DNA of 64,000 nucleotides, taken from contig OY969775.1 of NCBI GenBank assembly GCA_963702975.1, positions 102,851 through 166,850 on the forward strand, given 5' to 3'. This stretch comes from an uncultured Solirubrobacteraceae bacterium (GTDB taxonomy: Bacteria; Actinomycetota; Thermoleophilia; Solirubrobacterales; Solirubrobacteraceae). How positions within the stretch are numbered: position 1 is the first letter of the stretch; each line of letters begins with the position of its first letter. The translations under genes were made by a program, and so were the position numbers. This document shows positions 1 to 64,000 of this stretch, one piece after another. The notes beneath the pieces are model-generated. The model ran no database searches. It worked only from the letters and a program-made list of their open reading frames with translations, and had not been told where the DNA came from.

Positions 1-2
1 AT

Positions 3-311
3 CTCGCGGTGTTCGCCCCACAGCCGCTGGAGGGAGCGCCGCGCGCGATCATCTTCGGCCAGCTGTGCGAGCGCCCCGTGATCGCGACCGCCCCGGAGGG
101 CGCCAGGGACATGATCGCGCCGGGTACCGGCAGCATCGTCTCGCCGGCCCACGATCCAAGCGCGCTGGCGCGGTGCATCGAGACCTACCGAGACGACCCC
201 GAGCGGCGCGAGCGCGAGGGACGCGCGGGGCGCGCGCTGGCGCGAGCGCGCTACGACCAGGCGACCGTCCTCGACGAGTGGCTGGCGAGCCTGAGCGCGG
301 TCACGGACTGA
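3..311 (+). CDS. Glycosyltransferase family 4 (GT-B), C-terminal fragment, truncated by window edge
   Basis: Frame open to the window start; E-GAPRAIIFGQLCERPVIAT...G..G.IV...DPSALA..I...DDP matches the GT4 C-terminal pattern. Confidence 0.7.
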   Translation, partial: LAVFAPQPLEGAPRAIIFGQLCERPVIATAPEGARDMIAPGTGSIVSPAHDPSALARCIETYRDDPERREREGRAGRALARARYDQATVLDEWLASLSAVTD

Positions 312-446
312 GCGACCGCGCGGGACTCGGCGCCGTGCGACCAGGCTGCCTGGCGGTGGGTGCGTGGGGCCATGTAGACCCCACGCACTCCTGCAATGAC
401 GATCACGACGACGAACTCGTATCCGTAACCCAAACCGCCTAGTCCA

Positions 447-1370
447 CTACCAGGGCAGTGGTTCTTCGCTTACGCAGGGTGGCGCACTCCTTCCTTCAGA
501 AACAGCGCCTATCTCATTGCAGTCCCTGATCTCAATCTTTGAGCGATCCTTGGTCATGTAGATATTGCGGAACGTGATGTTATAGGTGCCGGTGATGTTC
601 CATGTTGCTCCGCCGTTCACGGAGTATTCGGTTACGAGATCCTGTTCACCGATTTTTTCCGCGAAGCCCACCTTCTTCTCGCGGCTCATTTTGCCGGCTG
701 GGGTGACCACGCCGCTGATATGGCCACGGTACCGGAACATGACTGCGGGTAGATGGCGGACGGGGTTCCCTGCACATTCGAAGATAGCCAGGTATGGATA
801 GTAAGGGGAGCCTTCTGGGGCAAAGTATGCATTCCATACTTCACCTTCCAGAGGTTGAAGTCCACCGGCCCCCAGCGTTCCGTGGTCGATCAGGTAGGTG
901 TCGCTGAACCACGCGATCTTTCCTTCTGGCTCTCCAACGCCCGTGCACTTTCCTCCAGTGACGTTGAGCGTGCAGCGTTTGAACACGATTGTGTCCACGT
1001 TGTACTGCGCGCCGAGAATGGTGCCTTCGGGAACGTTTTTTACGCATATGACCGTGCCGGCTTCCGACCACAGCTCGGACGGCCCAGACTCTTCCGCGCC
1101 CTGCGCAGCGCTCGGGTATTCAAAGGCTTCCGCCGTTACCCCGGGCTGGCCAATCCCAGTGCGGCCGGGCCACCATTTGAACTCGCCCCGTCTTCCCGGA
1201 TTTGGTGAATTTGTACAGGCACGGTCATTCCAATTGCCGGTGTGATACCTGCCCACCTTTTCTGTTTTCAAACAGACGCCATATTCCCCTGCGTATGCCG
1301 ACGACGTGGCTATCGCCACGAATGTGACCATCGCTACGAGGCACAGCCCGGTAAGGCTAATGCGTTTCAT
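447..1370 (-). CDS. Secreted Cys-containing hypothetical protein (307 aa)
   Basis: Signal peptide MKRISLTGLCLVAMVTFVAIATSSAYA; AGGAG SD 7 nt upstream; mature part resembles the C-terminal domain of 43430-45502. Confidence 0.75.
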   Translation of the reverse strand: MKRISLTGLCLVAMVTFVAIATSSAYAGEYGVCLKTEKVGRYHTGNWNDRACTNSPNPGRRGEFKWWPGRTGIGQPGVTAEAFEYPSAAQGAEESGPSELWSEAGTVICVKNVPEGTILGAQYNVDTIVFKRCTLNVTGGKCTGVGEPEGKIAWFSDTYLIDHGTLGAGGLQPLEGEVWNAYFAPEGSPYYPYLAIFECAGNPVRHLPAVMFRYRGHISGVVTPAGKMSREKKVGFAEKIGEQDLVTEYSVNGGATWNITGTYNITFRNIYMTKDRSKIEIRDCNEIGAVSEGRSAPPCVSEEPLPW

Positions 1371-1855
1371 CTCTTGTCTCCTAACATGTCTTATCTCCTC
1401 ACATGTCTGGGCTGCCCGAGCGCCCAGATCTCATTCACGCGGTGCTAGGCGGTTTCATTTCGACCCTTGACGCGTGGTCGGCCCCTCGACACCGAGCATG
1501 GGCTGTGATTGACGACACCGAGCAGTAGCGCGCCCAAGGCGACCATACTGGCCCACGTACGGTGATGTTTATTACTGGCGTAATGTACCACCCGGGGCCC
1601 ACCTAATCAGCGAAATCGTGATTTTAGAATCGCGGCCGAGTTCGGAAAAGTTCGCAGAGAGCGACAAACTCCACATGGTTCGAACACATGTGTCTCCGCC
1701 GCTTTGTTCGCTTAGCGGTGGCGGCCCCCGCCGGAGGAGCCGCGGCCTCGGCGAACGTTGGCTCACGCGTCTCGCGGACCACGAGCTCGGCGAAGTCGAT
1801 GCCCTGGCCGGCCAAGCGGCCGCTATCGTGCACCGAAGACCAGGAGCTGACCGCG

Positions 1856-2677
1856 ATGACCGAGCTACCGATCAAGGCCCTACTCGCCGACGTGGATGGC
1901 ACGCTGGTGACGCAGGAGAAGGTTCTGAGCGAGCGGGCGATCGCGGCGGTCGGGGCCCTGCGCGAGCAGGGCATCGAGTTCGCGTTGACCAGCGGCCGTC
2001 CTCCCCGCGGCATGTCGATGCTGGTCGAGCCGCTTGCTCTGACCACGCCGATCGCGGCCTTCAATGGCGGGCTGATCGTTCGCCCGGACATGTCGGTTCT
2101 GGAGCAGAAGACGATCCCCGCAGCGGTCGTGGGCCCGGCAATCGAGCTGCTATCCGCCGCCGGGCTCGACGTGTGGCTGTATAGCGGCGCCGACTGGCTC
2201 GTTCGCGACCCCAATGCTTCCCACGTGGACCGGGAGGCGAGCACGGTGAAGTTCGGGCCGACAGTGGTGAACGGCTTCGACGCCGTCAAGGACGTCGCCA
2301 AGATCGTGGGAGTCTCCGACGACCACGACCTGGTGGCGACGACCACGGAGCAGGCGCGCGAGAAGTTCGGCGACCACGTGTCCGCTGCGCAATCCCAGCC
2401 CTACTATCTGGACGTCACCCACCCTCACGCGAACAAGGGCGAGGTCGTCAACTACCTCTCCACGTATCTCGGCATTCCCGGCAGCCAGTTCGCGACGATC
2501 GGCGACATGCCCAACGACGTCCTCATGTTCGCCCGCTCCGGCCTCAGCATCGCGATGGGCAACGCGAGCCCGGAGGTGCAGCGTGCCGCCCGGCGCGTGA
2601 CCGCCTCCAACGAGCAGGAGGGGTTTGCAAAGGCGATGGAGCGCTTCGTGCTGCGTGGAGCGGCACACGGGAAATAG
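1856..2677 (+). CDS. Cof-type HAD-IIB family hydrolase
   Basis: DVDGTL (motif I), SGRP (II), NKG (III), GDMPND (IV); start moved to ATG 1856 after AGGAG at 1842-1846. Confidence 0.9.
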   Translation: MTELPIKALLADVDGTLVTQEKVLSERAIAAVGALREQGIEFALTSGRPPRGMSMLVEPLALTTPIAAFNGGLIVRPDMSVLEQKTIPAAVVGPAIELLSAAGLDVWLYSGADWLVRDPNASHVDREASTVKFGPTVVNGFDAVKDVAKIVGVSDDHDLVATTTEQAREKFGDHVSAAQSQPYYLDVTHPHANKGEVVNYLSTYLGIPGSQFATIGDMPNDVLMFARSGLSIAMGNASPEVQRAARRVTASNEQEGFAKAMERFVLRGAAHGK

Positions 2678-2779
2678 CCGCTTGGATCTCCGCAACCTGG
2701 AAGTGTCTCTGCCGTACGTATCCGTACCCGAAGCTTGCCGAGTCGAAGAAGGATTGCCGGTGATCTTCGGCACGGTGGG

Positions 2780-2996
2780 CGATGGGGGTTGCGCTGAGTT
2801 CTCCGCAGCCACCTCGGCGGTAGCGGCCGAGACGGCTGCGGTCACGTCTCCAGTCTCGGCGACGTCCACGATGCACGAGCCCAGGAACGGCTCGGCAGTG
2901 ACGCCGGCGGCGGTGCAAATCGGCGTCGCTTTCGAAGCGAGCTACCGGATCGTCAGCTGGGAACACCGCACCGATCTGGAGCCTGTATCTCGCCAT
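2780..2996 (-). pseudogene. Probable gene fragments (deletion scar)
   Basis: Protein-like start MARYRLQIGAVFPADDPVARF at 2996, then in another frame TPICTAAGVTAEPFLGSCIVDVAETGDVTAAVSAA; neither yields a credible full gene. Confidence 0.3.
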
Positions 2997-3153
2997 GACA
3001 ACGGTATAGCGCCAGGGGCGCTTGACAGTCGGTCACGAGGCGGTGCTCACTTTGTAGGCATTGTCACAAGGCTAACTGGCGCGGCGGCGGGAGCTTTTGG
3101 CTCCGCCGGCACATCAACTACCCCGTCAACGCGGGCGGGGCAGCCAACCGGCC

Positions 3154-4785
3154 CTACGCCGCAGAGGCGAGCGGTGACTTGCTAGGTGCCAGGAGCACCT
3201 CCAGCTCTTCCGCCAGCTTCTTGCGGTCCACGTTCTCGCCCTCCATCAACGCCTGGACCGCATCTCGTGTCCGTGCTCCGGCGTCAGCGCGACTATCCAC
3301 GGGCACCCACCACGGATATGGCAGCCGCTCGACATCCTTGCTCTGGATGTTGCGCGTATGGTTGATCACCTGCTTCAGGATCGCCGTCGCGAGCTCGGTC
3401 TGCAGCCACGCCAAGATGACCCAAAGCTCGTCAGGATCGACGCCCGGTCGAAGAAACCCGCACGGAGCACCGCTGTCCAAGATGTAACCCGCCGGCAGAT
3501 AACGAGCATTGATCTTCTGCGACACCAACTGCCACGTCAATCCCTCACGACCAAAAAACGGACCACCACCGACGCCGTGCAGATACCACGGCCCCGTCTT
3601 CTTGAACGTCAGCACCGCGTCTCCGTCGTTCTTCCAGTAGACCACGAAGCCCGGCTCAGTATAAAGGCGCTCGCTCGACGCTTTGTTGTAATACCGATAG
3701 TCAGCATGTGGGAGCTCGATGCGAGCCGGCTGGTCGCGCTTGTGCGTTACCACAACGCGCCGCGTGCGGCCTTCTGCTTCTAGCTTGACCAGCTCATCTT
3801 CTCGCTTCTTGGAAATTTTTCCCAATCGTGCGTATCCGCGCTCTTCCTCAAGCGTGATCGGCCTATCCGCGAAGTCGATGATCAGGGGCTCCTCGATGGC
3901 GCCGCCCCGCACCTCCCGTACAAACAGCTCGTTGCGGCCAATTGTCATTCCGCCCGTCGCGACCATAACATCGCCGATCTTCGGCCCTGCGAAGAGCCCC
4001 GCGTACTCATTGCTGATCGTCCATGAATGATTTCCTGTGGCCTCCATCGCTTCCCGAGTAACCGACTCACCGAAGACGATCGCCTCATTTGCGGGCGCTC
4101 CTTCGCGCAGCGTCAACACGACCATGTCATATCTAGTCTCGTCGGAGAACTCTTGAAGACGGCTCACTGTGGGAGTCCCGCGATCCATCAGCAGCATACG
4201 AAGGCCGCCCATGGTCGAGATCGTCAGGAACGTGTCTGAGCAGATGAACACCAGCTCACCTTCAGGCGCCAGCTCCTCCAGCGCCTTGGCGGTGAAGAAC
4301 GAGTAGGTCTCCTTCTTGAGCTTCCTGCCGCCATACCTGCCGTATCGCCGGTCAAGTTGGTCCTCCAACGCCGCGTCAAAGATGCCGCCGAACGGCGGGT
4401 TGCCTATGATCAGGTCAAACCGCATCCTCCCCGGATCAAATCGAAAATAGTCACCGAGAACTAGGTTGTAGGTCGGGGGCATGGGACCCCATCGCGCTTC
4501 GATTGCCGCGACGGCGCGATCGTACATCTCGGGATCAACCTCAACGCCCCACACCCTCTCGTTCAGAACCCGCTCTAGTCGATCCGACGTGCTCCCGTGC
4601 TCGCGTTCCATGTAGTGGGCGATAAGTGGCAACAGAAATGCTCCGTCACCGAATGAGGGCTCGAAGGCAGTTCGTGGCTCGCGGGACAGCGGGCCTCGGG
4701 CAACCTCGTGCGCCAAATGGGCTGGCGTCAGATACTGCCCGAGTTGACGCTGCCGCTCTCGGCCGCGCTTAGTCGTCCGTTTCAA
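3154..4785 (-). CDS. Type II N6-adenine DNA methyltransferase (TaqI/Eco57I-like, gamma order)
   Basis: LGQYLTP (X), FEPSFGDGAF (I), GVEVD (II), DLIIGNPPF (IV), long C-terminal target-recognition region; start uncertain (TTG 4785 overlapping the upstream stop, or 4875). Confidence 0.85.
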   Translation of the reverse strand: MKRTTKRGRERQRQLGQYLTPAHLAHEVARGPLSREPRTAFEPSFGDGAFLLPLIAHYMEREHGSTSDRLERVLNERVWGVEVDPEMYDRAVAAIEARWGPMPPTYNLVLGDYFRFDPGRMRFDLIIGNPPFGGIFDAALEDQLDRRYGRYGGRKLKKETYSFFTAKALEELAPEGELVFICSDTFLTISTMGGLRMLLMDRGTPTVSRLQEFSDETRYDMVVLTLREGAPANEAIVFGESVTREAMEATGNHSWTISNEYAGLFAGPKIGDVMVATGGMTIGRNELFVREVRGGAIEEPLIIDFADRPITLEEERGYARLGKISKKREDELVKLEAEGRTRRVVVTHKRDQPARIELPHADYRYYNKASSERLYTEPGFVVYWKNDGDAVLTFKKTGPWYLHGVGGGPFFGREGLTWQLVSQKINARYLPAGYILDSGAPCGFLRPGVDPDELWVILAWLQTELATAILKQVINHTRNIQSKDVERLPYPWWVPVDSRADAGARTRDAVQALMEGENVDRKKLAEELEVLLAPSKSPLASAA

Positions 4786-5491
4786 GGGGCAAATCCGATT
4801 GGTCGATGGGGCTGCCAGGATCGAAGCCGGAGACTGCTTCGTTGATCTCTCGCAGTTCTTTTTCTCGGCTGGCAAAGAAGCGAGCGTTGCTTTTTTCTCG
4901 AAGATCTTTCAGGTAAGCAAGCATCGGCTCAGTCGACACGACGGAGTAGTTCGGCGGCGGTGGCGTGTCGAAGCGCGCGGCATTCAACATGAGTTGCCCT
5001 GGTCCGGAGTTGAAACCCACGTAGCCATCAATGATGTGAAGCAAGTCTACTAGCTGTACGTTAGAGACGACGGGTGTATCGGCCGTAAAACGCACGAACA
5101 GAAGATAGTACGAATCGATCCACCGGTTCGCCAACGCTTTTGTGAGTCGTTTGAGAGCAACGAGGTTCGGATGCCCTCTGGTCGCCTTTCCAACCTCTTT
5201 CACACCGGACTTGACATTCACCGGATTGAACATTCCGCCACTCTCTACCCAGACGTCGCCCATTCCTCGTTCGGCCCTATCTGCCCCGTCTTTGTCGAGC
5301 TCGAAAGTGACACGAGTTCCGAACTCCGCCTCCAGTGCCGCGACACTGTGTTCCTCAACGTAGTCCGCCAAGGAATGCCCGCGCTCTTTTTTGCGAAGCA
5401 TGAAGGCATCGAGCTCGCCCCCCTTGCATCGCTGATCCCAGGCCCGCTGGACGACGTCGATCATGCGTTCTTGAGTCGCCCTGTCGAGCAT
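4769..5491 (-). CDS. Putative type II restriction endonuclease (PD-(D/E)xK-like)
   Basis: E46/E47...D79 (RGMGDVWV)...N92-V-K94; directly upstream of and overlapping the MTase. Confidence 0.6.
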   Translation of the reverse strand: MLDRATQERMIDVVQRAWDQRCKGGELDAFMLRKKERGHSLADYVEEHSVAALEAEFGTRVTFELDKDGADRAERGMGDVWVESGGMFNPVNVKSGVKEVGKATRGHPNLVALKRLTKALANRWIDSYYLLFVRFTADTPVVSNVQLVDLLHIIDGYVGFNSGPGQLMLNAARFDTPPPPNYSVVSTEPMLAYLKDLREKSNARFFASREKELREINEAVSGFDPGSPIDQSDLPLETDD

Positions 5492-5758
5492 GCCTGGACC
5501 TTATCCGTCGGCGTGGATGCCACGGGGCGCCGACCCCTCTGCCTAGCACTACGCTACGGGCACTGGAGCCACACGTACGGCCCCAGATTTGGCCGACCCG
5601 CACCTACCCCCACCCTCTGTCAGGCTGGGCTTCTCGCGCCATATTGCGCTCCGCGGCACGCTGCGCGCGGTCCCCTGCGCGGTCCAAGCCCTTTTGACCT
5701 TCGCCTTTTCGGACCCCTAACACACAAAAACCCTGCGTTGAGCACGGCTCTTTCGTCA

Positions 5759-5831
5759 TGGGCGATACTGGGCTCGAACCAGTGACCTCCGCCTTGTCGA
5801 GGCGGCGCTCTCCCAGCTGAGCTAATCGCCC
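5759..5831 (-). tRNA. tRNA-Val(GAC)
   Basis: GGGCGATTAGCTCAGCTGGGAGAGCGCCGCCTCGACAAGGCGGAGGTCACTGGTTCGAGCCCAGTATCGCCCA folds as a cloverleaf; CCA not encoded. Confidence 0.95.
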
Positions 5832-5973
5832 TGGGATCGGCTGCCAAGGGTATCAACGAGCGCCGGATGTCCGATGCGGCCGACCACGAGGCGTCGCGAA
5901 GCCCGCGCGCGGCTCGGGAGACCGGGCGCCGGCCGGCGTCCTCCCGGCGCAGCGCCCAGATCCCATGCCACGA

Positions 5974-7008
5974 TCAGGGCACGATCACGACCCTGCCTTC
6001 GCCTTCGCCGCCGGCCGCTTCGGAGCCTTGGGACCCGGCCACGCCAGCGCCTTCGCCGCCACTCGAGCCCGAGCCGGCTTCGCTCCCCCGCCCGGACGCT
6101 TCGGCTTCGCCGTGGGGGCTCTGCGCGGCGTACGGCGAGCGCTCCACCCGTCCGACCGCGGATTCAGCCGAGCCCTGCGTCGCCGAGGCGTACGTCACGC
6201 CCTGGCCGGACTCGATCGTCTTGATCGCCTGAGCGGCGGTGCTCGAGGAGATCGCAAAGCCCACGCCCGTGCTGCCTGGCTGCGAGCCGCCGACGGTCGA
6301 CGCGTCGCTTGCGATCTGCGAGTTGACGCCGATCACATCGCCTTCTTCGTTCAACAGCGGCCCGCCCGAGTTGCCAGGGTTGAGCGCCGCGTCGGTCTGG
6401 ATCGCGCCCGTGATCTTCGCGCCGTCGGGTGCCTCGATTTCGCGACCGAGAGCCGAGACGATGCCGCGCGTGAGGGTCTCTTCCAGGCCATATGGGTTGC
6501 CGATCGCGTACACCGCGTCTCCGACCTGGACCGAGCTGGAGCTCACAAGCGCCAGCGGCTTCAGCCCGAGCCCGGACGGATCGACGCTGATCAGCGCCAG
6601 GTCCTCGTTGGCTTCTTCGCCCACGAGCTTTGCACGGCGAGTCGTCTTCGTCGAGCCGCTCGCCTCCACAGTGATGCTCGTCGCGTTCTTGACCACGTGG
6701 TCGTTCGTGAGGATCAGGCCTTTCGAGTTCAGCACGATGCCCGTGCCCTCGTCCTCGCCATCCGGCGTGACCACCTTGATCGCCACGACTCCAGCCGCGT
6801 CACGCTGGTAGATCTGGGTGGCAGACAGCGATGTCGAGGACACATCGCGGCGCGTGCCCGTCGAGGCCGGCGCGCTCGTGACCGCCGCCTTGCTCGACGC
6901 CGCACTGCGCCCGCCGCCTCCGAGCAGGGAGACGGCCACGCCCGCCACGACTCCGCCGACCAGCGCAGCCAGCAGTATTGGTGCAAGTACACGTTTCAAC
7001 GGGATCAC
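5974..7008 (-). CDS. HtrA/DegP-like trypsin serine protease, membrane-anchored, no PDZ domain visible
   Basis: N-terminal TM; ILTNDHV (His), EDLAL (Asp), IQTDAALNPGNSGGPL (Ser); low-complexity tail. Confidence 0.9.
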   Translation of the reverse strand: MIPLKRVLAPILLAALVGGVVAGVAVSLLGGGGRSAASSKAAVTSAPASTGTRRDVSSTSLSATQIYQRDAAGVVAIKVVTPDGEDEGTGIVLNSKGLILTNDHVVKNATSITVEASGSTKTTRRAKLVGEEANEDLALISVDPSGLGLKPLALVSSSSVQVGDAVYAIGNPYGLEETLTRGIVSALGREIEAPDGAKITGAIQTDAALNPGNSGGPLLNEEGDVIGVNSQIASDASTVGGSQPGSTGVGFAISSSTAAQAIKTIESGQGVTYASATQGSAESAVGRVERSPYAAQSPHGEAEASGRGSEAGSGSSGGEGAGVAGSQGSEAAGGEGEGRVVIVP

Positions 7009-7215
7009 CTCTGAGTTGTTGGGGGGAAACCCATGGTGCGACCACGTCGTGTGCAGGGGCTAACGAGCTCCGAAAGGACCGCTAATCAGGGCAGAAGGAC
7101 TTCATAACGACGCGCGCCGTCGGCCAACACGCTCGGCCACTGCGCGCCTCCCCGCAGGGCCTGCGAGACCGTGTCCCGCGACCCCCGAACCCGTCGAGCG
7201 CGCCCTATCCAAGAG

Positions 7216-7286
7216 AGGCGACGACCGGAATCGAACCGGTGTAGACGGCTTTGCAGGCCGCTGCGTAGCCACTCCGCCACGTCGCC
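7216..7286 (-). tRNA. tRNA-Cys(GCA)
   Basis: GGCGACGTGGCGGAGTGGCTACGCAGCGGCCTGCAAAGCCGTCTACACCGGTTCGATTCCGGTCGTCGCCT. Confidence 0.95.
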
Positions 7287-7366
7287 GAGAAGGCCATACA
7301 GCGTAGCGAGGGAAGCTCCGCGGCTTGGGCGGGGCCCTTTCAGCCACGTAGGCTCTCGGAAAGGAC

Positions 7367-7534
7367 ATGGAACCCAGGATCGACGTCATCACGCTCGCCG
7401 TCGCGGATCTGGACCGCGCGCTCGCTTTCTGCGGAGACGGCCTCGGGCTGGAGTCGCGCGGGATCGTCGGCACCGAGTTCGCCGGCGACGAGATCGAGCC
7501 TGACGGGGCTGTGGCGATGTTCGAGCTGCAGGGC
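7367..7534 (+). pseudogene. Truncated VOC/glyoxalase family gene (first ~56 codons)
   Basis: MEPRIDVITLAVADLDRALAFCGDGLGL...GIVGTEF...GAVAMFELQG is a VOC N-terminus; similarity ends there and the rest of the 118-aa ORF is antisense to the next gene. Confidence 0.6.
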
Positions 7535-7549
7535 AGGTGGGAGTTTGCG

Positions 7550-7735
7550 CTACCGCGAAGCCCGCCTGACGCGCCGCATGCTCCATACGAGGAGGAGCAG
7601 CGCACACGCTCCCACGCCTACGATCAGGTGGGTCTGTTCGTCCGCGAACGCCAGCGCCAGGGTCGCCGCCATGAGGACGCTCGCAGCGGACAGCGCCAGC
7701 CAGGTCACGACGAACCCACGTAGGTTGGATCGCAT
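7550..7735 (-). CDS. Small 2-TM hypothetical protein
   Basis: Two hydrophobic stretches and a basic C-terminus; downstream of NiCoT on the same strand. Confidence 0.45.
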   Translation of the reverse strand: MRSNLRGFVVTWLALSAASVLMAATLALAFADEQTHLIVGVGACALLLLVWSMRRVRRASR

Positions 7736-7819
7736 GGTCTTGGATCTTACGTGAGGCACCACGCCTACTCATTCGAAGTCCTGCAGCGTCGGCCAGACCT
7801 TCTTCCACGGCGCGCACGC

Positions 7820-8908
7820 CTACTCCGACGCGCCCGTATCCGTCAGCTGCGCGCTCCAGCGCTCCTCGATCCGCCCGAAGCGCCACAGCGACAGCGCGAT
7901 CGCCCACGTGGCGATGAACATGCCGACGATCACGAAGCCGAGCGTGTTGATGTCGATGCTCTCGAGCCAGCTCCAGAACGAGCCCGACAGGCCCAGCTCC
8001 GAGGCGAGCAGGCCGCCGAGCTCGATCGTGCCGATCACCAGCGCCACCGCCACCGACAGGCCCGTGACGGTGATGTTGTAGAAGACCTTGCGAACGGGCT
8101 TCGTGAATGCCCAGCCGTACGCGTAGTTCATGAACGACCCGTCGATCGAGTCCATCAGCGACATGCCCGCCGCGAACAGCACCGGCAGGCACAGGATCGC
8201 GTACCACGGCAGCCCCGCGCCCGCCGCGCCGCCCGCCAGCACCAGCAGCGCGACCTCGGTGGCCGTGTCGAAGCCCAGGCCGAACAGGACGCCGATCGGG
8301 TACATCTGACTGGGCCTGGTGACCGTCCGCGTCAGGCGGCCGAGGAAGCGGTTCATCAGCCCGCGACGGCCCAGCAGCTGCTCGAGGCCCTGCTCGTCCA
8401 GGTGGCCGCCCCGCATCTCACGGAACACCCTCACCACGCCCAGCAGGATCACGACGTTGACCGCCGCGATCACATACAGGAACGAGCCGGAGACGAGCGT
8501 GCCGATCCAGTTGGTCACCTGATGCAGCCCCGAGCCGTCGTCCTTGACCGGGCCCGCCAACGACCTGGCCCCGATCGACAGCAGCAGTGCCAGCAGGAAC
8601 ACGATCGTGGAGTGTCCGAGCGAGAACCAGAAGCCGACGCTCAGCGGTCGCCTGCCCTCGGCCATCAGCTTGCGCGTCGTGTTGTCGATCGCCGAGATGT
8701 GATCCGCGTCGAACGCGTGCCTCAGCCCGAGCGTGTACGCCGTCACGCCGATCCCCGCCGTGAACGCCCCCGCCGTGCCCAGGCGGTAGCGATGCGGCGC
8801 CACCAGCGCGATCAGCGTCACGAAGCCGACCACGTGCAGGGCGCCGACGACCAGCGCCATCGTCAGCAGCGTCAGCCGCTGCCCGCGCTCGAGCGAAGCC
8901 CACCACAT
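7820..8908 (-). CDS. High-affinity Ni/Co transporter (NiCoT; HoxN/HupN/NixA family)
   Basis: Signature LGLRHAFDADHISAIDN, FSLGHSTIV, GVLFGLGFDTATE, DSIDGSFM; start approximate. Confidence 0.92.
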   Translation of the reverse strand: MWWASLERGQRLTLLTMALVVGALHVVGFVTLIALVAPHRYRLGTAGAFTAGIGVTAYTLGLRHAFDADHISAIDNTTRKLMAEGRRPLSVGFWFSLGHSTIVFLLALLLSIGARSLAGPVKDDGSGLHQVTNWIGTLVSGSFLYVIAAVNVVILLGVVRVFREMRGGHLDEQGLEQLLGRRGLMNRFLGRLTRTVTRPSQMYPIGVLFGLGFDTATEVALLVLAGGAAGAGLPWYAILCLPVLFAAGMSLMDSIDGSFMNYAYGWAFTKPVRKVFYNITVTGLSVAVALVIGTIELGGLLASELGLSGSFWSWLESIDINTLGFVIVGMFIATWAIALSLWRFGRIEERWSAQLTDTGASE

Positions 8909-9066
8909 CCGTACCCCGCGCCGCCGCTCTGACCCAGACACCGCTGCCCGCCTCTCGCCTTCTCGATCCGCGCCCGCCGCCCGACCGCCGGGCCGTGACC
9001 GTGGACCATACGCCCAGCTCCTGGACGATACGCCCAGCGCCCTCGCCGGCCGGCCCCGCCGCCATC

Positions 9067-9095
9067 TGGACTTCTGGCGTGGGCGCGTGTATGTT
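9067..9095 (+). promoter_or_regulatory. SigA-like promoter for a leaderless transcript
   Basis: TGGACT (9067-9072), 17-bp spacer, TATGTT (9090-9095), ATG 7 nt downstream at 9103. Confidence 0.5.
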
Positions 9096-9102
9096 GCGGC
9101 GC

Positions 9103-9417
9103 ATGCCTGCAAAGGGTCTGCGCCCGCGGCTCGCGCTGCGGCTGGCCGCGATCGTGCTCCTCGCCGTCGCCGTCGCAGCCATTGCCGGCACGGGCGCGGC
9201 CCTCGTCCTTGCCCCGGTCGCGCTGCTGGCGCTGCCGCTGCTGTTCGGGCGCTATCCGGGCGAGCGCGTCATCCACCGCATGGCGGGCCGCGTAGCGCGC
9301 GAGCGGGCGTCCGTCTCCGTCGTCCTGCCCCGCGCCCCGCGCCTGCTCGGCGCGCGCGTAGCCGCGCTTGCGCTGCCCGGCTGCGGCCGCGCGCCTCCGG
9401 CCGCGATCGCGATCTGA
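9103..9417 (+). CDS. Small membrane protein ending in RAPP; candidate ribosome-arrest leader peptide
   Basis: Two N-terminal hydrophobic segments, LPLLFGRYPGER core, C-terminal CGRAPPAAIAI* (RAPP codons 9388-9399). Confidence 0.6.
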   Translation: MPAKGLRPRLALRLAAIVLLAVAVAAIAGTGAALVLAPVALLALPLLFGRYPGERVIHRMAGRVARERASVSVVLPRAPRLLGARVAALALPGCGRAPPAAIAI

Positions 9418-9423
9418 CGGCCT

Positions 9424-9444
9424 CGGTCGGCGCGCCGCCGACCG
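9424..9444 (+). promoter_or_regulatory. GC-rich hairpin just after the leader ORF stop
   Basis: CGGTCGGC-gcgcc-GCCGACCG, 8-bp stem, no U-tract. Confidence 0.5.
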
Positions 9445-9562
9445 CATGACTGGAGGACTCACACGCCGGGCGATGCCCGGGCGATTCCTCGTTCCTGGCC
9501 GCGGATCCCGACCGCCGCAAACGCGGCGCTGAACTGGGCTCGCGCTGCGCGCGGGCACTCAG

Positions 9563-9590
9563 CGTGTTCGCGGAGCGCTCCGCGAACACG
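9563..9590. promoter_or_regulatory. Perfect 28-bp palindrome upstream of the RBS of 9614
   Basis: CGTGTTCGCGGAGC|GCTCCGCGAACACG; AAGGAG at 9598-9603. Confidence 0.7.
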
Positions 9591-9613
9591 AACGGCCAAG
9601 GAGAAACATCACG

Positions 9614-10321
9614 ATGATTGCAACAGATACCACGATGGCGCACATGGGCTCCGCCGCCGCGTCGCACATGAGCGGGATGCACGCGATGGCGATGGGCGGG
9701 GTGTCGATGAGCGTCGGCTCCCACACCACCAACATCCTCCCGAGCTGGCTCGCAGTGCTGTGGATGCTCACGTTCTTCGCGATCGTCGTCATCCACGCCA
9801 GGCACGTGCTCGAAAGCCACGGCCAGCGGCGCGTATGGCACTCCGGCCACGTGTTCATGGCGCTCGGCATGGCGGTGATGTACGCGCCGGCGTCCGTCGA
9901 CTACTTCAACATCCCGACGGGGTTCTGGTCGCTGGCGTTCGCCAACGGCGCGATCGCGATCGTGCTGTGGGTGCTCGCACAGGCGTTCGCCGGACGCGGG
10001 ACCAACGTGCTGTGGCTGGTGATGGCGTTCGACCTCGGCGCGATGGCCTACATGTGGTCGCCGACCGGCTTCCAGGCGCCGCTGACGTGGCTGCTGGTCG
10101 CCTACTTCGCCGCGCAGGCGCTGCTGTGGGGCACCGATCGGATGCGCGACATCGACGAGCGCACGATCCTCGGTGGAGCCATGTCGGTCACCCCCGACGG
10201 CGCGCTGGCGGCGAGCGTCGCCGAGCCGCTCATCTGCTTCAAGGACCTGCGCGTGTCGATGGCCGCGATGAGCATCGGCATGGCCTACATGTTCGCCGCG
10301 ATGCAGCTGGTGATGTCATGA
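9614..10321 (+). CDS. DUF5134-like membrane protein with Met/His-rich N-terminus
   Basis: WHSGHVFMALGMAVMY and FDLGAMAYMW motifs; N-terminus MAHMG...SHMSGMHAMAMG; strong SD. Confidence 0.6.
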   Translation: MIATDTTMAHMGSAAASHMSGMHAMAMGGVSMSVGSHTTNILPSWLAVLWMLTFFAIVVIHARHVLESHGQRRVWHSGHVFMALGMAVMYAPASVDYFNIPTGFWSLAFANGAIAIVLWVLAQAFAGRGTNVLWLVMAFDLGAMAYMWSPTGFQAPLTWLLVAYFAAQALLWGTDRMRDIDERTILGGAMSVTPDGALAASVAEPLICFKDLRVSMAAMSIGMAYMFAAMQLVMS

Positions 10322-11325
10322 GCGCCGCGGCTGCAGCTGCAGCTGCACGCCCGGGCGGGCGGCCGCTCGTCACCGCGCGCGGCATCCAGATCGCGCTCGG
10401 CGTCGTCTGGCTGCTCGACGGGCTGTTCCAGTTCAAGAGCTTCATGTTCACGCACGGCATCGTCACCGAAGTGTTCGAACCGGCGATGCACGGCCAGCCC
10501 GCGTTCATCGGCGAGCCGATGCGCACGCTCGACGACTTCTACGGGCGCGACCTCACGCTCTGGAACACGCTCTCCGGCGAGATCCAGGTCGCGATCGGCC
10601 TTGCGCTGATCTGCAGCAGGCGGCTGGTCAAGCCGGCGCTCGCGGTGTCGTTCGCGTGGGCGATCTACGTGTGGTGGTTCGGCGAGGGCTTCGGCGGCCT
10701 GACCTCCAACACGCTGCCCGCGCCGCTGATGGGCGCGCCCGGCGCGGTGATCCTGTACGCGATCATCGGCCTGCTCGTGTGGCCGACCGACAGACGGGAG
10801 GGCCGCTCCCCTGCGGCGCTCGGCCCGCTCGGCGACCGCGGCGGGCTGTATCTCTGGTCCGGCCTGTGGGTGATCTCCGCCGGCCTGTGGCTCGCGAACG
10901 TCAACCGCGCGAAGGAAGCGACCCACGGGATGATCACCGAAATGGCCGAAGCGTCGCCGCATTGGCTGGCCAGGATCCAGGACTCGCTGGCCAAGCACAC
11001 CGTCGGCCACGGCAGCACGATCGCGATCGTGCTCGCGATCGTCTCGCTCGCCGTCGCCTTCGCGGTGTGGACGCCGCTGCGCTGGCCCGCGCTGGTGGTC
11101 GGGATCGTGCTCTCGCTCGCCTACTGGCTGTACGGGCAGGACCTCGGCGGCCCGTTCTGGAGCGAAGGCGCGACCGACTTCAACGCCGGGCCGCTGTTCG
11201 TGCTGCTCGCCGTCGCGCTGCTGCCGGTCGCGCAGCTTGTCACCTCCAGCCAGCGCGCGCCCGAGCAGGCACCGGCGCCCGACCGGGCCGCGAAGGCGGG
11301 GACGCCGGAGGTGGGCGTGGCCTGA
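10318..11325 (+). CDS. Multi-pass membrane hypothetical protein
   Basis: ATGA overlap with the upstream stop; GIQIALGVVWLLDGLFQF, WWFGEGFGG, TDFNAGPL; 335 aa. Confidence 0.75.
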   Translation: MSAAAAAAAARPGGRPLVTARGIQIALGVVWLLDGLFQFKSFMFTHGIVTEVFEPAMHGQPAFIGEPMRTLDDFYGRDLTLWNTLSGEIQVAIGLALICSRRLVKPALAVSFAWAIYVWWFGEGFGGLTSNTLPAPLMGAPGAVILYAIIGLLVWPTDRREGRSPAALGPLGDRGGLYLWSGLWVISAGLWLANVNRAKEATHGMITEMAEASPHWLARIQDSLAKHTVGHGSTIAIVLAIVSLAVAFAVWTPLRWPALVVGIVLSLAYWLYGQDLGGPFWSEGATDFNAGPLFVLLAVALLPVAQLVTSSQRAPEQAPAPDRAAKAGTPEVGVA

Positions 11326-11385
11326 GCCTCCACGCTGGCGCGGGCAGGCACGCCGGCGCAGGCAGACATCCGCGATGGTCGGCCC

Positions 11386-11778
11386 CTACGCCAGGTGCGC
11401 CTCGATGTACTGCTGTGCCACGCGCTTGGGCGCGCGGCACAGCCACGCTTCGACGATCAGCTCCTCGAGCTCCTGCACGCCGATCCGCTCCAGGAGCGCG
11501 AGCACCGCCGGGTAGCCGTCGAAGTGCGGCGTCGTGAAGTACACCTCGGGGTCGTCGGCCAGCAGCGCCTCCTTGGCGCCGAGGTGCTCGACGCGCGCGC
11601 CGAGGATCGGACCGTCGGGCGCGGCCCCGCCGAGGGCGCTGATTTCCGAGGCGCGCAGCGGGCGCTCCCACACGAACAGCTTCTCCCGCACCCGCCACGC
11701 GGCGAGGCCGCGTTTGGACTGCTCGCTCGACTCCGGCAGCGAGAGCGCGATCCGGCGTACGTCATCCCAGCTGGCCAC
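11386..11778 (-). CDS. MmcQ/YjbR family protein
   Basis: WDDVRRIALSLPE...WRVREKLF...YFTTPHFDGYPAVL..L.ELEELIVEAW. Confidence 0.85.
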   Translation of the reverse strand: MASWDDVRRIALSLPESSEQSKRGLAAWRVREKLFVWERPLRASEISALGGAAPDGPILGARVEHLGAKEALLADDPEVYFTTPHFDGYPAVLALLERIGVQELEELIVEAWLCRAPKRVAQQYIEAHLA

Positions 11779-11903
11779 GACCTCGAGCCTACCTCGCCGC
11801 TGCCGCGCGAGCCGCCGCGCGCCCCGCGGGCCACCTCGCCGCCCTCGTGCGAGAGCGCATCGCCACCTCGCCCCCGCCCTCGCCCCGCGCCCCGCCCCCG
11901 TGC

Positions 11904-12425
11904 TCAGCTGCGTTCGACCGCGGCGAGCGCGGCGCTCAGCGAGCGTTCGGTCTGCGCGCCGCGCAGCACCTGGCGGATGCGCCCGTGCGTGTCGATGACG
12001 AACGTCGTCGGCAGGTTGATCAGCCGGTAGGCGTAGCCGACGAGGCCTTCGCCGTCGCGCAGCGTGGGGAAGGTCCAGCGGTAGCGCCCGACGAACGCGC
12101 GGGCGCTACCGGTCTGCGGGTCGCTCCAGTCGACGCCCACGATCCTGCCGCGCCCGACTGCGCTCTGCGCGAAGCGCGCGAGCGCGGGCGCCTCCTGCGC
12201 GCACGCGTCGCACCAGCTCGCCCAGAACACGACCAGCGCCGGCCGTCCGTGGGCGCCGGCGAGCAGCCGCGAGAGCGTGATCGGCTGCCCGACGAGCGCT
12301 TCGCGCGGGAGCGCCGGCGCGGGGCGCCCGGTGAGCGGGTGCGAGCGCAAGCCGAACACCGCGGCGGCGGCGATCGCCGCCGCGAGCACGAGCGTCCCGC
12401 CGAGCACTCGCATCCGCCGCGTCAC
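11904..12425 (-). CDS. TlpA family thiol-disulfide oxidoreductase
   Basis: VVFWASWCDACAQE, YRLINLPTTFVID; N-terminal TM. Confidence 0.88.
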   Translation of the reverse strand: MTRRMRVLGGTLVLAAAIAAAAVFGLRSHPLTGRPAPALPREALVGQPITLSRLLAGAHGRPALVVFWASWCDACAQEAPALARFAQSAVGRGRIVGVDWSDPQTGSARAFVGRYRWTFPTLRDGEGLVGYAYRLINLPTTFVIDTHGRIRQVLRGAQTERSLSAALAAVERS

Positions 12426-12437
12426 GTCCGTCCCGGC

Positions 12438-13088
12438 TCAGAGAGCGGCCAGCAGCGGCACGTCGTGGACGATTTCCGAGGGATGGAAGCTCGACGCGTA
12501 CAGCGTCAGCCGCTTGCCCGACGCCGTGATCCCGTAGACGATCCCCGTGTGGTTGATGAACTGCGGCTGTTCGGCGTCCCGTTCGGAGCCGACGCCCCAC
12601 GCCTTCCACACGCGCGCCAGTTCCCTGGCGGAGCCGATCAGGTATTGCATCCTGCCGGTCATGCCGTGGCGCGCGAGGAACGCCGCGACCGCCTTCGGCG
12701 TGTCCCCGCGCGGGTCTACCGACACGGCGATCACCGCCACCTTGGCTGCCTCCCTGGGGCCCATCTCATTGAGCGCCACGCGCAGGTCGGAGGTGATCAG
12801 CGGGCAGACGTCCGGGCAGTTGGTGTACAGGAACGTCACCAGCACCGCCTTGCCCCTGTAGGAGTCGATGTTCACCGGCTGACCGAGGTAGTTGCGCAGC
12901 GCGATCGGCGGCGCGGGCTTGGCCGGTTCGAGCACCGCCGCCGCGTCGAAGTGATGCGCAAGCGCCTGCTCGCGCTTGGCGTGTTCGCCCGACTGCCCGC
13001 CGATCGCCACCACCGCCACCCCGCCGGCGACGAGCACGAGCACGAGCAGCGACAGGAACACCCGGAAGTCGAGTCCGTTCTTTCGCAT
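12438..13088 (-). CDS. SCO1/SenC copper chaperone
   Basis: FLYTNCPDVCPLI (CxxxC), ISVDPRGD, FINHT; N-terminal TM. Confidence 0.92.
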   Translation of the reverse strand: MRKNGLDFRVFLSLLVLVLVAGGVAVVAIGGQSGEHAKREQALAHHFDAAAVLEPAKPAPPIALRNYLGQPVNIDSYRGKAVLVTFLYTNCPDVCPLITSDLRVALNEMGPREAAKVAVIAVSVDPRGDTPKAVAAFLARHGMTGRMQYLIGSARELARVWKAWGVGSERDAEQPQFINHTGIVYGITASGKRLTLYASSFHPSEIVHDVPLLAAL

Positions 13089-13212
13089 CGCAGTGCGAAC
13101 TTACCAGCGCCGGCGCCCCCGCGCGACAGCCCCGTCGCCGCCGGCGTCGGCAACAAAGCTTGCAGTCCTGCCGCTGGAATGCATCTTGCAGCGAGATCTG
13201 TTAGGTTGCCGC

Positions 13213-13352
13213 CCGTTCGTGCCGAGTCCTCGCCCCCCAGGGGGTCGAGGAGCGGGGGACCCAATGCAGTCGTGAGACTGCTGGGGCGAATCGCCACCGA
13301 GTGTGGCGTAGCGTAGACGTTTACGCGAGCCCGTCAGCTAACCCCGTAGGCG
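13213..13352 (+). ncRNA. Cyclic di-AMP (ydaO/yuaA) riboswitch
   Basis: GCCGAGTCCT...AGGAGCGGGGGACCCA...GGGGCGAATC...GCCCGTCAGCTAACCCCGTAGGC; upstream of a cell-wall hydrolase, the usual actinobacterial context. Confidence 0.92.
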
Positions 13353-13384
13353 CCATGCAAAGGAATGGAGAAAGGACGCCTCGG

Positions 13385-15207
13385 ATGCCGGGATCCACGC
13401 GTGATCTTGCTGTTGTCGACCACTGGAGCGCATCGCTCGAGCGCTCGCGCGAACGCCGTGCTCGCGCCCAGCGCGGGCGCATTCGCCGCGGCGCCCACGC
13501 GAGCGGCTCGCTGTCCGCGCTGCTGGCGCACCCCAGCGCGATCGCCCAGCCGCGCGATCTCGCCGACGAGCAGCCGTGGCAGCTCTCGCTCGGGCGCTCG
13601 CGCGCACGCAGGCGCGCCGCCGAGCTGCGCTTCGTCCCGAGCGGCTCCCGCGCCAAGCGCGTGTCGCTCGGCGCGCTCGTGGCGCTGACGGTCGGCCCCA
13701 CCGCGAGCCTCGCCAGCGGCCAGTCGGCGGCCGGCTCGGCGGCCAACCCGGAACCGGCGACCACCACCGAACACGTGATCACGCTCAGCTCCGGCAGCGA
13801 AGGCCGCCAGGTGCAGCTGCTGCAGCAGGCGCTCGGCGGCGTCAAGGTCGACGGCGTCTTCGGCCCGGAAACGGAAGCCGCGGTCCGCAGCTTCCAGGAA
13901 CGCAGCGGCCTCGCCGTCGACGGCGTCGTCGGTGCGCAGACGAGCTCCGCGCTGCACACGCAGAGTGCCGGCAAGGCGTTCATCGCGGACGTCAGCAGCG
14001 CGCTCCCCGGGACCGCGTCGCTGCCCGCACCGTCCACGTCCGAAGCTTCAACGTCAGAAGCTTCAACGTCAGAAGCGTCCACGTCGACTTCGACGACGAG
14101 CGGCGACACGGCCGCGGGCGCAGAAGCCGCCACGGGCGGCGAAGGCGCCGCGCACCTCGCGAGCGACACCACCGGCGGCTCGCAGGCGACGCCGGAACTC
14201 GAACCGGCGGAAGCGGAAGCTGAAGCCAAGAGCGTGGAAGCCGAAAAGCAGGCCGAAGAACAGCGCACGCAGGAAACGGAAGCGGGCGCGGTCAAGCAGC
14301 TGCAGAGCGCGCTGCGCGTCAGCGCCGACGGCGACTTCGGCCCCGCAACCGAGGCCGCGGTGCGCCGCCTGCAGGCCCGCCACGGCCTCACGGTCGACGG
14401 CATCGTCGGCCCTGCGACGTGGAACGTGATCGGCGTCCACGGCCAGCAGACGCTGACCCCCCCGCCTCCGCGCTGCCCAAGCCGGCCGCGCCGCGACACG
14501 CGGCGGCGATCGCCGCGACGAGCGACGTCGGGCTCACCGCGGGCAGCGGCGGCACGCAGGAAGCCGGCCAGGAAACCGCCACGGGCGCGACCGCGGTCGA
14601 GTGGCTGCAGAAGGCGCTGAAGCTCCCCGTCGACGGCGAATTCGGCCCCGAAACCGAGGCGGCGGTCCGCCGCCTGCAGGCCCGCCACGGCCTCGCGGTC
14701 GACGGCGTCGTCGGCCCCTCGACGTGGGCCGTGATCGGCGTGCAGGACGCGGCCACGCTCACGCCTCCCCCCTCCGCGCTCGCCGCGCCGAGCTCGCCGG
14801 GCGGCGCCGCCGGCACGGACGCCACCGGCGCGGGCGGCGGCGGCGAAGCCGAAAGCATCGTCGCGCGGGTGATCGCCGCAGCGGATGAAATCGCGACGCG
14901 CCCGTACGTGTGGGGCGGCGGGCACGGCTCGTTCGAGTCCGAAGGCTACGACTGCTCGGGCTCGGTCTCCTACGCGCTGCACGGCGGCGGGCTGCTCAGC
15001 TCGCCCGAGGACTCGACGGGCCTCGAGTCATACGGCGAACCCGGGCCCGGCAGGTACATCACGATCTACGCCAACGCCGAACACGCGTGGATGACCATCG
15101 ACGGCAAACGCTTCGACACCGTCGCCCTCGCCGAAGACGGCTCCCGCTGGGGCGGGTCCGGCGACGACGGCGGCGGCTTCGTCGAACGGCACCCGGCCGG
15201 GCTGTAG
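13385..15207 (+). pseudogene. Peptidoglycan-binding (3 domains) + NlpC/P60-like hydrolase, split by a 1-nt frameshift near 14457-14467
   Basis: Three V.LQ.AL...DG.FGP.TEAAVR..Q...GL.VDG.VG..T units; C-terminal PYVWGGGHG..YDCSGSVSYAL...H; frame changes at CTGACCCCCCCGCCTCC (frame 13301 continues in frame 14419). Confidence 0.85.
14033..14086 (+). repeat. Coding 15-nt tandem repeat (STSEA x3) in a linker
   Basis: TCCACGTCCGAAGCT TCAACGTCAGAAGCT TCAACGTCAGAAGCG TCCACGTCG. Confidence 0.8.
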
Positions 15208-15209
15208 TT

Positions 15210-15328
15210 CGGGGGCGCGCATGCGCGCCCCCGCGTAGGGCCGCATGCGGCCCTACGGTCACGCCGCATGCGGCGTGCCCCCGGTGGGCGCATGCGCCCA
15301 CCGGCTCCCCCGCACATGTGCGGGGGAG
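15210..15328. repeat. Array of five tandem ~24-bp palindromes centred on RCATGY
   Basis: CGGGGGCGCGCA|TGCGCGCCCCCG, CGTAGGGCCGCA|TGCGGCCCTACG, gtCACGCCGCA|TGCGGCGTGcc, CCGGTGGGCGCA|TGCGCCCACCGG, CTCCCCCGCACA|TGTGCGGGGGAG; centre spacings 24, 23, 24, 24. Confidence 0.95.
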
Positions 15329-15411
15329 AACGTCGCCCGAGCGTCCCGTCCCAAGCAGGACCTAGCTTCTTCTGCCGCTTGCAGGAAACGGCTACGAGAG
15401 GAGGCTGCGCG

Positions 15412-16983
15412 ATGCTGGCGCGGGCGCACACGTTCACGATCGACGGCCTGCGGACGCGACACGTCACCGTCGAGGTCGACGTGCGCCGCGGGCTGCCCGC
15501 GTTTGCGATCGTCGGGCTCGCCGACACGGCCGTGCGCGAGGCGCGCGAGCGCATCACTGCGGCGATCCTCAACTCCGGCTATGAGTTCCCCGCGCGGCGT
15601 ATCACCGCCAACCTCGCGCCGGGGGACGTGCGCAAGGCCGGTCCCGGCCTTGACCTCGCAATTGCATGCGCGGTGCTCGCCGCCAGCGGGCAGCTTCCCG
15701 GCGACGAGCTCGACCGTATAGCGCTGTTCGGCGAGCTCGCGCTCGACGGCGCCGTGCGCCCAGCGTGGGGCGCGCTCGCCGTCGCGCACGCCGCACAGCG
15801 GGCGGGCATGCGCGCGCTCGCGCTCGCGGGCGCCAATGCCGGCGAGGCGCGCCTGATCGAGGAGCTGCAGGTGACCGTCGTCGAGCACCTGCGAAGCGCC
15901 GTGCGGGTCCTGAGCGGTGGCGCCGGCGACGCGCTTCCCGAGCATGCCGGCGCTGGCGCGCGATCGCGGGCCGACCGGCTCGACGGCGGGACGGACAGCG
16001 ACGGTGACGCGCCGGGCCTCGCGGGGCCGGACCTGAACGAGGTGCGCGGCCAGCACCACGCGGTCCGGGCGCTCGTGATCGCCGCCGCGGGCGCGCACAA
16101 CATGCTGCTGAGCGGCCCGCCGGGGACCGGCAAGACGATGCTCGCGCAGCGGATCGCCTCGATCCTGCCGCCGCTCAACAGGGCGGAGGCAGTCGAGGTG
16201 ACGCGCATCCACAGCCTCACCGGCGCGCGCGTGGACGCGCTCGCTGTGGAGCGGCCATTTCGCGCGCCCCACCACTCGATCACCGCCGCCGGCCTCGTCG
16301 GCGGGGCCAGCCGCGGCGCGCTCGGCGAGGTCGTGCTCGCCCACCACGGCGTGCTGTTCTTGGACGAGCTGTCGGAGTTCTCGCGCGCGACGCTGCAGGC
16401 GCTGCGCCAGCCGCTCGAGGACGGGCGGGTCGCGATCTCGCGGGCGCGCCACTCGGCCGTGTACCCCGCGCGCTTCATGCTGATCGCCGCCACCAACCCG
16501 TGCCCGTGCGGCTACGCGGGCGAGGGCGAGACCTGCGGCTGCAACGAAGCGGACATGGCCCGCCACCGCCGGCGCCTCAGCGGCCCGCTGCTCGACCGCA
16601 TCGACCTGCTCAGCACGCTGCAGCGCGACCTCACACACGATCTGCGCGCGCCAGCGCTGACGAGCTCCGCGCAGGCGCGCGAGCAGGTCGCGTGCGCACG
16701 CGCGCGCCAGGCGGCGCGCCTGGCGGGCGAGGGCGTGGCGGTCAACGCGCACATGGACGGGCGCATGCTGCGCCGGCACGTGCGCCTCGACGCCAGGGGA
16801 CAGGAGCTGCTGCGCGCGGCGCGCCAGCGAGGGCTGCTGAGCGCCCGCGGCGAGCATCGCGTGCTGCGCGTCGCGCGCACCATCGCCGACCTCGACGCGA
16901 GCGATCGCGTGCGCGCGGCGGACCTCGGTGCCGCGCTCGCGCTGCGCCCCGAGCCGGGCCTCGCGGGCAACCGGGCGGCGTGA
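15412..16983 (+). CDS. comM: YifB/ComM Mg-chelatase-like AAA+ ATPase
   Basis: VEVDVRRGLPAFAIVGL, ITANLAP.D..K.G..LDL, GPPGTGKT, LFLDELSEF, AATNPCPCG, SGPLLDRID; GAGGAGG SD. Confidence 0.95.
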   Translation: MLARAHTFTIDGLRTRHVTVEVDVRRGLPAFAIVGLADTAVREARERITAAILNSGYEFPARRITANLAPGDVRKAGPGLDLAIACAVLAASGQLPGDELDRIALFGELALDGAVRPAWGALAVAHAAQRAGMRALALAGANAGEARLIEELQVTVVEHLRSAVRVLSGGAGDALPEHAGAGARSRADRLDGGTDSDGDAPGLAGPDLNEVRGQHHAVRALVIAAAGAHNMLLSGPPGTGKTMLAQRIASILPPLNRAEAVEVTRIHSLTGARVDALAVERPFRAPHHSITAAGLVGGASRGALGEVVLAHHGVLFLDELSEFSRATLQALRQPLEDGRVAISRARHSAVYPARFMLIAATNPCPCGYAGEGETCGCNEADMARHRRRLSGPLLDRIDLLSTLQRDLTHDLRAPALTSSAQAREQVACARARQAARLAGEGVAVNAHMDGRMLRRHVRLDARGQELLRAARQRGLLSARGEHRVLRVARTIADLDASDRVRAADLGAALALRPEPGLAGNRAA

Positions 16984-17047
16984 GCGTGAGCGTGAGCGGC
17001 CTGGGCGGCTTGAACGCGGGCGAGCGCACGACATGCGAGAGCGCGAC

Positions 17048-18202
17048 ATGAATGCGAGCGGCCCCGCTGACGGAGCGCCGGGCGCGTGCTCGAGCTGCGT
17101 GCGGCGCAGCTGGCTGCTGTCGGAGCTCAGCGGACCACTGGAGTACTGCGCGCGCGACCGCCGGCGCCTGATCGAGCTGCTCGCGCTCGCCGACACTGAG
17201 CTGTTGCAGGCGGTCGCGGGCAGGCGCCGCGCCGAGCTGGCCAGCGCGTACGAGCGCTTTCGCGCGGACGCACTCACGCGCGCTGAGGGCGTGGAGCGGA
17301 TCTGCCGCCACCGCCACGGCTACCCGCGGACGCTCGACGGCCCCGCGGCGCCGCACATGCTCGAGGTCGCCGGTGGCGGCGTTGACAGGCTCGTCGTGCT
17401 CGCGCGCGCGCCGGTGGTGGCGGTGCTCGGTAGCCGCACGCCGAGCGACTACGGGATCGCGATCGCGCGCAGCCTCGCGCGCGGGCTGGCCGCGAGCGGG
17501 GTGACGGTGGCGGCGAGCCTGACCGACGGGATCGCCGTCGCCGCGCACGCGGGCGCGCTCGACGCCGGCGCCGGCTCCATCGCGGTGATGGGCGGCGGGC
17601 TCGGCGTCGCCTGCCCCGCGCGCCGGCGCTCGCTGTACCAGCGCATCACGCGCCGCGGCTGCGCCGTCTCAGAGCTGCCGTCCGCGTGCGCGGGGCGGCG
17701 CTGGGGGCAGCTGGCGAGCGAGCGCATCCTCGTCGAACTGGCGCGCGTCGCCGTGGTGGTCGAGGCCGATGAGACGCAGGAGGACCTCGCCCCCGCACAG
17801 CTCGCGCGTGCGCTCGGGCGAACCGTCGCGGCGGTCCCCGGGCGTGTCAGCTCCCCGCGTTCGCGCGGCTCGCACGCGCTGCTGATGAGCGGCGCGAGCC
17901 TCGTGCGCGGACCCCACGACGTGCTCGAGCTGCTGTATGCGCCCGGCGGCGCACCCGCGCCCGGCGAGGGGCCCCGGGCGGGCGGCGACTCGCCACTGGC
18001 GCATCGTGACCCGCTGGGCGAGCTGGCGCCGCGCCTGCGAGCGACGCTCGAGCGCGTGGGCGACGGATGCGACACGCCCGAGAAGCTCACGCGCGCCGGC
18101 GCCGACGCCGGCGAGGTGCTGCTCGCGCTCAGCGAGCTGGAGCTGCTGGGGCTGCTCGTGCGTGGCGACGGCGGCCGCTACGTGCCGGCAGCCAGCTGCT
18201 AG
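17048..18202 (+). CDS. dprA: DNA-processing protein DprA
   Basis: VAVLGSR.PS.YG, V..SLTDGIAVAAHAGAL, VPGRVSSPRSRGSHALL, C-terminal winged helix; follows comM. Confidence 0.9.
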   Translation: MNASGPADGAPGACSSCVRRSWLLSELSGPLEYCARDRRRLIELLALADTELLQAVAGRRRAELASAYERFRADALTRAEGVERICRHRHGYPRTLDGPAAPHMLEVAGGGVDRLVVLARAPVVAVLGSRTPSDYGIAIARSLARGLAASGVTVAASLTDGIAVAAHAGALDAGAGSIAVMGGGLGVACPARRRSLYQRITRRGCAVSELPSACAGRRWGQLASERILVELARVAVVVEADETQEDLAPAQLARALGRTVAAVPGRVSSPRSRGSHALLMSGASLVRGPHDVLELLYAPGGAPAPGEGPRAGGDSPLAHRDPLGELAPRLRATLERVGDGCDTPEKLTRAGADAGEVLLALSELELLGLLVRGDGGRYVPAASC

Positions 18203-18333
18203 CCCAACTGCGCTGCGGTGCTTGGAACAGACGAACGTCAGTTGTCTATTGAATTCAAGTCGTTCTCAAGAGTACGACTGATTTCGTCGATTCCTTGGCG
18301 TGAGATGATGGATCAGCTCGCAGCCTGGGAGGG

Positions 18334-20307
18334 ATGATGTCCGGACCGGCAAAACGGGGGGAGCCGGCGGCAGGCATGCCCGATCGCGAGGTGTGCCGCC
18401 TCGGCGCCGAGCTGGGCGCGCGCGTCGAGCAGGTGCTGCTCCGCACCGCCGCGAGCGGCGAGCAGGCCGCCAGTGGGTCGGCCGCCCGTACATCGTCCGC
18501 CACGCTTGACCCGGCGGTGCTCGACGGCCTTGAACGCATCGCCAGCAGCTCGACGGCAGCGGTGGCGCGGTGGATAGCGGGCGGCGACGAGCAATACGAG
18601 CGCGAGGCCGGGCGCAATGTGTGGCGGGCGTACGGCCAGCTGGCGGCACAGAGCGCCACACCGTTGCACGAGGTGACCAGGCACTGCCTGCGCTGGCGCG
18701 ACGCCGTCATCGACGTGCTGAATGAGAGCGCGCGCGAGCTCGAGATCTCAACGGCCGCCCTCGCGCAGGCGCTGTCGATGGCGCAGCACACGTTCGACGC
18801 GACGCTGGTGCGCGCGTGCGAGGCCTACGACCAGGAGCGTGCGCGCGTCGCCGCCGAGCTCACCCGCCGCGAGGAGGAGCTCGCGTTCATGGCCACGCAC
18901 GACCAGCTGACGGGGCTGCCAAACCGCACGCTGATCCTCGACCGCGGCGAGCAGATGCTCGGCCGCGCACGCCGGCTGCACACGCCGATCGCCGCGCTGG
19001 TGATCGACCTGGACAACTTCACCGGCATCAACGACTCGCTCGGCCACGCCGTCGGCGACGAGCTGCTGCGCGCGATCGCCGCGCGACTCGACGCCGCCGT
19101 GCGCGACATCGACGCGCTCGGGCGCATCGGCGGCGACCTGTTCGTGGTGCTCGCCGAAGACGCCGGCGGGGTCGCCGACGCGGAGCTGATCGCCGAGCGG
19201 CTGCGCGACACGCTGAAGGCGCCGTTCGTGCTCCGCGAGCGCGAGCACAGCGAGCTGACGGTCACCGCCAGCATCGGCGTCGCCACCGGCGAGCGCGCGA
19301 CGGTGGACGAGCTCCTGCGCGACGCCGACATCGCCATGCACCGCGCGAAGTGGGACGGCGGCAACCGCCAGGTGGTGTTCGAGTCGGGCATGCAGGACGT
19401 GGTGCAGACACGCATGGAGCTCGACATGGCCCTGCGCGGCGCGCTCGAGCACGACGAGTTCTTCCTGCTCTACCAGCCCACGCTCGACCTGCACACGCTC
19501 GCGCCCACCGGCGTCGAGGCCCTGATCCGCTGGCACAGCCGCACGCGCGGCGTCGTGCAGCCCAACGACTTCATCCCGCTGCTCGAGGAGACGGGGCTGA
19601 TCGTGGACGTCGGCAGGTGGGTGCTCGAGCAGGCCTGCCGCCAGGGCGCGCGCTGGCGGGCGGACGGGCACGCGGTCGGCGTCGCCGTCAACGTCTCCGC
19701 GCGCCAGCTCGAGACCGACCAGTTCGTCGGCGTCGTGCGCGAGGCGATCGCGCGCAGCGGCCTGTGCGCGCAGGCGCTGACGCTCGAGATCACAGAGACC
19801 GCGCTGATGCGCAACCCCGAGCAGACCGCGCGACGGCTGCACGCGATCAAGGAGCTCGGCGTACGCGTAGCGATCGACGACTTCGGCACCGGCTACTCGT
19901 CGTTTGCGCACCTCAAACAGTTCCCCGTCGACGCGCTCAAGATCGACCGCTCGTTCACCTCGCAGCTCAGCGAGAACCCCGAAAGCGAGACGCTGCTGCG
20001 CACGCTCGTCAAGCTCGGCAAGGCGCTGTCGATCGAGACCATCGCCGAGGGCATCGAGCTGCGCCGGCAGCTGTCGCTGCTCCAGGACGAGCGCTGCGAC
20101 AGCGGCCAGGGCTACCTGTTCGCGCGTCCGCTCACCGTGCAGGACACCGAGGCGTTCCTGCGCGACTGGAAGTCGAGCGGGCTCGCGCGCGGCGCTTCCA
20201 GCCCCGCCGGCGAACCGGCACCGCGCCTGGTGCCGCGGGTGCGCGGGGAGCTCTCCGGCGCCGGCGCGGGATCGCGGCGGCTGCTCGCGGCCGGGGAGAG
20301 CAGCTGA
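18334..20307 (+). CDS. GGDEF-EAL protein with N-terminal helical domain; GGDEF motif reads GGDLF
   Basis: HDQLTGLPNR, DLDNF..INDSLGH..GD.LL, RIGGDLF; GVEALIRW, LEITE, DDFGTGYSS, KIDRSF, GQGYLFARP. Confidence 0.93.
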   Translation: MMSGPAKRGEPAAGMPDREVCRLGAELGARVEQVLLRTAASGEQAASGSAARTSSATLDPAVLDGLERIASSSTAAVARWIAGGDEQYEREAGRNVWRAYGQLAAQSATPLHEVTRHCLRWRDAVIDVLNESARELEISTAALAQALSMAQHTFDATLVRACEAYDQERARVAAELTRREEELAFMATHDQLTGLPNRTLILDRGEQMLGRARRLHTPIAALVIDLDNFTGINDSLGHAVGDELLRAIAARLDAAVRDIDALGRIGGDLFVVLAEDAGGVADAELIAERLRDTLKAPFVLREREHSELTVTASIGVATGERATVDELLRDADIAMHRAKWDGGNRQVVFESGMQDVVQTRMELDMALRGALEHDEFFLLYQPTLDLHTLAPTGVEALIRWHSRTRGVVQPNDFIPLLEETGLIVDVGRWVLEQACRQGARWRADGHAVGVAVNVSARQLETDQFVGVVREAIARSGLCAQALTLEITETALMRNPEQTARRLHAIKELGVRVAIDDFGTGYSSFAHLKQFPVDALKIDRSFTSQLSENPESETLLRTLVKLGKALSIETIAEGIELRRQLSLLQDERCDSGQGYLFARPLTVQDTEAFLRDWKSSGLARGASSPAGEPAPRLVPRVRGELSGAGAGSRRLLAAGESS

Positions 20308-20446
20308 CCACCACAGGATCGCTTTGATCTCGATGGCATCTGACCGGCGTTCGTGGCCGTCGTCGTCAGCCCAGCCGCTTCCTTGCCTGCGCTCGATCAT
20401 CCCACTCACCACCGACAACCTGTCGCGTGCAACCGACGCCAGTGGA

Positions 20447-21553
20447 CTAAGCGACTGCACACAACGGAGCGGCGTTATGAACGAGTTCCACCCGCCAACT
20501 CGCATCGTCGCTGGATGCACATCGTGCACGAATATGACCGACACAATCGCCAACCGCAACCCGTGATTTGGCCACACCCTTGAGTGTGCGCTCAACGGCC
20601 GACTCAAGACGATCGGGGCTTGAAACAGCACGACCCGCGATCGCTGCCTCTGGTGCCAGGCTGCAAATGCGGCGGACGTCCGCCTCCGCCGGTAGACGCT
20701 TGCCCGCGATCTGCCAAGGCGTCAATACCGCCTGAGGAAGGGCCGTGACCAGGCGGTCCCACATCCGCTGATCATGACCACTTTCGCCACCGTGATGCGG
20801 CACCTTGACAAGGCCGGCGGGAGTCCGTTCATCCAATGCAAGCACGGCTCCCCAGCCCTGATCATCGCTGGCGGCGGCCTCTAGGTCGGCACCCAGGAGG
20901 GCGACTCCCGACGCACCCTCGACCCAGAGCACCACAGATGCATGATTGGGCGAAGGAGCCGCGATTCTTGTTTGTGGTCGCGTCGGCTCCGGCAACTGGG
21001 ACGCAAAGGCCCTCATCGCCTTGGTGACGGCCTCTGATGACGGCGACAGAGCCACGACCTCAACTGTGTTTGACCTGTAGACGAGCGTGTTCTCGCTGAG
21101 CACTCGCTTGAGCCGCCCGAGGTGTACCCCGGACGCTTTTCGCTCAGCGAGTAGGTCGAGCACCCGACCAAATTCGCGCACGCCCGGAGTCATGCGGAAG
21201 GTCCCAGTCTGGGCGCCTACGAGCGTCAGAAACTCGCGAGCTTGAAGTGCTGTCCCATAGGCGAACATGGCGTTCTCGCACCGGGCGACCACGTCAGCTA
21301 GCCCTCGAGCATGGTCATCGTGCCAGTGCGTGGCTACCACGACCGCCACATCGTGACCGCAGTCGACGCCTATCGACTCTAGATACTGAGTAGGGGCCGG
21401 CTTACCAGTTGCCGGGTCGATACACGAGTCGACGATCATCCACTGCCCCTCGCCGAGGTGAACTACGAGACTCTCGCCGAAGCCAGGGCCGAACAGCGAG
21501 ACCTCAAGCTCGTCTGCATCCGGTGACGAGACGTTGCTACCAGTCGAGCTCAT
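20447..21553 (-). CDS. ComEC/Rec2-like metallo-beta-lactamase-fold hydrolase
   Basis: GPGFGES, VDSC, THWHDDH (HxHxDH), GADLE, KVPHHG; start overlaps the upstream stop by 17 nt. Confidence 0.85.
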   Translation of the reverse strand: MSSTGSNVSSPDADELEVSLFGPGFGESLVVHLGEGQWMIVDSCIDPATGKPAPTQYLESIGVDCGHDVAVVVATHWHDDHARGLADVVARCENAMFAYGTALQAREFLTLVGAQTGTFRMTPGVREFGRVLDLLAERKASGVHLGRLKRVLSENTLVYRSNTVEVVALSPSSEAVTKAMRAFASQLPEPTRPQTRIAAPSPNHASVVLWVEGASGVALLGADLEAAASDDQGWGAVLALDERTPAGLVKVPHHGGESGHDQRMWDRLVTALPQAVLTPWQIAGKRLPAEADVRRICSLAPEAAIAGRAVSSPDRLESAVERTLKGVAKSRVAVGDCVGHIRARCASSDDASWRVELVHNAAPLCAVA

Positions 21554-22076
21554 GAGCGAGACGCTCTGCGCGCGCTTCGGCAGCCGAAATCTCCGATCTG
21601 CTCCACGCAGGTAGGCGACGAAATCGAATCTGCGATACACGCTCACGGGCACCGCGCGGCAACCTCAGCCTATAGCCAATGGTCCAGTAGAAGATCGCCC
21701 CCGTCTCCAGGAGCTCGAGATCGAAATCTGAGAGCTCCCGCTTCTCGAGTTCCATCTCTTCCTCAGGCCGGTCCCCAGTTAGATCGACCAAGCGCACACT
21801 AAAGGTGTCGTCCGCCACCGCAAGCACCACCCCCTCCCAAGACTGAATTGGCTGAAGAATCGCAGTGGGCTCGTTCGCCCACTCAGGCTTGGTAGGCAGC
21901 AGCCTCGGCGCTGAGACAGCAACTGGCGCAGTCCCGTCGGGTTGGTCTTCGATGGGGCTGCTGATAGCAGCGTTACGCACTGACCGCCAGCCGCCGATCC
22001 TGGGGTTCACGAGCTCAAGCTCGCCCTGCGGAAAGCGGGCGTCGTCCGTCTCGTGATCTGGGGCTGCGAGCGCCAT
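21537..22076 (-). CDS. Hypothetical protein (middle gene of the tRNA-Gly-adjacent operon)
   Basis: QPIQSWEGVV...TFSVRLVDL...GAIFYWTIGY...SQIRFRRLPAW; ATG 1 nt after the upstream stop. Confidence 0.75.
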   Translation of the reverse strand: MALAAPDHETDDARFPQGELELVNPRIGGWRSVRNAAISSPIEDQPDGTAPVAVSAPRLLPTKPEWANEPTAILQPIQSWEGVVLAVADDTFSVRLVDLTGDRPEEEMELEKRELSDFDLELLETGAIFYWTIGYRLRLPRGARERVSQIRFRRLPAWSRSEISAAEARAERLAHELDW

Positions 22077-22077
22077 G

Positions 22078-22752
22078 TCAGTCGAAGAGGCGCCCGTACA
22101 GCGCGTTCCGGATCTGAAGGGTACGCTGCTCCGCTGCAGGCCACATCTCTTGGATCAAGTCGGCAGCCCGACTGCCAGGCTCTGGCTCGTCGGGATCAGG
22201 AAGCAACACTTCGTCGTTGACATTGATCCATATGCCCAGCTTCGGATCCACGACTGGCTGAACACGTACCTTCCAAGCACCCTCGAGATCGTCCGATCTG
22301 GCTCCCTGCATCGCAAAGTCGAACATGCCTGGCGACTCCAAAATGCCATCCCAGAGTTTCTTCGGGGCGAGCCTGTGCCCAACCTCGTGCCATTCTTCTT
22401 CACTCTTGGCGACGACTACAACCCGGTGCTGGATCGACACCGCTTTGACGGGTGTATGCGGTAGGAGACGAAGTAGCCCGACCGAAAGATCGCGCAACTG
22501 AGCCTCGTTGACCATCTCCTCGCCGGATTCAACCTGGAGCCGGTCCTGAAGGACAATCAGGTCGGCCCAGGGGAACGTGATGTGGCTGAGGTCACCATCG
22601 AGTAGTTGGCGCTCGGCGGCCTCTGCCTCCTCTTCTGGCACGAGCCTGTATTTCGCCAGCCACAGGGGCTCGACGATCTTGGGATTGAAGTTCCCGGTCG
22701 CGATCATAAAGACGCTCTCTCGGTGCACCGTCGGCTTCGCCACAGCATGCAT
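22078..22752 (-). CDS. Hypothetical protein (first gene of the tRNA-Gly-adjacent operon)
   Basis: GNFNPKIVEPLWL, LPHTPVKAV, GHRLAPKKLW, INVND; start uncertain (22752, 22743 or 22707). Confidence 0.75.
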   Translation of the reverse strand: MHAVAKPTVHRESVFMIATGNFNPKIVEPLWLAKYRLVPEEEAEAAERQLLDGDLSHITFPWADLIVLQDRLQVESGEEMVNEAQLRDLSVGLLRLLPHTPVKAVSIQHRVVVVAKSEEEWHEVGHRLAPKKLWDGILESPGMFDFAMQGARSDDLEGAWKVRVQPVVDPKLGIWINVNDEVLLPDPDEPEPGSRAADLIQEMWPAAEQRTLQIRNALYGRLFD

Positions 22753-22953
22753 GAGCCTACACGCAGGCGGCGGAGACCCCCAAATCATGGGCGTTCGGGA
22801 CCGCGTTGCCACCAACCCGTCATCCGCCTGATCCGGGCGGCCTGGCCGCAAGATGCGAGCTTCGACAGAGAGAGGCACGACAGAAACACACGCAATCGGA
22901 ATCGGGCTGGGCTCGAGCCAGCGACACCCCCCGACAATCGCGGTCTTGAATGA

Positions 22954-23027
22954 AGCGGATGAAGGGATTCGAACCCTCGACCTTCGCCATGGCAAGGCGA
23001 CGCTCTAGCCAGCTGAGCTACATCCGC
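22954..23027 (-). tRNA. tRNA-Gly(GCC)
   Basis: GCGGATGTAGCTCAGCTGGCTAGAGCGTCGCCTTGCCATGGCGAAGGTCGAGGGTTCGAATCCCTTCATCCGCT. Confidence 0.95.
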
Positions 23028-23108
23028 AAGAACGGTCATTCTAGCCCGCCAGGGCCTGCACCGTCCAGCTGCCCGGCCCCGCCGTGCCCTGGCGCGAGCG
23101 CGCCCGCG

Positions 23109-24323
23109 CTACGCCGGCCGGCGCGTGCGGATCTGATACACGCCCAGGTCGCCCGCTTCGAAGCCCCGCCCCGCCGAGCGCAGGTACAGGCGCCACACGC
23201 GCGTGCGCTCGACGCCCGCCAGCGCCTCGGCCTCCTCGAGGCGCTCGTCCAGGCGCCGCGCCCAGTGGCGCAGGGTCACCGCGTAGTCCTCGCGGAAGCC
23301 CTCGACGTGCCCCGTCCAGAAGCCCGCGCGTTCGAGCGCCAGCTGCACGCGCGAGAGCGGCAGCGGCTCGCCGTCGGGGAACACGTAGCGCGTAGAGAAC
23401 ACATCCTCGAGCGGATTGGCGGTCGGGTCCAGCTGGGCGATCGCGTGGTTGAGCAGTTTGCCGTTCGGGCGCAGCAGCGAGAACAGCGTGCGCGCGTAGG
23501 AGTCGATCTGGTTCTCGCCCACGTGCTCGGACATGCCGATGCTCGCGATCGCATCGAACGACGCCGCCGGCAGCTGGCGGTAGTCCTGCACGCGGATCTC
23601 CACCTGCTCGCTCAGGCCCGCCTCTGCCACGCGCTCGCGCGCGCGATGCGCCTGCGGCTCTGACAGCGTGATGCCCGTCACCTGCACGCCGTGCTCGCGC
23701 GCCACGTGCATCGCGAAGCTGCCCCAGCCGCAGCCGACGTCCAGCACGCGCATGCCCGGCTGCAGGTCCAGCTTGCCAGCCACCAGCTCCAGTTTCGTGC
23801 GCTGCGCCTCCTCCAGCGTCTGCGCTCCGCGCGAGAAGATCGCGCAGCTGTAGGTCATCGACTCATCCAGGAACAGCGCGAAGAAGTCGTTGCCGACGTT
23901 GTAGTGGTAGCGCACCGCCTCCGCGTCGCGCTCGGCGCTGTGCAGGCGCCCGCGCAGCAGCAGCTCGAGCCCCGGGCGGCGCGGCAGCCCGCCCGGCAGC
24001 GCCGCCGCGGCCGCCGCCGCGGCCAGGCGCACGCGATCGGCGCGACTCAGCGGCGGCGGCTCGAACTCGTCGACGACCCGCAGCGCGCCGTCGAGGTCGT
24101 CCACCGCCAGCGAGCCGTCCACGTAGGCGCGGCCGAGGCCCAGCGTGCCCGGCGCCGACAGCACGTGCGCCAGCGCCACCGGGCGCCTCACGAAGAACGT
24201 CGGCGCCGGCTCCACCGTCGCCGCCACCGTGCAGCCGTCCCAGAAGCGCACGTTGAACGGCCGCGATGGAAACACGCGCTGCAGCTCACGGCCAAGTGGC
24301 CTGCTCACCTGGATGATCGCCAC
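23109..24323 (-). CDS. cfa: Cyclopropane-fatty-acyl-phospholipid synthase family methyltransferase
   Basis: RYHYNVGNDFF..LD.SMTYSCA, LDVGCGWG, GITLS..Q, YVFPDGE, RVWRLYL. Confidence 0.9.
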   Translation of the reverse strand: MAIIQVSRPLGRELQRVFPSRPFNVRFWDGCTVAATVEPAPTFFVRRPVALAHVLSAPGTLGLGRAYVDGSLAVDDLDGALRVVDEFEPPPLSRADRVRLAAAAAAAALPGGLPRRPGLELLLRGRLHSAERDAEAVRYHYNVGNDFFALFLDESMTYSCAIFSRGAQTLEEAQRTKLELVAGKLDLQPGMRVLDVGCGWGSFAMHVAREHGVQVTGITLSEPQAHRARERVAEAGLSEQVEIRVQDYRQLPAASFDAIASIGMSEHVGENQIDSYARTLFSLLRPNGKLLNHAIAQLDPTANPLEDVFSTRYVFPDGEPLPLSRVQLALERAGFWTGHVEGFREDYAVTLRHWARRLDERLEEAEALAGVERTRVWRLYLRSAGRGFEAGDLGVYQIRTRRPA

Positions 24324-24371
24324 GTGCGTACGATCGCATATGCGCGCCGCTGCCGACTGCCGGGAGGCGCG

Positions 24372-25355
24372 TCAACCCTTGAACGTCGAGCGCCCCAGAT
24401 CGCCGAACGGCTCGTCGCGCTCGCGCACCGCCTCGCGGAAGCCCGCCTGCGCCGCGCGCGCCTGGAAGGCGTAGCCCTCCTCGGTGTGGCGCGCGATCCC
24501 GTCGAACACCGTGCCCAGCATCTGCGCGCCCTGCAGCCCCTGCGCATACAGCGTCTGGTTGACCAGCAGCTTCATCATCATCAGCTGGTTCACGGGCACG
24601 CGCGCGATGCGCTCGAGCAGGATCTCCGTGCGCTCCACCAGGCTCTCAGCCGCCGGCGCCTCGATCGCAAGGCCCCACTCCAGCGCCTCCGCACCCGACA
24701 GCGTGTCGCCCGTGAACAGCAGGCGCTTGGCGCGCTGCGCGCCCACGCGCTGCGCCCACAGCGCCGTCGTCGGCGAGCCCCACACGCGCGCCGGCGGGTA
24801 GCCGATCTTCGCGTCCTGCGCGATCACCAGCAGGTCCGAGCACAGCGCCATGTCCGTGCCGCCCGCCACGCAGAAGCCGTGCACCATGCACACCACCGGC
24901 TTGCCGCAGTGCAGCAGGCTCATGAAGCCGCGGACGTTGCGGCTCATCATCGCGTAGTCCACCATCGGGTCCCACGTCGCGCGCGGATCGTGGTTGGCCG
25001 CGATCACCGCCGGATCCAGCGGCGAGCCGGCCGGCGGCGCGCTCGCCGTCGCCGCCTTTGCGCCAGCCGGGGTCTCCCCCGCGCCCGCCGCCGCACCGAG
25101 CGTCGCAGCGCCGCTCACGGACCCGTCCGCGCCCGCGCCCTCCGCGCTCTCCACCAGGTCGTAGCCGCCGCAGAAGCCGGTCCCGTTGCCCGACAGCGCC
25201 ATCACGTGCACCGCGGGGTCCAGGTCGGCGCGCTCGACGCACGCCGCGAGCTCCGCGATCAGCCGCGGCGTGATCCCGTTGCCGCGCTCGGGGCGATCGA
25301 GCGTGATCCGCGCGATCCGCCCGGTTACTTCGTAGCGGACGACCGGCGCGCTCAT
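24372..25355 (-). CDS. Crotonase/enoyl-CoA hydratase family protein
   Basis: ARITLDRPERGN, FCGGYDL, VHGFCVAGGTD, IGYPP, LLFTGD..SG.EA; contains an Ala/Gly-rich insert. Confidence 0.9.
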   Translation of the reverse strand: MSAPVVRYEVTGRIARITLDRPERGNGITPRLIAELAACVERADLDPAVHVMALSGNGTGFCGGYDLVESAEGAGADGSVSGAATLGAAAGAGETPAGAKAATASAPPAGSPLDPAVIAANHDPRATWDPMVDYAMMSRNVRGFMSLLHCGKPVVCMVHGFCVAGGTDMALCSDLLVIAQDAKIGYPPARVWGSPTTALWAQRVGAQRAKRLLFTGDTLSGAEALEWGLAIEAPAAESLVERTEILLERIARVPVNQLMMMKLLVNQTLYAQGLQGAQMLGTVFDGIARHTEEGYAFQARAAQAGFREAVRERDEPFGDLGRSTFKG

Positions 25356-25458
25356 GCTCGCGCACTCTAAACGCATCGGAGACCCATGCGGCGCGACCGG
25401 CTGTGCTGGGCGCCGGTGCGATACTGCGCCCGTGCCCAGCGATCGCGCATACGCGCGT

Positions 25459-25890
25459 ATGTCGATGTTCATGCCCGCCGGCGCGCTGCGCGCGGTCGGC
25501 AAGCTCAACGTGCCGATCTACCGCCTCACGCGAGGGCGCATGATGAACAAGGTCGGGCGCGCTCCCGTGCTGCTGCTCACCTCGACCGGCAGGCGCTCCG
25601 GGCAGCCGCGCACTGCGCCCGTGCTGTACCTCGCCGACGGCGAGCGGCTGATCGTGATCGGCTCGAACGCCGGCAACGACCGCGCGCCCGCTTGGTCGTA
25701 CAACCTCAGGGCGAACCCCGACGCCGAGGTGCAGATCCGCGGCGGGCACCGGCGGGTGCGCGCGCGGGTCGCCGAGGGCGAGGAGCGCGCGGAGCTGTGG
25801 CGCAGGATGAACGAGCAGTACGCGGGCTTCGCGCGCTACGACGAGAACACCTCGCGCGAGATCGCCGTGTTCGTGCTCGACCCGCGCTAG
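25459..25890 (+). CDS. Deazaflavin (F420)-dependent oxidoreductase, nitroreductase/Ddn family
   Basis: LLLTSTGRRSGQPRTAP, GSNAG...PAWSYNLRANP, Y..Y...TSREI. Confidence 0.88.
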   Translation: MSMFMPAGALRAVGKLNVPIYRLTRGRMMNKVGRAPVLLLTSTGRRSGQPRTAPVLYLADGERLIVIGSNAGNDRAPAWSYNLRANPDAEVQIRGGHRRVRARVAEGEERAELWRRMNEQYAGFARYDENTSREIAVFVLDPR

Positions 25891-25901
25891 CCTGACTGTC
25901 A

Positions 25902-26564
25902 GTGCGACTGTTCGGACGCGACAGAACCGCCATGGTCGAGCCCGCCGCCGCCCTGCCCGGGCGCGAGCAGGCGATGCCCGTGCCCGAGCGCCACGAGGTG
26001 CTCGGCACGCCGCTGCAGGGGCCGTTCCCCGACGGCGTGCACACCGCGATCTTCGGCATGGGCTGCTTCTGGGGCGCCGAGCGGATCTTCTGGGAAGCCG
26101 ACGGCGTGTACACCACCGCGGTCGGCTACGCCGGCGGGATCACGCCGAACCCCACCTACGAGGAGGTCTGCAGCGGGCGCACCGGCCACGCGGAGGTCGT
26201 GCTCGTCGCCTTCGACGCCGCCCAGACCAGCTACCAGGAGATGCTCAAGCTCTTTTGGGAGGGGCACGACCCCACCCAGGGCATGCGCCAGGGCCACGAC
26301 GTCGGCAGCCAGTACCGCTCGCTGATCATGTGGGACGGCGACGCCCAGCGCGCCGCCGCCGAGGCGTCGCTCGCCGCCTACCAGCAGATGCTCTCCGCCG
26401 CCGGCCACGGCACGATCACCACCGAGCTCGCCGAGTACGACGCACAGGCGCATCCGTTCTACTACGCCGAGGCATACCACCAGCAGTACCTCGCCAAGAA
26501 CCCCGGCGGCTACTGTGGGCTCGGCGGCACCGGCGTCTCCTGCCCGGTCGGCATCGCCAGCTGA
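25902..26564 (+). CDS. msrA: Peptide-methionine (S)-S-oxide reductase
   Basis: GCFWG, GYAGG..PNPTY.EVCSG.TGHAEVV, HDPTQG.RQG.D.G.QYRS, AE.YHQQY. Confidence 0.96.
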
Positions 26565-26651
26565 CCCGCGTCACCGCGGCCCGCTGATCGGCTCCGCCGT
26601 CGCCTGCTGACCCGCTCCGCCGTGGCCGGCTGTCCCGCCCCGCCAAAACAA

Positions 26652-26683
26652 AACAGCGGCCCCGCCGAAGCGGAGCCGCTGTT
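26652..26683 (-). terminator. Intrinsic terminator between convergent msrA and amt
   Basis: AACAGCGGC-c-CCGC cgaa GCGG-a-GCCGCTGTT; followed by TTTTGTTTT on the minus strand. Confidence 0.7.
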
Positions 26684-26754
26684 CGTTCTGCACCCCGAGG
26701 CGGGCGCGCCCGTGGGGAGGACGCGCCCGCGCGATGTGGGACAGAGCCTGCCGC

Positions 26755-28179
26755 CTACGCCCCTGCGGCGCCCGCGGCCGGTGCCGGCTGCCACGCCGGC
26801 GGGTGTGGACCGCCGAGCGTCGGCACATCCGACGGGTAGACCTCGTTGCCGTGGATCGCGTGATCGCCGATCTCCAGTTCCTCGTCGGAGAGTCGCAGCG
26901 GTATCACCAGGCCCACCACCTTGAGGATGATGAACGTGACCACCGCCGTGTATGCGATCACCCACGCCGCGGCCTCGGCCTGCCAGCGCAGCAGCGTCCA
27001 GCCGCCTCCGAGCAGCAGGCCCTCCACACCCGGCAGGTTCGTGGCGCCGCCGCCGGCGCCCGCGTACTCGACGATCGCCGGGTCGGCCAGCAGCCCGACC
27101 AGCAGACCGCCGAAGAGCCCGGCGATGCCGTGCGTATAGATCACGCCCAGCGTGTCGTCGACGTTCCTGAACGGCCGCAGACGGCTGAGGTAGCGGATCG
27201 ACATCCACACGATCGTCGCGTCGACCACGCCGATGATGATCGCGCCCCAGCCATTCACGAACCCGGCCGCCGGCGTGATGCCCACGAGGCCCGTGATCAT
27301 GCCGTTGACCGCGCCGATCATCGACGGCTTGTCGCGGTAGATGTAGTCCCAAGCGATCCACACCATCATCGCCACCGCGGTGCACAGGTTGGTGTTGAGC
27401 ACCGCCGCCGAGGCGTCCGCGCCGGCGTAGTAGGAGTCCCCGCCGTTGAACCCGTTCCAGCCGAGCCACAGCAGACCCGCGCCCACCGCCAGCATCAGCA
27501 GGTTGTTCGGCGCGTCGACCTCGCGATCTCGTTGCAATCGCGGCCCGATCACCGCCGCGAACACGAACCCTGAGATCCCTGCCGACAGGTGGATGACGTA
27601 CCCACCGGAGTAGTCCAGGGCGCCGTGCGCGGCGAAGTAGCCGCCGCCCCACAGCAGGAACGCGTTGACCGCGTAAACGAACGTGATCCACAGCGCCACG
27701 TACGGGATCCACGCCTTGAAGTTCACGCGCCCGAGCACCGATCCGAGCGCCAGGATCGGCGTGATCGCTGCGAACACGAACTGGAAGTAGACGAGCGAGG
27801 ACTCAGGGAAGTGGAACGGTGGCCCCGTCGTGATCGACGGGATCAGCGCCTGGCCCTCCTCGGCGGTATGGCTCAGCACGCTGCCCGGTTCGCCGACCAT
27901 CGTGCCCAAGAAGCCTTTCGTTCCGAAGATGCCGGAGCCGCTGTGCGCGATCGGGTTGTCGAAGCCCATCTTGAACGCCCACAGACACCACACGATCAGC
28001 GTCACACAGAACGCCACGAACGTGAGCATCATCGCGTTGACCGACCAGCGCTTCTGCATGACACCGCCGTACAGGACCGCCAGGCCCGGCAGGCTCATCA
28101 GCCCGACGAACGTTGCGGCGGTCATCTGCCATGCGTTGTCCCCCGCGTTCAGCCAACTTGGGTATGACAGCCAGGTCAT
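26755..28179 (-). CDS. amt: Ammonium transporter
   Basis: AGDNAWQM, FQFVFAAIT, DYSGGYVIH, LLWLGWNGFNGG, ITPAAG, VDDTLGV..HG. Confidence 0.96.
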   Translation of the reverse strand: MTWLSYPSWLNAGDNAWQMTAATFVGLMSLPGLAVLYGGVMQKRWSVNAMMLTFVAFCVTLIVWCLWAFKMGFDNPIAHSGSGIFGTKGFLGTMVGEPGSVLSHTAEEGQALIPSITTGPPFHFPESSLVYFQFVFAAITPILALGSVLGRVNFKAWIPYVALWITFVYAVNAFLLWGGGYFAAHGALDYSGGYVIHLSAGISGFVFAAVIGPRLQRDREVDAPNNLLMLAVGAGLLWLGWNGFNGGDSYYAGADASAAVLNTNLCTAVAMMVWIAWDYIYRDKPSMIGAVNGMITGLVGITPAAGFVNGWGAIIIGVVDATIVWMSIRYLSRLRPFRNVDDTLGVIYTHGIAGLFGGLLVGLLADPAIVEYAGAGGGATNLPGVEGLLLGGGWTLLRWQAEAAAWVIAYTAVVTFIILKVVGLVIPLRLSDEELEIGDHAIHGNEVYPSDVPTLGGPHPPAWQPAPAAGAAGA

Positions 28180-28347
28180 GTGCCTCCGTTCCTACGGTTG
28201 TTTGCGATTGCGGGCGCCCGTCCGCGCAGCACGGACGCCGCTCATCGATGACAGTCCCGGTATGAAATCCGGCATGTGGGAACGCTGGTAGGGCCATCCT
28301 GGCCAACACTTGGCCCGGGGGTTTCGACATTTGTCTAGACGCCCGCG

Positions 28348-28665
28348 TCAGCGCGCGGCGAGCGGGTATCCGAGGCGCCTGCACTCCGTCGCGAGTTCCT
28401 GCGCGAGCTCGCGACTCGGGTTCGGCGCCGCGCACAGGGTCCGCGCCTGCGCGCCGCACTGGTGCACGCGCGCGACCCCCAGCGTGCTCGCGAACGTCAG
28501 GTCGACGCAGTCTGTGCGCGCCGGCGCGCCGCTGGTCAGCGCATACGCGCCGAGGCCGACCAGCGCGAGCGCGACGCAGCTCAGCAGCACCGCCACGATC
28601 GTCTTCTCGCGCCGCCCCCAGCGCAGCGGCTCGGACAGCCGCCGCGACTGCTCGAACATGATCAT
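28348..28665 (-). CDS. Membrane-anchored hypothetical protein
   Basis: One TM followed by a 4-Cys domain; GC-typical codons; abuts msrB. Confidence 0.55.
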   Translation of the reverse strand: MIMFEQSRRLSEPLRWGRREKTIVAVLLSCVALALVGLGAYALTSGAPARTDCVDLTFASTLGVARVHQCGAQARTLCAAPNPSRELAQELATECRRLGYPLAAR

Positions 28666-28678
28666 CGCCGCTGGAAGG

Positions 28679-29086
28679 CTACTCGGCGGGCTCGAACGCG
28701 AGCGCCGCCGAGTTGATGCAGTAGCGCTGGCCGTCCGGCCCGGGTCCGTCGTCGAACACGTGCCCCAGGTGCCCGCCGCACGTGCGGCACACGACCTCCG
28801 TGCGGCGCATGAACAGGCTGTTGTCGGGGCGCAGCTCGACGGCCTCGGCGACCGCCGGCTCGGTGAAGCTCGGCCAGCCGGTGCCCGAGTCGAACTTCGT
28901 GTCAGCGCTGAACAGCATCGCGCCGCACGCCGCGCAGCGGTAGTCGCCAGACTCCTTGTTGTAGACGTACTCGCCCGTGAACGGCGGCTCGGTGCCGGCC
29001 TTGCGCAGCACGTCGTACTGCGCCGGCGTCAGCTGCTCGCGCCACTCCTGCTCGGACTTGACGACCTTCGGCTCGTTCGTGGACAT
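28679..29086 (-). CDS. msrB: Peptide-methionine (R)-S-oxide reductase
   Basis: GTEPPF, YRCAAC, KFDSGTGWPSF, RTEVVC..CGGHLGHVF.DGP, RYCINS. Confidence 0.96.
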   Translation of the reverse strand: MSTNEPKVVKSEQEWREQLTPAQYDVLRKAGTEPPFTGEYVYNKESGDYRCAACGAMLFSADTKFDSGTGWPSFTEPAVAEAVELRPDNSLFMRRTEVVCRTCGGHLGHVFDDGPGPDGQRYCINSAALAFEPAE

Positions 29087-29269
29087 GCCTCTCTTTGTAG
29101 CAGCAGCGCCCCCGCGCTTCCACCCGCCACCCGCCGCCCCGCGCACGGGATCCCCGGCGCGGAGCGGACCGCCCCCGGGCCTCCTGCTATCGTGATCTTT
29201 ACGTTCACGTCAGATTCATCCGCGCCCGCGCCGAAAGCCCAGAGCGGCCCGACCGCCGAACGCTTCGGC

Positions 29270-30769
29270 GTGGCCGCCGGACATGCCAGCTACAAGTGGT
29301 GGGCGCTGTCGTGCACCAGCCTCGGCATGCTGCTCGCGGCGACCAACTCGGGGACGCTGATCATCGCGCTGCCCGACCTCGAGCGCTCGCTGCACGCGAG
29401 CCTGCTCGCGCTCGTGTGGGTGATCCTCGCCTACCTGATCGCCGCGACCGTGCTCGTGCTGATGGCCGGGCGCCTGAGCGACCTGTTCGGGCGAAAGCGC
29501 GCATACGTCGGCGGCTTCGTCGTGTTCGCGCTCGCCTCGCTCGGCGCCGGCTTCTCCTCCGACGCGACCGTGCTGATCCTCTGGCGCGTGCTGCAGGGCA
29601 TCGGCTCCTCGTTCCTGTTCGCCAACGCCGCCGCGCTGGTGACCGACGCATTCCCCAAGGAGGAACTGGGCCTGGCGATGGGCGCCAACACGATGGTCGC
29701 CGCGATCGGGCTGGTGCTCGGGCCGGTGCTCGGCGGCGCGCTCGTGGCGATCTCCTGGCACTGGGTGTTCTGGTTCAACGTGCCGTTCGCGCTCGCCGGC
29801 GCCACCTGGGGCGCGCTGATCCTGCGCGAGCTCGCCAAACCGGACTCCGTGCGCGGCTTCGACGTGCTCGGCACGAGCACCTTCGTGATCGGGCTGACGG
29901 GCCTCGTGCTCGGCGTCTCGCGCGGCGGGCTCAGCGGCTGGAACGACCCGATCGTGATCGCCGGTCTCGCCGCCGCCGCCGTGCTGCTGCCGCTGTGGGT
30001 GGCGATCGAGCGCCGCTCGAAGGCGCCGATGCTCGACCTGCAGATCTTCCGCAACCGCCTGTTCGCCGCCGCCAGCGCCGCCGCCTTCATCAACGGCCTC
30101 GCGCGCTTCGCGCTGATGTTCCTGTTCGTCTTCTACTTCCAGGGCGCCCAGGGCGACTCGCCGATCGACGCCGGCATCAAGCTGATCCCGCTCGCGCTCG
30201 GCATGCTCGTCGCCTCGCCGATCGCCGGCGTCTACGCCGACCGCCACGGCTCGCGCACGCTCGCCGCGCTCGGCATGCTCGTCAGCGCCGCCGGCCTCGC
30301 CGCGATGACGACGCTGCAGGTGCACTCCCCCTACTGGCAGAGCGCGCTGTGGCTCGCGCTCGTCGGCGTCGGCTCGGGCATGTTCAACAGCCCCAACACC
30401 GCCGCCATGATGGGCGTCGTGCCCGCGCACCGGCGCGGCATCGCCGCCGGCGCGCGCACGCTGCTGCAGAACACCGGCGCGGTGCTCTCGATCGCCTTCG
30501 TGATGGCGATCGTCACCGCCGCCGTGCCCAAAGCGACGCTGTTCGCGGTCTTCTCCGGCCTTGCCAAAGGGCTCTCGCCGCAGAAGCTCGCGCCGTTCAT
30601 CGCCAACATGCACAGCGCCCTGTGGGTGCTCGCCGCGGTGTCGTTCATCGGCATGTTCGTGTGCCTGCTGCGCCCCAGCCACGTGCAGATCCAGGCTGAG
30701 GACGCGCGCGAGCGCGAGCGCGAGGCGCCAGCCGCCGATGAGCTGCCGGCCGAGGGGGTCGCAGCGTGA
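29270..30769 (+). CDS. DHA2 (14-TM) MFS transporter
   Basis: KWWAL..., ALPDL, GRLSDLFGRKR, WVFWFNVP, PMLDL; start approximate (GTG 29270 or 29192). Confidence 0.9.
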   Translation: MAAGHASYKWWALSCTSLGMLLAATNSGTLIIALPDLERSLHASLLALVWVILAYLIAATVLVLMAGRLSDLFGRKRAYVGGFVVFALASLGAGFSSDATVLILWRVLQGIGSSFLFANAAALVTDAFPKEELGLAMGANTMVAAIGLVLGPVLGGALVAISWHWVFWFNVPFALAGATWGALILRELAKPDSVRGFDVLGTSTFVIGLTGLVLGVSRGGLSGWNDPIVIAGLAAAAVLLPLWVAIERRSKAPMLDLQIFRNRLFAAASAAAFINGLARFALMFLFVFYFQGAQGDSPIDAGIKLIPLALGMLVASPIAGVYADRHGSRTLAALGMLVSAAGLAAMTTLQVHSPYWQSALWLALVGVGSGMFNSPNTAAMMGVVPAHRRGIAAGARTLLQNTGAVLSIAFVMAIVTAAVPKATLFAVFSGLAKGLSPQKLAPFIANMHSALWVLAAVSFIGMFVCLLRPSHVQIQAEDAREREREAPAADELPAEGVAA

Positions 30770-31242
30770 GCCTTCGCATCGGCGACGTCGCCCGCCTGGT
30801 CGGCACCACGCCGCGGACGATTCGCTACTACGAGGAGATCGGGCTGCTGCCCGAGGCGCCGGCGCGGCCCTCCGGCCAGCACCGCATGTACACGAACGCG
30901 GAGGTCGAGCGCCTGCGCGAGGTGATGCGCCTGAAGGACCTGCTCGGCGTCTCGCTCGACGAGCTGCGGACGCTGCTCACCGCCGAGGAGGCGCGCGCCG
31001 AGGTGCGCGCGCAGCTGCAGCGCGACGACGTCGACCCCGAGCGCCGCCGCGAGCTGCTCAACGAGGCGCTCGGCCACATCGAGCGCCAGCTCGAGCTCGT
31101 GCGCCACCGCGCCGCCGAGCTGGCCAAGCTCGAGCACGAGCTGGGCGAGACGCGCAAGCGCGTGCGACGCAAGATCCGCGAGCTCGAGGCGGACGCCGCG
31201 CCCGCGCGCGATCCCGTGCCCGCGGGCGCCGCGCACGCGTAG
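30766..31242 (+). CDS. MerR family transcriptional regulator
   Basis: LRIGDVARLVGTTPRTIRYYEEIGLL, R.Y; GTGA overlap with the MFS gene. Confidence 0.92.
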   Translation: MSLRIGDVARLVGTTPRTIRYYEEIGLLPEAPARPSGQHRMYTNAEVERLREVMRLKDLLGVSLDELRTLLTAEEARAEVRAQLQRDDVDPERRRELLNEALGHIERQLELVRHRAAELAKLEHELGETRKRVRRKIRELEADAAPARDPVPAGAAHA

Positions 31243-31275
31243 TCGAACACGAGACGGAAGGAGACGGCAGCGAAG

Positions 31276-32085
31276 ATGACGACAGTGACCGTGCAGCCGA
31301 GCCCCGAGGGCGTCCCCGGAGCAGTCGCCGACCCGAGCGGTCTAGCCGGCGAGGAGCTCACATTCGCAGGCGCCGGCGGCACGCCCGTGAACGGCTACCT
31401 CGTCCGCCCCGCCGGCACGCAGCCCCGCCCGGCGATCATCGTGATCCACGAGGCGGGCGGGCTGAACGAGCACATCCGCGACGTCGCCAACCGCTTCGCC
31501 AAGCTCGGCTACGTCGCGCTCGGCGTCGACCTGTACACGCGCGAAGGCGGCCCGCCGCCAGCGGGTGACATCCCGGCGCTGATGGAGCGCCTGTTCTCGA
31601 TGCCCGACCAGCTCGCGCTCGGCGACCTCGAGGGCGCCGCCGACTTCCTGCGCGCGCGCGAGGACGTGAGCGGCAGGGTCGGCTGCATCGGCTTCTGCAT
31701 GGGTGGGCGCTACACGCTGCTGTTCGCCTGCGCGAGCGACCGCCTGGACGCGGCGGTCGACTGCTGGGGCGGCTTCATCGACAGGGCCACGCCCGATGAG
31801 CGCTCGACGCCCCTGCGCCCGACGCCGCCGCTGGAGCTCGCCGGCGAGCTCTGCTGCCCGCTGCTGGCGGCCGTCGGCGCCGAGGACCAGAACCCCTCGC
31901 CGGAGCTCGGCGCGCAGCTGCGCGAGCGCGCCGGCGCCAGCGGCCAGGCGGTCAAGGTCGACGTCTACGAGGATGCCGGGCACGCGTTCTTCGCCGACTA
32001 CCGGCCCACCTACCGCCCGGCCGCGGCTGCGAAGCTCTGGCAGGAGATCGTGCCGTTCCTGCAGCGACACCTGAAGGAGGCGTAG
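31276..32085 (+). CDS. Dienelactone hydrolase family protein
   Basis: IHE.GGLNEHI, GFCMGG, ED, Y.DAGHAF. Confidence 0.92.
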   Translation: MTTVTVQPSPEGVPGAVADPSGLAGEELTFAGAGGTPVNGYLVRPAGTQPRPAIIVIHEAGGLNEHIRDVANRFAKLGYVALGVDLYTREGGPPPAGDIPALMERLFSMPDQLALGDLEGAADFLRAREDVSGRVGCIGFCMGGRYTLLFACASDRLDAAVDCWGGFIDRATPDERSTPLRPTPPLELAGELCCPLLAAVGAEDQNPSPELGAQLRERAGASGQAVKVDVYEDAGHAFFADYRPTYRPAAAAKLWQEIVPFLQRHLKEA

Positions 32086-32089
32086 GCCC

Positions 32090-33658
32090 GTGGAGCGCAA
32101 ATGGTGGACCCTGATCGCGGTCTGCGTAGCGATCTTCATGCTGTTGCTCGACATCACCGTGGTGAACGTTGCGCTGCCCGCGATCCAGCGCTCGCTGCAC
32201 TCCTCCTTCTCCGACCTGCAGTGGGTCGTCAACGCGTACGCGCTGACACTCGCCGCGCTGCTGCTCACATCCGGCTCGGTCGCCGACCTGATCGGGCGCA
32301 GGCGCGTGTTCGTCGCGGGCCTGGTCGTGTTCACGGCCGCCTCCGCGGTCTGCGGCCTGTCCAGCTCGCCGCTGATGCTCAACCTCGCGCGCGCCGTGCA
32401 GGGCACGGGCGGCGCGATGATGTTCGCCACCTCGCTCGCGCTGATCGCGCAGGCCTTCCAGGGCAAGGAGCGGGGCACCGCGTTCGGCGTATTCGGCGCG
32501 GTGACCGGCGCGGCCGTCGCCGTCGGGCCGGTGCTCGGCGGGGTCATCACCTCTGGCATCGGCTGGCAGTGGATCTTCTTCGTCAACGTGCCGATCGGCG
32601 CGGTCGCCGTGTTCGTCACGCTCACGCAGGTCGCCGACTCGCGCGACCCGGACGCCACCGGCGTGGACTGGGCGGGGCTCGTGACCTTCTCCGGGGCGCT
32701 GTTCGTGCTCGTGTACGCGCTCGTGCAGGGCAACGAAAAGGGCTGGGGCTCGACCGAGATCGTCGCCCTGCTGGCCACCGCCGCGGTGCTGCTGGTCGCG
32801 TTCGTGCTGGTCGAGCTGCTGCAGCGCAGGCCGATGCTCGACCTGTCGCTGTTTCGCTGCCCCGCGTTCGCCGGGGCCAACATCGTCGCGTTCACGCTGT
32901 CGAGCTCGTTCTTCGCGATGTTCCTGTACCTCACCCTCTACATCCAGGACGTGCTCGGCTACAGCCCAGTGCAGGCGGGCCTGCGCTTCCTGCCGACGAC
33001 GCTGCTGTCGTTCGCCGTCGCGCCGATCGCGGGCAGGCTGACGGTGCGCATGCCCGTGCGACTGCTCCTCGGCACGGGGCTCGTGCTGATCGGCGCGGGC
33101 CTGGTGTTCATGACCGGCGTCAACGCCGGCTCGCACTGGACGGTGCTGATCCCCGGCTTCGTGCTCGCCGGCGCGGGCGTCGGCCTGGTCAACCCGCCGC
33201 TGGCCTCCACCGCGATCGGCGTCGTGCCGCGCGAGCGCAGCGGCATGGCCTCGGGCATCAACTCCACCTTCCGCCAGGTCGGGATCGCCACCGGGATCGC
33301 CGGACTGGGCGCGGTCTTCCAGCACGACGTGACCACGACCACCACCGCCACGCTGCGCGCCGGCGGCCACCTCGGCGAGATCGTGGGCGTCGCGCACGGC
33401 AAGCTCGCCACGCTGCTGCAGTCCGGCGAAGTGACACGCATCGCGCACTCGCTCTCACCCGGCGCGCGCACAGCGCTCGACCACGCCTACCGCGTCGGCT
33501 TCACCGGGGCGTTCACGACGATCGCGGCGATCGCCGCCGTTATCGCCCTGACGGGCGCCGGGCTGGCGTTCGCGCTCGTGCGCGGCCGCGACTTCGTGAG
33601 CACCGCGCACGCGCCGGACGCGCACGAGGCCGAGGCCGCCGGCGCGCTCGCGAGCTGA
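32090..33658 (+). CDS. DHA2 EmrB/QacA family MFS transporter
   Basis: LLDITVVNVALP, QWVVNAY, DLIGRRR, WIFFVNVP, ASGINSTFRQVG. Confidence 0.93.
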   Translation: MERKWWTLIAVCVAIFMLLLDITVVNVALPAIQRSLHSSFSDLQWVVNAYALTLAALLLTSGSVADLIGRRRVFVAGLVVFTAASAVCGLSSSPLMLNLARAVQGTGGAMMFATSLALIAQAFQGKERGTAFGVFGAVTGAAVAVGPVLGGVITSGIGWQWIFFVNVPIGAVAVFVTLTQVADSRDPDATGVDWAGLVTFSGALFVLVYALVQGNEKGWGSTEIVALLATAAVLLVAFVLVELLQRRPMLDLSLFRCPAFAGANIVAFTLSSSFFAMFLYLTLYIQDVLGYSPVQAGLRFLPTTLLSFAVAPIAGRLTVRMPVRLLLGTGLVLIGAGLVFMTGVNAGSHWTVLIPGFVLAGAGVGLVNPPLASTAIGVVPRERSGMASGINSTFRQVGIATGIAGLGAVFQHDVTTTTTATLRAGGHLGEIVGVAHGKLATLLQSGEVTRIAHSLSPGARTALDHAYRVGFTGAFTTIAAIAAVIALTGAGLAFALVRGRDFVSTAHAPDAHEAEAAGALAS

Positions 33659-33688
33659 TCGCGATGGAGCGCGTCGGGATCAGGCCCG

Positions 33689-33946
33689 TCAACCTCCCGC
33701 GCCGGGCGTCGGCCTCGCGTCCTGGAAGCCCGGGCACGAAAGCACTGGCAGGCGCGGGTAGCGCGGATAGTCAGGGTCCTCGCGCGAGCGCCTGCACAGC
33801 GAGAACGTCGAGCCGCGCGTGTTGCGCACGAGCTGCTGGTGCGCACACGTGTCGCACAGCCCCGCCTGCGACGGCCGGGACGGCGCGGGCCGGTCGGCCG
33901 GCTCGGCCCTGTCGGACCCGCCTGCGGGTGTGCTCGGCGTCGACAT
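33689..33946 (-). CDS. Small four-Cys hypothetical protein
   Basis: GLCDTCAH...RGSTFSLCRRS..DP.YPRYPRLPVLSCPGF. Confidence 0.65.
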   Translation of the reverse strand: MSTPSTPAGGSDRAEPADRPAPSRPSQAGLCDTCAHQQLVRNTRGSTFSLCRRSREDPDYPRYPRLPVLSCPGFQDARPTPGAGG

Positions 33947-34028
33947 GACAGGAGCTTAGGAGCGCCGCCGCGCCCGTGTCTGCAGCAGCCTGCGGCTGGC
34001 GCCTGCCATAATCGTTGACCGTACAACT

Positions 34029-35927
34029 ATGAGGACTTTTTACCGACTGCTTGGATTCCTATCCCCCTACAAGCGGGGGCTCTCGATCTCGTGGGCGCTG
34101 GCGAGCCTGGCGATGGTGATGACCGTCGCCGTGCCCGCACTGACGGGGCTCGCGGTGGAGGCGATCAAGAAGGGCGCCACGCGCGTCCACGGCCACGCGG
34201 CCAGCGGCGTTGCCGGCGACCGCCACACACTACTCGTGGCCTCGCTGGCGATCCTCGCCGTCGTGCTCGCGCGCTGGGGCTTCATGTACTGGCGGCGAAT
34301 GGTCGCCGGGCGCGTCTCGCTCGCCGTCGAATACGACCTGCGCGAGCGCATGTACGCGCAGCTGCAGCGCCTGGAGCTCGGCTTCTTCGACCACCAGCAG
34401 ACCGGCCAGCTGATGTCGCGCGCGACCGTCGACCTGGCTGCCGTGCGCTTCTTCCTCGGCTACGGGCTCGTGTTCATCCTGCAGTCGATCCTCACGATCG
34501 CGCTCGCCGGCGCGGTGATGCTCGCGATCAACCCTGAGCTCGGCCTGATTGCGCTCGCGCCGGTGCCGTTCGTGGTGGTCATCTCCTACCGCTACGGCCG
34601 CCGCGCGCGCCCGGCGATCCAGGAGACCCAGCAGCGCATCGCCGAGCTGACCGCCGACGCCGAGGAGAACATCTCCGGCGTGCGCGTCGTCAAGGCGTTC
34701 GCCCGCGAGGACCGCCAGCTGGCGCGCTTTCGCGACACCGTCGGGCGCGTGTTCAACCAGGCGATGGTCGCGACGCGCCTGGAAGCGACGTACAACCCGG
34801 TGATCGGCTTCCTGCCACAGCTCGGCCTCGCGGCGGTGCTGCTGATCGGCGGCGAGTCGGTGATCCACGCGCACCTCACGCTCGGCCAGTTCACCGCGTT
34901 TTACCTGTACGTGAACATGCTGATCACGCCGATGCGCTCGCTCGGCGTGACGCTCAACCTCGCCCAGCGCGCGACCGCCTCCGGCGCGCGCATCTTCCAG
35001 CTGCTAGACCGCGAGCCGCACCTGACCGACGCGCCGAACGCGCCCGAGCTGCCGCCCGGCAGCGGGCACGTGCAGCTGCGCGACGTGACGCTGCGCTACG
35101 AGGACCCGCACGACGAGCTCGGCGCGAGCGCGCTGGTCGAGACCGAGCACACGGCGCCGCACAGCGGACGCGCGGTGCTGCGCGAGATCGACCTCGACGT
35201 GCCCGCCGGGCGCACCGTCGCGCTCGTCGGGCCGACGGGCTCGGGCAAGACGAGCCTCGTCGCGCTGATCTCGCGGCTGTACGACCCCGTCGCCGGCGAG
35301 GTGCTGCTCGACGGGGCGGACGTGCGCACGGTCACCGCACACTCCGTGCGCGCCGCGGTCGCGGTCGTCAGCGACGACCCGTTCCTGTTCTCCGCGAGCG
35401 TCGCCGAGAACATCGCCTACGCCCGTCCGGGCACGCCGATGGCCGAGATCGAGCAGGCCGCGCGGCGCGCGCAGGCGCACGAGTTCATCGCGCGCCTGCC
35501 GCACGGCTACGACACGCAGGTCGGCGAGCGCGGCGTGACGCTCTCTGGCGGCCAGCGCCAGCGCCTGGCGATCGCGCGCGCGCTCGTCGCCAACCCGCGT
35601 GTGCTGATCCTCGACGACGCCACCTCCTCCGTCGACGCCTCCACCGAGCGGAGCATCAAGCTCGCGCTCGCCGAGGCGATGGCCGGGCGCACCACGTTCG
35701 TGATCGCCCACCGCCTCTCGACGATCGAACTGGCCGACCAGATCGTCGTGCTCGACCACGGCCGGATCCTCGCCCAAGGCGACCACGACGAGCTGCTTCA
35801 GACATCCGAGCTCTATCGCGAGATCGTCGCCGGCACGAGCTCTGCGAAGACCCCGCAGGTGATCGTCGGCGAGCGCGTGCTCGCCGCGGGCGCAGCGCAG
35901 CCGGCCGAGGCGGGAGGCAGGCTGTGA
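34029..35927 (+). CDS. Type IV ABC exporter half (TMD+NBD), degenerate Walker B
   Basis: GPTGSGKT, LSGGQRQRL, ILDDATSSVD. Confidence 0.95.
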   Translation: MRTFYRLLGFLSPYKRGLSISWALASLAMVMTVAVPALTGLAVEAIKKGATRVHGHAASGVAGDRHTLLVASLAILAVVLARWGFMYWRRMVAGRVSLAVEYDLRERMYAQLQRLELGFFDHQQTGQLMSRATVDLAAVRFFLGYGLVFILQSILTIALAGAVMLAINPELGLIALAPVPFVVVISYRYGRRARPAIQETQQRIAELTADAEENISGVRVVKAFAREDRQLARFRDTVGRVFNQAMVATRLEATYNPVIGFLPQLGLAAVLLIGGESVIHAHLTLGQFTAFYLYVNMLITPMRSLGVTLNLAQRATASGARIFQLLDREPHLTDAPNAPELPPGSGHVQLRDVTLRYEDPHDELGASALVETEHTAPHSGRAVLREIDLDVPAGRTVALVGPTGSGKTSLVALISRLYDPVAGEVLLDGADVRTVTAHSVRAAVAVVSDDPFLFSASVAENIAYARPGTPMAEIEQAARRAQAHEFIARLPHGYDTQVGERGVTLSGGQRQRLAIARALVANPRVLILDDATSSVDASTERSIKLALAEAMAGRTTFVIAHRLSTIELADQIVVLDHGRILAQGDHDELLQTSELYREIVAGTSSAKTPQVIVGERVLAAGAAQPAEAGGRL

Positions 35928-37822
35928 GCGCGCGGCCGATGGGCGGCGGCTTCGGCGGGGGAGCGGGATCCCGCCCACCCGGACGCGCCGGCCTCGGCCC
36001 GGGCCTCGGGCGCGGCGGCACCGGCTGGACGGGCGAGCGCCAGAGCCGCGAGAGCCGCGGGCGCAACCTGCGCGGCCTGCTGGCGCTGCTGCGTCCCTAT
36101 CGCGTTCGCACGGCGGGCATGCTCGTGGCGCTCGTGCTCGGCACCGCCGCCTCGCTGGCGCCGCCGCTGCTGGCCAAGCTCGCGATCGACTCCGGGATCG
36201 AAAAACGCCACATCCACACGCTGGTGATCGTCGTCATCGCGTTCCTGGTCTCGGCGCTGCTCGTGTGGGCGGCGACCTACGCGCAGACCTACCTGGTCGG
36301 CTGGGTCGGCCAGCGCGCGCTCGCCGACCTGCGCATCCGCATCTTCGAGCACCTCCAGAGCCAGCCGATCGGCTTCTACGAGAGCCGGCCCGCGGGCGTG
36401 CTGATCTCGCGCATGACCAACGACGTGGAGGCGCTGGAAAGCCTCGTCACCGACTCGGTGGTGACGCTGTTCCAGTCGGGCCTGACGCTGATCGGCGCGA
36501 TCGGCGTGCTGCTGTACCTCGACGTCGACCTGGCGCTGCTGACGTTCTGCGTCGTCCCGTTCGTCGCCGGCGCGAGCATCTGGTTCCGCCTGGTCTCCGC
36601 GGGCGCGTTCCGGCGCACGCGTGAGACGATCGGCTCGATCACCGGCTATCTGCAGGAGACGCTGTCTGGCATCCGCGTCGTGCGCAGCTTCGGCCAGGAG
36701 CGCGTGCACGAGGCGCGCTTCGCCGAGCTCAACGAGGACAACCGCGAGGCGAACATGGTCACGGTCAGGCTCAACGCCACCTACTTCCCCGGCGTCGAAA
36801 TGCTCTCCGGCCTCGCGCTCGCGCTGATCGTCCTCTACGGCGGCTACCAGGCGATCGACGGGCACATCACCGTCGGCACCATCGTCGCCTTCGTCGCCAC
36901 GCTGTCGTTCCTGTTCGAACCGATCCAGCAGCTCTCGCAGCTGTACACCACCTACCAATCGGGCATGGCGGCGCTCGAGAAGATCTTCCAGCTGCTCGAC
37001 ACCGCGCCGACGCTCGAGGACCGCCCGAACGCACCTGCGCTCGGGCCGATCCGCGGCGAGGTGCGCTTCGAGGATGTCTCCTTCGCCTACCGCCCGCGGG
37101 CGCAGCAGGGCGAGGCCACGGAGGTGCTAGCGCTCGAGCATGTCGACCTGAGCGTGCCCGCGGGCCAGACGATCGCGCTGGTGGGCGCCACCGGCGCGGG
37201 CAAGTCGACGATGGCGAAGCTGACCGCGCGCTTCTACGACCCCACGCGCGGGCGCGTGCTCGTCGACGAGCACGACCTGCGCGAGGTCTCGAGCGGCTCG
37301 CTGCGCTCGCAGATGGGGATCGTGCCGCAGGAGGCGTTCCTGTTCTCGGGCACCGTGCGCGAGAACATCGCCTTCGGGCGCCCCGACGCGCAGGACGCGC
37401 AGGTCCGCGCCGCCGCGGAGGCGGTCGGCGCCGACGAGTTCATCGCCGAGCTGCCCAGCGGCTACGACACCGAGGTCGGCGAGCGCGGCGCGCAGCTGTC
37501 CGCCGGCCAGCGCCAGCTGCTCGCGTTCGCGCGCGCGCTGATCGCCGACCCGCGCATCCTGATCCTCGACGAGGCCACCTCCAACGTCGATCTGCACACC
37601 GAGGGGCGCATCGAAGCGGCGCTGCGCCGGCTGCTCGCCGGGCGCACCTCGATCGTGATCGCGCACCGCCTGTCCACCATCCGCCAGGCCGGGCGCATCG
37701 TCGTGCTCGAGCACGGGCGCATCGCCGAGCAGGGCACCCACGACGAGCTTCTCGCCGCCGAGGGGCGCTACTTCCAGCTTTACCGGGACTGGACCTCGGC
37801 GCAGTCGCAGGCCGCGGCGTAG
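35924..37822 (+). CDS. Type IV ABC exporter half (TMD+NBD), consensus Walker B; heterodimer partner
   Basis: GATGAGKS, LSAGQRQL, ILDEATSNVD; GTGA overlap. Confidence 0.95.
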   Translation: MSARPMGGGFGGGAGSRPPGRAGLGPGLGRGGTGWTGERQSRESRGRNLRGLLALLRPYRVRTAGMLVALVLGTAASLAPPLLAKLAIDSGIEKRHIHTLVIVVIAFLVSALLVWAATYAQTYLVGWVGQRALADLRIRIFEHLQSQPIGFYESRPAGVLISRMTNDVEALESLVTDSVVTLFQSGLTLIGAIGVLLYLDVDLALLTFCVVPFVAGASIWFRLVSAGAFRRTRETIGSITGYLQETLSGIRVVRSFGQERVHEARFAELNEDNREANMVTVRLNATYFPGVEMLSGLALALIVLYGGYQAIDGHITVGTIVAFVATLSFLFEPIQQLSQLYTTYQSGMAALEKIFQLLDTAPTLEDRPNAPALGPIRGEVRFEDVSFAYRPRAQQGEATEVLALEHVDLSVPAGQTIALVGATGAGKSTMAKLTARFYDPTRGRVLVDEHDLREVSSGSLRSQMGIVPQEAFLFSGTVRENIAFGRPDAQDAQVRAAAEAVGADEFIAELPSGYDTEVGERGAQLSAGQRQLLAFARALIADPRILILDEATSNVDLHTEGRIEAALRRLLAGRTSIVIAHRLSTIRQAGRIVVLEHGRIAEQGTHDELLAAEGRYFQLYRDWTSAQSQAAA

Positions 37823-37990
37823 GTCACCTGCCGGGCCGTCACAAGCGCTTACTGCCTGCGCTTAGGCCGTCGCACGGGCCGATAGTTCTCTCCCCGGCGC
37901 CGCGTAGCCTGCCCGGTCCGCCATGTTCGCTCAACATCTGGTTATCGATCGCGAAGCTCCCCAACCGAGGTCTCGCAACGGGAGCGCGCG

Positions 37991-38419
37991 ATGCTCGAAG
38001 CGTTGATCGACCTCACCGAGGCCCAGATCGCCGCGGCCCACGCAAGAGCCGCGAATCTCGACGCCCAGGCGCTTGGCCTGGTCGGCTTCGATGCGGTGCT
38101 CGTGACGGCCGACCTGGCGGCCCAACGACTACTCGGTCACTCGTGGTGGGTACCGCTTCCAGGGCTGGCGATCTCCATTGTCCTCGGTGCGTCGGTGATG
38201 GCTGTCACGCGCTTCGATGTCGGCCCCTCCCCGAGCAGCTTCTACGCTCGGCATGCAGCGAGTCCGCGAGACGCTGCCCTGGAGCAGCTGCTCTCAGATC
38301 TAATCGCAAGTCAGCAGGACAACGCTCAACCGGTGCACGCGAAGACGGAACGCCTGGTGCTCGCACTCGCCGCACTCTTGCTGACGGTTGTCTGCTCAAC
38401 CGTAGCTATAGCGGCCTAG
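37991..38419 (+). CDS. Hypothetical 3-TM membrane protein
   Basis: GGAG SD; LDAQALGLVGFDAVL, WWVPL.GL, DN...K.ERL..AL; codon usage less GC-biased than the neighbours. Confidence 0.6.
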   Translation: MLEALIDLTEAQIAAAHARAANLDAQALGLVGFDAVLVTADLAAQRLLGHSWWVPLPGLAISIVLGASVMAVTRFDVGPSPSSFYARHAASPRDAALEQLLSDLIASQQDNAQPVHAKTERLVLALAALLLTVVCSTVAIAA

Positions 38420-38420
38420 A

Positions 38421-38804
38421 ATGAGGCACATGAGAGACGATCGGGATGGGCAACGGCACGGCGAGCCAGTCGAGCAGCAGCCCGAGAACGGCTCGCATCA
38501 GCTCCCGTCGGTCCTTCCAAGCCCCGATCGACTGCCCCACGTCACGCTCAGCGGGGGGCTGCTGAGCGGCTTTGACGTCTTGCGCGTTGAAGACACCAGC
38601 TGGATGGCCCCCGAGAAAGTCGAGCGCGGCGCACGGGTCGAGCTTTTTGACGGCACCTGCGCGCTTGTCGTGAAGGCGAGGAGACAGCATTTCTCCAAGT
38701 TCGGGATCGAGGGGAGCGTCGACCTCGAGCTTGCGGACGGGACGATCGTGTCCAGGCCGAACCGAGACATCGCGCGTGTTCTCGCGGCGTCCGGCAGTGA
38801 TTGA
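38421..38804 (+). CDS. Hypothetical protein
   Basis: Starts 1 nt after the upstream stop; small beta-rich C-terminal half. Confidence 0.45.
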   Translation: MRHMRDDRDGQRHGEPVEQQPENGSHQLPSVLPSPDRLPHVTLSGGLLSGFDVLRVEDTSWMAPEKVERGARVELFDGTCALVVKARRQHFSKFGIEGSVDLELADGTIVSRPNRDIARVLAASGSD

Positions 38805-38838
38805 TCTGCGGTAGCTGAGCGATTAGGCTGCGGCGCAG

Positions 38839-40104
38839 ATGCCCGCCGTCGCCAAACCCGGCCGCCAGCGCGAGCGAATCGCGCTCGTGCTCGCCGGCGG
38901 CGGCGCACGAGGAGCTTACGAGGCGGGGGCGCTGGCGGTGCTGGCGCCAGCTCTGGCCGCCCGCAAACAGAGCCCGGACATCCTCGTCGGCACGAGCATC
39001 GGCGCGCTCAACGGCTCGTTCTTCGCGGCGCGCGCACACGAACCGCTCGACGTGGCGGCCGCGGCGGCGCTCGACATGTGGCGGGCGCTGCACTGGGGCA
39101 AGGCGCTGCGCCCGCTGACCTCGCCCTCGGAGCTCGGCCGCCTGCTGGGCACGGCGGCGATGCTCGCGCACCTGCCGCGCGCCGACCCATCGGGCCTGCT
39201 GGACACCTCGCCTTTGCGTCCGACGCTCGACCGGCTGGTGTCGTTCGAGCGGATCGAGGACAACGTCGCCGACGGCACACTGACGGCGGCCGCGGTGGTC
39301 GCGACCTCATACGCGACGACGCGCAGCGTCGTCTTCCACCACGGCGGCCCTGCTCCAGAGCGCGACGTGACGCGCGCGATCGACTACGTCTCGACGGTGC
39401 TCAAACCGGAGCACGTGCTCGCCTCCGCGGCGATCCCCGGCGCGTTCCCGGCGGTCCACGTGCGCGAGCCGCGCGCGGCGGCCGGCTGGTACAGCGACGG
39501 CGGCGTACGCCTGAACGCGCCGTTGAAGCCGGCGCTATCGCTGGGCGCCGAGCGCGTGGTGGTGATCGGCCTGAACTCCTCCGCGGCCCCCGCGCGCGCC
39601 ACGCGGCGGCCGGACATGCTCGACGGCGTAGCGCAGCTGCTGCAGGTCGTGCTCGCAGACCAGCTAGCCGACGACGTCGCGACGCTCGCCACCGTCAACG
39701 AGGCGGTCACCCAGAGCCGCTCGGCGGCCGCCAGGGACGCCGCACGCAAGCCCCGGCGAAGGATCCCCTACATCTTCATCGCGCCGCGCGATCGGCTGGA
39801 GATCGGACGCCTGGCGCGCGAGGTCTACAAGCGCCGCTACAGCGGCATCCGCGGGCTCGTACGCGACCGCAACCTCGCGCTGCTCGGGCAGTTCGTCAAC
39901 GCCGAGCGCAGCCCCGTGCACGGCGAGATTCTCAGCTACCTGTTCCTCGCGCGCGAGTTCATCGACAAGCTGATCGCGCTCGGCGAACGCGACGCCAGGC
40001 GCTGGCTGGAGCAGCCGCACGACGCGGGGCTGTGGCAGGTCGGGCGGATGCCCATCGGTGGGCAGGACTCGGCAGCCGCGGGCGGCGCTGCGCGCAAGCA
40101 ATAG
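38839..40104 (+). CDS. Patatin-like phospholipase
   Basis: VLAGGGARGAY, GTSIG (nucleophile elbow), DGG. Confidence 0.92.
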   Translation: MPAVAKPGRQRERIALVLAGGGARGAYEAGALAVLAPALAARKQSPDILVGTSIGALNGSFFAARAHEPLDVAAAAALDMWRALHWGKALRPLTSPSELGRLLGTAAMLAHLPRADPSGLLDTSPLRPTLDRLVSFERIEDNVADGTLTAAAVVATSYATTRSVVFHHGGPAPERDVTRAIDYVSTVLKPEHVLASAAIPGAFPAVHVREPRAAAGWYSDGGVRLNAPLKPALSLGAERVVVIGLNSSAAPARATRRPDMLDGVAQLLQVVLADQLADDVATLATVNEAVTQSRSAAARDAARKPRRRIPYIFIAPRDRLEIGRLAREVYKRRYSGIRGLVRDRNLALLGQFVNAERSPVHGEILSYLFLAREFIDKLIALGERDARRWLEQPHDAGLWQVGRMPIGGQDSAAAGGAARKQ

Positions 40105-40109
40105 TCAGC

Positions 40110-41723
40110 GTGCGCGCACCTGGGCCCGGTCGCTGGCGTGCCGTGGCGCGCGACCCGCTGACCGTGATTCCGCTCACCGCACTGGCGGCGTACACGGTCA
40201 TCTTCGCCGCTCACTCGAGCGCGATCGTTACGACGCTCTACCTAAACGCCGACATCGCCTCTGGACCGGTGATTGCGCAGTCGCTCGCGTCGGCGCCCGG
40301 CCACACCGAAGTGCTGCTCGGCAACTATCCGTGGTTCGAAGCGCTTGGCGCGATGTCGATTCTGCGTACGCTGCCTGCACATCGTCTTCTGTGGGAGGCG
40401 ACTCCGTTCGTTGTGGCTGTGGCGACGATGGGCATGGTCGCATGGGGAACGTGGCGGGCGGCGGGATGCCGCGCAGCGCTGCTCACGCTTACGATCGGCA
40501 TCGCTGCATCTCCGGCTGGCGTCGCGGATCTTGGGACCTGGACGGTGCATGGGCTGACGTGGGCGCACGCGGCGTTGCTCAGCTGGCTGGCTGTTTGGCT
40601 CGCGGGGGCGCGATCGCATAAAAGGGCGCTCGGCGCGGCGGCGCTCGTGGGGCTGGTCTGCGGCCCGGCCCTGGCGTCGGATCTGCTGCTCATCCCTGCC
40701 GGCCTGCTGCCACTTTGGATCGCGGCGCTTGCGCTCAGACTCCGCGGCCACACGAGACTGGGCACCGACGTGAGGATAGTGTGGCAAGGGACGTTGCTCG
40801 CGACGGCCGCTACGACCGTCGGCGCGGTGCTCACCATGCTAGTGGCCGACCACGAGAACATCCACGGTGCGGGCACACTCCCGATCCGGCTTGCCAGCGC
40901 GGGCCGTCTGGGCCACAACCTGCGTGTGCTGTGGGAATCGCTCGCGGCGTTGGGCAACGGTGACATCTTCAACGCGGCGTTCGGGGCCAGCACCCTGCTC
41001 CATGCCGTCTGCGCCGGACTGGCGATCGTCGCTGTCGTCATCGCGCTCTGGGCGGCCCGGTCGTCGCTCCTGGCCGCCTCCTCCGCGTCCACGGTCGCAC
41101 TGGCGGCCTTCTGGGCCACGGCCTCCGTAGCACTGCTGGCGTCGTTCGTGTTCAGCTCGGTTCCCGTGGCGAGCTTCTCCGGGCGCTACCTGGTGGGCGT
41201 GCTGATGGCCGTTGCCGCCCTCGTGCCACTGGCTGCGCGCCGGCTTCCGGGGCGCGCTCTCACGAGCGCCGCGGTCACGTACTTCGTGCTCGTCGGCGTG
41301 ATGTCGCTGCTACGCGGTGAGATGACCGCCAACCCCACCCGCTTCCCCTCCGCGGCGGAAGCCAAGATGGTTGCGCGCTTCGCCGCCCAGCAGTCAGCCA
41401 CGGTGGGCTACGCCGGCTACTGGGATGCAGCGCCGCTGACGTGGTCCTCGAGCTTCGCCGCACACGTGTACCCGGTAGCCGCGTGCGCGGAGGGCCTGTG
41501 CGCCTACGAGCTGCACCGCATCGCATCCTGGTACAGCCCGCGGTCGGCGAGCCGGAGCTTTCTCGTGCTCGACGGCACCGTCAGACAGGCCTCGCTGACG
41601 AGCCTGCCGCCGGCAATCGGCCATCCGGTGGCAGGTGAGCACATCGGTCAACTCGTCGTGTATATCTTCTCAGAGGACATCGCGCGCTACTTCGGCGCGC
41701 CGCTAAGAGGACCGCAGGCGTAG
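40110..41723 (+). CDS. Multi-pass membrane protein, possibly a GT-C-fold glycosyltransferase
   Basis: About 11 TM segments, LNADIASG in the first loop, RYL, extracytoplasmic GYAGYWDA; real start near GTG 40110 rather than 39078. Confidence 0.6.
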   Translation: MRAPGPGRWRAVARDPLTVIPLTALAAYTVIFAAHSSAIVTTLYLNADIASGPVIAQSLASAPGHTEVLLGNYPWFEALGAMSILRTLPAHRLLWEATPFVVAVATMGMVAWGTWRAAGCRAALLTLTIGIAASPAGVADLGTWTVHGLTWAHAALLSWLAVWLAGARSHKRALGAAALVGLVCGPALASDLLLIPAGLLPLWIAALALRLRGHTRLGTDVRIVWQGTLLATAATTVGAVLTMLVADHENIHGAGTLPIRLASAGRLGHNLRVLWESLAALGNGDIFNAAFGASTLLHAVCAGLAIVAVVIALWAARSSLLAASSASTVALAAFWATASVALLASFVFSSVPVASFSGRYLVGVLMAVAALVPLAARRLPGRALTSAAVTYFVLVGVMSLLRGEMTANPTRFPSAAEAKMVARFAAQQSATVGYAGYWDAAPLTWSSSFAAHVYPVAACAEGLCAYELHRIASWYSPRSASRSFLVLDGTVRQASLTSLPPAIGHPVAGEHIGQLVVYIFSEDIARYFGAPLRGPQA

Positions 41724-41769
41724 GGACAGGTCTTCCGACCTGCGGGCCACCGTCAGGCCCGCCCCCGCT

Positions 41770-41800
41770 CGCGCGCGGCCGTAGCCGACGGCCGCGCGCG
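41770..41800. terminator. Hairpin between convergent genes
   Basis: CGCGCGCGGCCGT-agccg-ACGGCCGCGCGCG, 13-bp stem, no U-tract. Confidence 0.55.
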
Positions 41801-41808
41801 CCGCCGTC

Positions 41809-43359
41809 CTATTTGACCATGGCCAGGCTGGACCTCCCGCCCGCCGATATGGCAGCCGCTTTTTTCAGCTCTTCGGTGCTGGAAGGGCATGCGCCCGTGG
41901 TCCCCGGAGCTCCGGCTTCGCATACCCGCAGCGGAACGGCGCTATACGCGGTGAGACCGTCGCCGAGCTGCCCGTCGGGGTCCGCGCCCCAGGCATCGAC
42001 GTAGCTGCCGGCAAGCGCCAGGTTGTGATCGTCGCCGGCTGAGACGGCCTTGATCCCTTTCAGCCGTTTGGCCCCCAGGCACGTTGCGTTCAGAGGTGTG
42101 AATCCCACCTTGCACACGGCCACCGGCACGAGGCTTTCGGTCGGGAGGGGAAAGAAGTCGTCGCCGAGCAGCCCTTCGGGGTTCGATCCGAACGACCTGA
42201 CTTCACCGGTTCCCAACAGGACCAGGCTGTCGGTCCGCCCGGAGCTGACGGCCTTGCCGTCTTCGAGATAGCTGCCGCCCGGACACGGCGGGGTCGAGCT
42301 GTAGGCTTCCTCGCATATGTGGACCGGCACCATGCTGCAGGGCTGCGCGGCCTGGCACGCTTCCGGGCCGGTGTTGTCGTTGTCGCCCAGCTGGCCACGC
42401 TCGTTGGCTCCGAAGCTCACCGCCCACCGCGGGTTTTCCAGTAGCGCCAGGTCGTGCTCATAGCTCGAGGAGGTTTCGATCACGTCGAGCAGGGGGTTGA
42501 TGCACGGCCGCGTCGCTTCTTCGATCGCACAGACAGGCGCCGCCCGCTCGATGCCGGGCGGCGAGGCGATCCATTCACCCTGCCCCAGCTGTCCTGACTG
42601 GTTCGCGCCCCAGCTGATCGCCTCTTTGCCGTGCGTCATGATCACGACGAAGAACCGCGGTCCGGCTGAGATCTTTTCGACGCCTTCCAGGGCGGAGCCC
42701 GGACAGGGACCGGTGACGGCGCACGGGACGACCGGCACTTCGCTGAAGGCCGGCGTGGACGTCCCCAGGCCCAGCTGCCCGGCTTCGTTGGAGCCCCAGG
42801 TGACGACCTGGCCGCTTTCCAGTATCGCCGCGCTCGAGTCCAGAGCACCGGCGGCGATCGCCTTGACGTGTTCCAGCTCGGGGCTGGTCGAGGACGGGCA
42901 GGGCCCAACTGCCCCGACGGCGCACACGTACACGGGCACAGAGCTATCGGCGACGCTGTTGTCGCCCAGCGCGCCCTCCGCGCCAGAGCCCCACGCGACG
43001 ACCTTCCCGTCGGTCAGCAGCGCCAGGCTGTGGTCTCCACCCTCGGAGATCGCCTTCACGTGTTTCAGGTGCGGACACGGACTGCTCGTCGTCGAGGACG
43101 TGCCGACTTCGCATACCCACACCGGCCGCTCCTCGCCAGCGGAGGTGTAGCTGTCACCGAGCTGTCCGGAGGAGTTCACGCCCCAGCCGACGACTTCATC
43201 ACCCGACGAGGCCTGCGCCGCGCCCGCAACGCCCAGAGCGCCGGCCAAGACGACCAACGCCGCCACGAGGGCAGATCCGTACCGGCGGCCGCCGGGTCGC
43301 TTCTCGCCCCGTCTCTTATAGAGCATCGCAGCGACCGTCCCCAGCGCACGTCGCATCAC
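41809..43359 (-). CDS. Secreted RCC1/BLIP-II beta-propeller protein
   Basis: Signal peptide; about seven (S/A)GxxHSLALLxxGxVxxWGxNxxGQLG-type repeats, each with a Cys pair. Confidence 0.88.
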   Translation of the reverse strand: MMRRALGTVAAMLYKRRGEKRPGGRRYGSALVAALVVLAGALGVAGAAQASSGDEVVGWGVNSSGQLGDSYTSAGEERPVWVCEVGTSSTTSSPCPHLKHVKAISEGGDHSLALLTDGKVVAWGSGAEGALGDNSVADSSVPVYVCAVGAVGPCPSSTSPELEHVKAIAAGALDSSAAILESGQVVTWGSNEAGQLGLGTSTPAFSEVPVVPCAVTGPCPGSALEGVEKISAGPRFFVVIMTHGKEAISWGANQSGQLGQGEWIASPPGIERAAPVCAIEEATRPCINPLLDVIETSSSYEHDLALLENPRWAVSFGANERGQLGDNDNTGPEACQAAQPCSMVPVHICEEAYSSTPPCPGGSYLEDGKAVSSGRTDSLVLLGTGEVRSFGSNPEGLLGDDFFPLPTESLVPVAVCKVGFTPLNATCLGAKRLKGIKAVSAGDDHNLALAGSYVDAWGADPDGQLGDGLTAYSAVPLRVCEAGAPGTTGACPSSTEELKKAAAISAGGRSSLAMVK

Positions 43360-43429
43360 TTCCCCCTTTGACGTCGTGAATGAGTGAGTATCAGCAAATA
43401 CATGAGGCTCAGCGCCCGGCCCGCCCGCG

Positions 43430-45502
43430 TCACGCGACCGAGTCGACCTCGACTTCTTCTTCGTTGACCTGCGTTATCGACGCGTCCAGTCCGGTCTGCA
43501 GAAATGAGGAGCCGCCGCTGAGCGCCTGTTCCAGGTAGTCGGCGGGCTCGGCCAAGAAGCCTTCGGGTTTCTGGTGGCCGCTCGTCTCTTTCGCTTTCAG
43601 TTTGTTGTCCAACAGCATTTTGTTGGACTCGATCGGAACGATGACCGAGCCCTGCACGGACACCGCTGTCGACGAGCTGCCGCTGGCGCAGGTGAATTTC
43701 GCCACCACCCCGGCACCTGCCCCTCCCGGCCCCACGGGATAGAGGTCAAGGCCGATTTTGTTGGTGAGGCTGCTGGTGCCCGCTTGATAGACGCCCAGGG
43801 CACCGTTGAGCGGGTGCGTGACGATTTCGCCGGGTCCGCCGCTTGCGCTCGCGCAGGTGGTGGCGGCCCGTTTGCAGCCCGTGAATCTCAGCGTCACGCC
43901 ACCAACGGCTTTCGGCTCCGTGTATTCGCCTTCCCCGGTCTCCCCGGAGCATTTCACGAGGGTGCCGCTGATGGGCTGAAGCTTGATCGTGCCGCTCGTG
44001 AGCGTTGTCGTGAAATGCGCTTTTATGACCCCGGGATACCATTCGTATTCTTTGCCTCCGCCCGCCGTCGTGCAGTTGCTGTTGCCATATTTGCCGAGGA
44101 GCGGCCCGGGTTCAGGCAGGAACTGAATGCAGCGGCCGAATTCCGGAGGTCCCGATTCCGAGAGCAGAGCGAGATTGTGAAAGCCACCGGCTGCGATCGC
44201 CGTGACCGTGTCTGCGGGTGGCACGGTCAGCAGGACGTTCACGGGAGTCGCGCTGCAGACCGAGCCAGAGATGCATGTCGAAGGGCCGGTGGCGGTACCG
44301 TCGCCGAGCTGGCCAAACTGGTTTTCACCCCAGGTCATAACTTCGCCGTCGCTCAGCAGCGCGATGCTGTGCCACACTCCAGCCGCGATTGCGGTGACCG
44401 TCACCCCCGGAGAAGGGGCGATGTCGACCGCCACAGGGGTGGTGCTGCACGACGCGCCCCCGCAGGACATGGGGCCAGCCGAGGTGCCATCCCCGAGCTG
44501 CCCATCTTCGTTGTAGCCCCACGTCAGGAGTTCCCCATCGCTCAGCAGCGCGAGATCCTGGTAGCCGCCGGCGGCAATCGACGTCGCCCTGACACCGGAG
44601 GGAGGGGTGATGTCCGCCACCACCGGAACGCTGCTGCACGGCCCCCCGCAGGACGCGGCGACCCCCCAGGTGCCGTTGCCGAGCTGCCCGTTTTCGTTGT
44701 AGCCCCAGGTCAGGACTTCCCCGTCGCTGAGCAGCGCCATGCTATTGAAGACGCCCGCCGCGATCGCCGTGACCGTGACGCCGGCGGGCAGCGGCGGCAG
44801 GTCCACGGCAACCGGGGTGGTGCTACACGCGGTTGAGCTGCACGTCGAAGGGCCGGTGTACGTATCGTCGCCCAGCTCCCCGTACTGGTTCGTACCCCAG
44901 GCCATGATGGTGTTGTTGCTCAACAGCGCGAAGCTGTCCAGGAAGCCGCCCGCGATCGCCTTGACCGTCGTGTCCGGGGGCAGGGGCAGCGTGACCGGCA
45001 CCGGGACGTCGCTGCTCGTCGTCGACCCGTCGCCCAACTGACCGTAGGCGTTGTCGCCCCAGGCCATGATTTTGTCGTTGCTCAGGAGAGCCAAGCCGTG
45101 GATGCCACCGGCGGCGATGGCGCGGACCGTGGTGCCCGACGACAACGTGAGGCTCACGGGCACCGGTACGTCGCTGGTGAACGTCGATGCGTCCCCCAGC
45201 TGCCCTGCCCCGTCGTCGCCCCAGGCCATGATTTTCGCGTCGCTCAGCAGCGCGAGGCTGAATTCGTTGCCACCGGCGACCTGGGTGACCGTCACGCCGG
45301 CTGGCAGGCTGAGGCTTGCAGGCACCGGCGCCAGTGCGCACGCCAGGGAGCCCTCGCATGTCGACGGGCCGGTCAGGGAGCCGTTGCCCAACTGACCGAA
45401 CTCGTTGAGACCCCAGCCCATCACCGTGGCGGGGCTGGAGGCCGCGGCAGACGCGGCAAAGAGCACGCCGGCCATGAAAACGACGACTGTGCAGAGCACC
45501 AT
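43430..45502 (-). CDS. Secreted RCC1 repeat protein with a C-terminal domain resembling the 447-1370 protein
   Basis: Signal peptide; about seven RCC1 repeats; from ~44153 PPEFGRC...GKYGNSNCT...EYEWYPG...NEEEVEV. Confidence 0.88.
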   Translation of the reverse strand: MVLCTVVVFMAGVLFAASAAASSPATVMGWGLNEFGQLGNGSLTGPSTCEGSLACALAPVPASLSLPAGVTVTQVAGGNEFSLALLSDAKIMAWGDDGAGQLGDASTFTSDVPVPVSLTLSSGTTVRAIAAGGIHGLALLSNDKIMAWGDNAYGQLGDGSTTSSDVPVPVTLPLPPDTTVKAIAGGFLDSFALLSNNTIMAWGTNQYGELGDDTYTGPSTCSSTACSTTPVAVDLPPLPAGVTVTAIAAGVFNSMALLSDGEVLTWGYNENGQLGNGTWGVAASCGGPCSSVPVVADITPPSGVRATSIAAGGYQDLALLSDGELLTWGYNEDGQLGDGTSAGPMSCGGASCSTTPVAVDIAPSPGVTVTAIAAGVWHSIALLSDGEVMTWGENQFGQLGDGTATGPSTCISGSVCSATPVNVLLTVPPADTVTAIAAGGFHNLALLSESGPPEFGRCIQFLPEPGPLLGKYGNSNCTTAGGGKEYEWYPGVIKAHFTTTLTSGTIKLQPISGTLVKCSGETGEGEYTEPKAVGGVTLRFTGCKRAATTCASASGGPGEIVTHPLNGALGVYQAGTSSLTNKIGLDLYPVGPGGAGAGVVAKFTCASGSSSTAVSVQGSVIVPIESNKMLLDNKLKAKETSGHQKPEGFLAEPADYLEQALSGGSSFLQTGLDASITQVNEEEVEVDSVA

Positions 45503-45800
45503 GTCCTTCACACGCCTCCGCAGCGGCCGGGCCCATGACACGCCCCGCTCGAGGCGCGTCGAGCGCGACAGCCGACGAACCCAAGCGGCAAACATGCTCT
45601 CCCCCACCCCCGTGGTGTATGAACGGGACCCGCACCGATGCCCAGCTGACAGGCCCGGAACCCTCGCGCCGCTTTCTACCACGCTCGCCGGCTACAGATG
45701 TGACGTACCCGTGACCGGGCGACTGGCCGTCCGCGCGCGTCGTGCAAACACGCAGACGGTGGGCGGCGAAGACGGTCGGCGGGTTACGGGCTTTCGTGAG

Positions 45801-45873
45801 CTCCGGGACAGGGACTCGAACCCCAATCTCCCGGACCAGAACCGGGCGTCACTGCCAATTGGACTATCCCGGA
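45801..45873 (-). tRNA. tRNA-Gln(CUG)
   Basis: TCCGGGATAGTCCAATTGGCAGTGACGCCCGGTTCTGGTCCGGGAGATTGGGGTTCGAGTCCCTGTCCCGGAG. Confidence 0.93.
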
Positions 45874-45966
45874 CAGTGCCCTTCGGCTAGAAGAATAGCC
45901 AACCGGCCCGCGGCTCCGCCGATCTGCAGGCGCGCCGCCGCCCACCCGGAAGCCCGACCCAGGCGC

Positions 45967-46644
45967 TCAGAACGCGGCTGGCGCGCCGTTGGGCGCGAAG
46001 TAGGTGGTGATCGCCTCCTCGAGGCCGGGGTCGAGCACGAGCAGGACCTCGTCGCCGGCTTCGATGACGGTGTCGGCCTTGGGCACGAAGCCGGAGCCGC
46101 CGCGCAGCACGGAGATGATCAGGCAGCCCTCGGGGAGCGCGATGTCGACGACCTTCTCGCCGACGGTGGGCGCGTCGTCGGCGACCTCCAGCTCGATGAT
46201 CTCCAGGCGCTCCTCTTCGAGCGCGAGCAGGTGCACGAGGCCGTAGCGCGGCACCTCGTGCTCGATCAGGCGCAGGATCAGGTCGGTGGCGGAGACCGCG
46301 GGCTGGATGCCGAGCAGGCGGAAGTGGTCGTGGTTGCGCGGGTTGTTGACGCGCGCGATGATCCGCTCGCACAGGTACTTCTCCTTGGCGACCTGGCAGA
46401 CGAGGATGTTGTCCTCGTCGTCGCCGGTGACCGCGATGACGAGGTCCGCGCGCTGGATGCCGGCGCGCTCGAGCACCCACAGCTCGGTGGCGTCGCCGTA
46501 CTGGACGGCGTGCTCGAACTCCTCCTCGCACGCCAGGTAGCACGAGCGCGAGCTCTCGATCAGCGTGACTTCGTGGTCCTTGCTGATCAGCTCGCGTGCG
46601 AGGTTGCGCCCGACCTTGCCGGCGCCGGCGATGATCGCGTACAT
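45967..46644 (-). CDS. trkA: TrkA family potassium-uptake regulatory protein (RCK N+C)
   Basis: IIAGAGKVG, GDAT...L..AGI..AD, TGDDEDN, IARVNNP, RCK-C domain. Confidence 0.9.
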   Translation of the reverse strand: MYAIIAGAGKVGRNLARELISKDHEVTLIESSRSCYLACEEEFEHAVQYGDATELWVLERAGIQRADLVIAVTGDDEDNILVCQVAKEKYLCERIIARVNNPRNHDHFRLLGIQPAVSATDLILRLIEHEVPRYGLVHLLALEEERLEIIELEVADDAPTVGEKVVDIALPEGCLIISVLRGGSGFVPKADTVIEAGDEVLLVLDPGLEEAITTYFAPNGAPAAF

Positions 46645-46679
46645 GGCTAGAGCACCATCGTAGAGGTGGAGTCGACCAT

Positions 46680-47129
46680 CTACGCCGCCTGCGACTCCGC
46701 CTCCCCCTCCGCGGGGGCGATCGCGCGCTCGAACATCTCGATCGCGTGCTTGGTCGGGGAGATCGTGTGCAGGCCCTGCTCGCGGTACCAGTCGGCGCGC
46801 GCGGGGTCCATCACGCGCACGATCGCCTTCTGCACGCCGAAGCGCTTCTGCGCGATCTGCGCGATCACGAGGTTGGTGTTGTCGCCGGCGGTGGACGCGA
46901 TGAACGCGTCCGCGCGCTCGATCCCCGCTTGGATCAGCGCGTCTGTCTCGAGCGCTGTGCCGACGGTGAAGCGGCCGCCGGAGTCCTCCCAGCTCTTGCT
47001 CTGGCCGGCGTCGAGCCGCTCGTGCGAGAGCGGGTCCTCGTCGAGCACCGACACCTCGTGCCCGGCGGTGAGCGCCGACTTGGCGAGCGCCGAGCCGACA
47101 CGGCCGGCGCCGACGATCAGTACGAACAT
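46680..47129 (-). CDS. TrkA family protein, RCK-N domain only
   Basis: LIVGAGRVG, G.ALE.D.L..AGI..AD, T.GDNTN, VRVMDP. Confidence 0.88.
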   Translation of the reverse strand: MFVLIVGAGRVGSALAKSALTAGHEVSVLDEDPLSHERLDAGQSKSWEDSGGRFTVGTALETDALIQAGIERADAFIASTAGDNTNLVIAQIAQKRFGVQKAIVRVMDPARADWYREQGLHTISPTKHAIEMFERAIAPAEGEAESQAA

Positions 47130-47160
47130 GGAGCTGGGTGCGGTTGCATTGGTTCGGAGG

Positions 47161-49176
47161 TTAGACCATTGGGGCGCCGGCGCGGTTGGCACGGCGGGCC
47201 TGCTCGACCGGCGAGTCGCGCGCGGCGGGAGCGGTGACGATCACCCTACATGAGGCCTTGCGCACGACGTACTTGGTGATCTCCCCCACGTAGCCCTCGA
47301 GCGTCCCGCCGCGGCCGCCCAGGCGCGCGCCGCCGCGGATCGACGAGGGCTCCTCGGCGCCGAGCACGATCGCCTCGACGCCGCGCCTGCGCGCCTCGTC
47401 GACGATCGCGTAGCCGGCGCGGCGGGTGCGCAGGGTGGCGGTGGCGACGTGCACGCCGTTGTACTCCTCCCCCACCGCCTTGGCGCGCGCGAGCACCTGG
47501 CGCGCGTGCTTGATCTGCGCCTCCGGCAGGCTGGCGTCGAGCGGCAGCGACATGGGGATCACGAACATCCACACCGCCTCGATCGTGGCGGCGTCGATCG
47601 CCGCCTCGTCGGTCTGCTCGCCGGCGACCAGCAGCGCGGCGGTCTGCACGATGTCGTCGTCGAGGTCGGTGCCGAACAGCGGCACGAGGATCGAGCCGTA
47701 GTCGCGCTCCTGGTGGGGCTCGGCGCGCAGCACCTGCGGCGCGACGGTGACGCGGCGCAGCAGCGAGGTTTCGTCGGCGCGGCGGTAGAACACGTACAGC
47801 GCGATCCCCACCGCCATCCAGCCGAGGCCGACGTAGCGGGCGGGTTCGTGCACGACCATCACCGCCACCAGGCCGCCGCCTGACACGAGCGCGCCGAACG
47901 CCGCCGGCAGCGGCAGCTGGCCGCCTTTGACGGTGATCGACAGCGGCACGCGGTAGGGGCGGTCGCGGTCGGGCTCGGTGTAGCGCAGGCGGCAGATCGA
48001 CAGATGCGCGATCGTGAACGCGAGCATCGCGCCGAACGCGTAGATGCCGACGAGGAAGTCGAGGTCCTCGGGCGCGACCAGCGCGGCGGCGATCAGGCCG
48101 GCGAGGATGATCAGCACATACGGCGTGGAGCGCACCGGGTGCAGCCGCCCGAGGCCGCTGGGGATCTGGCGGTTGGTGGACAGCGAGTAGGCCAGGCGCG
48201 AGAGGCCGAGCATCGCCGAGTTGGCGGCCGCGACGAGCGTCACGGCGGCGGTGGCGGCGACGAGGTAGGTGAGCGTCTGCTCGAGCCAGTGCGGGTGCAC
48301 GCGGCTGACGACGCCGATCATCGGCGCGTTCAGGTAGCGCCCGGCGAGCGCGGTGTGGCCGTCGTGCACGGGCAGCGCGGTGATGGCGACGAGCGCGATG
48401 CCCACGTACAGGAAGGCGACGGTCGCGGTGGTGCTCCCCACTAGGCGCTTGAGCCCGGCGCGGCTGATCCGCACCTCGCCGGCGAGACCGGATGCGGACT
48501 CGAGGCTCGTGAACGAGATCACGGCGACGGTCAGCGCGAAGATCAGCTGCGACCACGTCGGTGTGCTGCCGAGGTGGATGGGCGCGGTGAGCGTGTGCGG
48601 GTCGAAGAACAGCACCAGCCCGAGCACGACGATGAACGCCTGCAGCGCGAGGTCGCCCGCCAGCAGCATGCCCACGCGCCGCGCGCGCCGGGCGCCGAAG
48701 CCGCGGATGTTGCCGAGCACCACGAAGGCGATGAACGCGAGCGCCAGCCCGAGCGCCTCGCCGCGGTTGCCCAGCGGGCTCCAGAACGTCTTCAGGTACT
48801 GGGTCGCCGAGTACGCGGTGACCGCGATCAGGATCACGTAGTCGAGCAGGATCGCCCAGCCGGCGACGAAGCTGACGAGCTCGTTGAACGCGTGGCGCGC
48901 GAACACGGTCGCGCCGCCGCGCTCCTGGTGCAGCGACGCGCCCTCCACGTAGGTCATCGCCGTCAGCGCGTACAGCACTGCCGCGATCAGGAACACCAGC
49001 GGCGTCAGCCCCAGCGCATGGCCGGAGATCACCCCCAGCGAGAAGTAGATCGCGCTCGCCAGCGACGAGTACACGATCGTGAACAGGATCGGCGAGCCGA
49101 TGCTGCGCCGCGCGATCGTGCGCGAGCGCGCCGCCAGCTCCGCGAGCTCCGAGGCGGGGCTCTCCGGCGCGCTCAT
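47161..49176 (-). CDS. APC family permease fused to a universal stress protein (USP) domain
   Basis: About 12 TM (GSAIYFSLG-like, Y.EGAS..ERGG, LDY), then YGSILVP...AIVDEARRRGVEAIVLG...VVRKASCRV. Confidence 0.88.
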   Translation of the reverse strand: MSAPESPASELAELAARSRTIARRSIGSPILFTIVYSSLASAIYFSLGVISGHALGLTPLVFLIAAVLYALTAMTYVEGASLHQERGGATVFARHAFNELVSFVAGWAILLDYVILIAVTAYSATQYLKTFWSPLGNRGEALGLALAFIAFVVLGNIRGFGARRARRVGMLLAGDLALQAFIVVLGLVLFFDPHTLTAPIHLGSTPTWSQLIFALTVAVISFTSLESASGLAGEVRISRAGLKRLVGSTTATVAFLYVGIALVAITALPVHDGHTALAGRYLNAPMIGVVSRVHPHWLEQTLTYLVAATAAVTLVAAANSAMLGLSRLAYSLSTNRQIPSGLGRLHPVRSTPYVLIILAGLIAAALVAPEDLDFLVGIYAFGAMLAFTIAHLSICRLRYTEPDRDRPYRVPLSITVKGGQLPLPAAFGALVSGGGLVAVMVVHEPARYVGLGWMAVGIALYVFYRRADETSLLRRVTVAPQVLRAEPHQERDYGSILVPLFGTDLDDDIVQTAALLVAGEQTDEAAIDAATIEAVWMFVIPMSLPLDASLPEAQIKHARQVLARAKAVGEEYNGVHVATATLRTRRAGYAIVDEARRRGVEAIVLGAEEPSSIRGGARLGGRGGTLEGYVGEITKYVVRKASCRVIVTAPAARDSPVEQARRANRAGAPMV

Positions 49177-49370
49177 CGCCCCCGCGCCCTCCTGACCTCC
49201 ACGTACCAGCGCCCGCTGCCAGCCGCGATGAACAGCGCGCCCAGCAGCAGCCGCACCGAGATCGACCCCGTTTGCACGAACGCCGCCTGCACGATCAGCG
49301 CCACGCCGATCGCCACCATCGCCAGCGAGAGCACGAACGTGCCCATCCGGTGCGCCTGTCGACCGTTCAT
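49173..49370 (-). CDS. Small 2-TM hypothetical protein
   Basis: ATGA overlap with the APC gene; two hydrophobic helices. Confidence 0.65.
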   Translation of the reverse strand: MNGRQAHRMGTFVLSLAMVAIGVALIVQAAFVQTGSISVRLLLGALFIAAGSGRWYVEVRRARGR

Positions 49371-49406
49371 CTCAGCTGAGGTTATTCCCGTGCCCACGAT
49401 GCTGTA

Positions 49407-49478
49407 CCGGGTGGCGCATGCGCCACCCGGCCGGACGGTGCACGCACCGTCCGGTGGGGCCGCACATGTGCGGCCCCG
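49407..49478. repeat. Array of three tandem 24-bp palindromes, same family as 15210-15328
   Basis: CCGGGTGGCGCA|TGCGCCACCCGG, CCGGACGGTGCA|cGCACCGTCCGG, tGGGGCCGCACA|TGTGCGGCCCCg; centre spacing 24, 24. Confidence 0.93.
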
Positions 49479-49485
49479 GGACAAA

Positions 49486-51564
49486 TCACGTGATCAGCGG
49501 AATGATCAGGATCGCGACGATGTTGGCGACCTTGATCATCGGGTTGATGGCCGGCCCGGAGGTGTCCTTGAAGGGGTCGCCGACGGTGTCTCCGGTGACC
49601 GACGCGGCGTGGGCGTCAGAGCCCTTGCCGCCGAAGGCGCCGTCCTCGATGAGCTTCTTGGCGTTGTCCCACGCGCCGCCGCCGGCGGTCATCATCACGG
49701 CGAAGAAGAAGCCGACGACGATCACGCCGATCAGCAGGCCGCCGAGCGCCTGCGTGTCGATCAGGCCGACGATCACCGTCAGGCCGATCGGCAGCAGCGA
49801 GGGCAGGATCATCTCGCGCTGGGCCGTCTTGGTGACGATGTCAACGCATGTCGCGTAGTCGGGGTCTTCGGTCCCCTCCATGATGCCCGGGTGCTCGCGG
49901 AACTGGCGGCGCACCTCCTCGACGACCGCGCCGCCGGCGCGCCCGACGGCCTCCATCGACAGCGACGCGAACAGGCAGACCATCATGCCTCCGAGCAGCA
50001 GGCCGATCAGCACCGGCGGTTCGTTGATGCCGAAGTTGATGAACGCGCCGTGGCTCTTTTCGGCGAGCTCCTGGCGGAAGCCCGCGAACAGCACCACAGC
50101 CGCCATCACCGCCGAGCCGATCGCGTAGCCCTTGGTCACCGCCTTGGTCGTGTTGCCGACCGCGTCGAGCGGGTCGGTGACGTTGCGAACCTCCTCCGGC
50201 AGGTCGGCCATCTCGGCGATTCCGCCCGCGTTGTCGGTGATCGGACCGAACGCGTCGAGCGCGACGATCAGGCCTGTCAGCGACAGCTGGCCCATGACGG
50301 CCACGCCGATGCCGTAGATGCCCGTCGTGCCGCCGCCCGCGAGCTTCCACGCGCCGAGGACACCGAGCACGAGCACGATCGCCGGCGCCGCCGTCGCCTG
50401 CAGGCCCGACCCGAAGCCCTGGATGATGTTCGTTGCGTGACCGGTGATCGACGCTTTCGCGGTCTTCTTCACCGGCGAAAAGCGCGTAGAGGTGTAGTAG
50501 TCGGTAATCACGAACAGGCACGCCGTGACCGCGATCCCGATCAGCGCGCACAGGTAGAACTTGCCCCATGAGGGCGTGTTGACCGTGTTGCCCACCTGGC
50601 TGAAGGACAGGCCGCGCATCATCCAGTAGGTGATCGGCGCGAACGCCGCGCCGGCGATCACGCCGGAGACGATCAGGCCCTGGTAGAGCGCGCGCTCGAC
50701 GTTGCCCGCTTTCGAGCGCACCGCGAAGGTGCCGATGATCGACGCGATGATCGCCGCGCCCCCCAGCACCAGCGGGTAGAGCACCACGCGCGTGGACTCG
50801 TGGAAGGTCAGCACGCCCAGCAGCATCACCGCGACCGCGGTCACCGCGTAGGTCTCGAACAGGTCGGCCGCCATGCCCGCGCAGTCGCCGACGTTGTCGC
50901 CGACGTTGTCCGCGATCGTCGCCGGGTTGCGCGGGTCGTCCTCGGGGATCCCCGCCTCGACCTTGCCGACGAGATCGGCGCCCACGTCGGCCGCCTTCGT
51001 GAAGATGCCGCCGCCGAGCCTCGCGAACACCGAGATCAGCGAGCCGCCGAAGCCGAGGCCGATCAGCGCGTCCACCGCGCTCTTCTGCGTTTCGCCGAAC
51101 GCGCTCGTCAGCAGGCCGTAGTAGCCGGAGACGCCCAGCAGCGCCAGGCCCACCACCAGCAGGCCGGTGATCGCGCCGCCACGGAAGGCGACCTGCAGGG
51201 CCGGCGAGACGCCGCCACGCGCGGCCTCCGCCACGCGGGCGTTCGCGCGCACCGACACGTTCATACCGATGTAGCCCGCCGAGCCTGACAGGACCGCGCC
51301 GATCAGGAAGCCGGCGGCGACGGCGATGTTCTGGATGAAGATCAGCGCCACGAACACGACCACCCCGACCGCGGCGATCGTCGTGTACTGCCGGTTCAGG
51401 TACGCCCGCGCACCTTGCTGAACAGCGAGTGAGATCGACTGCATGCGCTCGTTGCCCGGCGAAAGCGCCAGCAGGGATCGTGCGGTCAACAGGCCGTACG
51501 CGACTGCGCAAGCGGCGCAAACGAGGCCGACGACGACCCCATGGTTCGTCAGAAAGCTGCTCAA
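49486..51564 (-). CDS. hppA: Membrane-bound proton-translocating pyrophosphatase, K+-independent signature
   Basis: [43 protein letters not shown] (Lys), [10 protein letters not shown]; TTG start after GGAGG. Confidence 0.96.
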
Positions 51565-51719
51565 CAGAAATCCTCCGCGGTCTGATTTGCGTGCCGCGCG
51601 AGGATGTGTCGCGCGCACGTCTGACGGCCGGACTGCTCAGCACGAGCGCGCATCCGGTGCAAACGCGGGCGAAGTCTATCGTGCCGGCCGGCCGGGTGCC
51701 GGCCAGCGCCCGCTGTCCG

Positions 51720-52223
51720 CTATCGCCCGGGCACCCACAGCCTACCGCTCGACTCTGCCGGGCCGGGGCCTTTCGGGCCCTCCTGCGCCGGCGGCTGCTG
51801 GTCCTCTGCGCCCGGCCCTGCCGCCTCTGCCTCCGCCGCCGCGGCCGCGCGCGCGCCGGGCGCGACCTCGCGCGCGTAGGCCATCTGCAGCTGCGAGAGC
51901 GCGTCGCGCAGCGGCTTGACCTCCTGCGGGACGCTGCGCTCGAGGATCTCCAGCAGCGCCCTGACGGCGTCGATCGCGTCGCGCGCCTGGGCGAGGTCGC
52001 GCTGGGGGTGGCCCGCGCCGGCCGGATCCGCCGCATCGCCGGGCGCCGGCGCCATGCGCCGGGCGCCGAGGTTCAGCAGCGATACGACCGCCTGCGCGAT
52101 CAGGTCGGTCGTGGTCAGCCGGCTCAGTTCCGCTTCATAGGCGGCGCGAAGCTCCTCCTCCGTCGGCGCGCCGGACGCTGCGTCGTGTGCGCTCGCATCG
52201 GGCGCTGTGTCGTGTGCGCTCAA
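51720..52223 (-). CDS. Hypothetical protein (DUF1844-like)
   Basis: TTG after GGAGGAGG; VSLLNLG...RDLAQARDAIDAVRAL...LRDALSQLQMAY. Confidence 0.65.
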   Translation of the reverse strand: MSAHDTAPDASAHDAASGAPTEEELRAAYEAELSRLTTTDLIAQAVVSLLNLGARRMAPAPGDAADPAGAGHPQRDLAQARDAIDAVRALLEILERSVPQEVKPLRDALSQLQMAYAREVAPGARAAAAAEAEAAGPGAEDQQPPAQEGPKGPGPAESSGRLWVPGR

Positions 52224-53374
52224 ACCGTTACCTCCTCCGAATAGCTCGCCCTGGTCTCGTTGACGCTTGCCGCGAACACGTCCTCGCGCGTGGCCCCCGC
52301 GTCGATCATCCGCCTTTGGCGCTGCGCGCCGTTGTGCTCTGGGAACACCGGCTCGATCGCGAGCTCGGCGCGCACGGGCGCCGTCCACGCGAGCAGCCGC
52401 TCGATCGCCTCGCGCGCCGGGTACTCCCGCGCGCGGTCGAGGTCGATCAGCCTGCCGTCCAGGCCGAAGCGGATCGCGCGCCACATGTTCTCCTCGATCA
52501 GCCGCGGCGCCGGGTGCTCGAACGGCGCGCGCTCGTCGACGTCGCGCACGGCCTGCGCGATGCATGCGACCAGCAGGCCCGCGAGCGCCTCGGACTCCTG
52601 GGCGCTGGCCTGCGCGTCGCAGATGCGCACCTCGACGGTGCCGAACGCGAAGTGTGGGCGCACCGACCACCACACCTGCGTGAACTCGACGATCGAGCCG
52701 GTGCGCACGAGGAACTCGATGTACTCGCGGTAGGCCGCCCAGCCGCCGAACGCGTCGGGAACGCCGCAGCGCGGAAAGCTCTTGGTGAAGCTCTGCGTGC
52801 GCGCCGAGTGCAGCCCGCTGTCGCGGCCGTCGAGGAACGGCGAGTTGGCGGAGATCGCAAGCAGCAGCGGCAGCACCGGGCGCAGGCGGTCGCACGCGCG
52901 CACCGCGCGGTCGATGTCGCGCACGCCCACGTGCACGTGCAGGCTGAACGTGTTGTTGCGCCAGGCCACGTATTTCAAGCCGTCCTCCACACGCCGGTAG
53001 TGCTCGGTGTCGATGATCGGCTGCTCGCGATAGTCGGCCCACGGGTGCGTGCCGGTCGCGCCGAGTGCGACACCCTCGCGGGCGGCGAGCGCGAACATGC
53101 GCCGGCGGCGCTCGCGCTGGCTGCGCAGCGCGTCGTGCAGGTCGGCGCCGGCGCCGGAGATGATCTCGATCTCGGAGGAGATCAGCTCGCCTGCGACGCC
53201 GTCGCGCAGCAGCGGGTCCTCGCCGGCGGCGTCGCGCAGATGCTCGAAGCGCGGCACCAGTTCGAGCGTGCGCGGGTCGATGATCGAGAACTCCTCCTCG
53301 ACGCCGACCGTCAGGTCGGTCGCGGCCGCGAACGTCTCGGCAGCAAGGTCTAGATCGAGGCTGTTTCGCTTCAC
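52220..53374 (-). CDS. Glutamate--cysteine ligase family 2 (YbdK/GCS2)
   Basis: TVGVEEE, EIE, GTHP, SLHVHVG, LAISANSPF, WWSVRP...GTVEVRICD. Confidence 0.92.
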   Translation of the reverse strand: MKRNSLDLDLAAETFAAATDLTVGVEEEFSIIDPRTLELVPRFEHLRDAAGEDPLLRDGVAGELISSEIEIISGAGADLHDALRSQRERRRRMFALAAREGVALGATGTHPWADYREQPIIDTEHYRRVEDGLKYVAWRNNTFSLHVHVGVRDIDRAVRACDRLRPVLPLLLAISANSPFLDGRDSGLHSARTQSFTKSFPRCGVPDAFGGWAAYREYIEFLVRTGSIVEFTQVWWSVRPHFAFGTVEVRICDAQASAQESEALAGLLVACIAQAVRDVDERAPFEHPAPRLIEENMWRAIRFGLDGRLIDLDRAREYPAREAIERLLAWTAPVRAELAIEPVFPEHNGAQRQRRMIDAGATREDVFAASVNETRASYSEEVTV

Positions 53375-53384
53375 GGGCGGCGGA

Positions 53385-54074
53385 TCAGGTCAGATAGAAG
53401 TACAGCGCGTAGAGCAGATCGACCGCCGGGCTGGACGTGTGCACGGTCACCTCCGGCGGCACGTCCAGCAGCGACTCGGAGTAGTTGAAGATGATCTTCA
53501 CGCCCGCCTCCACGAGCTCGTCGGCGAGCCCCTGGGCAGCCTGCGTGGGCACCGCCAGCACGCCGACCACGATGTCCTCCTCGTCGACCACCTGGCGCAG
53601 CTCGGCGATGTCGCGCACCAGCTGGCTGCCGACCTTCGTGCCGACCTTCGCCTGGTCGCTGTCGAAGATCGCGACCACGCGGAAGCCGTGATCGGCGAAG
53701 ATTTCCGAGGACGCGATCGCCTGGCCGAGGTGGCCCGCGCCGATCAGCCCGATGTTGTGCTGCCCGGCCGTGCGCAGGATCTTGCGGATCTGCGACACGA
53801 GTGCCTCGACGTTGTAGCCGACGCCGCGCTTGCCGAACTTCCCGAAGCCCGACAGGTCGCGGCGGATCTGGGTGGAGTTGACGTGCGTGTAGTCCGACAG
53901 CTCCTGAGAGGAGATCGTCTCCTTGCCCATCTTCTTCGCCTGCGTGAGCACCTGCAGGTAGCGCGACAAGCGCGCCGCGACGCCCAGCGACAGGCGCTCG
54001 CCGGCGGCGCTCGCTCCGTCGCGTCCGGCAGCGAGCCCCGGTGGCTGGGAGGCCATCCGTTCTCCGTAGCTCAT
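53385..54074 (-). CDS. rex: Redox-sensing transcriptional repressor Rex
   Basis: RLSRY, ISSQEL, QIRRDLS.FG.FGKRGVGY, GAGHLG.A; start 54074 or 54056. Confidence 0.95.
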   Translation of the reverse strand: MSYGERMASQPPGLAAGRDGASAAGERLSLGVAARLSRYLQVLTQAKKMGKETISSQELSDYTHVNSTQIRRDLSGFGKFGKRGVGYNVEALVSQIRKILRTAGQHNIGLIGAGHLGQAIASSEIFADHGFRVVAIFDSDQAKVGTKVGSQLVRDIAELRQVVDEEDIVVGVLAVPTQAAQGLADELVEAGVKIIFNYSESLLDVPPEVTVHTSSPAVDLLYALYFYLT

Positions 54075-54093
54075 CCGCCAGACCTTCCGTAGC

Positions 54094-54336
54094 TCATCGC
54101 CGGGACTCTAGACGCTCGCGCACGCGCGCCTCACAGACGTGGTACTCGCACAGCTCCTCGCCATCGAGCGCCACCACCGGGATGCGCTCGAAATACGCGC
54201 GGTGAAGCGCTTCGTCGGCGGTGATGTCGAGCTCCCGCAGGGCGAAGCCGAGCTCGTCCTGAAGACCGCGCAGAACGGCCATCGCGTCCTCGCACAGGTG
54301 ACAGTCGGGCTTGGAGTAGACCGTGATCGTGGCCAC
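54094..54336 (-). CDS. Glutaredoxin-like protein (DUF836)
   Basis: ITVYSKPDCHLC, DI..D..L...Y.ERIPVV..DG. Confidence 0.88.
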   Translation of the reverse strand: MATITVYSKPDCHLCEDAMAVLRGLQDELGFALRELDITADEALHRAYFERIPVVALDGEELCEYHVCEARVRERLESRR

Positions 54337-54359
54337 CCCCGTCGGACCGGGCCGCTGCG

Positions 54360-54773
54360 TCAAGATCGTCGCGCGGCGCGCAGCAGGACGCCGGGGTGGC
54401 GCGCCATCTTCGGCGCGATCCGCAGCGCGAAGTAGCTCACCGCAAGCCACGGCCGCAGGTAGGGCCTGACGCGGCGGATGCGCCCGTCGTCGTCGAGCTC
54501 GCACACCATCGCGTCCGCGAGCCGGAACGGTCCGATCCTGCCGTCGCCCAGCACCACGCGCAGCGCCCCGTCTCCGACCTCATCGCGCCAGCGCAGGCCG
54601 CGCAGGGCTCCGTACACCGCCGAGGCGAGGATCCGCAGGTCGCGCTCGCCGCGGAACACCAGCTTTGCGGACAGCGGCGACACGAGCTCCGCGTCCGGGG
54701 CGAGCGTCGCGATCAGCGCGTCGATGTCGTTCGCTTCAGAGGCGCTGCGGTAGCGGGCCACTGCGTCGTCCAC
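54360..54773 (-). CDS. SnoaL/NTF2-like protein
   Basis: YR.A.EANDIDAL..TLAPDAELVSP, ELDDDGRI..V..YLRP. Confidence 0.8.
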   Translation of the reverse strand: MDDAVARYRSASEANDIDALIATLAPDAELVSPLSAKLVFRGERDLRILASAVYGALRGLRWRDEVGDGALRVVLGDGRIGPFRLADAMVCELDDDGRIRRVRPYLRPWLAVSYFALRIAPKMARHPGVLLRAARRS

Positions 54774-54801
54774 ACCACGATTTTTCCACATCCTCGGACG
54801 C

Positions 54802-55887
54802 TCAGCGCGCGCGCTCGCCGGTGGCGTATGCGTCGAGGCCCAGGTAGTGCGGGTAGTCCAGGCGCCGGCCGAAGCGGGCGGCGCTCGCGATCATCGCGGC
54901 GTTGTCGGTGCACAGCGAGCGCGCGGGCACGTGCAGCGTGGCCCCCAGCTGGGCGAGGCGCCGGCGCAGGGCGCCGTTGGCGGCCACGCCGCCGCCGACG
55001 GCCAGCCGCTGCAGCCCGACCCGCTCGAGCGCCTGGGCGCAGCGCGCGGCCAGCGCCTCGACGATCGCCGCCTGGAAGGACGCGGCCAGGTCGGCCGCCC
55101 GTTCGCCGGCCGCCTCCTCGCCGAGCTCGCGCAGCGTGTACAGCAGCGCCGTCTTGACGCCCGCGAAGGAGAAGTCCAGGCCATCCTGGAAGCTCTTGTG
55201 GCGCACGCCCCGACCTCCGCGCCGGCGCTCGGCCGCCGAGCCCGGGAACGAGAACGCCTGCGGGTCGCCGCCGGCGGCCAGGCGCTCGAGCGCGGGCCCG
55301 CCGGGAAAGCCCAGGCCGAGCATCCGCGCGCCCTTGTCGAACGCCTCGCCGGCGGCGTCGTCGAGCGTGCAGCCGAGCACCTCGTAGCCGTCGTGCTCGG
55401 TCACGCGCGCCAGCAGCGTGTGCCCGCCGCTTGCGATCAGGCACACGAACGGCGGCTCGAACGGGCCGTCGTCGACCGCGGACGCGTCCTGCGCGGACCC
55501 GGCGTTTGCGCCGGTACCGGCGCCGGCGAGGAAGTTCGCGGCGACGTGCCCCTGCAGGTGGTCGACGGGCGCGAACGGGAGCTCCCTGGCGGCGGCGAGC
55601 GCCTTGGCGGTGGACAGGCCGACGAGCAATGCCCCCACCAGCCCCGGCCCCTGTGTGGCGGCGATCAGCTCGACCTCGTCGAGCGTCACGTCCGCGCGCT
55701 CGAGCGCCTGCTCGACGATCGCGTTGACCAGCTCGAGGTGGTGGCGCGAGGCGATCTCCGGGACGACGCCGCCGAAGCGCGCGTGCTGCTCCTGGGAGGA
55801 GACGACGTTCGAGCGCAGGCGCCCGCCCGCGTCGAGCACCGCCGCGCACGTGTCGTCGCAGCTGGTCTCCAGCGCGAGGATCGTCAA
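54802..55887 (-). CDS. tsaD: tRNA N6-threonylcarbamoyladenosine biosynthesis protein TsaD
   Basis: LALETSCDDT, GGVVPEIASR.H, GPGL.GAL, HLQGH, DDAAGEAFDK, GGVAAN, CTDNAAMI. Confidence 0.96.
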   Translation of the reverse strand: MTILALETSCDDTCAAVLDAGGRLRSNVVSSQEQHARFGGVVPEIASRHHLELVNAIVEQALERADVTLDEVELIAATQGPGLVGALLVGLSTAKALAAARELPFAPVDHLQGHVAANFLAGAGTGANAGSAQDASAVDDGPFEPPFVCLIASGGHTLLARVTEHDGYEVLGCTLDDAAGEAFDKGARMLGLGFPGGPALERLAAGGDPQAFSFPGSAAERRRGGRGVRHKSFQDGLDFSFAGVKTALLYTLRELGEEAAGERAADLAASFQAAIVEALAARCAQALERVGLQRLAVGGGVAANGALRRRLAQLGATLHVPARSLCTDNAAMIASAARFGRRLDYPHYLGLDAYATGERAR

Positions 55888-56475
55888 CTACAGCCCCGCC
55901 CGCCCGTCAGGATTGGGCACGTCGCCGAGCGAGCCTTCGAGCGTCGCCGGCGTGCGCCACATCACGAGCGCGTCCTCGCCGTTGTCCTGGTAGTAGCGCC
56001 GGCGCATGCCCGCCGCGCGGAAGCCCTCGCGTTCATACAGGTGGATGGCGACGTGGTTGGAGCGGCGCACCTCGAGCGTGAAGCGCGCGCGCACGTCGCC
56101 GACGCGCTGATACAGCTCGGCGAGCATCGCCGACGCGAGCCCCCGGTGCTGGTAGTCGCTGTCGACGGCGACGTTCATGACATGCCACACGGTGTCGTAG
56201 CGCGAGCAGATCAGGTAGCCGACGAGCCGCCGCTGCCCGTCCGCGCCGCGCAGGCTCGCCGCCAGGCAGATGCCCGACTGCTTGGAGAGCTCGAGCACGA
56301 ACATCGCAAGCGACCACGGCGTCGGGAACACGCGCCGCTCGATCGCGATCACCTGCGGCAGGTCCTGGTAGCTCAGGCGGCCGATCTCGACCGGCAGGGC
56401 CTGCTCGAGCGGGGGCTCCCCCTCCCCCTTCGGGGACGATGCCGGGGACGATGCGGGGACGGTGCGCTCGGTCAT
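55888..56475 (-). CDS. rimI: Ribosomal protein S18 alanine N-acetyltransferase
   Basis: IERRVFPTPWS, HVMNVAV...Q.RG, TLEVRRSN..A..LY, RRRYY..NGEDA; within the tsa operon. Confidence 0.9.
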   Translation of the reverse strand: MTERTVPASSPASSPKGEGEPPLEQALPVEIGRLSYQDLPQVIAIERRVFPTPWSLAMFVLELSKQSGICLAASLRGADGQRRLVGYLICSRYDTVWHVMNVAVDSDYQHRGLASAMLAELYQRVGDVRARFTLEVRRSNHVAIHLYEREGFRAAGMRRRYYQDNGEDALVMWRTPATLEGSLGDVPNPDGRAGL

Positions 56476-56476
56476 C

Positions 56477-57217
56477 TCAGGCGGGCTCTGCTCTCCCCGC
56501 ACCGACCAAGGCTAGCTCCGCATCGGGGCGCCGCCGGTAGTCGGGCACGATCTCGTGCACGCTCGCCACCGCCGCGCGCGCGCCCAACTCGCAGACAGCC
56601 GCGCCGCTGAGGCTGTGCAGGGGCGATGAGTCCGGCGGCGTGAACGCGCCGACGGACTCGAGCTGCTCGCGAAAGCGCACCGCCCCGTCGCCCACCGCCA
56701 GCCACCGCCGCGGCGCGCCGCCCGCCTCGGCCTGCGCCTCTGCGATGACCGTCGCGAGCGCCTGCAGCGCGAGCGCGCGCGGGCTCGCGAGCTCCCGCGG
56801 CGCGCCGTCCTCGCCGAGCTCGTACGCCGCCGCGAACGCCTCGCCGCGGCGCGCGTCGATCACCGCCAGCACGCCCTCCCGCGGAGCCTGCGCGAGGGCG
56901 GCGATGGCGAGCGCGCGCGGGCTGGACACGCCGACGAGCTCCACCGACAGCGACTGAGCGAGGCCGCGCGCGGTGGCCACGCCGACGCGCAGCCCGGTGA
57001 ACGTTCCCGGCCCGACCCCCACCGCGATGCGGTCGATCGCGTTCCAGCCGATGCCGCTGCGCGCCAGCACCTCGCCGGCCAGCTCGAGCAGCCGCGTCGC
57101 GTGCCCGGGGTGCGCGCCCGCGGGCGGATCGTCGCGCGCCTGCGCGGTGCTGCCGTCCGCGAGGCGCACGGCGACGGCGGTCGCGGCCGTCGAGGTGTCG
57201 AAGCCGAGCACGATCAT
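56477..57217 (-). CDS. tsaB: TsaB
   Basis: LGFDTST, IAVGVGPGTFTGLRVG, IDARRGE, PDY.R.PDA. Confidence 0.94.
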   Translation of the reverse strand: MIVLGFDTSTAATAVAVRLADGSTAQARDDPPAGAHPGHATRLLELAGEVLARSGIGWNAIDRIAVGVGPGTFTGLRVGVATARGLAQSLSVELVGVSSPRALAIAALAQAPREGVLAVIDARRGEAFAAAYELGEDGAPRELASPRALALQALATVIAEAQAEAGGAPRRWLAVGDGAVRFREQLESVGAFTPPDSSPLHSLSGAAVCELGARAAVASVHEIVPDYRRRPDAELALVGAGRAEPA

Positions 57218-57669
57218 CGCGGCGCATCCGCCTGCGTGAGGGGCAGCTCGTCGACGTCGATCCGGCGGCGATCGCCGCCGGAGTGGCTGAGCGTCACGCG
57301 CATGCGCGCGTCGGCGAGCTCCGCGTGCGCGTCCTCCGGCCACTCCACGAACGCGATCCGTCCCGGCCCGAGGTAGTCGGCCAGCAGCGCCGGGTCCTCG
57401 CGCGCGAGTCCCGCCAGCCGGTACAGGTCCAGGTGCGAGACGGTCACGCCTGGCGCCGTGTAGCGGTGGCCGATGCTGAACGTGGGGCTGGTGACGGGGT
57501 CGCTGACGCCAAGCGCGCGGGCGGCGCCGCGCACGAGCGTGGTCTTGCCCGAGCCGAGCTCGCCGCGGACGAGCACCACGTCGCCGTCGGCGAGCGCGCC
57601 CGCCAACTCGGCGCCCAGCGATTCGGTCTCGGTGGGACCACTCGTTTCGATGCTGCGCACGGCCACCAT
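57214..57669 (-). CDS. tsaE: TsaE ATPase
   Basis: GELGSGKTT, VTSPTF, HLDLYRL, FVEWP. Confidence 0.95.
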   Translation of the reverse strand: MVAVRSIETSGPTETESLGAELAGALADGDVVLVRGELGSGKTTLVRGAARALGVSDPVTSPTFSIGHRYTAPGVTVSHLDLYRLAGLAREDPALLADYLGPGRIAFVEWPEDAHAELADARMRVTLSHSGGDRRRIDVDELPLTQADAPR

Positions 57670-57717
57670 CAGACTCTAAAGCCTGCGCGCGCTGCGCCCG
57701 CCATCCGGGTCCGGGGC

Positions 57718-57759
57718 AAAAAAAGACCGGCCCGCGGGAGAATGGAACGCGGGCCGGTC
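57718..57759 (-). terminator. Strong intrinsic terminator
   Basis: GACCGGCCCGCG-TTCCATTCTCC-CGCGGGCCGGTC-TTTTTTT. Confidence 0.9.
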
Positions 57760-57806
57760 GGTTACTCCTGGAGGGATGGAGACAGGACCTTCATCGGCAG
57801 CCTTGC
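57718..57806 (-). ncRNA. Putative small RNA (~90 nt) with its own promoter and terminator
   Basis: -35 TCGAAA (57835-57840), -10 TAAAGT (57813-57818); hairpin UCCUG-UCUCCAUCCCUC-CAGGA; terminator with U7. Confidence 0.55.
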
Positions 57807-57901
57807 CTACCTACTTTAGGACCTGAGCGATATCTTTCGACCGCTCCTTGGAAACCCCTGCTTTGCAGGGAAAATGGCAGCATACGGGCGTCCAGGGGCG
57901 T

Positions 57902-58657
57902 CTAGAACAGTCCCAGCTGGTCGACCTCGGCGCCATGCTCGATCGCGCTCGGCGGTCCCGGCGACCCGCCGGCGGACGCCCCACCGGGATCCACCGAGGA
58001 CTCCGGCGTCTCGTCGAGCTCCGGCAGCTCCTCCAGCGGCGGCTGCTCGGGCGCGCCGAGCGCGAGCAGCGCGGGCAGGCGCATGAAGTCCTCGCGCAGC
58101 GTCTCGAGCATGCGCGGCGTGTACAGCGCCGCGGCCGGGTGGTAGATCGGGTACAGGCGCACCGCGCGCCGGCCCAGCACGAGCACCTCCGGCTGACCGT
58201 GCAAACGCGTGATCCCAGTCGGGTCCCCGCGCAGGAGCTTGGTCGAGAAGTTGCCCAGCGTGCAGATCACCGTCGGCTGGATCAGCTCGACTTGGCGCAG
58301 CAGGTACTCCTGGCAGTTCTCGATCTCGATCGGCTGCGGATCGCGGTTGCCTGGGGGCCTGCACTTCAGGGTGTTCGCGATGAACACGTCCCCGCGCTCC
58401 ATCCCGATCTCGCCGAGCAGCGTGCTCAGCAGCTTGCCCGCGCGCCCGACGAACGGCACTCCCTGCTCGTCCTCGCTCGCCCCGGGCGCCTCGCCCACGA
58501 ACATCAGCTCGGCGTCGGCGTTGCCGGCGCCGAACACGACCGTTTTGCGCGTGGCGGCGAGCTCGGCGCAGCGCGCGCAGGCGCGCGCCTGCGCGAGCAC
58601 CTCCTTCAGGGCCTCACGCCGCTCGGGCGCCGACAGCTCACGCTCCTGCGAGGACAC
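57902..58657 (-). CDS. Uracil-DNA glycosylase family 4, probably leaderless
   Basis: C..C..L...[27 protein letters not shown]; TACCAT -10 lies 7 nt before GTG 58657. Confidence 0.93.
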
Positions 58658-58776
58658 GCGCGGGATGGTATTTGCTCGCGGCGAGAGCCCGCTTGATCGA
58701 GAGCACGTGCTGCAGCGTGACCGGCGCGCCGCGCGCGGCCCGACCGGCGCCGACGGCGTTGAGCGATGATCTCGCG

Positions 58777-60687
58777 ATGGCCTCATCCACCGAGCACGCG
58801 GTGACGGCCCCGTTCGCGGGCGTCGTGGTCGCGATCCCGCACGCGCGCGAGGAGCAGGTCGGCGCGGACAGCGCGGTGGTGGTGCTGGAGGCGATGAAGA
58901 TGGAGCACGAGGTGCTGGCGGAGGTCGATGGCGTCGTGCGCGCCCTGGCGGTGGCCGTCGGCGACGCGGTGCAGGAGGGCCAGCTGCTGCTGACGCTCGC
59001 ATCGTCCGCGGAGCGGGAGCTCGGCGGCGACGGGGCCGGCGGCGGGGCGAGCGCCGCGCGCGCACCGGAGCAGCCGGCGGGCGGGGAGCGGGCGGACCTG
59101 CGCGCGGTGCGCGAGCGTCACGAGCTCGGCCTGGACGCCGCGCGCCCGGATGCGGTGGCGCGCCGGCGCGAGCGGGGGCGGCGCACGGCGCGCGAGAACC
59201 TCGCGGACCTGCTCGACGCGGACACGTTCGTGGAGTACGGGCCGCTGCTGTTCGCCGCGCAGGAGCGCCGCCGCTCGCGCGAGGAGCTGATCGCGCGCAC
59301 GCCCGCCGATGGGCTGGTGGGCGGCGTCGGCCGCGTGAAGGGCCACCCGTGCGTGGCGATGTCCTACGACTACACCGTGCTGGCGGGCACGCAGGGCATG
59401 CGCAACCACGCGAAGAAGGACCGCCTGTTCGAGCTGGCGGAGCGCCGGCGGCTGCCGGTGGTGCTGTTCGCGGAGGGCGGCGGCGGGCGCCCGGGCGACG
59501 TCGACATGCCGATCGTCGCGGGCCTGGACTGCAGGGCGTTCGAGCTGTTCGCGCAGCTGAGCGGCCTGGTGCCGCTGGTGGGCATCGCCTCGGGCTACTG
59601 CTTCGCGGGCAACGCGGCGCTGCTCGGCTGCTGCGACGTGGTGATCGCGACGGAGGACGCGAGCATCGGCATGGGCGGCCCGGCGATGATCGAGGGCGGC
59701 GGCCTCGGCGTTTACGACCCCGCGGACGTCGGCCCGATCGACGTGCAGTACGCCAACGGCGTGGTCGACCTGCGCGCGGCGGACGACGCGGAGGCGGTGG
59801 CACTGGCGAAGCGCTACCTGTCGTACTTCCTCGATGACCGTCCGTCGGCGCTGGATGAGGATGATGAGGGGGTCGCGCGGGGCGGACCGCGGCGCGGTGG
59901 GAGCGTGCCGGCGGCCGTGGCGGATCAGACGGCGTTGCGCGAGCTGATCCCGGAGCAGCGCAAGCGCGTGTACGAGGTGCGCCGTGTGGTGGAGACGCTG
60001 TTCGACGAGGGCTCGGTGCTGGAGCTGCGCGGCGGCTTCGGGCCGGGGATGCTGACGGCGCTCGCGCGCGTGGACGGTCGCGCGCTGGGCGTGGTGGCCA
60101 ACGACCCGAAGCATCTGGGCGGCGCGATCGACGCGGACGGCGCGGACAAGGCGGCGCGCTTCATGCAGCTGTGCGACGCGTTCGATCTGCCGCTGCTGTT
60201 CCTGTGCGACACGCCGGGGTTCATGGTCGGCCCGGACGCGGAGCGCACTGCGACGGTGCGCCACTTCGCGCGCATGTTCCTCGGCGGCGCCAACGTGAGC
60301 GTGCCGACGGGCACGATCGTGCTGCGCAAGGGCTACGGGCTGGGCGCCCAGGCGATGGCCGGCGGCGGCTTCAGGGCGCCACTGTTCACGGTCGCATGGC
60401 CGACGTCGGAGTTCGGCGCGATGGGCCTCGAGGGCGCGGTGCGCCTGGGCATGCGCCGCGAGCTCGACGCGATCGAGGACGAGCAGGAGCGCGAGCGCGT
60501 GTTCGAGCAGCTGGTGGCGGCCGCGTACGAGCGCGGCGAGGGTGTGAACATGGCCGCGTACGGCGAGATCGACGACGTGATCGACCCGGCGGACTCGCGC
60601 CGCTGGATCGCGACGCTGTTCGACGAGCAGTCCGGCGGTTGGCGGGCGCGCCCCGGCAAGAAGCGCCCGAACGTCGACGCTTGGTGA
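58777..60687 (+). CDS. Biotin carrier domain fused to a carboxyltransferase
   Basis: LEAMKMEH (biotinylation site); DYTVLAGTQG, EGGGGRPGD, GYCFAGNA, GGPAMIEG, DTPGF.VG, R.GYGLG. Confidence 0.9.
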   Translation: MASSTEHAVTAPFAGVVVAIPHAREEQVGADSAVVVLEAMKMEHEVLAEVDGVVRALAVAVGDAVQEGQLLLTLASSAERELGGDGAGGGASAARAPEQPAGGERADLRAVRERHELGLDAARPDAVARRRERGRRTARENLADLLDADTFVEYGPLLFAAQERRRSREELIARTPADGLVGGVGRVKGHPCVAMSYDYTVLAGTQGMRNHAKKDRLFELAERRRLPVVLFAEGGGGRPGDVDMPIVAGLDCRAFELFAQLSGLVPLVGIASGYCFAGNAALLGCCDVVIATEDASIGMGGPAMIEGGGLGVYDPADVGPIDVQYANGVVDLRAADDAEAVALAKRYLSYFLDDRPSALDEDDEGVARGGPRRGGSVPAAVADQTALRELIPEQRKRVYEVRRVVETLFDEGSVLELRGGFGPGMLTALARVDGRALGVVANDPKHLGGAIDADGADKAARFMQLCDAFDLPLLFLCDTPGFMVGPDAERTATVRHFARMFLGGANVSVPTGTIVLRKGYGLGAQAMAGGGFRAPLFTVAWPTSEFGAMGLEGAVRLGMRRELDAIEDEQERERVFEQLVAAAYERGEGVNMAAYGEIDDVIDPADSRRWIATLFDEQSGGWRARPGKKRPNVDAW

Positions 60688-60794
60688 TGGTCGCAGCACC
60701 TGCGAGCGTCGATGGCGGCCCGCGGCGAGCGGCGCCGTTCGACCGGCCGGCCAACCGCACCATGTGACATTGCGCACACAGTGCCGCCACCCCA

Positions 60795-60822
60795 TTTACA
60801 CACCGCCCTGCGTCTGTATCAT
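60795..60822 (+). promoter_or_regulatory. SigA-like promoter of the pan operon
   Basis: TTTACA (60795-60800), 16-bp spacer, TATCAT (60817-60822); leaves a ~128-nt leader. Confidence 0.55.
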
Positions 60823-60956
60823 CTTCTTGCAGGCCGCCAACGAGCTTGCTCGAGTGGACCTGACGCAGCATCCGCTGGACATCTGAAGTCGCGCCGGTAT
60901 CCGCAGGGAACTGGACCGAAGCCGATGAACCCCCACCACCGAACCTGGTTGCGCGC

Positions 60957-61847
60957 ATGAGGACCGTGCGCACGGTGGCCGAGCTGCGCTCGGCGCTCGC
61001 GCCTGCGCGGCGCGACGGGCGCACGATCGGGCTGGTGCCGACGATGGGCGCGCTGCACGACGGCCACCTCTCGCTCATCGACCGCGCGCGCGAGCGCTGC
61101 GACGTGGTGGTGGTCTCGCTGTTCGTCAACCCCGCGCAGTTCAACGAGCGCTCCGACCTCGAGCGCTACCCGCGCGACGAGCGCCGCGACGCCGAGCTCG
61201 CCGCGGCGGCGGGCGCGGACGTGCTGTTCGCGCCGTCGGTCGAGGAGGTGTACCCGCCGGGGTTCGCCACGACCGTCGAGGTGCTGGGACTGACCGAGCG
61301 CCTGGAGGGCGCCGCGCGCGGCGCCGAGCACTTCCGCGGCGTCGCCACGGTGGTGACGAAGCTGCTGTGCATGGCGCTGCCCGACGTGGCCTACTTCGGC
61401 CAGAAGGACGCCCAGCAGGTGGTGGTGATCCGCAGGCTCGCGAGCGACCTGAACCTGCCGGTCGCGATCGAGGCGCTGCCGACCGTGCGCGAGCCCGACG
61501 GCCTGGCGATGTCCAGCCGCAACGCGCTGCTGTCCCCCGACGAGCGCGCCCGGGCGCTCGCGCTGCCCGCGGCGCTGGACGCCGCCCGCGCGCTGGCCGG
61601 CGAGGGCGAGCGCTCGGCGCAGGCGCTGCTGGAGGCGGCGCGCGCGGCGATGCGCGGGGTCGACGTCGAGCCCGAGTACGTGGCGCTCGTCGAGCCGGAC
61701 ACGCTGGAGCCGATCGCCACGCTCGCAGACGACGCGCTGCTGGCGCTCGCCGCGCGCGTCGGCGAGGTGCGCCTGATCGACAACACGATCCTTTCACCCG
61801 TCCGTCAACCGCTCGAAGGAGAGGCGATCGCAACATGCAGCGCGTGA
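60957..61847 (+). CDS. panC: Pantoate--beta-alanine ligase
   Basis: [54 protein letters not shown]. Confidence 0.97.
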
Positions 61848-62218
61848 TGCTGAAGTCCAAGATCCACCGCGCGACGGTCACCGACTGCGACCTGCATTAC
61901 GTCGGGTCGATCACGATCGACCCCGAGCTGCTGGAGGCGGCGGACATGCTCGAGTTCGAGCAGGTGCACGTCGTCGACGTCGACAACGGCGCGCGCTTCG
62001 AGACGTACACGATCCCCGGCGAGCGGGGCTCGGGCGAGATGTGCGTCAACGGCGCCGCCGCCCGCCTCGTGCACCGGGGCGACACGATCATCGTCATCTC
62101 ATACGGCTCCTACGACGAGGCCGACCTGGAGCGCTACGCGCCGCGGGTCGTCCACGTGGAGGCCACCACCAACCGCATCATCACCATCGACGAGCAGGTG
62201 GCGACCCTGCTCTCGTGA
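61835..62218 (+). CDS. panD: Aspartate 1-decarboxylase
   Basis: [15 protein letters not shown]|SITID cleavage site, NG.RFETY, NGAAA. Confidence 0.97.
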
Positions 62219-62259
62219 GAGAGCGAGCGTCAACAGACCGTCAGAGAGGAAGCGCAACC

Positions 62260-63162
62260 ATGTCCAGCCGTCCCACCATCCAGGCCCCACCCGACCCCGG
62301 CCGGCTGCCGATGACGCTGCCGCTGCTGATGGACAAGAAGCGGCTCGGCGAACCGATCGTGATGGTCACCGCCTACGACTACCCGAGCGCGCGCGCCGCG
62401 GAGGCGGCGGGCGTGGACCTGGTGCTGGTGGGCGACTCGGCGGCGACCACGGTGCTCGGCTACAGCGCCACGACGCCGGTGGAGCTCGACGACATGCTGG
62501 TGCTCGCGCGCGCCGTGCGCCGCGGCCTGCGCACGCCGCTGCTGATCGGCGACCTGCCGTTCGGCTCCTACGAGGTCTCCGACGAGCAGGCGATCACGAC
62601 GGCGATGCGGATGGTCAAGGAAGCCGGCTGCGACGTGGTCAAGCTCGAGGGCGGCGGCGAGGCGTCGGTCAGGCGCGCGCGCGCGATCGTCGGCGCGGGC
62701 ATCCCGGTGATGGGCCACGTCGGGCTCACGCCGCAGACCGCGACCGCGCTCGGCGGCTGGAAGGCGCAGGGGCGCACCGCCGCTGCCGCAGCGCGCATCG
62801 CCGCGGAGGCGCTCGCGTTGCAGCGCGCCGGCTGCTTCGCGCTCGTGTTCGAGGCGATCCCCAGCGCGGTCACAGAGGAGCTGATGCCGCTGCTGGAGAT
62901 CCCCGTGATCGGCATCGGCGCGGGGCCCGCCACCGACGGGCAGGTGCTCGTCTTCCACGACCTGCTCGGCATCCGCGACGGGCTCGGCGCGCGCTTCGTC
63001 AAGCGCTACGCGAACCTGCAGCAGGAGATGAACGACGGCGTCACCGCGTACGCCGAGGACGTGCGCACGCGCCGCTATCCCGGCCCCGAGCACTCCTACT
63101 CGATCGACCCCGGCGAGCTCGCTGAGCTGCAGGCGCAGCTGGCCGGGGCACACGCCGCCTGA
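62260..63162 (+). CDS. panB: 3-methyl-2-oxobutanoate hydroxymethyltransferase
   Basis: VTAYDY, LVGDS, GDLPFGSY, VKLEGG, GHVGLTPQ, IGIGAG..DGQVLV. Confidence 0.97.
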   Translation: MSSRPTIQAPPDPGRLPMTLPLLMDKKRLGEPIVMVTAYDYPSARAAEAAGVDLVLVGDSAATTVLGYSATTPVELDDMLVLARAVRRGLRTPLLIGDLPFGSYEVSDEQAITTAMRMVKEAGCDVVKLEGGGEASVRRARAIVGAGIPVMGHVGLTPQTATALGGWKAQGRTAAAAARIAAEALALQRAGCFALVFEAIPSAVTEELMPLLEIPVIGIGAGPATDGQVLVFHDLLGIRDGLGARFVKRYANLQQEMNDGVTAYAEDVRTRRYPGPEHSYSIDPGELAELQAQLAGAHAA

Positions 63163-63207
63163 CAGACCCCGCACGGCGAGCGCTGGTCAGCCGCGCGGGC
63201 GGCAGCG

Positions 63208-63861
63208 TCAGCTCAGCGGCGTGCCGTAGCGATCGGCGAACGCGAACTCGGAGACCGGCCTGCGGGCGAGCTCCCGCGGCCACGGGTCGGCGCGGTGCCC
63301 GACGCCGACGTGCGCCGCCAGCGCGATCTCCTCGGGGATCTCGAGCAACTGCCTGACCTCGGCCTCGGCGGGCACCAGCAGCGTCGTCATCGCCGCGCCG
63401 AGGCCCTCGCCGCGCAGCGCCAGCAGCAGGTTCTGCACGAACGGGTAGATGGAGGCGCCGCCGACGATGCTCTGGCGTGGCAGCTGCGCGTCGGTCACGG
63501 CGAGGTCGCTCAGGCGCACCCCCGCCACGAGGTGCACAGGCACCTCGTGCAGGCGCTCGGCGTACTCGTTGGCGCCCTGCACCCTGCGGATGGTCGCGCG
63601 GTCGAACGCCTCGGGGTCGGCCAGCACCGCGGCGCCGCCCGTGTGCTCCATGTACGCGCGCCAGCCTGGCAGGTACAGGTCGCGCAGCGCCATGCGCAGC
63701 TCGGGGTCGCGCACGACGATCACCCGCCAGCCCTGGCGATTACCACCGCTGGGGGCAAAGCGGGCGCTGTCGAGCGCCCGCTCGATCGCATCGGCGGGGA
63801 CCGGCTCGTCGCTGAAGCGCCGGCTCGTCGGCGCGCAGCGCATCGCTTCGTAAAGCTCCAT
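63208..63861 (-). CDS. Nitroreductase family protein
   Basis: R.F..EPVP, A.FAPSGGN.Q.W, GASIYP.VQNLLLA.R.EGLG. Confidence 0.9.
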   Translation of the reverse strand: MELYEAMRCAPTSRRFSDEPVPADAIERALDSARFAPSGGNRQGWRVIVVRDPELRMALRDLYLPGWRAYMEHTGGAAVLADPEAFDRATIRRVQGANEYAERLHEVPVHLVAGVRLSDLAVTDAQLPRQSIVGGASIYPFVQNLLLALRGEGLGAAMTTLLVPAEAEVRQLLEIPEEIALAAHVGVGHRADPWPRELARRPVSEFAFADRYGTPLS

Positions 63862-64000
63862 AGGCAGTAGCCTAGCGGCCGTAGACGCCGCGCCGAGATG
63901 GTCGAGCCAATCCAACCACGGCTCAACTAAGCGACGGTCTGCGTAGTGTCACAGCCTGGCGGCTCAGGTGTTTGTGATGGTGGTTGTCAGTCCACGTAAG

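Follow-up and report, generated by a model that had tools for sequence, protein, structure and literature searches.

A palindromic array between a cell-wall hydrolase gene and comM

Five palindromic units lie end to end at positions 15210-15328 of the window, the 64,000-nt stretch of DNA analysed here, between a gene for a peptidoglycan-binding, NlpC/P60-like cell-wall hydrolase and one for a YifB/ComM-family Mg-chelatase-like ATPase (Table 1). The hydrolase matches PG_binding_1 in Pfam (7e-15) and, weakly, NLPC_P60; the ATPase matches Mg_chelatase (3.5e-83) as well as ChlI and Mg_chelatase_C. Successive unit centres are spaced by 24, 23, 24 and 24 bp, the shorter step arising because unit 3 has one base in common with unit 2. 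Four centres read GCATGC and one ACATGT, and the array starts 2 nt past the hydrolase stop codon. The original prediction had described five abutting palindromes with this spacing, RCATGY centres and this distance from the stop, and each of these points is borne out by the sequence. The short flanks TT and AAC together make up the TTC...GAA(C) flank typical of array ends, which read outward as A (43%), A (46%) and C (68%). As RNA, the array folds into five hairpins with a free energy of -114.7 kcal/mol (z = -7.4 against shuffled sequences).

Downstream of the array, the motif GTCCCGTCCCAAGC-N4-CCTAGCTT is kept in 14 of 15 orthologous spacers of the genus and also in the relative L198. It contains TAGCTT, which matches the actinobacterial TANNNT -10 pattern, so that the motif is probably the promoter or leader of comM; it marks the right limit of the insertion described below. 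On the other side, the hydrolase region (13301-15207) is occupied by two overlapping open reading frames in different frames, 13301-14620 and 14419-15207. The close relative L197 has an undivided hydrolase gene, which encodes at least 607 aa and contains repeated PG_binding_1 domains, and the split seen here could reflect a frameshift, a homopolymer assembly error or a genuine division of the gene.

Table 1. Features of the array locus and of the second array in the window
Feature	Position	Strand	Description
Peptidoglycan-binding, NlpC/P60-like cell-wall hydrolase gene	14419-15207	+	Upstream of the array; stop TAG at 15205-15207; from the ORF list
Left-edge flank	15208-15209	.	TT dinucleotide
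Unit 1	15210-15233	.	CGGGGGCGCGCATGCGCGCCCCCG; 12/12 pairs, perfect 24-bp palindrome, centre GCATGC
Unit 2	15234-15257	.	CGTAGGGCCGCATGCGGCCCTACG; 12/12 pairs, perfect 24-bp palindrome, centre GCATGC
Unit 3	15257-15280	.	11/12 pairs, centre GCATGC at 15268/15269, perfect 18-bp core at 15260-15277
Unit 4	15281-15304	.	12/12 pairs, perfect 24-bp palindrome, "A type" (CCGGnnGGCG)
Unit 5	15305-15328	.	CTCCCCCGCACATGTGCGGGGGAG; 12/12 pairs, perfect 24-bp palindrome, centre ACATGT
Right-edge flank	15329-15331	.	AAC
ComM upstream motif	15343-15368	+	GTCCCGTCCCAAGC-N4-CCTAGCTT; conserved genus-wide; outside the repeat
YifB/ComM-family Mg-chelatase-like ATPase gene	15412-16983	+	Downstream of the array
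Second array	49407-49478	.	Three units; middle centre mutated to GCACGC

A dispersed family within the genome

The array is one of 26 in a host genome of 3.48 Mb and 70% G+C, with a total of 99 units, of which 62 are perfect. A unit measures about 24 bp and consists of a GC-rich 10-bp arm, a CATG centre in a C-R...Y-G frame and the mirror arm. Arrays of the family have 3-7 units that abut without linkers (3-5 in this genome), with steps of 23 bp (20 cases), 24 bp (41), 25 bp (9) and 26 bp (3). By arm length, the maximal palindromes of the genome peak sharply at 12, with CATG far ahead of every other centre. Of the 24-bp palindromes centred on CATG, 62 are perfect and 35 have one mismatch, against 0-3 perfect ones for each of 11 other palindromic 4-mer centres, some of which are ten times commoner; the enrichment far exceeds chance.

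The units fall into recurrent types, which often follow one another as A (CCGGnnGGCG...), B (GGGGCCGCACATG...) and C (GACCnnGCCG...), and identical units are found in separate arrays. For instance, unit 4 and the first unit of the array at C1:2413122 are the same without a single difference. The recurrence of types in a preferred order, together with identical units across arrays, indicates that arrays are copied as blocks and are not local inventions. The earlier suggestion of a construct assembled on the spot, unit by unit, thus gives way to one copy of a dispersed family. That the arms differ from unit to unit is true within a single array and fails beyond it, where the same arms recur.

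The second array of the window lies 7 nt past the stop codon of a minus-strand H+-pyrophosphatase gene. Outside the window (G000:C1:1457430-1459155), a gene for a RES-domain toxin, together with its putative partner of the Xre type, is flanked on either side by near-identical arrays that point in the same direction, lie 1.6 kb apart and have the units GACCAGGCCG.., GGGCCGCACATG.. and TCAGCCGGCG.. in common; the pair looks like a cassette inserted into an array, or carried between array copies. On C1, the cumulative GC skew reaches its lowest value near 2.12 Mb and peaks at the ends of the contig. The region from 1.68 to 2.41 Mb is free of arrays, the nearest lying at least about 290 kb from the skew minimum, and the overall genomic distribution of arrays shows no significant bias with respect to origin or terminus.

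Distribution across genomes

A search pattern of three consecutive centres matched 16-19 of 25 genomes of the genus with 0-168 matches each, compared to about 0 for the reversed pattern used as a control. Across the order, 43 of 401 evenly sampled genomes matched, and within this sample true arrays were confined to the genera g1, g14 and g17 of one family and a single g89 genome of a second family. A stricter pattern run over 185,579 species genomes returned more than 119 loci, all of them in soil MAGs of Solirubrobacterales/Solirubrobacteraceae, and the family was recovered from nanopore as well as megahit MAGs of several projects. The scan for RCATGY palindromes called for in the original prediction has thus yielded 26 arrays here and a patchy occurrence in three genera and one further genome. 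The arrays appear to be a family limited to a few genera of one Solirubrobacterales family.

In several other MAGs (L049:6850-7200, L126:4080-4400, L090, L052 and L072), arrays often end in a longer flank, (G)ACAACATCAGCTTTTTCAAG, followed by CATG and a copy of the right arm only. Some arrays repeat this half-unit module in tandem at intervals of about 39-65 nt. The module was not found in the present genome, in which AAC(N)ACATC alone is left. Phages were considered as a vector and rejected. The two pattern matches in IMG/VR (L194:8940-9040 and L195:7900-8000) consist of units of about 24 bp in direct tandem repetition, with CGCATGCG inside and arms that are not palindromic, and no phage copy of the family was found among them; these viral repeats are of a different kind, with only the core word in common.

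Recent insertion and turnover of units

The empty and filled orthologous sites proposed for comparison could indeed be lined up. In 15 other species of the genus, the spacer between the hydrolase gene and comM has no array and usually holds one ordinary GC-rich hairpin followed by the GTCCCGTCCCAAGC...CCTAGCTT motif. A relative whose ComM is 97% identical carries the array at this site; in L198, with a ComM 92% identical, the array is absent and the spacer is only 21 nt long. The empty site of L198 reads TAG-AAGCCAC-TTCG/AAGACGCCGGCCGAGCG, as compared to TAG-TTCG(array)AACGTCGCCCGAGCG here, and its junction (TTCG/AAG) is itself a small palindrome, CTTCGAAG. The likeliest reading is that the array was inserted into a small TTCGAA-type palindrome with the loss of 7 nt, the boundaries being resolved to about 2 nt at this one site. 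Base-precise boundaries from the species-level relatives were not attainable, as their spacers are too diverged; L198 offers the only near-precise empty site.

The array between the hydrolase gene and comM is therefore a recent, lineage-specific insertion, and eight more arrays of this genome are missing at the orthologous sites of five to six relatives. Turnover is also seen within arrays. At the site of the second array, relatives that are 97-99% identical in the pyrophosphatase have four units, three units, a remnant, or a solo quasi-palindrome or hairpin; the three-unit state of the present genome differs by the loss of one unit, one symmetric C/A change and one mutated centre. Comparison of these states shows that single units are gained and lost after an array has been inserted. 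The solo quasi-palindromes at this site (L202/L203:2780-2815 and L199:2780-2800; e.g. CGTCGGCGCACGCGCCGACG) have a CACG centre and are either decayed remnants or proto-units made by a local reverse-complement copy.

Symmetric evolution of the arms and constancy of the centre

Perfect units make up 76% of the 545 counted in 126 arrays of other MAGs. In the present genome, most ordinary hairpins are imperfect. In a logo of 416 perfect units, CATG is invariant, a purine occupies position -3 and C position -4 in 94%, while the outer arm positions vary between G and C with no conserved tag. The 5' arm is purine-rich, with G more frequent than C and A more frequent than T. The logo bears directly on the GTAG or GTGG "foot" that had suggested a link to RAYT nucleases: GTAG is unique to unit 2, the 416 units show no conserved tag and the genome has no RAYT gene, which leaves this lead without a basis.

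Orthologous arrays of different species differ by mirror-image changes. Arm changes amount to 269 two-sided against 14 internal one-sided events, and 55% of the two-sided changes are transversions. In 16 orthologous pairs, limited to arrays of equal unit number, 100 of 511 arm positions had changed on both sides and one on a single side, and the fastest codon phase of the flanking genes (third positions) shows about 23% mismatch. The arms thus drift at about the silent-site rate, in a comparison that may count some unit replacements as substitutions, and spend only about 0.1-1% of the time in an asymmetric state. About 98% of units (92 of 94 and 534 of 547) retain CATG at the centre.

Compensatory evolution is much slower than neutral evolution when the intermediates are deleterious. 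A two-sided rate close to the silent rate, with about 1% asymmetric intermediates, therefore argues that selection for pairing is insufficient by itself and that one arm is copied onto the other. The loop is not open to correction by such intrastrand copying and CATG is nonetheless kept, which argues for selection on the centre. Two elements of the original prediction are strengthened by these observations, namely that symmetry is regenerated while centre and unit length stay fixed, and that template switching could be the means. Template switching is known to turn imperfect inverted repeats into perfect ones (PMC5941160, PMC8794818, PMC7202029).

Gene context and possible effects on RNA

With genes outside the window called by a custom codon model, 67% of arrays lie between co-directional genes, 19% between convergent and 14% between divergent ones, against a background of 60, 15 and 24%. 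Between co-directional genes, the median distance to the preceding stop is 37 nt and that to the next start 102 nt, a preference for gene ends that resembles that of REPs (PMC3733652). At least three arrays are found in divergent promoter regions (F420 oxidoreductase/HMG-CoA lyase-like, serpin/PdxS and DnaK/desaturase), the first of them 12 nt from a start codon, and such arrays argue against a general role as terminators.

In the present locus, the five hairpins, once transcribed, would give the hydrolase mRNA a very stable block at its 3' end, ahead of the putative comM promoter. REP325 of E. coli is reported to be a terminator and a stabiliser at once (bioRxiv 10.64898/2026.03.23.713779), and by analogy it is plausible that the block acts in a similar manner, as a terminator and a barrier to 3' exonucleases. 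Since arrays also occur between divergent starts, any such effect on RNA is best read as a probable by-product of a largely selfish or neutral repeat. No intrinsic terminator-like site and no U-tract were found in 15000-15500, where the array is followed by AACGTCGCC. The best matches of the array in Rfam, sX12 and naRNA4, reach 17 bits against thresholds of 106 and 59.5 (E about 7).

Searches for partner genes and known repeat classes

The statement that the window holds no RAYT gene can be extended to the whole genome. The Y1/RAYT family (PF01797), whose genes are usually flanked by REPs, has no match in it, and 24 of the 25 genomes from the genus likewise have none; the same search found matches in 6 of 14 named genomes used as a control, E. 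coli included. TnpB (PF07282) is missing from 39 of 40 genomes, this one among them, and reverse transcriptase (PF00078) has no match here and is present in 5 of 20 array-rich versus 9 of 20 array-free genomes. RAYT/Y1, TnpB and reverse transcriptase were accordingly rejected as movers of the arrays, being absent or uncorrelated with them, and the co-occurrence with Y1/HUH or reverse transcriptase genes that had been proposed as a test did not materialise. No gene family recurs beside the arrays at 126 loci; where neighbours do recur, the sites are orthologous and the genes have housekeeping roles (ftsZ, for example). No multi-copy transposase fits either, the sole transposase-like multi-copy ORF being a three-copy DDE fragment of 214 aa. 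Canonical SbcD (TIGR00619 above cut-off) is present in two of 40 genomes of the family, both array-free, and absent here, so that the hairpin-cleaving SbcCD nuclease seems generally absent from the lineage. Its loss was considered as a permissive factor and found not to discriminate, as most array-free genomes also lack SbcD.

Several known classes were considered for the array and set aside. A CRISPR array, in which identical direct repeats alternate with unique spacers, is at odds with palindromic units that vary in sequence and have no spacer between them. Integron attC sites were judged on site features: the array edges, 5'-GTTC...GAAC-3', have the opposite polarity to RYYYAAC...GTTRRRY, and several short perfect hairpins dispersed beside core genes stand against the single long imperfect hairpin of attC, which occurs in cassette arrays beside intI. 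Miniature elements derived from IS200/IS605 (PATE-like) have asymmetric subterminal hairpins and would go with PF01797 or PF07282, both absent here, and a repeat made by a retron or other reverse transcriptase was dismissed given that PF00078 is missing from the genome and its occurrence does not follow that of the arrays. A translated array is contradicted by the 36-44% of unit steps that are not 24 bp and do not keep the reading frame. LexA boxes (GAAC-N4-GTTC) have their half-sites in another order and at another spacing than the array flanks. A restriction-modification footprint was likewise rejected, for CATG and RCATGY words occur at expected genome-wide frequencies; GCATGC itself is found 1358 times, as expected, mostly outside arrays. 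No prior description of a CATG-palindrome family was found in the literature searched, in keeping with the suggestion of an undescribed REP-like array.

Interpretation

We favour, with moderate confidence, the reading that the arrays are a REP/BIME-like selfish or structural repeat, with symmetry maintained through template switching from arm to arm and a centre recognised by a putative reader. Symmetry would be restored at the DNA level by copying one arm onto the other, the likeliest route being quasipalindrome template switching at replication, which a palindrome without a spacer should favour. The CATG centre would be held by selection, either because a putative factor reads it or because a copying or spreading step needs it. 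Generic template switching accounts neither for the extra perfection of the family over ordinary hairpins nor for the fixed centre.

A rival reading is a dedicated enzyme: a CATG-reading hairpin or cruciform nuclease or recombinase that mobilises arrays, changes the number of units and regenerates palindromes from one arm, comparable perhaps to the hairpin intermediates of protelomerases or hairpin-forming transposases. In its favour are a centre that stays invariant as the arms drift, the fixed unit length of 23-26 bp and a perfection far above that of ordinary hairpins in the same genome, and it agrees with the patchiness among close genomes (0-168 matches), the recency of insertions and a near-precise empty site that is itself a small palindrome, CTTCGAAG. 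Such an enzyme is nevertheless unlikely, given the absence of Y1/RAYT, TnpB and reverse transcriptase, of a fitting multi-copy transposase beyond the three-copy DDE fragment and of any gene family recurrent at the 126 loci, and given that RCATGY is neither over- nor under-represented genome-wide. That the arrays are at once product and substrate of dedicated machinery, which reads the CATG of a hairpin or cruciform, copies an arm, and adds, deletes or transposes 24-bp units, we hold to be decidedly unlikely; if true, this machinery would represent a class of palindrome-maintaining mobile element that works without an HUH transposase.

The constancy of the centre might also reflect a docking platform on duplex DNA for a dimeric protein (a nucleoid protein, a gyrase-like protein or a methyltransferase) that recognises CRCATGYG at sites every 24 bp. 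The conserved part is indeed an 8-bp dyad (C at -4 in 94%, R at -3, CATG), arrays occur in every intergenic context including divergent promoters, and E. coli REPs bind gyrase, IHF and Pol I (PMC2817692). A protein that binds the core would, however, place no demand on the other 10 variable base pairs to be perfectly symmetric, a 24-bp period does not match an integral number of helical turns, and the 1358 copies of GCATGC lie mostly elsewhere, all of which makes this account very improbable. About as improbable is a role purely at the RNA level, in which tandem terminator or stabiliser hairpins are shaped by selection for pairing and ordinary compensatory mutation. The tendency of arrays to sit just past stop codons, the single hairpin at this position in relatives, the very stable fold and a 5' arm richer in G than C and in A than T would suit such a role. 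It fails to explain why two-sided changes, 55% of them transversions that have no route through G:U, proceed at about the silent rate with some 1% of intermediates and with G:U-type states essentially absent; nor does it call for a palindromic loop and strand-symmetric units, for the 14-20% of arrays between divergent starts or for the missing U-tract. Chimeric long reads can produce palindromes, but an assembly or fold-back artefact, as raised in the original prediction, has a negligible probability: the independent Logan assembly ERR11630400 contains the same array base for base, the family occurs in megahit and nanopore MAGs of several projects, and orthologous arrays are conserved between species.

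The family offers an unusually clean natural experiment on the perfection of palindromes, with hundreds of near-neutral units, almost no asymmetric intermediates and a frozen 4-nt centre. The rate and direction of arm-to-arm copying would be measurable from metagenomes, and the fixed centre points to a putative reader protein or step. In practice, the arrays are also markers of recent insertions and deletions that separate closely related soil strains, and at gene ends they may behave as hairpin blocks that work in either orientation.

Relation to known systems

The closest known kind are the REP and BIME repeats, including BIME-2 and REP325 of E. coli and the REPINs of Pseudomonas (PMC2817692, PMC3333891, PMC3733652, PMC3116915). 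Like them, the present family consists of short GC-rich palindromic units, about 100 copies per genome, in regular intergenic clusters that mostly follow the end of a gene in a co-directional or convergent pair and differ in location between close relatives; by analogy, its transcripts would form hairpin ladders. With 99 24-bp units in 26 arrays, it also falls within the size range of REPs (units of 20-40 bp, high copy number, intergenic and clustered). Unlike REPs, its units are perfect through the centre with no loop asymmetry, have no unpaired GTAG or CGTC tag, and combine stems that all differ within one array with an invariant CATG. The units of BIMEs alternate in orientation with defined linkers between them; perfect palindromes have no orientation, and those of this family abut at 23-26 bp without linker motifs. 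The host belongs to the Actinomycetota, and RAYT is absent from this genome and from 24 of 25 of the genus. Because both tag and RAYT are lacking, the family is not filed with the RAYT-type REPs; it would extend REP-like repeats to the Actinomycetota without these two defining links.

Quasipalindrome correction of the Lovett type (PMC7202029; also PMC5941160 on perfect inverted repeats and their conservation, and PMC8794818 on how hairpins are maintained) accounts for the two-sided changes and for arms that stay perfect with no G:U intermediate. This is a general process of mutation, not an element, and it leaves the fixed centre, the unit size and the spread to new sites unexplained. REP325/naRNA4 of E. 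coli (RF02564), a cluster of tandem hairpins in a 3'UTR, terminates transcription in part and stabilises the mRNA (bioRxiv 10.64898/2026.03.23.713779). It is the sole REP-related match in Rfam and, at 17 bits against 59.5 (E = 7), does not include the array as a member. The CGTC-tagged REPs, which "apparently lack a dedicated transposase" (PMC3733652), are likewise a palindromic family without a cognate transposase; compared to them, the present family belongs to another phylum, has no CGTC tag and consists of perfectly symmetric units gathered in arrays.

What the first reader, a model, noticed from the sequence alone, without database searches (positions are those of the whole stretch)
49407..49478. 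Second RCATGY palindrome array, same period and polarity, 34 kb away
Three units have centres exactly 24 bp apart and share no full arm with array 1. The GCACATGTGC-centred unit is again rightmost, and GCTGTA lies just left of both arrays (49401-49406; 15201-15206). The middle unit has a single central T-to-C change (GCACGC) with perfect arms. The array starts 7 nt after the hppA stop, inside a probable operon. Independent recurrence makes chance very unlikely and shows a dispersed family with a shared grammar.
Basis: seen in the sequence. Interest (0 to 1): 0.8.

Follow-up and report, generated by a model that had tools for sequence, protein, structure and literature searches.

The report
Dispersed CATG-centred palindrome array repeat
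The three back-to-back palindromes after hppA are one copy of an apparently undescribed, selfish-looking repeat family confined to one group of uncultured soil actinobacteria, whose 24-bp units keep an invariant CATG centre while both arms change together, so every unit stays a perfect palindrome.

Summary
Window 49407-49478 holds three abutting 24-bp palindromes with centres exactly 24 bp apart, 7 nt after the stop of hppA (minus strand).

It is one of 26 such arrays (100 units, 3-5 per array) in this 3.48-Mb, 70% GC Solirubrobacterales genome. Simulated genomes give 0-1 such palindromes against 86 real ones.

- **Distribution:** the arrays occur in most congeners searched (19 of 25 in the first sample, 14-168 pattern hits each). 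They are rare in four sister genera and absent from the rest of the phylum sample.
- **Unit structure:** units share only a YRCATGYR core. The arms are free but 98-99% Watson-Crick, with almost no G·T. Orthologous units differ by 19 both-arm changes against 3 one-arm changes.
- **Context:** arrays lie mostly just after stop codons, but also in divergent spacers, between hisA and hisF, and in frame inside leuS and an ABC-F gene. They are gained or lost between species.
- **Known mobilisers:** no RAYT or TnpB gene, no Rfam family and no T-tract was found.

Best reading: a REP/BIME-like selfish hairpin repeat without RAYT, kept symmetric at the DNA level. Any RNA 3'-end effect is a by-product.

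The parts
49398..49406 (.). Head flank GATGCTGTA, a local version of the family's GATGYNGTT head motif.
   Evidence: sequence. flank table: G 38/52, T 34/52 and T 26/52 at positions -3 to -1. One search shows the same motif in other genomes of the genus.
49407..49430 (.). Unit 1 (A-type), CCGGGTGGCGCATGCGCCACCCGG: a perfect 24-bp palindrome with a GCATGC centre.
   Evidence: 12/12 pairs. An identical unit sits at the orthologous hppA site of G015.
49431..49454 (.). Unit 2, CCGGACGGTGCACGCACCGTCCGG: perfect arms, with a single loop or centre change (GCACGC).
   Evidence: Orthologous units in G015 and G051 keep GCATGC and differ from this one by one both-arm change each.
49455..49478 (.). Unit 3 (B-type), TGGGGCCGCACATGTGCGGCCCCG: an ACATGT centre and a perfect 22-bp core at 49456-49477.
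   Evidence: The B unit CGGGGCCGCACATGTGCGGCCCCG recurs exactly in at least 5 other arrays.
49479..49485 (-). 7-nt spacer between the hppA stop codon and the array.
49486..51618 (-). hppA, the membrane H+-pyrophosphatase gene. The stop codon is at 49486-49488; the start codon is uncertain.
   Evidence: ORF. Pfam PF03030, E 9e-257.
49173..49370 (-). Small conserved membrane-protein ORF downstream of the array. It overlaps by 4 nt the start of an amino-acid permease/Usp gene (47161-49176).
   Evidence: The ORF is conserved after hppA across the genus.
49371..49397 (-). Spacer that carries the genus-conserved (A)ATAA(G/C)CTCAG...GAGATG motif. This is a possible -10 element plus short leader for the small ORF (inferred).
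   Evidence: Comparison of orthologous loci by eye. The sigma-70 consensus scan found nothing.
15210..15328 (.). Array 1 of the same family: five units, 2 nt after the stop of a peptidoglycan-binding NlpC/P60-like gene.

Best explanation
The array is one insertion of a lineage-restricted, non-autonomous, REP/BIME-like repeat family.

**Structure (shown).** The building block is a 24-bp perfect palindrome, which as a single strand folds into a 10-11-bp hairpin with a CATG loop. Only the 8-bp centre YRCATGYR is fixed. Blocks abut with no spacer, in arrays of 3-5 here and up to 6 in relatives. Arrays are polar: a GTT-ended head motif (about GATGYNGTT) adjoins a CCGG...CCGG 'A' unit. This is usually followed by the ACATGT-centred 'B' unit and then a GAC...GTC 'C' unit.

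**Dynamics (shown).** Arrays sit where insertions are tolerated and are gained, lost and remodelled between species.

**Maintenance (shown in part, inferred in part).** The symmetry of the arms is kept at the DNA level, not by selection on an RNA. Inferred: a change in one arm is either reverted or copied into the other arm. This would happen by intrastrand, hairpin-templated synthesis (quasipalindrome template switching), or by a copying step that passes through a single-stranded hairpin. The centre is the hairpin loop and cannot be corrected this way. Its near-invariance therefore implies that whatever propagates or retains the units recognises it.

**Local effect (inferred).** In the hppA transcript the array folds into three very stable hairpins starting 7 nt after the stop codon. 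It most likely acts incidentally as a barrier to 3'-exonucleases, or as a partial 3'-end or insulator, ahead of the next gene's own start signals.
For: **Family and statistics**
- 26 arrays and 100 units (88 distinct), spaced 23-26 bp with a mode of 24. No solitary unit with arms of 10 bp or more was found.
- 86 RCATGY-centred perfect palindromes, against 0-1 in simulated genomes.

**Core and arms**
- The core is C/T, G/A, then CATG (98% invariant). Other positions carry 0.1-0.5 bit.
- Arm positions 5-11 are 97.7% Watson-Crick here and 99.2% in other genomes. With shuffled partners the figures are 44% and 40%, never above 52%. All four pair types occur at every arm position.
- G·T pairs number 2 of 616 and 1 of 588 cells.
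- Orthologous units differ by 19 both-arm changes against 3 one-arm changes. The 2 loop changes counted are the same GCACGC centre of unit 2, seen against both G015 and G051.

**Distribution**
- 19 of 25 congeners are positive, with 14-168 pattern hits.
- Contiguous congeners G147, G014 and G024 have none.
- Sister genera g14, g46 and g61 have low copy numbers.
- None of the other genomes in a 300-genome sample of the phylum has real arrays.

**Turnover**
- The hppA site holds 3 units in G000, G051 and G015, with different composition. It holds 1 relic in G064 and 5 in G065, and no RCATGY array was evident in at least 8 other congeners read (e.g. G001, G059, G018, G013, G012).
- Three arrays are present in G000 but missing from G051, G064 and G015.

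**Tolerated-site pattern**
- 24 of 26 arrays are intergenic.
- In 13 of 15 co-directional spacers the array is nearer the upstream stop. The median distances are 24 nt to the stop and 83 nt to the next start.
- Arrays also lie in 6 divergent spacers and between hisA and hisF.
- Two lie in frame in intact genes: leuS (900 aa) and an ABC-F gene (686 aa).

**Fold**
- Three hairpins, -75.6 kcal/mol, z = -4.8.

**Literature**
- Template switching at quasipalindromes is an established mutational mechanism (PMC7202029).
Against: - No mobilising enzyme was found. PF01797 (Y1/RAYT) and PF07282 (TnpB) are absent.
- No target-site duplication or clean empty site could be defined, because spacers between species of about 80% identity do not align.
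- Some arrays have stayed at the same locus since G000 and G015 diverged, and are better conserved than the surrounding spacer. This could mean host function rather than selfishness.
- Adjacent units are no more alike than units of other arrays (mean difference 4.12 against 3.87 of 7 positions). Simple local duplication therefore does not explain array growth.
The RNA-level consequence is untested.
Confidence: 0.6

Rival explanations
1. The arrays are purpose-built RNA elements: tandem factor-independent terminators or attenuators, or mRNA 3'-stabilisers, selected at each locus for their RNA hairpins.
For: - Most arrays start 1-40 nt after a stop codon.
- The transcript fold is extremely stable.
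- High-GC actinobacteria commonly use hairpins without U-tracts as 3' ends (my own background knowledge).
- Congeners that lack the array carry other GC-rich hairpins after hppA.
Against: - G·U-type pairs are almost absent, at about 0.2-0.3% of arm cells. Selection on an RNA stem would tolerate them.
- Head orientation shows no consistent relation to the direction of transcription (by eye).
- Six arrays lie in divergent spacers.
- Arrays lie in frame inside leuS and an ABC-F gene and between hisA and hisF. An efficient terminator would be harmful there.
- No T-tract is present.
- The array is absent from the same site in many congeners.
Confidence: 0.15
2. The arrays are phased double-stranded DNA binding sites for a dimeric protein that reads the YRCATGYR core, such as a nucleoid-associated, gyrase-like or regulatory protein. 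The arrays would give cooperative loading.
For: - The 8-bp palindromic core is invariant and the repeat period is a strict 24 bp.
- Several arrays are conserved at orthologous loci better than the flanking spacer.
- E. coli BIMEs bind IHF (PMC3333891), and gyrase as well from my memory.
- There is a 0.73-Mb array-free gap around the GC-skew minimum.
Against: - A protein that reads the core does not explain why free arms must stay perfectly complementary.
- Isolated RCATGY sites are neither enriched nor avoided genome-wide (one search counts against my composition-based expectation).
- Arrays occur inside coding regions.
- The chromosomal distribution is not significantly non-random (p = 0.16; my rough estimate for a gap of that size is about 0.07).
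Confidence: 0.1
3. This is a classical REP/REPIN population mobilised by a cognate RAYT (TnpA_REP).
For: - The elements are dispersed, intergenic and hairpin-forming, clustered in arrays whose unit number varies between strains. This resembles BIME-2 (PMC3333891).
- A short conserved motif lies 5' of the hairpin foot, and it reads GTAG at 4 array ends.
Against: - There is no PF01797 match in this single-contig genome, and only one in 24 congeners. TnpB is also absent.
- The units are perfect palindromes. E. coli TnpA_REP needs the stem mismatch, and a perfected REP is neither bound nor cut (PMC3333891).
- Units are 24 bp rather than 30-40 nt, and their sequences are hypervariable rather than conserved.
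Confidence: 0.04
4. The pattern is chance or an assembly or polishing artefact of long-read metagenome bins.
For: The genomes are metagenome-assembled. At least one relative (G051) shows apparent frameshift errors in leuS.
Against: - Simulations give 0-1 such palindromes against 86 observed.
- The same family appears in dozens of independent assemblies from both fragmented and contiguous bins.
- Orthologous arrays are shared between species.
Confidence: 0.01

Closest known systems
REP elements and their BIME clusters, especially the tandem BIME-2 arrays of E. coli, and REPINs (PMC3333891, PMC3116915, PMC3337134)
   Same: - Short GC-rich hairpin-forming repeats dispersed in spacers, often just after genes or inside operons.
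- Clustered in arrays whose unit number differs between loci and between strains.
- A short conserved motif lies at the hairpin foot.
- Vertically persistent populations restricted to one lineage.
   Different: - Units here are 24-bp perfect palindromes with hypervariable, co-varying arms and an invariant centre. REPs are 30-40-nt imperfect palindromes of conserved sequence, whose stem mismatch is required by TnpA_REP.
- Units abut without linkers and do not alternate REP/iREP.
- No RAYT gene was found.
- The head motif flanks the array, not each unit.
Rickettsia palindromic elements (RPEs) (mentioned in PMC1458961 and PMC10969869; the in-frame behaviour is from my own knowledge of Ogata et al. 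2000)
   Same: A palindromic selfish repeat that can sit in frame inside intact protein-coding genes. Here these are leuS and an ABC-F ATPase, and the 24-bp period equals 8 codons.
   Different: - There is no sequence relationship.
- RPEs are single elements of roughly 100-150 bp, not arrays of 24-bp modules.
- Only 2 of the 26 arrays here are in coding sequence.
Quasipalindrome template-switch hotspots (PMC7202029)
   Same: This is a mechanism that turns an imperfect inverted repeat into a perfect one by copying one arm from the other. It predicts exactly the both-arm changes and the lack of mismatches seen here.
   Different: It is known as a laboratory mutational hotspot, not as the maintenance mode of a natural repeat family. 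Its action here is inferred, not shown.
Integron attC sites
   Same: Recombination sites defined by a conserved folded structure with largely free sequence and short conserved ends (GTT...AAC-type cores). One pair of near-identical arrays here brackets a RES-toxin gene pair.
   Different: - There are no cassette arrays, and the copies are dispersed among housekeeping genes.
- attC sites are imperfect, with extrahelical bases.
- No integron integrase was sought or seen. This resemblance comes from my memory only.
Hairpin-only ('I-shaped') intrinsic terminators of high-GC actinobacteria
   Same: GC-rich hairpins without a U-tract, placed just after stop codons.
   Different: The arrays form a family with a shared core, are independent of orientation, and also occur in divergent spacers and inside genes.

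Membership tests
REP/BIME-RAYT system | A cognate REP-associated Y1 tyrosine transposase (RAYT/TnpA_REP) is encoded in the genome. | tested here: not met
   PF01797 gave no candidates in the single-contig own genome (94% complete). Only 1 of 24 congeners had a hit, while the positive-control genomes did match.
REP/BIME-RAYT system | The unit is a 30-40-nt imperfect palindrome, and its stem mismatch is needed for TnpA_REP binding and cleavage (PMC3333891). | tested here: not met
   Units are 24 bp, and positions 1-11 from the centre are 98.5-99.3% Watson-Crick.
REP/BIME-RAYT system | A conserved GTAG tetranucleotide lies 5' of each hairpin foot. | tested here: not met
   A conserved motif (about GATGYNGTT) lies only at array ends. 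GTAG occurs at 4 of 52 ends.
REP/BIME-RAYT system | Many dispersed extragenic copies, clustered in arrays whose unit number varies between loci and strains. | tested here: met
   There are 26 arrays of 3-5 units, 24 of them intergenic. Unit number and type differ at orthologous hppA loci.
IS200/IS605-derived palindrome-associated elements | TnpA (Y1) and/or TnpB genes of that family are present in the lineage. | tested here: not met
   PF01797 and PF07282 are absent from array-rich genomes.
MITE | Terminal inverted repeats, a target-site duplication, and a related autonomous insertion sequence. | tested here: inconclusive
   - GTT...AAC-type inverted flanks are present at many arrays.
- No direct repeat was evident.
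- Empty sites do not align well enough to define junctions.
- A parent insertion sequence was not sought beyond Y1 and TnpB.
Intrinsic (Rho-independent) terminator | A GC-rich hairpin followed by a T/U tract, located at a transcript end. | tested here: not met
   The scan found no terminator-like site in 49100-49700. Arrays also lie inside leuS and an ABC-F gene and between hisA and hisF.
Any Rfam RNA family | A match at or above the family's gathering score. | tested here: not met
   At the gathering threshold the window yields only the c-di-AMP riboswitch and four tRNAs. The permissive scan of 49330-49530 gave only weak hairpin-type hits of 16-26 bits against thresholds of 40-100.
Rickettsia palindromic elements | Homologous sequence of about 100-150 bp, inserted in frame in genes. 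| tested here: not met
   In-frame insertion was seen in 2 of 26 arrays. The unit architecture is different. Sequence homology was not tested against RPEs.
Integron attC | An adjacent integron integrase and tandem gene cassettes, each ending in an attC site. | not tested
   The context argues against membership, since the neighbours are housekeeping genes. No IntI search was run.

The most novel reading that the evidence does not exclude
The single 24-bp palindrome is itself the mobile or recombining module of a new kind of hairpin element.

- An unidentified enzyme, neither RAYT nor TnpB, would recognise the CATG loop or centre in single-stranded or cruciform DNA. It would cut or join there and add units next to existing ones.
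- The second arm would be regenerated from the first at each copying step. That would explain why arms are hypervariable yet perfect.
- It would also explain why adjacent units are unrelated, and why a foreign mini-hairpin module (CCGATCGRAGATCGGCC) repeatedly replaces exactly the left arm up to the CATG, at different loci and in different species.
Probability: 0.15. Interest if true: 0.85.

Novelty: new variant of a known kind. Interest (0 to 1): 0.6.

Why it matters
- **A natural test of palindrome evolution.** The family offers hundreds of units in which only symmetry and an 8-bp centre are conserved. The data point to DNA-level symmetrisation (hairpin-templated correction), not RNA selection, as the force that keeps them perfect. 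That process has so far been studied mainly as a laboratory mutational hotspot.
- **REP-like populations without RAYT.** The family shows that REP-like hairpin-repeat populations can exist without a RAYT gene. This raises the question of what propagates them.
- **Practical consequences.** Such arrays break short-read assemblies, and most highly fragmented congeners (200-390 contigs) show 0-1 pattern hits. They insert 8-codon modules into genes such as leuS. They would also be useful strain-typing markers for a widespread but uncultured soil lineage.

Tried and rejected
- **RAYT / Y1 transposase (PF01797):** absent.
- **TnpB (PF07282):** absent in 10 congeners.
- **Rfam:** nothing at gathering or permissive thresholds beyond weak generic hairpin hits.
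- **Viral contigs:** 0 hits for an A-B unit-pair pattern.
- **Plasmid and phage blastn:** no match.
- **Promoter and terminator consensus scan:** nothing found.
- **Tandem duplication as the source of arrays:** rejected, because adjacent units are not more similar than units elsewhere.
- **Restriction-site avoidance or enrichment of RCATGY:** GCATGC occurs 1358 times and ACATGT 290 times. My composition-based expectations are about 1170 and 207, so there is no avoidance.
- **Replication-strand bias of head orientation:** none seen by eye among oriented arrays, using the origin and terminus placed by GC skew.
- **Clustering near the terminus:** not significant (16 of 26, p = 0.16).
- **Closing stem between the two flanks:** only weak beyond the shared GTT/AAC.
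- **Exact insertion junctions and target duplications from empty sites:** spacers are too diverged to align.
- **An HNH endonuclease gene next to one array:** noted but not pursued, as it looks like an ordinary conserved gene.

Full report
**1. What is at the coordinates**

Window 49407-49478 reads CCGGGTGGCGCATGCGCCACCCGG | CCGGACGGTGCACGCACCGTCCGG | TGGGGCCGCACATGTGCGGCCCCG.
- Units 1 and 3 are perfect palindromes, of 24 bp and a 22-bp core respectively.
- Unit 2 has perfect arms and one central change (GCACGC).
- The centres are exactly 24 bp apart.

The neighbouring genes are as follows.
- hppA (Pfam H_PPase, E 9e-257) is on the minus strand and stops at 49486-49488. The array therefore begins 7 nt after the stop in the direction of transcription.
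- Downstream on the same strand is a small conserved membrane ORF (49173-49370).
- That ORF overlaps by 4 nt an amino-acid permease/Usp gene.
- Array 1 (15210-15328) has five units of the same kind.

**2. It is a genome-wide family, not a coincidence**

The window is C1:102851-166850 of a single-contig genome of 3.48 Mb and 70.4% GC.
- Of the 118 perfect palindromes with arms of at least 11 bp, 86 are centred on GCATGC or ACATGT.
- Five order-2 Markov simulations of the genome gave 5-13 such palindromes, of which 0-1 were RCATGY-centred.
- A tolerant scan groups the units into 26 arrays: 9 with three units, 12 with four and 5 with five. That is 100 units, 88 of them distinct, spaced 23-26 bp with a mode of 24.
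- No solitary unit with arms of 10 bp or more exists.

**3. Anatomy of a unit**

Only the centre is fixed.
- Position -4 is C (91%) or T, position -3 is G (68%) or A, and CATG is 98% invariant.
- The remaining arm positions carry 0.1-0.5 bit each.

The arms are nevertheless complementary.
- At arm positions 5-11, 97.7% of pairs are Watson-Crick in this genome. In 84 distinct units from other genomes the figure is 99.2%.
- When arms are paired with the arms of other units, the figures fall to 44% and 40%, with a maximum of 52% over 1000 shuffles.
- All four Watson-Crick pair types are used at every arm position.
- G·T pairs are almost absent: 2 of 616 cells and 1 of 588 cells.

G·U pairs are common and tolerated in RNA helices (established knowledge). 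Their absence means the constraint acts on both strands at once. It is therefore a constraint on DNA complementarity, or on a copying mechanism, and not on one transcript.

**4. Grammar of an array**

Arrays have a polarity that comes from unit order and from one flank.
- Next to a CCGG...CCGG 'A' unit lies a head motif of roughly GATGYNGTT. Over 52 array ends, G occurs 38 times at position -3, T 34 times at -2 and T 26 times at -1, against a background T frequency of 15%.
- The same motif appears in other genomes of the genus.
- A common order is head-A (GCATGC), then B (CGGGGCCGCACATGTGCGGCCCCG), then C (GACnnnGCCGCATGCGGCnnnGTC). Examples are at genome positions 1676473, 2488268 and 2797573.
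- In 12 of the 18 arrays I could orient by eye, the ACATGT unit is second from the head.
- The array under study reads head (GATGCTGTA), A, A', B.
- An exact GCTGT[TA] lies near only 5 array ends.
- At array 1 it is the Leu codon plus part of the TAG stop of the upstream gene, and CTGTAG also ends that gene in G015, where no RCATGY array is seen at that site.
- Adjacent units are no more alike than units of different arrays (4.12 against 3.87 differences out of 7). Arrays therefore do not simply grow by local duplication.

**5. Where arrays sit**

I used a codon-usage gene caller of my own (3128 genes covering 88% of the genome).
- 24 of 26 arrays are intergenic: 15 in co-directional spacers, 3 in convergent spacers and 6 in divergent spacers. 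This is close to the genome-wide proportions of spacer types.
- In 13 of the 15 co-directional spacers the array is nearer the upstream stop. The median distances are 24 nt to the stop and 83 nt to the next start (my sign test gives about 0.007).
- The neighbours are ordinary housekeeping genes, including ftsZ, dnaK, rpsG, recO, recG, a sigma factor and pdxS (by reading the products).
- One array lies between hisA and hisF, 6 nt after the hisA stop.
- Two arrays lie in frame inside intact genes. In leuS (900 aa) the array encodes ETGPHAAPSGAAHVRPRGTARVPSR, between the catalytic core and the anticodon-binding domain. In an ABC-F ATPase (686 aa) it encodes RTGPHAGRPGAAHVRPLGEAHAPPRQPAHAPAG.
- The 24-bp period equals 8 codons.
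- The leuS insertion is absent from the orthologues in G015 and G064. The G051 copy looks frameshifted by assembly errors.
- A paralogue 34% identical to this LeuRS exists at 2.86 Mb, so the essentiality of this leuS copy is not proven.

These positions are not compatible with an obligate, efficient terminator.

**6. Taxonomic distribution**

The nearest hppA relatives are metagenome bins labelled Solirubrobacterales or Solirubrobacteraceae. I searched with a three-unit pattern, CATGYN{17,20}RCATGYN{17,20}RCATG.
- This genome gives 51 hits.
- 19 of 25 same-genus genomes are positive, with 14-168 hits.
- 0 of 16 genomes from other families of the order are positive. The reversed control pattern gives about 0.
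- Most highly fragmented congeners show 0-1 hits, probably because repeats break assemblies. However, contiguous congeners G147 (1 contig), G014 (9 contigs) and G024 (10 contigs) are also negative.
- In 146 genomes from 50 other genera of the family, real arrays occur only at low copy number in four genomes of three genera (g14, g46, g61).
- In 300 genomes from 199 genera of the phylum, no genome other than G000 has more than 2 hits. The listed matches are non-palindromic, chance or coding sequences.
- There are no matches in viral contigs, plasmids or phages.

**7. Turnover at orthologous loci**

After hppA, the spacer differs between species.
- G000 has B-A'-A.
- G015 has C-type, A', A. Its A unit is identical to that of G000.
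- G051 has three units. In one of them, a CCGATCGGAGATCGG mini-hairpin replaces the left arm.
- G064 has one relic unit with centre GCGTGC.
- G065 has five units.
- In at least 8 other congeners read (e.g. G001, G059, G018, G013, G012) no RCATGY array is evident; some carry unrelated GC-rich hairpins instead.

I then searched three congeners with the concatenated flanks of 16 arrays, fetched 20 regions and aligned them.
- Three arrays (genome 295914, 2488268 and 2764428) are present only in G000.
- Four (428585, 1135457, 1676473 and the hppA array) are shared with G015.
- One further array (2508346) is shared with G051, which also shares the hppA array.
- Where arrays are shared, units are more conserved than the surrounding spacer, which is essentially unalignable.
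- Shared units differ by 19 both-arm changes that keep the pair, against 3 one-arm changes. 127 pair positions are unchanged. The 2 loop changes counted are the same GCACGC centre of unit 2, seen against both G015 and G051.

**8. What it is not**

- No RAYT/Y1 transposase was found: there are no candidates in this genome, while control genomes matched.
- No TnpB was found.
- No Rfam family reaches threshold.
- No T-tract terminator or sigma-70 consensus was found.

According to PMC3333891:
- E. coli REPs are 30-40-nt imperfect palindromes with a 5' GTAG.
- TnpA_REP needs both the GTAG and the stem mismatch.
- A perfected REP is neither bound nor cut.

The present units fail these defining features, so I do not file them as REP/RAYT members. 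They do behave like BIME-2 arrays in being tandem and variable in number between loci and strains.

**9. How it most likely works**

*Shown:*
- the family and its architecture;
- the restricted distribution;
- gain and loss between species;
- coupling of the two arms at the DNA level;
- tolerance of arrays inside operons and reading frames.

*Inferred:*
- **Propagation.** The arrays are selfish, non-autonomous DNA that survives where insertions are tolerated.
- **Arm symmetry.** Arms stay perfect because a mutation in one arm is reverted or copied to the other. This would occur by intrastrand template switching at the hairpin, a mechanism established for quasipalindromes (PMC7202029), or through a copying step that involves a single-stranded hairpin.
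- **The centre.** It forms the loop and cannot be corrected this way. Its invariance therefore implies recognition by whatever propagates or retains the units.
- **Effect at hppA.** The transcript is predicted to fold into three 10-bp hairpins (-75.6 kcal/mol, z = -4.8) starting 7 nt after the stop. This probably impedes 3' exonucleases, or partly ends or insulates the hppA message, as REPs do in E. coli (my own knowledge). The hairpins lie upstream of a genus-conserved TAAGCTCAG...GAGATG motif, which may be the small ORF's own -10 element and leader.
- **Possible effect on termination.** A hairpin this close to the stop codon might also interfere with terminating ribosomes, as I recall being reported for E. 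coli REPs by Liang, Rudd and Deutscher in 2015. I could not retrieve that paper.

**10. Earlier notes of this scan**

- After forming my reading, I found that two earlier follow-ups on other genomes describe the same family and reach similar conclusions.
- The first-stage note on array 1 of this genome was also listed.
- These are not independent evidence. I re-derived each point here.

**11. Limits**

- Gene calls are my own approximate ones.
- Orientation and grammar counts were made by eye.
- Insertion junctions could not be resolved at this level of divergence.
- The mobilising mechanism is unknown.

Noticed in passing
window 13210-13367 (+): A c-di-AMP (ydaO-type) riboswitch (72.8 bits) lies upstream of the peptidoglycan-binding NlpC/P60-like gene 14416-15207. 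That gene ends 2 nt before array 1.
   Followed up: partly
G000:C1:295914-295985 and 428585-428680 (outside the window): Two arrays lie in frame inside intact genes: leuS (900 aa) and an ABC-F ATPase (686 aa). Both add a similar peptide of the form TGPHA..GAAHVRP.. The leuS copy is absent from orthologues in G015 and G064. A class-I synthetase paralogue 34% identical to this LeuRS lies at 2.86 Mb.
   Followed up: yes
G000:C1:3466725-3466843 (outside the window): A five-unit array sits between hisA and hisF, 6 nt after the hisA stop and touching the predicted hisF start. It therefore lies inside a classic biosynthetic operon.
   Followed up: partly
G000:C1:1457431-1457523 and 1459086-1459155 (outside the window): Two near-identical arrays in the same orientation bracket a 1.56-kb segment. 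The segment encodes a RES-domain protein (Pfam E 7e-14) and a 230-aa partner, a toxin-antitoxin-like pair. This may be a cassette moved or duplicated together with its arrays.
   Followed up: partly
L100 (G051), L175 (G051), L121 (G065), L133 (G023), L172 (G015); G000:C1:1268023 and 3273501: A mini-hairpin module, CCGATCGRAGATCGGCC[A/G]RCATG, replaces exactly the left arm of A-, B- or C-type units. This happens at different loci in four other species. G000 has two solitary copies outside arrays. The pattern hints at breakage and joining at the CATG centre.
   Followed up: partly
L001/L127 (G019, after hppA), L162 (G064), and G000 just left of the array at 3403665: A second, unrelated dispersed repeat occurs in this genus: GCGTCCTCAGTCGCTCGTGTGCA...CACACTTCGCTCC(C/T)TGCGTCCTTG. 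It sometimes occupies the same spacers as the palindrome arrays.
   Followed up: no
G000:C1:2049910-2050039 (outside the window): A 25-bp non-palindromic tandem repeat (CATGCGCCGGGCCATCAAGGCTCGG, at least 5 copies) was picked up by the CATG pattern search.
   Followed up: no
window 49371-49397 (-) and orthologous loci L100-L126: The motif (A)ATAAGCTCAG-N3-5-GAGATG is conserved across the genus immediately upstream of the small ORF after hppA. It may be a -10 element with a very short leader.
   Followed up: partly
G000:C1:1.68-2.41 Mb: The longest array-free stretch (0.73 Mb) spans the cumulative GC-skew minimum at about 2.14 Mb. My rough estimate of the probability of such a gap is about 0.07, so it is only suggestive.
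   Followed up: partly
L158 (G051:C12:23721-24417): The leuS orthologue in G051 translates with apparent frameshifts relative to G000, G015 and G064. This is probably consensus error in the long-read assembly.
   Followed up: no
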